Shown piece after piece: positions 1-20,962 of a stretch of DNA of 20,962 nucleotides. The position numbers were made by a program, and so were the translations under genes. The notes beneath the pieces were generated by a model, which worked only from the letters and a program-made list of their open reading frames with translations, was not told the origin of the DNA and did no database searches. The stretch spans positions 1 to 20,962 of the forward strand of contig JBIOXB010000227.1 of the NCBI GenBank assembly GCA_044869275.1, read 5' to 3'. Position 1 is the stretch's first letter. Every line of letters starts with the position of its first letter. Source of the DNA: a bacterium. Its GTDB lineage: Bacteria; Zhuqueibacterota; Zhuqueibacteria; Zhuqueibacterales; Zhuqueibacteraceae.

Positions 1-517
1 CGACTAGTGGATGATCTCGCCCTAACTGTTTTTCCAAAATCTCCAGGCTGCGGCGAAAGAGCGGCTCAGCGGCGGCATACTGGCCCTGAGCATGTAGTAA
101 TGCCGCCAGGTTATTCAAGCTGATTGCAGCATGGGGATGGTCTGGTCCAAGTTGCTTCTCTAGTATCTCCAGGCTGCGGCGATTGAGCGGCTCGGCGGCG
201 GCATACTGGCCCTGAGCGCGCAGCAATTCCGCCAGGTTGTTCAAGGCGGTTGCGACAGATAGATGATCCGGCCCAAGTTGTTTCTCTCGAATCTCCAGGC
301 TGCGGCGATAGAGCGGCTCGGCGGCGGCATACTGGGCCTGAGATTTCAGCAAGAGCGCCAGGTTGTTCAAATCTGTGGCCACTTCGGGATGTTCCGGTCC
401 ATAAGCTTTCTCATCAATCTCCAGGGCGCGCCGATAGAGCGGCTCGGCAGCGTTGTAGAGTGCACGACCCTCTAAATAAAAGCCCATGCGTACTAACAAC
501 AATGCAAGCTCAGTCGA
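1..517 (-). repeat. Tandem 126-bp (42-codon) TPR-coding repeats, at least 4 units, continuing beyond the window edge
   Basis: The core CTCCAGGCTGCGGCGA..GAGCGGCTC.GCGGCGGCATACTGG.CCTGAG recurs at 41, 167 and 293, with a more diverged copy at 419. The period is exactly 126 nt. Confidence 0.9.
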
Positions 518-2149
518 TTCGATTTTACTTTTTTCGGCGTGTTCTGCCACTGCATATGAATGTGGCAGCAATCGCGCACACTCTGGCCATGATCGAATGT
601 CAAAGGTGCCGTCGGGCCAGGCATGTACCACAGTTTTGAGAACCGCCTCCGCCCACATTTTCTGTTCGCCTTCTCCAAGCCGATCCAGTGTCACCGCCTG
701 CACCAAGCGATGCAGAGAAAGTGTCTTGACACTCGCCTCCACCAGCGAGAAGCGCGCCAGACTGGCAATGGCGCGGTTGGTCTCCAAGGGTTTCGACAGA
801 GCTTTGGAGAGTTGCTCGGGCAAGTGTTTGCGCCCGTCAATGAGCAGCGAGCGCGGAATGTTGTCCGGCGCGAGAAAGGATAGAGCATTGAGCAGGTCCA
901 CCGCTACTGGGTCTTCAGTCTTGAGCTTTTGAAAGGAAATTTCCCAGGTGGTGGCCACGGTGGCGTCATATTCCAGCGGTTGGTGTTCTTGCAGCAACGC
1001 CGCGCAATATTGTTGGAACAAGGTCAGATAGTCAGCAAGACTCACGCCCGTGGCTTCCACATAGGCGCTGGCTTGTTCCAAGGCCAGAGGCAAGTCGCCC
1101 AGAGCATTGGCCACGGCGTTTGCGGCCTGCTCGTCTTGAGCGCCACTGCGGCGCAGCAAAAAGGCGAGGGATTCAGCACGGGGCCACACCTGCACTTTGA
1201 GCGCTTGGGCCACGCCTTTCCACTGTGGATTGCGCGAGGTGATGAGCACTTGTCCGCTCACCGCTTGTGGCAAATAGGGCAACAAGTCCTGCGGTTGTTG
1301 GGCATTGTCAAAGATCAACAGCCAGCCATTGTGATGATCGAGCCATTGCCGCACCGCGTGAATGATGGCGGTTTGATCTTGCGCTTCCTTCTCGGGCAGC
1401 TCGAGTGCCGTCGCCAGCGCGGAAAAGTCTGTGGCCAGGGTGGCTGGTTCTTCCGCGCGCAGCCACCACACGATTTGAAACTCCGGGGCGAAGCGATAGG
1501 CATATTCCAGCGCCAACTGGGTCTTGCCCACTCCGCCCAGGCCGTGAATGGCTTGTGCTTGGGTGAGGGCTGCGGTTTTGTCCTTGGTCAAGGCTGCACG
1601 CAGCTCGGCGAGCAGCTCGGCCCGGCCGGTGAAGTTGGGGTTGCGGTGGAAGGGGATGTTCCAAACTGCCGGAAGCTCGCCGGAGATCTGAAAGCGCAGA
1701 AACCGCGCCAGTTGTTCCGCAGGTGTGGCGGGCATTTGCGCAACCGGCTTTTGCGCGGAAAGTACTGCCTCGCGTAGCTGTGCCATGCCCTGGCTGACAG
1801 AGCTGAAGTCGAGGTACAGAAGATTAGAGAGCAGTGCCGGAAGCTCGGTCTTGTCCATCCGGCAAGGGACAATCAACTTGCGGAGAGCAACGGCGCATGT
1901 CCATTCCAGCTCCACCCAATGCGACTGCGCCGCGTCGCGCGACCAAGCCAGCAGCACGGTATCGCACCACGCCAGTGCATCGCTGATCTCCTTGGGGAGC
2001 ACGTCACCGGCGCGCACTTCGGCATGGTCGACCCACACTTCGGCGCCGGCGGCCATCAACTCGGTTTCAAGCCGGCGCACCAATTCCTTGTCGGCCCAGG
2101 AATGGCTGATGAAGATTTTGGGGTGAACAGCAAGCTGCGGAGCGGTCAT
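1..2149 (-). CDS. TIR-NB-ARC-TPR STAND NTPase (bacterial NLR-like protein). The C-terminus runs off the window start; 716 codons are visible.
   Basis: Manual translation of the complement from ATG 2149-2147 stays open to position 2. There is no stop, so it is missing from the ORF track; the + ORFs at 250-2248 are its antisense shadows. The N-terminus MTAPQLAVHPKIFISHSWADKELV...SHWVELEW is TIR. NB-ARC motifs: P-loop GLGGVGKT (1520-1543), Walker B WLLIFDNA, VLITSRN, GDLPLALEQA, and MHD-like SLHRLVQAV. The C-terminus has 42-aa KLC-type TPRs (YAAAEPLYRRSLEI.EKQLGPDHP..A..LNNLA.LL.AQGQ). GGGGA lies 6 nt upstream of the ATG. Confidence 0.88.
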   Translation of the reverse strand, partial: MTAPQLAVHPKIFISHSWADKELVRRLETELMAAGAEVWVDHAEVRAGDVLPKEISDALAWCDTVLLAWSRDAAQSHWVELEWTCAVALRKLIVPCRMDKTELPALLSNLLYLDFSSVSQGMAQLREAVLSAQKPVAQMPATPAEQLARFLRFQISGELPAVWNIPFHRNPNFTGRAELLAELRAALTKDKTAALTQAQAIHGLGGVGKTQLALEYAYRFAPEFQIVWWLRAEEPATLATDFSALATALELPEKEAQDQTAIIHAVRQWLDHHNGWLLIFDNAQQPQDLLPYLPQAVSGQVLITSRNPQWKGVAQALKVQVWPRAESLAFLLRRSGAQDEQAANAVANALGDLPLALEQASAYVEATGVSLADYLTLFQQYCAALLQEHQPLEYDATVATTWEISFQKLKTEDPVAVDLLNALSFLAPDNIPRSLLIDGRKHLPEQLSKALSKPLETNRAIASLARFSLVEASVKTLSLHRLVQAVTLDRLGEGEQKMWAEAVLKTVVHAWPDGTFDIRSWPECARLLPHSYAVAEHAEKSKIESTELALLLVRMGFYLEGRALYNAAEPLYRRALEIDEKAYGPEHPEVATDLNNLALLLKSQAQYAAAEPLYRRSLEIREKQLGPDHLSVATALNNLAELLRAQGQYAAAEPLNRRSLEILEKQLGPDHPHAAISLNNLAALLHAQGQYAAAEPLFRRSLEILEKQLGRDHPLV
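860..1627 (-). other. NB-ARC (STAND ATPase) module of the NLR-like gene (aa ~175-430)
   Basis: Ordered motifs GLGGVGKT, LLIFDNA, LITSRN and GDLPLAL. The helical part that follows ends in LHRLVQ. Confidence 0.8.
1796..2119 (-). other. TIR domain-coding segment of the NLR-like gene (aa ~11-118)
   Basis: KIFISHSWADK start strand, AGAEVWVD, and the S-x-W-x3-E signature SHWVELE. Glu82 is encoded by the complement of 1904-1906, at the position of the catalytic Glu of NADase TIRs. Confidence 0.75.
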
Positions 2150-2156
2150 GGGGAGT

Positions 2157-2232
2157 CCCCAAAACAAAACCAAAATTCAAAGCCCAAAATCCAAAACCAT
2201 TTTTGGATTTTGGGTTTTGAATTTTGGGTTTC
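2157..2232. repeat. Family-A hairpin H1: inverted arrays of CAAAATC/CAAAGCC-type heptamers (about 30-bp AT-rich stem, 4-nt loop)
   Basis: AAACCAAAATTCAAAGCCCAAAATCCAAAA / CCAT / TTTTGGATTTTGGGTTTTGAATTTTGGGTT. It lies between the antitoxin stop (2259) and the NLR start (2149). Confidence 0.85.
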
Positions 2233-2258
2233 CGGATTGTCCAGGTAAGATCCCGGAT

Positions 2259-2555
2259 TTAAATTGCTCTTTGATTCAAAATTCTCAGTACCGTTTTAGG
2301 CTCCCTGGCCAGCATATTGAGCAAAACCAAAGCCGCTCCTTTAGGTTCTCGATCACCACGTTCCCAATGGCGCAGAGTGCCGAGGCCGATGCCAAATGCC
2401 GCAGCAAATTGCGGCTGTGTCATACTGATATTTCCGCGTATTCTCTTCACGTCAACCTCAAAAGGCTTGTACACTCGTACTTTAATTTTTCTTCCTTCAG
2501 CAAACGCAATCGCATCCTTAAGGCTTCTTTCGATTCGTTTGTAGGCTTGGCTCAT
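2259..2555 (-). CDS. XRE-family HTH antitoxin, HigA-2 / COG2944-like (98 aa)
   Basis: ORF-track protein. The C-terminal half, ISMTQPQFAAAFGIGLGTLRHWERGDREPKGAALVLLNMLAREP, has the HTH layout of HigA-2-type antitoxins (recalled from memory, not searched). Its ATG overlaps the stop of the upstream toxin remnant (ATGA). Confidence 0.75.
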   Translation of the reverse strand: MSQAYKRIERSLKDAIAFAEGRKIKVRVYKPFEVDVKRIRGNISMTQPQFAAAFGIGLGTLRHWERGDREPKGAALVLLNMLAREPKTVLRILNQRAI

Positions 2556-2695
2556 TGCTTTGCTCCATATGTTTTCACCAAGATTGACACCAACTTCGCC
2601 AATTTGTTTTGTTCCGCTTTGGAGAGATTTGCCTTTTCATTTTTTCCAAAGATATTCAACAAAAACGTAATCCATTGGATGAGCGAATACAAGAG
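2552..2695 (-). pseudogene. Decapitated HigB-2 / RelE-fold (COG4737-like) toxin remnant; only the C-terminal ~47 codons remain, with no start codon
   Basis: The frame is open only from the TAG at 2698-2696 down to the TGA at 2554-2552: LLYSLIQWITFLLNIFGKNEKANLSKAEQNKLAKLVSILVKTYGAKQ. The ..LLNIFGKNE..L...Q..L segment resembles the C-terminus of V. cholerae HigB-2 (..FYLLTIYGKNEMSDLNANQRKQL.., from memory). The N-terminal ~60 residues are absent. Confidence 0.5.
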
Positions 2696-2709
2696 CTATT
2701 TCAGAGAGC

Positions 2710-2805
2710 TTAGTCGACCGAGTATCCTGCTTCTTCCAGATGCCAGGCGATCCATTCTGCCCAGGTTTTGTCGGCTTTGTTGTAGCTGATGAAGAAATCA
2801 TTCAT
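2710..2805 (-). pseudogene. 31-codon N-terminal fragment of a second TIR-domain gene
   Basis: ATG at 2805-2803, then MNDFFISYNKADKTWAEWIAWHLEEAGYSVD, then TAA at 2712-2710. This is a canonical TIR beginning (FISY..D..WA.WI...LE.AGY.V), but a TIR domain needs more than 120 aa. It differs from the N-terminus of the NLR, so it is not a local duplicate. Confidence 0.55.
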
Positions 2806-2814
2806 TTTGAGCAA

Positions 2815-2884
2815 AGAAATCCAAAATCCAAAGCTCAAAATTCAAAACCACTTTTGGATTTTGTGTTTTGAACTTTGGGCTTCC
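2815..2884. repeat. Family-A hairpin H2 (imperfect)
   Basis: ATCCAAAATCCAAAGCTCAAAATTCAAAACCAC / TTTTGGATTTTGTGTTTTGAACTTTGGGC. It overlaps the last ~14 codons and the stop of the anti-sigma ORF. Confidence 0.8.
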
Positions 2885-3861
2885 GGCTTGCCCGGCATAT
2901 GGATGGCGTCAAGATCGCGCAGCGCTTTTTCGGCGTCTGCCCGCCTCACCTGGCCCGGGTACTGCATCTGCAGTATCGCGTGATATTGGTCTGCTGCTTT
3001 GGCATAATCGCCACGCATGGCGTAGGCGCGCCCCATCAACCAAAGAATCTCTTCGGCCGCGGCCTCGTTGTTGCCCGCGTTTTCGCGCGCGCGCTGGAGC
3101 GAGGCAATGGCTCGGTCGAGCTTGGCCTGGTCGAAATAGAAATCGATGATAAAGATTCTTCTCGCGTCTGACAGTTGCGCCAATCCCAGCAAGTAATGCG
3201 CCCGCCAATCTTTTTCATTCACGGCAACGTATTTCCGCAAATTTGATCCCGCCTGTGCGAAATCGCCGCGCCGGATCAGGTCTTTTGCATTCTCGATCGG
3301 ATCTTGCGCAGAAACCGCGGCGCTGCGCGTGCTGCTCGACACCTCGCTGCTTAAATCAATGAGCGCCTGATAATGCGGGCTATCCCAGTCGCGCGGCTTT
3401 TGAGACAGGGCATACCACTTTCCCGCGATATTGAGTAGAACGAGGGCAGAGGCAAAAATCAAGATCGGTTTCGGCCACAGCGCCCGGACAAGATTTCCGA
3501 TGCCGTAGCCAAGTGCGCCCTTCAACTTCGTAAACACAGGCCACGACTTTGTGGAAGCTCCCTCTGCGCTCTGCGCCATGCGCTCTGCAATCCTCCGCCA
3601 GCGCACCTCATCGACGAGCGCAGGAGTTTCCGGCGCCTCATCTTGCAGCGCGAAGAACTCGATGATGTGCAGCAGCTCGGCGGCGCATGTTTCGCATTGT
3701 GCAAGATGCTCGCGCAGCCCGTCCGCGCGCTCGGGTGATAGCTCGCGTTGATGGTAGGCCATCAGTTCTTCACGCTGCGGACAGCGGCCGGGCGCCTTGC
3801 GTCCTGCGCGACCACTTTGGCGCATGAGCTGATCGAGCTCGCGATCGGATATGGGAGGCAT
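2842..3861 (-). CDS. Anti-sigma factor: N-terminal zf-HC2, one transmembrane helix, C-terminal TPR-like domain (339 aa)
   Basis: GGAG lies 7 nt upstream of ATG 3861. H-x3-C-x2-C motif EHLAQCETC, hydrophobic segment ILIFASALVLLNIAG, and TPR-like helices (GDFAQA.., GDYAKAADQY..). Confidence 0.75.
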   Translation of the reverse strand: MPPISDRELDQLMRQSGRAGRKAPGRCPQREELMAYHQRELSPERADGLREHLAQCETCAAELLHIIEFFALQDEAPETPALVDEVRWRRIAERMAQSAEGASTKSWPVFTKLKGALGYGIGNLVRALWPKPILIFASALVLLNIAGKWYALSQKPRDWDSPHYQALIDLSSEVSSSTRSAAVSAQDPIENAKDLIRRGDFAQAGSNLRKYVAVNEKDWRAHYLLGLAQLSDARRIFIIDFYFDQAKLDRAIASLQRARENAGNNEAAAEEILWLMGRAYAMRGDYAKAADQYHAILQMQYPGQVRRADAEKALRDLDAIHMPGKPEAQSSKHKIQKWF

Positions 3862-4046
3862 GTTTCACTCCGTTTGGTCGGCGTAGCTCTTCAGGAATTC
3901 TTTTAAAAGGGCAAAACAATTTGAGTGATTAGGGAAATGGGCTAAGAATCCAATTCATAAAGTCTTTTATATCCTTAGTGACACTTTTTTTCAACACAAA
4001 GAGCACGGAGTTTCACAGCGCGGCAGAGCCGCAACCAAAATGGCTA

Positions 4047-4109
4047 CACACGGATCAAAAAACCACACGGAAATTTTTAACTATCTGCGTGGTTTTTTAA
4101 TCCGTGTGG
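4047..4109. repeat. 22-bp-stem hairpin built from CACACGGAT motifs, followed by a T9 run
   Basis: CACACGGATCAAAAAACCACAC ... GCGTGGTTTTTTAATCCGTGTG (2 mismatches), with T9 at about 4119-4128. It sits in the sigma/anti-sigma spacer. Confidence 0.7.
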
Positions 4110-4360
4110 AATTCATCGTTTTTTTTTGCAAAGATCCCACTTATAGCTGGCTACGCCAGAAACTTTGTTAAAAAAGCTAAGTTTTGCGAGTTTGTGTTGT
4201 AGAGAGTTTTTGAGCATTTCGCAGAGTAAGACTTGCTCTGTGGCTCTCTGTGCGCTCGGAGTCTCTGTGTTGAAAAGCTTTTGCATTTTGTTGCCCAGTC
4301 TCCCAATGAACCAACAGTTTTGCCCTCAATAGTTTTGCCCTACAATTTGCACCCGAATAG

Positions 4361-5050
4361 CTACTTGCCGGTGCCATACTGTTGCAGGCAGGCGCGCAGG
4401 GCTTTTCTTGCTCTCTGCAATTGCTCCTTGACCGTATGCACCGCCACTTGCATTATTTTTGCGACCTCCTCCTGCGCATAGCCCTGCACACAAAACAGCC
4501 TCAACGTCTGCCGCATGCGCGGGGGCAGCCGCTCAATGCAGTCTTCCAGGCGCTGCAAGATCTGGTCGCGCTTCATGTCTTCGTCCGGGGAGAGTTGATC
4601 CGGCGCGGAGTCCGGCAAGGCTTCCGCCGCCGTGTCGTTCTGCACTCCTTCCCTTGCTTCAAATCTCCGGCGCCTTCTGCTTCTTCCGATGAAACGGCAC
4701 ATTTCATGATACGAAACCGCACGAAACCAGGAATCGAACTTCTCGGCTTCGGCGAGGGTGTCGAGATGGCTAAAGACCCGAATAAAGATTTCTTGCACGA
4801 CGTCGTCGCGATCGTGGTTGTTCATTCCGAAGCGGAAGGCCTGATAGTCCAATTTGGGGCTATAGTGGTCGTACAGGATTCGCCATTCCGGAAGTCGCTT
4901 GTAAGCGGTCTCCAGTTGTTCGCGGCGTGCGTGATCCGTCTCTGCTTTGATCTTTTCCCGCATTTCCTTGAGCGTACGGACCGCCTGCAAGACGCGGGAG
5001 CAAGGGCTTCCCACGCGCGTGGCTTGAACTGGTCCTGGTGTATGTTCCAT
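4361..5050 (-). CDS. ECF-type RNA polymerase sigma-70 family factor (229 aa from the preferred start)
   Basis: Region 2 is DDVVQEIFIRVFSHLDTL..FDSWFRAVSYHEMCRFI. Region 4 is LPPRMRQTLRLFCVQGYAQEEVAKIMQVAVHTVKEQLQRARKAL. I prefer ATG 5050, preceded by GGAGGTGGAG. The track start at 5122 lies inside repeat H3. Confidence 0.85.
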   Translation of the reverse strand: MEHTPGPVQATRVGSPCSRVLQAVRTLKEMREKIKAETDHARREQLETAYKRLPEWRILYDHYSPKLDYQAFRFGMNNHDRDDVVQEIFIRVFSHLDTLAEAEKFDSWFRAVSYHEMCRFIGRSRRRRRFEAREGVQNDTAAEALPDSAPDQLSPDEDMKRDQILQRLEDCIERLPPRMRQTLRLFCVQGYAQEEVAKIMQVAVHTVKEQLQRARKALRACLQQYGTGK

Positions 5051-5083
5051 CCGCTCCACCTCCGGAAGGAGAGAATTCAGAGG

Positions 5084-5214
5084 GCAAAGCACAAAATCCA
5101 AAGACCAAAATCCAAAGGCCAAAGCCCAAAATCCAAAAGGGAATTAATAACCTGGATACTGCTGATTGAGATCAATTTGGATTTTGGATTTTGAATTTTG
5201 AGTTTTGGTGTTTC
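5084..5214. repeat. Family-A hairpin H3: the longest copy, with about 7 heptamers per arm and a ~34-nt loop
   Basis: Left arm: CAAAATC CAAAGAC CAAAATC CAAAGGC CAAAGCC CAAAATC CAAAAGG. Right arm: TTTGGAT TTTGGAT TTTGAAT TTTGAGT TTTGGTG. Confidence 0.85.
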
Positions 5215-5433
5215 GCTTCGAACCGTGTAGTTCTTTTTCGAGGTGCGGGGTCTTTTAATTTGCAGGTCGATCAAATCTCTTAAATTCGTTGGAATTTTGC
5301 AAGACTAATTGTGATGCAAGGCCAAAAATTTTGAGAAAATTGGTCGGGAGGTCAGCGGCAATGGCGGAGTTGGGATCAAAGCTTTGCCCACAACTGCGCC
5401 AGAAACTGAAATTGACAATTGGTCGTTATCAAT

Positions 5434-5500
5434 TCGCCATTCGCCATTAACAATTGTCAATTGTGAACGGTCAATTGTGAATTGTGAATGATCAATGTCA
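5434..5500. repeat. Heptanucleotide tandem array (about 10 units, TCGCCAT / TGTCAAT / TGTGAAT)
   Basis: Reading in 7-nt steps from 5434: TCGCCAT TCGCCAT TAACAAT TGTCAAT TGTGAAC GGTCAAT TGTGAAT TGTGAAT GATCAAT. An inverted partner, ATTGACAATTG, lies at 5411-5421. Confidence 0.8.
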
Positions 5501-5677
5501 AAATGATTTAGTAAGAAACGGCCGCTTGGGGGCCGAATAAGCCGGGCTGAGCGGGGTGGGGATGGCCCGGCATAAAACTCTCATTGAGGCAGTTCCCTCC
5601 ATGACGGCGCTGGCAACGGAATTCACGCTGGCGCCGCCTCTTCTGCAAATTTGGCCATTCGCACGGTGGCCATTTAG

Positions 5678-5766
5678 CTTGACTATGTCGGATTTCAATA
5701 TGTCATGTCGATCTCGAAGCGGCCGGATCGAAATGGCGATTTTATTGCGAATCCGGCATAGTCAAG
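5678..5766. repeat. 89-nt element bounded by 17-nt inverted repeats
   Basis: CTTGACTATGTCGGATT ... AATCCGGCATAGTCAAG (1 mismatch, a G-U pair on the + strand). There is an inner TCGATC/GATCGA stem. Confidence 0.6.
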
Positions 5767-5901
5767 TTAGAATTGATTGATTGAGGGCACCAGATGATTT
5801 GGTAATGTTGCGATAAATTGAGCAAAAGCCCAGATACTTTAGAATTCCAACTGCAAGTCGATCCGCGACATTTCACCTTTCTCAGCGCGAGCATGGATTT
5901 C

Positions 5902-7035
5902 TCAGGCGACGAGCGCCGCTTTCACCCGCCGCACGCCTGCGCGGATCGTATCGAAGTCCGTCGCAAAGGAGAGCCGCAGGTAACCCTCTGCTTCCTCTCC
6001 AAACGCCGCGCCGGGGATGGTGATCACTTTATTTTGCAGCATGCGTTCCGCCACCTCGAGCGAAGCGCCAAATCGCGAAATTGCCAGCATCAAATAAAAA
6101 GCGCCGTCGGGAATGATGCGGTCGAGGTTTAAATCGGCAAATTGGGTGTCTAGCAATTCCACCAGAAAATCGCGGCGAGCGCGCAAGTCCTGCCGCAGCT
6201 CGGCGAGCGCGGCGCGGCCTTCTTCCGTGAATGCCGCCAGCGCGGCGCGTTGTGAGATGGCGGAGGCGCAAGTGGTGGCGTACTGGTGCAGAACAATCAG
6301 GTGACGCACGATTTCCGGATCGCCATAAATCCAGCCGAGGCGCCATCCCGTCATTGCGTGCGACTTCGACAAGCCCGAGATCACCACCGTGTGCGGATAA
6401 AAATCGCCAATCGCAGCAGGCCGCACGTCGAAATAAAGCTCGCGATAGACCTCATCCGCAATCACGAGAGCCGAAGAGCCCTGCAAAGCATTGGCGAGCG
6501 CTTTGAGATTTTCGGGCGTGAGCATACGGCCGGTGGGATTCGAGGGGCTGTTGATGATCACCGCGCGCGTGTTCGCAGTGAGGCGCTGCCGGAATTCTTC
6601 GGCATCAAACGCAAAGCCGTGCCGTGCCGGCAACTTGTAGAAGACGGGTTTACCGCCCGCCATTCGCACCAGCGCGGGATAAGCGACAAAGCCGGAGTCG
6701 GGCAAAAGCACGTCGTCGCCGGGATTGATCAACCCCATCAACGCAACGAAAAGTGCTTCTTGCGAGCCGTTGGTGACGCAGACGCCTTCAAATCTCGCGG
6801 CATCACCATAATCCGCGGCAATCGCGCGCCGGAGCTCGAGCAATCCGGCATTGGGGGTGTAGCGGATTTTTCCGGTATGGATGAAGCGCTGCGCTGCCGC
6901 ACGAATGGCGCCAGGCGTGGGAAAATCCGGCTCGCCCAAACCCAGATTGATCGCGTCCAATGGCGCACGATCAAAAATCTGCCGAATGACGGATTTCTCG
7001 ATTCCGGCCAGACGGGCAGCGGGCGTAAATTTCAT
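5902..7035 (-). CDS. Class I/II PLP-dependent aminotransferase; by context a candidate N-succinyl-diaminopimelate aminotransferase
   Basis: INLGLGEPDFPTP, TPNAGLLELR, and SGLSKSHAMTGWRLGW (PLP lysine motif). I prefer ATG 7035 (MKFTPAARL). The track start at 7065 is a TTG inside repeat H4. The family call is solid; the DapC role is inference from neighbours. Confidence 0.85.
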   Translation of the reverse strand: MKFTPAARLAGIEKSVIRQIFDRAPLDAINLGLGEPDFPTPGAIRAAAQRFIHTGKIRYTPNAGLLELRRAIAADYGDAARFEGVCVTNGSQEALFVALMGLINPGDDVLLPDSGFVAYPALVRMAGGKPVFYKLPARHGFAFDAEEFRQRLTANTRAVIINSPSNPTGRMLTPENLKALANALQGSSALVIADEVYRELYFDVRPAAIGDFYPHTVVISGLSKSHAMTGWRLGWIYGDPEIVRHLIVLHQYATTCASAISQRAALAAFTEEGRAALAELRQDLRARRDFLVELLDTQFADLNLDRIIPDGAFYLMLAISRFGASLEVAERMLQNKVITIPGAAFGEEAEGYLRLSFATDFDTIRAGVRRVKAALVA

Positions 7036-7056
7036 AGTAATGGATGGCCTATTATT

Positions 7057-7090
7057 AAAATCCAAAACTCAAAATTCAAAATCCAAAAAT
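7057..7090. repeat. Family-A hairpin H4, left arm (separated from its right arm by a 327-nt insert)
   Basis: AAAATCCAAAACTCAAAATTCAAAATCCAAAAAT. Confidence 0.75.
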
Positions 7091-7173
7091 ACAGAGGAAT
7101 TTTAGTCAGCAAATGGGGAGATGGGTTTTAAAAGAACTACTACTCTATCACCTTAATTGCTATACCCTCAATA

Positions 7174-7371
7174 GTGTCATCCCGCCTTGCGGGATCTTGG
7201 TTGAATCAAGCACTGTGCTTATGCCGCACAAGATTCAGACTGTGTGAAAACGCTTGGTTGCAACGCCGGCTGAGCTTGTCGAAGCCGGATTTTTGAACTT
7301 AGCACCCTTCGACAAGCTCAGGGTGCGGCCTACCCAAGTTTTCACACAGTCTGATTCCTTCTGAATGACAC
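7174..7371. mobile_element. Family-B MITE-like palindromic element, copy B1 (core 7232-7357)
   Basis: Terminal inverted repeats GATTCAGACTGTGTGAAAAC (7232-7251) and GTTTTCACACAGTCTGATTC (7338-7357). Central 15-bp perfect stem CTGAGCTTGTCGAAG / CTTCGACAAGCTCAG. Outer small hairpins GTGTCATCCCGCCTTGCGGGATC and GATTCCTTCTGAATGACAC. No ORF. Confidence 0.7.
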
Positions 7372-7417
7372 TTCGTAGTCAAGTGGCTAAAAGAACTATG
7401 ATGACAATGCAGTAGTC

Positions 7418-7446
7418 ATTTGGATTTTGAATTTTGTGCTTTGGAG
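7418..7446. repeat. Family-A hairpin H4, right arm
   Basis: ATTTGGATTTTGAATTTTGTGCTTTGGAG. It ends 2 nt before the dapD stop codon (7449-7451). Confidence 0.75.
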
Positions 7447-7448
7447 TT

Positions 7449-8282
7449 CTACCTCAGCTCTTCCTCGAGTCGAATCGCGCGATCGGTTTTCTCGTCACGA
7501 TATTTCACGATGATGGGCGTGTAAATCGCCAGGCCCAATTCCTTGCCCCGGCCCTGCGCGATGGGCCGCGTGCCGGGAATCACCACGGCGTTGGCGGGAA
7601 TCTCGAGCGGGCGCTCCGCGGTTTTGTGATGAATTTCATCTTTGACGAGATCATAAACCGGCGTTGCACCGGTGAGAATGACGCCGGCGCCGATGACGGC
7701 GCCTCGCCGCACGATTGTTCCTTCATAAATCCCGCAATTGCCGCCGACCAGCACCTCGTCTTCCACAATCACCGGCAGCGCGCCCACGGGCTCGAGCACG
7801 CCGCCGATTTGCGCGCCCGCGCTCAAATGCACGCGCTTGCCGATTTGCGCACACGAGCCGACCAGCGCGTGTGAATCGATCATGGTGCCGTCATCGACAT
7901 ACGCGCCGGCGTTGACATACATCGGCGGCATGCAGGTTACGCCCCGCCCCAAAAAACATCCATCGCGAATAGCAGAACCGCCGGGAACGATACGCACACC
8001 GTCATTGATGCGGATCGCTTTCAGCGGATAGGTGCTTTTGTCATAATAAATGAAATGCTCGTCGAGCGACATATCCTGCAGCGCGCCGATGCGAAACCCG
8101 AGCAGGAGGCCTTTTTTGACCCAGGCATGCACACGCCACTCCTCGCCGATTTTTTCTGCGGCGCGTACGCGACCGGCGTTGAGCTCAGTTTTCAGGGCAT
8201 TGAAAGCGGTGGAGTATTCGTCGCAGTACTTTTCTTGCGGCGGTTGGGCGAAGAGAGACTCGATTTGTTGCTGGAGGTTCAT
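7449..8282 (-). CDS. dapD: 2,3,4,5-tetrahydropyridine-2,6-dicarboxylate N-succinyltransferase
   Basis: The hexapeptide-repeat core [44 protein letters not shown] closely parallels E. coli DapD ([44 protein letters not shown]). I prefer ATG 8282 ([11 protein letters not shown]). The track start at 8306 is a TTG. Confidence 0.9.
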   Translation of the reverse strand: [277 protein letters not shown]

Positions 8283-8347
8283 TATCGTTTTCGTTGGAAA
8301 TGACAACTATCACTACAACGTTAAGTGGGCCGCCTTCTCCTCTGTTT

Positions 8348-8442
8348 GTCATTCCGGACGAATCAGACTGTGTGAAAACGCTTAGCTTCAACGCAGGCTG
8401 AACTTGTCGAAGCCTGATTTTTGAACTTAGCATCCTTCGACA
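8348..8442. mobile_element. Family-B element, copy B2, truncated (left ~60% only)
   Basis: GTCATTCCGGACGAATCAGACTGTGTGAAAACGCTTAGCTTCAACGCAGGCTGAACTTGTCGAAGCCTGATTTTTGAACTTAGCATCCTTCGACA. The right terminal repeat is missing. Confidence 0.7.
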
Positions 8443-8539
8443 GCGGTCACTCAGTCAATTGGAGCAGCCGCCTGCACGCAAAGCGTTAAACAGGCATTCC
8501 CACGCGGAGCGCGGGAACGAGGAACGTTAAGGAGGAAAT

Positions 8540-8771
8540 TTTTGAACGCGGATGACACGGATTGTGCTGATGAACACGGATAAAGCAAAAATCGAGTAAT
8601 TCGTCAGAGCATAATAATTCTGAGTCAAAATGAATAAATACCTTTTTCACGATCTTGGCTCAAATCATCTCGCCTCTATGCTTTGAGCCTTGGTGTTCAT
8701 TTGACGGGTACGAGCAGTAAAAATAAAAATCCGTGGCGATCCGTGTTATTCGCGTCATCCGTGTTCAAAAG
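8540..8771. repeat. Family-D element: about 42-nt imperfect inverted ends made of (G)ATGA(A/C)ACGGAT motifs around an AT-rich core
   Basis: Left end: TTTTGAACGCGGATGACACGGATTGTGCTGATGAACACGGAT. Right end: ATCCGTGGCGATCCGTGTTATTCGCGTCATCCGTGTTCAAAAG. The same CACGGAT motif builds the hairpin at 4047-4109. Confidence 0.6.
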
Positions 8772-8801
8772 ATTTTGCTTCAGCTGGCCTCCATCATATG
8801 C

Positions 8802-9698
8802 TCAAACGCGCACCAACCCCAGTTCCTTCATGGCGTGCCGCAGTTTGTTTTTATTGTCCTCGCTCATCGGCACTAACGGCAGGCGGTAGGATTCTTCGAT
8901 CAAGCCCATCATCGCCAAGCCGGCCTTGACCGGAATGGGGTTGGTCTCGATGAAGTTGAGTTTCATCAAGCTGTAAAGCTTGCGCTGGAGGTTACGCGCA
9001 TCCTGGTATTTTCCTGCGAAGCAGAGATGGGCCAAATCGGACATCATACGCGGCACTTGATTCGACACTACGGAAATCACGCCACAGCCGCCCAGCGCGA
9101 TAAGCGGCAGCGTAAGCGCATCGTCGCCGGAGAACAGCTTGAAATCGGGCGGAATTTTCATTGCCAATTCGGTGATTTGATTGATGTCGCCGCAAGCTTC
9201 TTTGATGCCGATGATATTGTCGATCGCGCTCAACTGCACCACGGTATCGGGCAGCAAATTGGTGGAAGTGCGGCCCGGCACGTTGTACAGAATAATGGGA
9301 AGCTTTACGCTTGCGGCCAGGGCGCGATAATGCTCCAGGAGCCCGGCCTGCGTGGGCTTGTTATAGTAGGGCGTGACTGAAAGTAAACCATCTACGCCGA
9401 GGCTGGCGATCCTTTGCGCCATCTCGATCACGTGCGCGGTGTTGTTGCCGCCCGCGCCGGCAATCACCGGCACGCGGCCACGGGCGTGCTGCACTACAAC
9501 TGCAACGACGCGCAGATGCTCGGCCATGCTCAGCGTGGCGCTTTCGCCGGTGGTGCCGCACGGCACGAGAAAATCAATGCCTTCGCGGATTTGAAAATCC
9601 ACCAACCGCTGTAGTGCCTCCTCGTCGACCTGGCCGCCAGCCTTGAACGGCGTAACCAGCGCCGTGCCGCAGCCTTGGAGGTTTTTGAGTTTGGTCAT
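8802..9698 (-). CDS. dapA: 4-hydroxy-tetrahydrodipicolinate synthase
   Basis: GTALVTPF, VPCGTTGESATLS, YNVPGRT, and IIGIKEA (Schiff-base lysine context). I prefer ATG 9698, preceded by GGAGAAAAAC. The upstream codons of the track ORF fall in a repeat region. Confidence 0.92.
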   Translation of the reverse strand: MTKLKNLQGCGTALVTPFKAGGQVDEEALQRLVDFQIREGIDFLVPCGTTGESATLSMAEHLRVVAVVVQHARGRVPVIAGAGGNNTAHVIEMAQRIASLGVDGLLSVTPYYNKPTQAGLLEHYRALAASVKLPIILYNVPGRTSTNLLPDTVVQLSAIDNIIGIKEACGDINQITELAMKIPPDFKLFSGDDALTLPLIALGGCGVISVVSNQVPRMMSDLAHLCFAGKYQDARNLQRKLYSLMKLNFIETNPIPVKAGLAMMGLIEESYRLPLVPMSEDNKNKLRHAMKELGLVRV

Positions 9699-9725
9699 GT
9701 TTTTCTCCATGAATGATTGCAAAAA

Positions 9726-9795
9726 GCATAGAGCAAAGCGCATGGCGCATGGCGATTTTCACCCACTCTCCCCGTCTCCCACTCTCCCCGTCTCC
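9726..9795. repeat. Heptamer array GCATAGA GCAAAGC GCATGGC GCATGGC, followed by a 16-nt tandem CACTCTCCCCGTCTCC x2
   Basis: Read directly: heptamers at 9726-9753 and 16-mers at 9764-9779 and 9780-9795. The heptamers are the reverse complement of the array at 10784-10832. Confidence 0.8.
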
Positions 9796-9799
9796 CTAT

Positions 9800-10495
9800 C
9801 TATGCCCTCCGCGCAATGATTTCCCGAAATTCATAAAACCCTTCGCGTCCGGCAATCCATTTTGCGGCGAACAGCGCACCTTCGGCAAAGCCTTCGCGAT
9901 TGCGGGCGGTGTGTTCAAGTCGAATGGTATCGACGGCGGAATCGAAACTCACCACGTGTGTTCCGGGAATGTGGCCGGCGCGCACGCTGGTCACCGGAAT
10001 TTGGCGTTCGCCGTAGGCATTCGCCAGAGAATTTTGCAGCACCAATGCGGTGCCGGAGGGTGCATCCTTCTTGAATTGATGATGCCTCTCTTCGACGAAA
10101 GGATCGTATTGCTCGAAGGCCGCGAAAACCTGCGAGGCGCGCTCCACAATTTCATAAAACAAATTGACGCCAATTGAAAAATTCGAACCATAAACCAAAC
10201 CGAGACCGCTGCTGGCGACGATTGCCCTTGCTTCTTCAAGTTGGTGATGCCAGCCGGTGGTGCCAACGACCAGATTGAGCGAAAGTGCGGCGGCAGCGCG
10301 AACATTGCCGAGCACAGCGTCGGGCACGGAAAAGTCGATGAGTGTCGGCGCCCCTGCCAGAGCCTGGCGGGTCGCTTGATCCGCGCGCAGAGGCTGCTCG
10401 CGGGTGAAGTGCGCGACCACCTCGCAGCCGTGGCGTGGCGCCAGAGCTGCGATCATGTGGCCCATTTTGCCGTAACCGAGAAGGGCGATTTTCAT
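9800..10495 (-). CDS. dapB: 4-hydroxy-tetrahydrodipicolinate reductase (short form, 231 aa)
   Basis: MKIALLGYGKMGH (nucleotide-binding loop) and EERHHQFKKDAPSGTA (canonical DapB E-x-HH-x2-K-x-DAPSGTA). ATG 10495 is preceded by AGGAGG. The 44 extra N-terminal codons of the track ORF translate MITE copy B3. Confidence 0.92.
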   Translation of the reverse strand: MKIALLGYGKMGHMIAALAPRHGCEVVAHFTREQPLRADQATRQALAGAPTLIDFSVPDAVLGNVRAAAALSLNLVVGTTGWHHQLEEARAIVASSGLGLVYGSNFSIGVNLFYEIVERASQVFAAFEQYDPFVEERHHQFKKDAPSGTALVLQNSLANAYGERQIPVTSVRAGHIPGTHVVSFDSAVDTIRLEHTARNREGFAEGALFAAKWIAGREGFYEFREIIARRA

Positions 10496-10511
10496 TTTTC
10501 GCCAGCCTCCT

Positions 10512-10661
10512 GTCATCCTGCAAGGACCAGACTGTGTGAAAACTCGGGAATGCCGCACCCTGAGCTTGTCGAAGGGTGCTAAGTTCAAAAATCCGGCTTC
10601 GACAAGCTCAGCCGGCGTTGAAACCAAGCGTTTTCACGCAGGCTGATTCTATCAGCATGAC
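10512..10661. mobile_element. Family-B MITE-like element, copy B3 (full length, inverted relative to B1)
   Basis: Ends: GTCATCCTGCAAGGACCAGACTGTGTGAAAAC ... GTTTTCACGCAGGCTGATTCTATCAGCATGAC. A central stretch of about 65 nt is identical to the reverse complement of B1. Confidence 0.75.
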
Positions 10662-10783
10662 ATTATGATACTGTTGCTACTCATATGATGCCGCGCTGCT
10701 GAAAATCCTCCACAACGATTGCGGATGACATCATCTCGCCATGGGAGAAAACCTTGCCTCGGCAGAGCGTGACGTCCGATTTG

Positions 10784-10832
10784 CCATGCCCTTTGCGCCA
10801 TGCTCTATGCGCTATGCCCTATGCGCTATGCA
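10784..10832. repeat. Heptamer tandem array, 7 units, consensus C(C/T)ATGC(G/C)
   Basis: CCATGCC CTTTGCG CCATGCT CTATGCG CTATGCC CTATGCG CTATGCA, ending 16 nt below the asd stop codon (10849-10851). Confidence 0.8.
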
Positions 10833-10848
10833 CGCTGATCGCTGCGCA

Positions 10849-11901
10849 TTAAATTCTCCCCTGCGCCGCCAGCAGCTCCGCATTCAGAAGCGAGGCGCCG
10901 GCCGCGCCGCGAATCGTATTGTGGCCCAAAATCACCATGCGATAATCCAAAATCGGGCAAGGGCGAATGCGGCCAACGAGCGTGGCCATGCCGTTGGCAA
11001 ACATCACGTCACGCTTGGGCTGTGGCCGGTCGTTTTCTTCCATCACCAAAACCGGCTGCGGCGGAGCGGAGGGCAGTTGCAGTTCTTGCGGCAAGCCGCG
11101 AAAACTCTGCAGTCGCTCTTTGATCGCAGCGACAGAGGCCGGCATCTTGAGCTTGACCGACAGGCATTCGGTGTGGCCGTTTTCCACCGGCACGCGATTG
11201 GTTTGCGCACTGACGAGGAAGTCCGCCAGCTCCACTCTGCCGTCGACTAAACGGCCCAAAATTTTTCGCGTCTCGATCTCCATTTTTTCTTCTTCGCCGC
11301 CGATGAACGGGATCACGTTGCCCAGAATATCCAGCGACGGCACACCGGGATAGCCGGCGCCGGAGACCGCCTGCAACGTGACCACAAAGACTTTTTCCAC
11401 CTCAAAAGCCCGGTGCAACGGCCCCAAAGCCATCGCCAGAAACATGGTCGAGCAATTCGAATTGGTGACGATGAATCCCGGCCAGCCGCGTTTTCGTTTT
11501 TGCGATTCGATCAGGGTAAGATGATCGGCGTTCAGCTCCGGAATGACGAGCGGCACATCGCCGGCGAGGCGATGATTGCGCGCGTTGCTAAAAACCGCAT
11601 ACCCGGCAGCGGCAAATTCGGCCTCCACCTCGCCGGCCACGGCGGCATCCAGGCCGGAGAAAACGATGCGGCAGTCCAGCTCCGGGCGGCAGGGCTTGAC
11701 GGTGAGGCGGCGCGTGCTTTCCGGCAGCGGCCTGCTTTGCAGCCAGCGCACGGCTTCGCCATAGGTTTTGCCCGCGGAACGTTCCGAAGCAGCCACTTCG
11801 GTTAAATCGAACCAGGGGTGGTTTTCGAGCAATTGCACGAACCTCTGGCCGACGGCGCCGGTCGCGCCCAGCACACCGGCCTTGATTTTCTCATTCTTCA
11901 T
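10849..11901 (-). CDS. asd: Aspartate-semialdehyde dehydrogenase
   Basis: [13 protein letters not shown] (NAD(P) loop) and [16 protein letters not shown] (active-site Cys). I prefer ATG 11901 ([12 protein letters not shown]), 38 nt below the lysC stop. Confidence 0.92.
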
Positions 11902-11939
11902 GCGATCGTTTGAGCCCTCGGGTGAGATTGAAAATGCGC

Positions 11940-13349
11940 CTACTCGAACACGTGCTTCCATTGCGCCGCGTAGGCAAAAAATTCATCGTGCAGGCATTTG
12001 ACGGCGGCGGCAATTTGCACTTCATCGATCACGAACGTGAGATTGATTTCCGAGCCGCCGTGCGAGATAAGCTCGACCTCAACGCCGGCGCGTTCGAGCG
12101 CGGCGAACACGCGCGCCGGTTTCAGATTTTCGCCCACCACGCAGCAGACTGCCCTGCCGTGCTGAACCCGCACCTCCGCAAACTGGCTGAGTGCAGCCAG
12201 GAGGGGCTCGAGATGGTCGGCATTGTCGATCGTCAACGAAACACTGACTTCCGAAGTGGCGATGACGTCGATGCTCTTCTGATGTTGCGCAAACACTTCG
12301 AACAGACGCGCCAAAAATCCGTGTGCCATGAGCATGCGCGTACTCTGCACCGTGATCGTGGTGATGTGTTCCTTATAAGCGATCGACTTGACGATGCCCG
12401 GCGCCGGCCGGGCGGCGGTGTTCGTGATGAGCGTGCCCTCGCCCTCCGGCCGCCTGGAGTTCAACACGCGCACCGGAATGTTCTTTTGGATCGCCGGCAA
12501 TATGGTGCTCGGATGCAAAACTTTGGCGCCAAAATACGCCAGCTCAGCCGCTTCGTTGAAGGTCATCTGTTTGATGCGTCGCGCTTCCGGCAACAAGGAA
12601 GGGTCGGCGCTGAGCACGCCGTCCACATCGGTCCAGATCTGAATCTCGCTCACCTCGAGCGCAGCGCCGAAGAGAGCGGCAGAATAATCTGAGCCGCCGC
12701 GTCCGATGGTGGTGGTCATGCCGTTCTCCGTGGCGCCAATGAATCCTTGCGTGATCACGATCGTGCCCTTTTGCAGCAGCGGCAGAAAGGCCTCTTTGGC
12801 TTTGGCGTAAGTGCGATCAATCAAAGGCGCCGCCCGTGTGAATTCCGTGCCCGTCACCAATACCTTGCGGGCATCCACCAGACTGGCGGCCACTCCGCGT
12901 TGCAGCAGCTCGTGGCTGAGCAAAAGTGAGGACCACTGTTCTCCAAAGGCCGCAAATTGGTCGAGCGTGCGCGGCGTCAATTCTTGCAGCACGCCCAGGC
13001 TTTGCACGAGTTTTTCCAGCTCCAGACAATCTTGTGTGATCCGGTCTTTCACCAATGCCAGGGCGTGCTCAATGCTGCGAGACTTTCCTTGCTGCGGGCC
13101 TGTTTCCGCAAAAAGCCCCTCGGCAATGGTGCAATGGCGGTCCCGCAGCTTCGCAATCAAAGCCATGGCTTCCGGCACGCGGCTCGCTGCGCCCTTTTTC
13201 GCGAGGTCGAGCAAGGCGTTGGTCACACCCGCGCCGGCAGAAACAACCACCAATGGGGTATGCGCTTGCTCGCGCAAAATGATATCGGCGGCATTGCGCA
13301 GCGCGGCGGCGTCTTGCACCGAAGTGCCGCCGAATTTCATGACGATCAT
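11940..13349 (-). CDS. lysC: Aspartate kinase (monofunctional, LysC-type, 469 aa)
   Basis: [38 protein letters not shown] parallels the N-terminus of E. coli LysC. There are C-terminal ACT-like repeats. AGGAAAG lies upstream of ATG 13349. Confidence 0.92.
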
Positions 13350-13388
13350 TTTTTGACTTTCCTAATCCTTTCAACTAAGCTTGAAATG

Positions 13389-14378
13389 TCAAGTCAATAG
13401 CTCTTCCGCAATCCCGAAATACAGATCAACCGCGCGCGCCAGTTCAGATTTGGCAATGCGCTCATGCGGAGTGTGCGCATCGAGAATCGAGCCGGGGCCG
13501 AAAAGCAGCGGCCGGCCCCACTGCGGGAGCAGCGGAATGTCGGTGGTAAATGCCACGATCGTGGTTTCGAAGCCCGGCAACTCCGCCATCATCACCGGTT
13601 CGCAGGCGAACTGGTAATGAATCTCCGCGCGGCCTCGCACCGTTTGCGCGAGCGTGTCTTTGATCACGCCGGCGGCGGTGACGGTTCTGAACATCAATTC
13701 GGCTTTGGCAAAATCCGGAATGACGTTGGCTTGCCCCCCGCCGGCAATCGTGCCTATGTTGCAGGTCGTTTCGCCGAGCACGGGATGCGCCGGCAGAGCA
13801 AGCGCGCGAATGTCGCTGAGCACTTCCAGCAGCTTCACAATGGCGGATTCACCCTGGTGCGGATAGGCCGAATGCGCGGCCCGTCCGTGCGCCACGATTT
13901 CCGCGCGCAGCGCGCCTTTGGAGCCGAGCGCCAGTTTGTTTTCCGTGGGTTCGCCATTGATCAAAAAGCGGCATTGATTCGGAATGGTATTGGCGGCAGT
14001 TGCGCCCTCGCTGCCATGCTCTTCTCCAACGACAAACAGCAGGCCAAAGTTTCTCACGCCCGCGAGGCGCAGCCTTTCCGCAGCTTTGACTTGCGCCGCG
14101 AGGATGCCTTTGGCGTCGCACGCGCCGCGGCCATACATGAACGCTTCGTCCTGATGAAAAGGCAATAGCGGCAGGACCGTGTCGGTATGTGTGGACATCA
14201 CCACCAGAGGCTCGCCCACGCGCGCAAAAATATTGGCGCGCCCGCGCGTGACTTCCTGCAATTGCACTTCGAAGCCCGCGGTCTCGAGATAATCGTGCAG
14301 GAAAGCGACGACAGCCTGTTCCTCCCCGGTGGGCGAAGGGATCTGGATCAGCGCCGCGGTGAGATCAAATATTTCCAT
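13389..14378 (-). CDS. M20-family metallohydrolase (ArgE/DapE/LysK type); probably succinyl-diaminopimelate desuccinylase by context
   Basis: Metal and catalytic motifs STHTDTV, GRGACDAKG and VVGEEHGSEG, plus a lid domain (SKGALRAEIVAHGRAAHSAYP). The DapE role is inferred from the neighbouring dapD, lysC and asd. Confidence 0.8.
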   Translation of the reverse strand: MEIFDLTAALIQIPSPTGEEQAVVAFLHDYLETAGFEVQLQEVTRGRANIFARVGEPLVVMSTHTDTVLPLLPFHQDEAFMYGRGACDAKGILAAQVKAAERLRLAGVRNFGLLFVVGEEHGSEGATAANTIPNQCRFLINGEPTENKLALGSKGALRAEIVAHGRAAHSAYPHQGESAIVKLLEVLSDIRALALPAHPVLGETTCNIGTIAGGGQANVIPDFAKAELMFRTVTAAGVIKDTLAQTVRGRAEIHYQFACEPVMMAELPGFETTIVAFTTDIPLLPQWGRPLLFGPGSILDAHTPHERIAKSELARAVDLYFGIAEELLT

Positions 14379-14380
14379 GC

Positions 14381-15262
14381 TTAGATCACAGCATCTGCTG
14401 CGGCAAAAGCCCGCGCCAAAGCGCGTTCAGTCAAAACCTTGGCCAGATGCCGGCGAAAGGAGGCAGTGGCATGAATATCGTTGCCGGGGTCGATATCTTC
14501 CTGCGCCGCAATTTTTGCCGCTTCTTGCGTCGCTGGCGGCGCGGGCTTCCGGCCCAGCAAGAATTGCCCTGCTTGTGTCGCGAGCACGGGCCCGTCGCCG
14601 ACGCTCAACAAAGCAATGCGAGCCTTGCTGCACAAGCCATTTTCATCCAGCGTGACCACCACCGCAACTCCGACCAAGGCGTAATCGCCGTGGCGGCGTG
14701 CGATTTCTTCAAACGCCCAGCCGGCACGCAGCGGCAGGGCCGGAACCCTGATCTCGGTGAGCAATTCTTCCGGTGCCAGCGCCGTGGCAAACATGCCAAC
14801 AAAAAAATCTTGCGCCGAAACCCAGCGTGCATTGTTTTGGCTTTGCAAACAGAATTCGCCTTCCAATGCCAGCATCGCCGCCGGCAATTCCGCCGCCGGA
14901 TCGGCGTGCGCCAGGCTGCCCCCGATGGTACCGCGATTGCGAATCTGCACGTGCGCGACAAACGGCAGAGTTTCGCAGAGCAGCGCGGCAGATTGGCGCA
15001 CGAGCGCGTGGGTCTCGATCTCCCGCTGGCGCGCCATGGCGCCCAGGCGCAGGCTGTTCCGCTCGCCCGCTGCCACAAAAGCAAGCGCCGGGATGCGATT
15101 GACATCGATGAGAACGCCCGGTTGGGCAATGCGAAAATTCATTGCCGGAATCAAGCTTTGGCCGCCCGCGAGGATTTTTGCTTCGTCCCCGTGGCTTACG
15201 AGCAGGGCCAGGGCTTCTTCTAATGAAGCGGGAGCGTGATACTTAAAAGGCGCAGGTTTCAT
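14381..15262 (-). CDS. FAD-binding (medium, CoxM/CutM-like) subunit of a xanthine dehydrogenase-family molybdenum hydroxylase
   Basis: MKPAPFKYHAPASLEEALALL and ILAGGQSLIPAMNFR (PCMH-type FAD-binding signature). I prefer ATG 15262; an alternative ATG at 15307 adds 15 codons. Only 2 nt separate its stop codon from the start of the M20 gene. Confidence 0.85.
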   Translation of the reverse strand: MKPAPFKYHAPASLEEALALLVSHGDEAKILAGGQSLIPAMNFRIAQPGVLIDVNRIPALAFVAAGERNSLRLGAMARQREIETHALVRQSAALLCETLPFVAHVQIRNRGTIGGSLAHADPAAELPAAMLALEGEFCLQSQNNARWVSAQDFFVGMFATALAPEELLTEIRVPALPLRAGWAFEEIARRHGDYALVGVAVVVTLDENGLCSKARIALLSVGDGPVLATQAGQFLLGRKPAPPATQEAAKIAAQEDIDPGNDIHATASFRRHLAKVLTERALARAFAAADAVI

Positions 15263-15430
15263 AACGCTTGGTCCAGGTGCTTTCCGTGCAACGCCCACAT
15301 TTGCCATTTAACCGGATGCTGGTGAAGCTCAATCACCGCATTCAAATCCATCAAAATTCCAGCACAATGACATTCGGATCTGGTGCGAAGGCGGAATGGC
15401 CAGGGCAACCACCGGGTTATTACGCTTCAT

Positions 15431-15555
15431 GATTCAGCCTGTGTGAAAACTTGGGAAGGCCGCACCCTGAGCTTGTCGAAGGGTGCTTAGATCAAGAATC
15501 AGGCTTCGACAAGCTCAGCCTGCGTTGAAACCAAGCGTTTTCACACAGTCTGATT
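15431..15555. mobile_element. Family-B MITE-like element, copy B4 (same orientation as B3)
   Basis: GATTCAGCCTGTGTGAAAAC ... GTTTTCACACAGTCTGATT. It has the central stem CTGAGCTTGTCGAAG/CTTCGACAAGCTCAG and ends 1 nt from the coxG-like stop codon (15557-15559). Confidence 0.75.
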
Positions 15556-15556
15556 G

Positions 15557-16012
15557 TTACTGTACGCGAAGTCTTTCCTGCAATTCGAGGCTGAGATTTT
15601 CCAAACTTTGTCTGGTCATGCTTTTCCCCACCGAATCCAGCAGCCGCTGCCCGACGACCGCCAGTTTTCCGCCGATTTGCATTTCCGCCTGATACTGCAT
15701 GATCGTTGCCATGGGTCCGTCCTCCACTAGCTGGACGTTCGCATGGCCTTGCACGAATCCCAGCGCGCCCTTCCCTTCGATCTCCATGCGATAGCGTTCC
15801 GGCGCTTGTTTATCGACGACCTTCACCCGCATCGTGAAGGTGCCGTTCATGGGCCCGACGCGGACTTGCGCTTCGCCCTGGTATGTGACTTCATCAATTT
15901 GTTCGAGGGTGCGCGTGCCCGGCAGCGCGCGCGCCAATACCTCGGGATTGAGCAACAGCTCGAAAACGGCCTCGCGCGGGCCGGCGAAAGTAAAGTTGTC
16001 TTCTATTTGCAT
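15557..16012 (-). CDS. SRPBCC-fold CoxG-like protein (151 aa)
   Basis: The length and sequence (MQIEDNFTFAGPREAVFELLLNPEVLARALPG..) are typical of CoxG family proteins found with Mo hydroxylases. Its start overlaps the large-subunit stop by 10 nt. Confidence 0.8.
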   Translation of the reverse strand: MQIEDNFTFAGPREAVFELLLNPEVLARALPGTRTLEQIDEVTYQGEAQVRVGPMNGTFTMRVKVVDKQAPERYRMEIEGKGALGFVQGHANVQLVEDGPMATIMQYQAEMQIGGKLAVVGQRLLDSVGKSMTRQSLENLSLELQERLRVQ

Positions 16013-18369
16013 GGGTTCTGAAGGCTTTTGTGCTGGTCATTTATCAGCAATTCAAACAACCGGTTTGGGCTCAACGGAATCTCACAAATTTCCAGAGGGT
16101 ATTCCGGAAAAGCATCTTCAATCGCCTGCGCGAAGAGAGCGCCGGTGGGAATGGCGCCGGCCTCACCCGCGCCTTTGACGCCCAGTGGGTTGAGCGGTGA
16201 GGGCGTTTCGAAATGCGCGGTGCGCACGCGCGGGATATTGTCGGCCTGCGGCAGCAGGTAATCCATGAAAGAAGCATTCATGAGCTGGCCGTTGTCGTCG
16301 AAAACCAATTGCTCGTAAAAAGCATTCCCAATGCCCTGGGCCACGCCGCCCACGATTTGCCCCTCGAGAATCATGGGATTGAGCACCTTGCCGCAATCAT
16401 GCACCACGACATAGTCGAGAATTTTGATTTCCATGGTCAAGGGATCGACTGCGATCTTCATCGCGTGCACGCCGCTCGCCGTGGTGCCGCGATCGGGGCC
16501 GAAATACGCCGTGGCTTCGAGGCCGGGCTCGGTACCGGGTGCGACCGCCCCGCGCAGGGGATTCGCGCGCAGCGCCAGCTCGCCCAGTGCCATGGAGTTT
16601 TCCACCCTGCTTTCTGCAAACACCCGGCCTTGCGCCAGGACTAATTCCGCGGCCGGAACTTGCAATACCGCGCTTGCCAGTTTAAGAATCTTCTCCCGTA
16701 CCGCCGTGGCGGCGGCGAAACAAGCATTGCCCGCCACCACTGCGCCGCGGCTGGCGAAAGTTCCCGTGCCCCAATGAAAAAGCCGGGTATCGCCCGTGAC
16801 CACCCGCACGTCGCCAGGTTCGACGCCCAATTGCTCCGCGACGATCTGTGCGAACGTGGTATAGTGCCCCTGGCCCTGCGTGCCGACGCCAGTGACCAAG
16901 CTCACTTTACTGTTGGATTCGACCGTGACGCGCGCGCCCTCGTATGGTCCGATGCCCGTGCCTTCGATGTAGGTGACAATGCCGATGCCCACGTGTTTGC
17001 CCTGAGCCTGCAATTGCGGTTTTTCTTCTTTGACAAATTTTTCATAGCCAATCATTTCGGCCGCGCGCGCGAGGGCTGGTGCGTAATTGCCGCTGTCATA
17101 AACCAATGGCCTGAAATCTTGATAGATGATTTCATGATCGTGCGGAAACTCCTCCGGCCGCAAAAGATTCTTTTGGCGAATCTCGAGGCGATCCCGGCCA
17201 AGCTGCCGCGCCGCGATATCCAGCAGCCGTTCCATCACGAACACGCCATGCTGGCGGCCGGCGCCGCGATAAGGCGTCACGATCGGCTTGTTGGTGAAAA
17301 CCGCTTTGAATTCGCTGAAGTAGTTGGGAACGCGATAGCTGCCCAACAAAGTGCATTGGCTGTTGATCGGCACGGTCAGGCCGTAGGGATTGTAAGCGCC
17401 GGTGTCGTGCAAAAAAGAGTCCCGCACGCCGAGAATCTGGCCCTCGCGCGTCAGCGCGATTTCTGCGTCATGGATTTGCCCGCGTTCCTGCGTGGTGGCA
17501 AAAAAATTCTCCTGCCGGTCTTCAATCCATTTGACCGGCCGCTGCAATTGCAGCGCCAGCCAGGGAATGATCAGCTCTTCGGAATAAAACATCATGATCT
17601 TCGGGCCGAAGCCGCCGCCGATGAACGGCGCGATGACGTGCACTTGCGATTCCGCCAGGCCCAGCATCCGCGCCAAGCCATTGCGGATGGGGATGGGGGC
17701 CTGGGTGGTATCCCAAATCGTCATTTGCTGGCTGCGGGCATTCCAGTCCGCGACTATGCCGCGATTTTCCAGTGCCGCCGCGGTGCCGCGGTCATAATGA
17801 AAGCGCCGCTGAATGACGACTTCCGCCTGGCTCTTTGCGACTGCATAATTCCCTTTCTGCTGCACGACATGAGCCGCGAGATTCGACCGCAAATCTTCAT
17901 GAACCCAGGGTGAGGCCGCCGCAACTGCTTTTTCCAAATCGACCACGGCCGTGAGCGGCTCGAACTCGGCATCGATCAATGGCAGCGCATCTTCGGCGAG
18001 ATACCGCGATTCTGCCACGATGACGGCGAGAGGTTCGCCGGCATAGCGAACCTTCTCCTTGGCCAGGGGGTGATGTGTGCGGGCGTGAAAAATCGCCTCT
18101 GGGATGGGCGGCGGCGGAACCAATAAGGGAGCGGGCTGAAAATAATCGCCCAAATCCTCGGCGCCGTAAACCGCAATCACGCCCGGCAAGGCGCGCGCGC
18201 GCGAAAGATTCAAGCTTTGTACGCGGGCATGCGCGTATTCGCAGCGGTAAAAAGCGGCGTGCAACAGGCGCGGCAAATGCACGTCATCGACGAACAACGC
18301 GCGCCCGGTGAGCAGGCGATCATCTTCGAGGCGTTGAACGGGTTTTCCGATATGCTGTGGGGAGGGCAC
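16003..18369 (-). CDS. Molybdopterin-binding large subunit of a xanthine dehydrogenase/aldehyde oxidase-family hydroxylase (788 aa)
   Basis: IGKPVQRLEDDRLLTG at the N-terminus, and GGGFGPK. The active-site loop is TPYRGAGRQ (complement of 17254-17271), not the VAYRCSFR of form I CODH. GTG start at 18369, 5 nt below the small-subunit stop. Confidence 0.9.
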   Translation of the reverse strand: MPSPQHIGKPVQRLEDDRLLTGRALFVDDVHLPRLLHAAFYRCEYAHARVQSLNLSRARALPGVIAVYGAEDLGDYFQPAPLLVPPPPIPEAIFHARTHHPLAKEKVRYAGEPLAVIVAESRYLAEDALPLIDAEFEPLTAVVDLEKAVAAASPWVHEDLRSNLAAHVVQQKGNYAVAKSQAEVVIQRRFHYDRGTAAALENRGIVADWNARSQQMTIWDTTQAPIPIRNGLARMLGLAESQVHVIAPFIGGGFGPKIMMFYSEELIIPWLALQLQRPVKWIEDRQENFFATTQERGQIHDAEIALTREGQILGVRDSFLHDTGAYNPYGLTVPINSQCTLLGSYRVPNYFSEFKAVFTNKPIVTPYRGAGRQHGVFVMERLLDIAARQLGRDRLEIRQKNLLRPEEFPHDHEIIYQDFRPLVYDSGNYAPALARAAEMIGYEKFVKEEKPQLQAQGKHVGIGIVTYIEGTGIGPYEGARVTVESNSKVSLVTGVGTQGQGHYTTFAQIVAEQLGVEPGDVRVVTGDTRLFHWGTGTFASRGAVVAGNACFAAATAVREKILKLASAVLQVPAAELVLAQGRVFAESRVENSMALGELALRANPLRGAVAPGTEPGLEATAYFGPDRGTTASGVHAMKIAVDPLTMEIKILDYVVVHDCGKVLNPMILEGQIVGGVAQGIGNAFYEQLVFDDNGQLMNASFMDYLLPQADNIPRVRTAHFETPSPLNPLGVKGAGEAGAIPTGALFAQAIEDAFPEYPLEICEIPLSPNRLFELLINDQHKSLQNPCK

Positions 18370-18374
18370 GGGGC

Positions 18375-18908
18375 TTAACTCCTTTTCTTGATTTCGGAAG
18401 GATGCTGGAGATCAGATTTTTGCGCTGCGGCGAGAATGGCGTCCACGATGTTCTGATACCCCGTGCACCGACAGAGATTGCCACCCAGCGCCTGACGCAC
18501 TTCTTGCTCGCTGGGATGTGGCTGTTCCCGCAGAAAAGGTATGAGTGTCATGAGAATGCCCGGCGTGCAAAATCCGCATTGCAGTGCGTGAAATTGCTTG
18601 AAAGCGGCCTGCAGCGGATGCAGTTCACCCGGTTCGTACTGGGACAAGGCTTCCACCGTCAGCAGCTCATGCTCGTGCGCTTGCACGGCGAACAGCAGGC
18701 AGGAACGCACGGCGGCGCCGTCGAAAAGCACAGTGCAGGCGCCGCATACACCATGCTCGCAGCCGACATGTGTGCCGGTCAATTCCAGCTCGTGGCGCAA
18801 AAAGTCACTCAGAAGCAGCCGGGGTTCCACCGCGCATTCATAAAGTTTGCCGTTCACTTTGACAGAGATTTTTGCAGGGTCTGGTGTCACCATATTTGAT
18901 TTTTCCAT
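18375..18908 (-). CDS. [2Fe-2S]-binding small subunit (CoxS-like) of the Mo hydroxylase
   Basis: CEHGVCGACTV, QCGFCTPG and CRCTGY cluster motifs. The start is uncertain between ATG 18908 (MEKSNM..) and ATG 18893. The track ORF extension to 19166 translates repeat DNA. Confidence 0.85.
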   Translation of the reverse strand: MEKSNMVTPDPAKISVKVNGKLYECAVEPRLLLSDFLRHELELTGTHVGCEHGVCGACTVLFDGAAVRSCLLFAVQAHEHELLTVEALSQYEPGELHPLQAAFKQFHALQCGFCTPGILMTLIPFLREQPHPSEQEVRQALGGNLCRCTGYQNIVDAILAAAQKSDLQHPSEIKKRS

Positions 18909-18954
18909 TAGTACGTCAACGGCAAGTTCACATTTTGCACTAAAAACCAACACT

Positions 18955-19047
18955 GTCATTCTGAAAGAATCTTCCCATGATACAGTGTCACAGCTCGGTT
19001 TGGCATTGTGCACAGCGCTTGGGAAGATCCCGAAGCTTCGGGATGAC
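18955..19047. repeat. Family-C palindromic unit made of two GTCATYC..GRATC small hairpins
   Basis: GTCATTCTGAAAGAATCTTCCC ... GGGAAGATCCCGAAGCTTCGGGATGAC. It contains an 18-nt perfect palindrome, ATCCCGAAGCTTCGGGAT (19027-19044). The same small-hairpin motif forms the outer ends of the family-B elements. Confidence 0.7.
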
Positions 19048-19173
19048 AAGCCTGGTGGTGGCGTTGACTTAACGTTGTAGTATTCGGCATAGGGCTGACA
19101 AAAACAGTTCCGGCGGCTGAGAAAAATTGCCCTAGCATACAAAGTTTTTTGGGAGATTTCAAGCAAAAGAAGT

Positions 19174-19422
19174 CTAAAACGACAACAAAATCCTGCGCAG
19201 CACAGTGATGGCCAGGAACAGCACGATGGGGCTCAAATCAAGAGCCGTTCCGCCGAGAGCAATCGGTTTGAGCACCGAGCGCAGGGGATTGAGCAAGGGC
19301 ACATAAAACCGGCCCAGCCCGTCTCTAATCCTGGCGGCAGTGGGGTTCTGCACCCATGATAAGATCACATAGGCCAGCAAACCCAAAGCATACAGGTCGA
19401 GCAATTGTGCAATGAGATACAT
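19174..19422 (-). CDS. yggT: YggT-family small membrane protein (82 aa)
   Basis: MYLIAQLLDLYALGLLAYVILSW....LLNPLRSVLKPIALGGTALDLSPIVLFLAI matches the YggT pattern (..LSW.., P.R..P, DLSPIV). ATG 19422 is preceded by GGAGAGGAG. Confidence 0.8.
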   Translation of the reverse strand: MYLIAQLLDLYALGLLAYVILSWVQNPTAARIRDGLGRFYVPLLNPLRSVLKPIALGGTALDLSPIVLFLAITVLRRILLSF

Positions 19423-19686
19423 CGTGCGCTCCTCTCCACAGGATGAGAAACCATTCGGCATCATGACCGCGGTGCAGGCCGCGCGAACCCAAAGATCGCA
19501 ATCGCTCTGCACCATCATAAGCCAATGATAGGCCATTAAAGAAGGGAATTTTTAGTTCATTCGCAACCCTTGTCTTCACGGCCACGGCGGCAACGGGCCG
19601 TCAATCAGCTTGATATTGTCATTTTTTATCTGATTCATGCGAAGTTGTGTTTCCAAAGCACCCATACCAATACGCACGGAGGAGCC

Positions 19687-20811
<1,125 letters not shown>

Positions 20812-20962
20812 CGTGGTTTGAGCCATGCAAAGTTAAGTAAGGGTAATTTTTTTGTTTGCTTTTTTGAGAATATTATCTATATTTACCGTCGTTTTGTTGC
20901 CGCCGAAATAATAAATTGTTCATTCGGGAAAGAGCAGGAGCCGCAAAGCGAAGAAAACCGGG

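Follow-up and report, generated by a model that had tools for sequence, protein, structure and literature searches.

A bacterial TIR-NB-ARC-TPR gene with the features of a stand-alone STAND sensor and a putative NADase head

RESULTS

A TIR-NB-ARC-TPR gene at the edge of the window

The stretch of DNA analysed here, 20,962 nucleotides in length and referred to as the window, begins with the 5′ part of a TIR-NB-ARC-TPR gene, followed on its upstream side by a palindromic element, an HTH gene and two short open reading frames (ORFs) that appear to be gene remnants (Table 1). The gene starts at an ATG (2149–2147, minus strand), and translation gave 716 codons with zero stops, in agreement with the earlier note on this DNA, which had described the frame as uninterrupted. 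As that note had also observed, the gene does not appear among the listed ORFs, because the list skips frames that run off the source. Homologs align across 98–100% of the visible part, without frameshifts, and the visible gene looks intact. The closest homolog (P0001; 78% identity by BLASTP, 82% in the A1 alignment) is 860 aa long and contains 7 TPR units and a capping helix. Thus, approximately 140–230 aa, or about 3–5 TPR units and the capping helix, would be missing from the window protein, whose C-terminus is deduced from homologs only. An exact 41-nt scan of metagenome contigs for a continuation of the gene found no match. Protein-guided scans of genome and metagenome collections returned relatives with at most 74% identity, and the source contig was not among them.

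Table 1. Features at the left end of the window, with positions on the whole stretch
Feature	Position	Strand	Basis or remarks
5′ part of TIR-NB-ARC-TPR gene	2..2149	-	716 codons, stop-free; 3′ end past the left window edge
Helical linker and KLC-type TPR array, aa ~519–716	2..595	-	Pfam, DNA repeat, model, profile
STAND NTPase module, aa ~199–500 (NBD, helical domain, winged helix/DUF7779)	650..1555	-	Pfam, motifs, fold, profile
TIR domain, aa 12–124	1778..2116	-	AbTIR/PdTIR-like 'HWVELEW' subtype; Pfam TIR_2
Putative catalytic Glu82 codon	1904-1906	-	W78-x3-E82 aligned to WTNYE/WTEYE
REP-like palindromic element	2165..2235	.	Separates the stop codon of the HTH gene from the start of the TIR gene; hairpin dG -49 kcal/mol, z -6.4
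98-aa HTH_3 protein, NadS/MqsA antitoxin type	2259..2555	-	Scores under family cutoffs; homologs in loci L127 and L141
46-aa ORF, probable toxin remnant	2552..2692	-	Final ~31 aa match the C-terminal end of the L127 RelE-like toxin
42-aa ORF, TIR fragment	2710..2838	-	TIR_2 E 1.4e-9, model positions 1–27 only

Domain architecture and conserved residues

Pfam, sequence motifs and an AlphaFold model (pLDDT 88, pTM 0.83) agreed on the order of domains proposed earlier: an N-terminal TIR, an NB-ARC-type nucleotide-binding module (NOD) and C-terminal KLC-type TPRs. The TIR domain, previously estimated at aa ~11–118, matched Pfam TIR_2 with E 7e-24 and 85 bits (cutoff 28), and it showed the beta-alpha secondary structure of a TIR in the model. 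By sequence it was closest to AbTIR, BtTIR and PdTIR, as found by phmmer against the PDB (3h16, 7uxr, 7uwg and 8g83). The motif SHWVELE occupies aa 76–82, and Glu82 aligned with the Glu of WTNYE in AbTIR and of WTEYE in BtTIR, placing it at the catalytic position that the earlier note had assigned to it. AbTIR is a solved NADase with catalytic residue E208; it makes 2′cADPR and depletes NAD+ when active (PMC10022894). E82 was kept in 94 of the 121 aligned sequences, 10 rows being gapped at this position. With a TIR fold and a Glu at the conserved catalytic position, which together characterise a catalytic TIR, the head of the window protein is a putative NADase.

The 'HWVELEW' TIR is a minority subtype, only 20–28% identical to the majority TIR carried on the same chassis. 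TIR heads were found to be exchanged on NOD chassis that are 68–70% identical to each other. Fusion partners of the same TIR head were NB-ARC-TPR, Lcl_C and a TM-anchored module.

Within the NOD, Pfam identified AAA_22 (aa 200–285) and DUF7779 (aa 410–494). The NB-ARC model itself (PF00931) scored 22.0 bits, just below its cutoff of 23.5, and many homologs have a precomputed PF00931 match; the Pfam search of the window protein gave no NACHT match. All of the motifs named in the earlier note were present, including that of the TIR. They comprise Walker A (GLGGVGKT, 203–210, with K209), Walker B (LLIFDNA, 277–283; L277–D281), the RNBS-B-like TSR of sensor-1 (T304–R306, in ITSRN, 303–307), the GLPL-like GxP motif (L353–A356, in GDLPLAL, 351–357) and an MHD-like His (H480, in LHRLVQ, 479–484). 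Together with the NBD-HD-WHD fold, these are the features of an NB-ARC/AP-ATPase. Key motif residues were invariant or at least 90% conserved in alignments of 65–121 homologs, the catalytic and switch residues K209, D281, R306, L353–A356 and H480 being invariant. The Walker B motif of the window protein reads 'DN', not 'DD/DE'.

The TPR units are 42 aa long, as noted before, and begin at aa 560, 602, 644 and 686, giving three full units and a fourth that is cut by the window edge. The coding DNA repeats with a 126-bp period (3.3 copies, 79% matches). Pfam matched TPR_12/TPR_10 with E 8e-50 and 1e-40, with four TPR_10 stretches, and TPR_NPHP3 above its cutoff (122 bits, cutoff 100). Counted by motif, the repeats numbered 3 to 9 in nine close homologs, and variability was focused on unit positions 1, 20, 30 and 40.

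The best structural matches of the model were a STAND-TPR protein, the TIR+NB-ARC tetramer core of RPP1, Apaf-1, CED-4, NRC/ZAR1 and KLC TPRs. A family profile aligned with Roq1 in one collinear stretch over TIR and NBD (Roq1 residues 11–391, E 3e-14). These two results uphold the likeness to plant TNLs drawn in the earlier note. The same profile matched the AfsR NOD (E 9e-21), KLC TPRs (E 1e-76) and the TPR structures 4y6c and 4y6w, derived from a P. anserina NLR (~E 1e-30).

Remnants upstream of the gene

The REP-like element that abuts the start codon is terminator-like, because, on the minus strand, it forms a long hairpin with a U-rich tract after it. A scan for the sigma-70 consensus found no such promoter for the TIR gene. 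The element was absent from all of the 164 loci compared. Dense repeats had been remarked upon previously, and 27 matches were counted where 1 was expected.

The HTH gene reported upstream is real, and its proposed role as a possible regulator was examined by comparison with homologous loci. In locus L127, an HTH homolog lies 12 bp upstream of a TIR-headed gene; there it follows an intact 108-aa RelE-like ORF, the two forming an intact RelE-like/HTH pair. This linkage was found in no other locus, and the HTH is read as part of a neighbouring toxin-antitoxin (TA) module; a function as dedicated regulator of the TIR gene found no support. The HTH is best read as the antitoxin left over from a RelE-like TA pair that has decayed, and the strong terminator-like hairpin lies between it and the TIR gene. 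For the 46-aa ORF, comparison with the L127 toxin gave a Smith-Waterman score of 48, against 23 ± 4 for shuffled sequences, and 1 of 2000 shuffles reached 48. BLASTP and Pfam searches of this ORF returned nothing. Support for a RelE-like toxin remnant is moderate, since it comes from the shuffled Smith-Waterman comparison with BLASTP and Pfam empty. Together with the L127 pair, this match supports the broken TA module described earlier.

The second TIR fragment that had been noted is likewise genuine. It corresponds to the first ~27 TIR residues and belongs to the majority 'DFFISY...AEWIAW' subtype, unlike the head of the main gene. In tblastn searches it matched the N-terminal ends of full-length TIR-NB-ARC-TPR genes (L099, L093, L002, L001 and L084) with 65–81% identity. 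The ORF is what is left of a second gene headed by a TIR.

Wider neighbourhood

The decayed remnants span only ~700 bp. The other ~18 kb of the window encode an ECF sigma/anti-sigma pair, a lysine/DAP operon, a Cox-type molybdoenzyme cluster, YggT and DegT. The remnants on which the earlier note had founded a defence or accessory islet are thus real, but the islet was overstated, the remaining sequence being mainly housekeeping. PADLOC analysis of the neighbours, in the window and in the homolog loci, gave only a weak match to an MNT-type nucleotidyltransferase and a weak DUF3800 candidate match. With almost no known-defence signal among the neighbours, a defence island was rejected. Three ORFs, at 2148–2789 (+), 4382–5194 (+) and 19576–20640 (-), were set aside as spurious, having no family matches and overlapping real genes or repeats.

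Some 20 related loci were present in one metagenome. No conserved partner gene was found in seven homolog contexts, consistent with the single-gene system that had been proposed. The lack of a partner in these contexts fits a single-protein system acting by NAD+ depletion, not signalling to a linked effector.

Family membership and comparison with known systems

The architecture is abundant, with >6000 matches at E ≤ 1e-10 among 8000 candidates scored, and the family extends well past the actinobacteria to Chlorobiaceae, Methanothrix, cyanobacteria and others. Its domain order and motifs are common to the NCBIfam model NF040586, 'FxSxx-COOH system tetratricopeptide repeat protein' (FxsT), which the window protein matched with 432.9 bits (cutoff 300, E 3e-129; aa 168–714 on model positions 3–553 of 830, the window edge truncating the match). 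Kaur et al. 2020 described, in actinobacteria, an AP-ATPase that has a TIR at its N-terminus and whose gene lies downstream of FxSxx-type peptide-processing systems; the TIR/NB-ARC/TPR architecture was also described by Johanndrees et al. 2022 (PMC9806590). The single-gene Rst_TIR-NLR of E. coli defends against phage (Rousset 2022, PMC9122126). In view of these matches, the family's own NCBIfam model, the prior descriptions and the phage-active TIR-NLR, the novelty attributed to the architecture in the earlier note was overstated. The window gene is a fresh member of an already catalogued bacterial family, not a new kind of system. The accompanying statement, that the architecture has no experimentally defined trigger or phenotype, held for the bacterial members of the clade in the literature searched.

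Plant TNPs (TIR-NBARC-TPR proteins, formerly XTNX), including ZmTNP-IIa, have the same domain order and C-terminal TPRs. Cell death caused by maize ZmTNP-IIa depends on the catalytic Glu (PMC9806590; bioRxiv 2026.05.20.726525). Johanndrees et al. report that the similarity of bacterial proteins to plant TNPs is confined to the NB domain, with TNP TIRs grouping apart from bacterial TIRs (PMC9806590). The plant TNLs Roq1 and RPP1 are collinear with the window protein over TIR and NB-ARC; they use LRRs and signal via EDS1, whereas the window protein is prokaryotic and has TPRs instead. Fungal NB-ARC-TPR NLRs and animal NPHP3 have in common with it the chassis of NOD and KLC-type 42-aa TPRs, and the fungal proteins also show near-alike repeats, few variable positions and changes in copy number. 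Their heads, however, are HET or other domains, or are lacking, in place of a TIR, and none of these proteins is bacterial. Fungal NB-ARC-TPR NLRs act in allorecognition, and NPHP3 acts in cilia.

Among prokaryotic systems, Avs proteins (AVAST, Avs1–24) follow the same logic, joining an N-terminal effector (sometimes a TIR), a STAND NTPase and a C-terminal TPR-like sensor in a single gene. In Avs, binding of the trigger leads to cell death. TPR-sensor STANDs bind phage proteins directly (PMC13581612), and the TIRs of Avs proteins are regarded as effectors that deplete NAD (bioRxiv 2025.12.03.692087). Unlike Avs, the window protein has a NOD of the NB-ARC/AP-ATPase clade. Characterised Avs sensors are large, irregular, bilobed and target-enveloping, while the array of the window protein is short, regular and KLC-type, and its mode of sensing may therefore differ. 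The earlier note had named Avs1–5 and bNACHT for comparison. Against PADLOC-DB v2, the window protein matched no full-length defence model, and none of the models for Avs or NACHT at E ≤ 0.01; it gave only TIR-domain matches and one generic TPR match. Nor was an Avs structure found among the top 50 structural matches of its model. Rst_TIR-NLR, from P4-like satellites, is also a single-gene bacterial TIR-NLR and is likened here by description; it sits in a satellite hotspot, and the window protein had no full-length PADLOC match to such a system. Likeness to Thoeris extends to weak ThsB-type matches, with no effector-like neighbour on the visible side or in the seven homolog contexts.

DISCUSSION

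The gene probably encodes a stand-alone, single-chain STAND sensor of the NB-ARC/AP-ATPase clade, acting in conflict or immunity through a TIR NADase head. From the biochemistry of TNLs, Avs and TIRs, we infer that the TPRs sense a ligand, that the protein oligomerises, that its TIR is an active NADase and that its role is in immunity. At rest, the NOD would hold ADP, with contributions from the MHD-like His480, the Lys209 of Walker A and the Arg306 of sensor-1, and the TPR array would help to keep the protein monomeric. A ligand, most plausibly a short peptide motif or a protein from an invader such as a phage, would bind the regular KLC-type TPR superhelix, lifting autoinhibition and allowing exchange of ADP for ATP. 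The NOD would then oligomerise, as in plant TNL resistosomes and Avs tetramers, and so unite the TIRs into composite active sites around Glu82. Cleavage of NAD+ by the TIRs would deplete the cell of NAD+ and cause arrest or death, that is, abortive infection. Swapping of TIR heads, reuse of the head on other modules, the number of loci in one metagenome and changes in TPR number would be hallmarks of conflict systems. Against this interpretation stand the absence of a full-length defence model in PADLOC, the mostly housekeeping neighbourhood, the short, regular TPR array that sets the protein apart from characterised Avs sensors, the 'DN' Walker B, the 3′ end lying outside the window, the lack of a sigma-70-like promoter and the REP hairpin at the start codon.

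It is improbable, though arguable, that the role is not antiviral, the protein being instead a switch for kin recognition or developmental death, similar to fungal HET/NB-ARC/TPR proteins, or an AfsR- or NPHP3-like scaffold or regulator in which the TIR is an interaction domain. The closest solved sequence relative of the NOD is indeed a transcription regulator, AfsR, and the TPRs match models of NPHP3 and P. anserina NLR-type TPRs. The alike repeats, with few hypervariable positions and changing copy number, recall fungal allorecognition NLRs. The chromosomal context is housekeeping, with three relatives at a syntenic position after SpoIID, and Kaur et al. 2020 tie such systems to multicellular habits. 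However, Pfam found no DNA-binding domain, and nearly all homologs with a TIR keep the catalytic Glu, a pattern that favours an enzyme over an adaptor. Head swapping and richness in paralogs are, moreover, typical of effector-sensor conflict proteins.

Alternatively, the TIR could be a signal generator, the oligomer making a cyclic ADPR isomer that activates an unlinked effector, as in Thoeris and plant TNLs. The W-x3-E TIR has as its nearest relatives AbTIR, BtTIR and PdTIR, of which AbTIR yields 2′cADPR, and the weak ThsB-type matches point the same way; yet active AbTIR itself depletes NAD+ (PMC10022894), and STAND-fused TIRs are treated in the field as depleting effectors (bioRxiv 2025.12.03.692087). 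No ThsA-like, SLOG, Macro, SIR2 or other candidate receptor gene adjoined the gene in seven contexts. We consider this alternative quite improbable.

The protein might also be the FxsT of an FxSxx-COOH peptide system, in which a metallopeptidase processes an endogenous peptide, a radical-SAM enzyme modifies it and the TPRs sense it, the precursor and enzymes being encoded nearby or elsewhere. This would accord with the NF040586 score of 433 bits, with the actinobacterial gene order described by Kaur et al. 2020 and with the FxSxx-COOH name borne in the sources by homologs P0069 and P0110, and the downstream side of the gene lies beyond the window. The model, however, covers the chassis of NOD and TPRs only, and therefore detects that chassis, not an FxSxx system. 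Neither the 19 kb upstream nor any of the seven homolog contexts contained a gene for a radical-SAM/SPASM protein, an HExxH peptidase or a small precursor. P0069 is one of these contexts and, in spite of its NCBI name, has ThiC as its sole radical-SAM neighbour. With the FxsA and FxsB partners missing from all of these regions, and the family far wider than the actinobacteria, identity with an FxSxx-COOH system was rejected as very improbable.

That the window copy is a decaying or silent, unexpressed relic in a small gene graveyard is barely tenable: the truncated TIR and toxin genes and REP insertions directly upstream, the hairpin at the start codon, the want of a sigma-70-like promoter and the 3′ end outside the window would suit it, but 716 codons are open with all functional motifs intact, homologs align over nearly the whole visible part, and the promoter scan was limited to the sigma-70 consensus.

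A stand-alone STAND sensor thus remains the favoured interpretation. As a speculative and, in our estimate, unlikely extension of it, the clade would be a distinct branch of prokaryotic innate immunity that is either the ancestor or the sister of plant TNPs and fungal NB-ARC-TPR NLRs. In place of the fixed, target-enveloping sensor of Avs proteins, rapidly re-shufflable, near-identical KLC-type TPR units would serve as diversifying receptors for short peptide motifs. Changes in copy number, four variable positions per unit, interchangeable TIR heads and many paralogs per community would support such a repertoire.

The NCBI name 'FxSxx-COOH system TPR protein' is misleading for this protein and is no evidence of a peptide-modification system; the gene stands alone here and in seven relatives. 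The family is very large, and the window gene could serve as a test subject for sensing by regular KLC-type TPRs. If the proposed mechanism is true, the gene would further illustrate that TIR-NLR immunity of the plant type has bacterial roots.

Architecture of the TIR-NB-ARC-TPR gene

Translation of the reverse complement from the ATG at 2149 gave 716 codons without a stop, the frame leaving the left window edge, as the earlier note had described. Chance does not produce an open frame this long. The gene is absent from the ORF list because that list leaves out ORFs running off the source. Every motif quoted in the note was found in the protein at the position given. Pfam analysis identified an N-terminal TIR head, a nucleotide-binding module (NOD) and very strong TPR matches (Table), with the NB-ARC model scoring 22.0 bits, slightly below its 23.5-bit cutoff.

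Residue conservation was assessed twice, by MAFFT alignment of the protein to 120 homologs and in A1, a homolog alignment of 65 rows. In the NOD, G203/G205/G206/G208/K209 (Walker A), D281 (Walker B, 'LLIFDNA'), T304/R306 (sensor 1), L353-A356 (GxP) and H480 (MHD-like 'HRLVQ') were invariant or at least 90% conserved. The same holds for F13, S15, E82 and W83 of the TIR head. The observation of the gene was confirmed, and its earlier interpretation is correct at its core.

Coordinates of features in the window, in the protein and in related loci (L numbers)
Feature	Location	Strand	Remarks
TIR-NB-ARC-TPR gene	2-2149	-	leaves window edge
TIR_2	aa 12-124		Pfam E 7e-24
AAA_22	aa 200-285		Pfam
DUF7779	aa 410-494		Pfam; winged-helix region of such NTPases
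TPR_12/TPR_10	from ~aa 536		Pfam; four TPR_10 stretches
TPR_NPHP3			Pfam 122 bits, cutoff 100
TPR units	2-595	-	
REP-like palindrome	~2165-2235	-	between HTH and TIR-NB-ARC-TPR gene
98-aa HTH	2259-2555	-	HTH_3 above cutoff; NadS and MqsA-antitoxin models below cutoff
46-aa ORF	2552-2692	-	
42-aa ORF, TIR start	2710-2838	-	TIR_2 E 1.4e-9, first 27 positions only
Second palindrome	~2821-2878	-	
REP/MITE-like palindromes	2170-2227, 2821-2878, 5091-5208, 7055-7088, 7418-7437		
ECF sigma factor, longest ORF	4361-5122	-	TTG start
ORF antisense to ECF sigma gene	4382-5194	+	no family match; probably spurious
Lysine/diaminopimelate cluster	5902-14378	-	contiguous
RelE-like ORF and HTH homolog	L127 7340-7976	+	intact pair
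TIR + TM/Ig-like	L127 7989-9476; L116 4584-6116		'HWVELEW' head
TIR + Lcl_C (DUF1566)	L128 7980-9026; L018 9992-11083; L141 8001-8963		'HWVELEW' head
DUF3800	L081 8126-8845 and 9203-9871; L083 7134-7853; L166 9203-9871		upstream of TIR-NB-ARC-TPR gene

Fold and catalytic position

An AlphaFold2 model built from A1 was confident (mean pLDDT 88, pTM 0.83). Foldseek against the PDB retrieved the STAND-TPR protein 6mfv, the RPP1 TIR+NB-ARC tetramer core (7dfv), Apaf-1, CED-4, NRC2/3/4 and ZAR1, and the repeats of the model were 36-47% identical to kinesin light chain (KLC) TPRs. By sequence, the NOD alone reached AfsR. The family profile matched KLC TPRs (E 1e-76), the TPR structures 4y6c and 4y6w (~E 1e-30) and AfsR (E 9e-21), and its positions 4-360 were collinear in one stretch with residues 11-391 of the plant TNL Roq1 (E 3e-14). 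The structure 4y6c is labelled a Podospora anserina putative kinesin light chain; we take both it and 4y6w to derive from fungal NLR TPRs. Given the RPP1, Roq1 and KLC matches, the description of a plant-TNL-like TIR-NB-ARC with KLC-type TPRs is accurate. No Avs structure was within the best 50 Foldseek PDB matches, and PADLOC gave no Avs or bNACHT match, only TIR-level matches (Aga TIR, SAVED-TIR, ThsB) and one generic TPR match.

A phmmer search of all PDB chains with aa 1-146 matched PdTIR (3h16, E 1e-7), BtTIR (7uxr), AbTIR (7uwg, 8g83) and Cat1, aligning W78-V-E-L-E82 to 'WTNYE' of AbTIR and 'WTEYE' of BtTIR. We took the 7uwg_A construct to be residues 134-267 plus a three-residue tag; with this assumed numbering, index arithmetic on the 137-residue chain makes the glutamate aligned to E82 E208. 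This is the catalytic glutamate of AbTIR (PMC10022894). By these alignments Glu82 does stand at the catalytic position, contrary to the refuting case raised in the note.

Family and partner genes

Of 8000 candidates scored from a 5.8-billion-protein search, at least 6077 were homologs at E<=1e-10, and TIR_2 was present in most of the best 120 of these. The best homologs among the matches listed were 78%, 72% and 69% identical (860, 943 and 939 aa), and relatives occurred in Chlorobiaceae, Methanothrix, Methanofollis, cyanobacteria, Acidobacteriota, Verrucomicrobiota and others. The NCBIfam equivalog NF040586, 'FxSxx-COOH system tetratricopeptide repeat protein', matched aa 168-714 with 433 bits, well above its cutoff of 300. 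The gene is thus a further member of a large family, already described and modelled. The TIR + AP-ATPase architecture was described by Kaur et al. (2020). Johanndrees et al. (2022; PMC9806590) reported TIR-NB-TPR proteins in bacteria and fungi, with NB-domain similarity to plant TNPs, and found that the cell death caused by maize ZmTNP-IIa needs the catalytic Glu. Lee et al. (2026) catalogued 589 STAND clades, AP-ATPases included, with triggers defined for Avs7-21, and Rousset et al. (2022; PMC9122126) showed that an E. coli TIR-NLR encoded by one gene gives protection from phage. The novelty claimed earlier stands in part: a full-text literature search found no experiments on bacterial members of this clade, but its domain layout was already well established (Kaur, Johanndrees, NF040586).

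Seven homolog loci at 44-72% identity were examined for partner genes (L081, L082, L083, L084, L165, L166, L167). None contained a radical-SAM/SPASM gene, an HExxH gene or a small precursor, and P0069, a homolog named 'FxSxx-COOH system' by NCBI, is flanked by thiC, an ABC transporter and dsrE. The NCBIfam name therefore reflects the chassis of NOD and TPRs, not a system, and membership of a multi-gene FxSxx-COOH system was rejected on the basis of these loci and the upstream side of the gene in the window. A conserved HTH neighbour was likewise absent (7/7). Three close relatives share synteny: S8 peptidase, FAA hydrolase, hypothetical, SpoIID, a variable stretch and the TIR-NB-ARC-TPR gene.

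A DUF3800 gene lay immediately upstream in three of the seven contexts, although the window has none, and may be a neighbour that recurs beside such genes. The L081 copy weakly matched the PADLOC candidate PDC-M04A (E 7e-7).

Exchange of TIR heads and variation of TPR repeats

Domain-wise comparison in A1 gave the closest group (P0001-P0009) a TIR identity to the protein of 66-91% and a NOD identity of 69-88%. Homologs P0043 and P0054 were 68-70% identical in the NOD but only 22-25% in the TIR, carrying the majority 'DFFISY...PEW' subtype found on most homologs. Two TIR subtypes therefore occur on one chassis; judged by sequence, the heads are swapped. P0002-P0009, whose NODs are equally close, keep 66-77% TIR identity.

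The minority 'HWVELEW' head also occurs on other bodies, 43-74% identical to the window's TIR. These are Lcl_C (DUF1566) domains, with L135, L138, L149 and L152 also resembling such fusions, and a region of ~350 aa that has a TM helix and gave Ig-like/CarboxypepD_reg-like matches; both are single-chain combinations of a TIR with an alternative sensor. One metagenome, Ga0247727 (JGI; L085-L090, L099, L106, L114-L116, L123, L127, L128, L135, L138, L141, L147, L149, L152), supplied about 20 different loci related to the gene or its head, a sign that paralogs or orthologs are highly diverse within a single community.

The TPR DNA is a 126-bp tandem repeat (3.3 copies, 79% matches) encoding 42-aa units, of which three are complete and the fourth is interrupted where the window ends. 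Units were near-identical to one another here and in P0001-P0010, and a motif-based count gave 3 to 9 units among nine close homologs (67-78% identical). Variability fell mainly at unit positions 1, 20, 30 and 40 (~3 bits each) on a near-invariant scaffold. Fungal NLRs have highly internally conserved repeats. By analogy with the TPR arrays of fungal NLRs, the pattern suggests that repeats are gained and lost. Head swapping, head reuse and repeat variation are typical of effector-sensor conflict proteins, and fungal NLRs with such repeats likewise show these features, a comparison that draws in part on the 4y6c/4y6w profile matches.

Upstream remnants and genomic context

In L127, 12 bp separate a homolog of the HTH from the TIR-headed gene downstream of it, which is built differently from the one studied here; an intact 108-aa RelE-like ORF (PF06296, E 1e-4, below cutoff) precedes the homolog. 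The 46-aa ORF returned nothing by BLASTP or Pfam; its Smith-Waterman score against the last 31 residues of the L127 toxin was 48 (shuffles 23+-4; 1/2000 reached 48). Since the L127 pair is intact and the 46-aa ORF aligns with the toxin end, the HTH is read as the surviving antitoxin of a broken RelE-like TA pair, in line with the module proposed earlier; this was preferred to a regulator of the TIR-NB-ARC-TPR gene. A TA pair adjoins an 'HWVELEW' head in two cases (decayed here, intact in L127), by linkage or coincidence.

The 42-aa ORF carries the majority 'DFFISY..AEWIAW' subtype, unlike the main gene's TIR, and shares 65-81% identity with the start of complete TIR-NB-ARC-TPR proteins encoded at other loci. 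Apparently a second gene with a TIR head once stood here, and a deletion fused what is left of it to the 3' end of the toxin gene.

The palindrome between HTH and main gene has a folding energy of -49 kcal/mol (z = -6.4), a U-rich tract after it and a terminator-like score. Its family, CCAAAATCCAAAA with <=2 mismatches, occurs 27 times where 1.06 matches would be expected, almost always between genes, and marks this genome, since the element was absent from all 164 related loci of other organisms. The units are heptamer-like (CCAAAAT/CCAAAAC...).

Further upstream lie an anti-sigma factor (zf-HC2 + TPR), an ECF sigma factor and a full lysine/DAP operon (class I/II aminotransferase, dapD, dapA, dapB, asd, lysC with ACT domains, DapE-like M20 peptidase). 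Since these housekeeping genes begin beyond the remnants, the supposed defence islet reduces to ~700 bp of wreckage on the upstream side. Other genes include a CoxS/L/M/G-type molybdoenzyme cluster, YggT and a DegT aminotransferase. The lysine/DAP cluster is ordinary housekeeping with REP-like elements in two intergenic gaps. The TTG of the ECF sigma ORF lies inside a REP-like element (N-terminus 'MAFGFWSLDF...'), and not until aa 83 does the match to sigma-70 region 2 set in, so translation probably starts downstream of the TTG.

Proposed mechanism

The protein is probably a stand-alone STAND sensor. Autoinhibited with ADP bound at rest, it would be released by a ligand on the TPR superhelix; ATP-dependent oligomerisation would unite the TIRs in NADase sites centred on Glu82, and the cell would be arrested as its NAD+ is lost. 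This reading builds on the observed architecture, residues, fold, lack of partners and modularity. We infer ligand sensing, oligomerisation, catalysis and an immune role from plant TNLs, Avs proteins, AbTIR and ZmTNP-IIa.

A non-antiviral role in cell death, kin recognition or regulation is unlikely. Also unlikely is a TIR signalling enzyme acting through an unlinked effector: in its favour, TIR-level matches include ThsB, while against it no ThsA-like or other effector-like neighbour was present in 7/7 homolog contexts. A true FxSxx-system component, as the NF040586 match would have it, is very improbable in view of the same contexts. A silent relic is likewise very improbable; the promoter scan, which found no sigma-70-type promoter for the gene, would fit it, but the 716 codons are open.

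It is possible, if doubtful, that the clade is a diversifying, repeat-shuffling receptor repertoire, with a sensing mode unlike that of Avs and a position near the root of plant TNPs.
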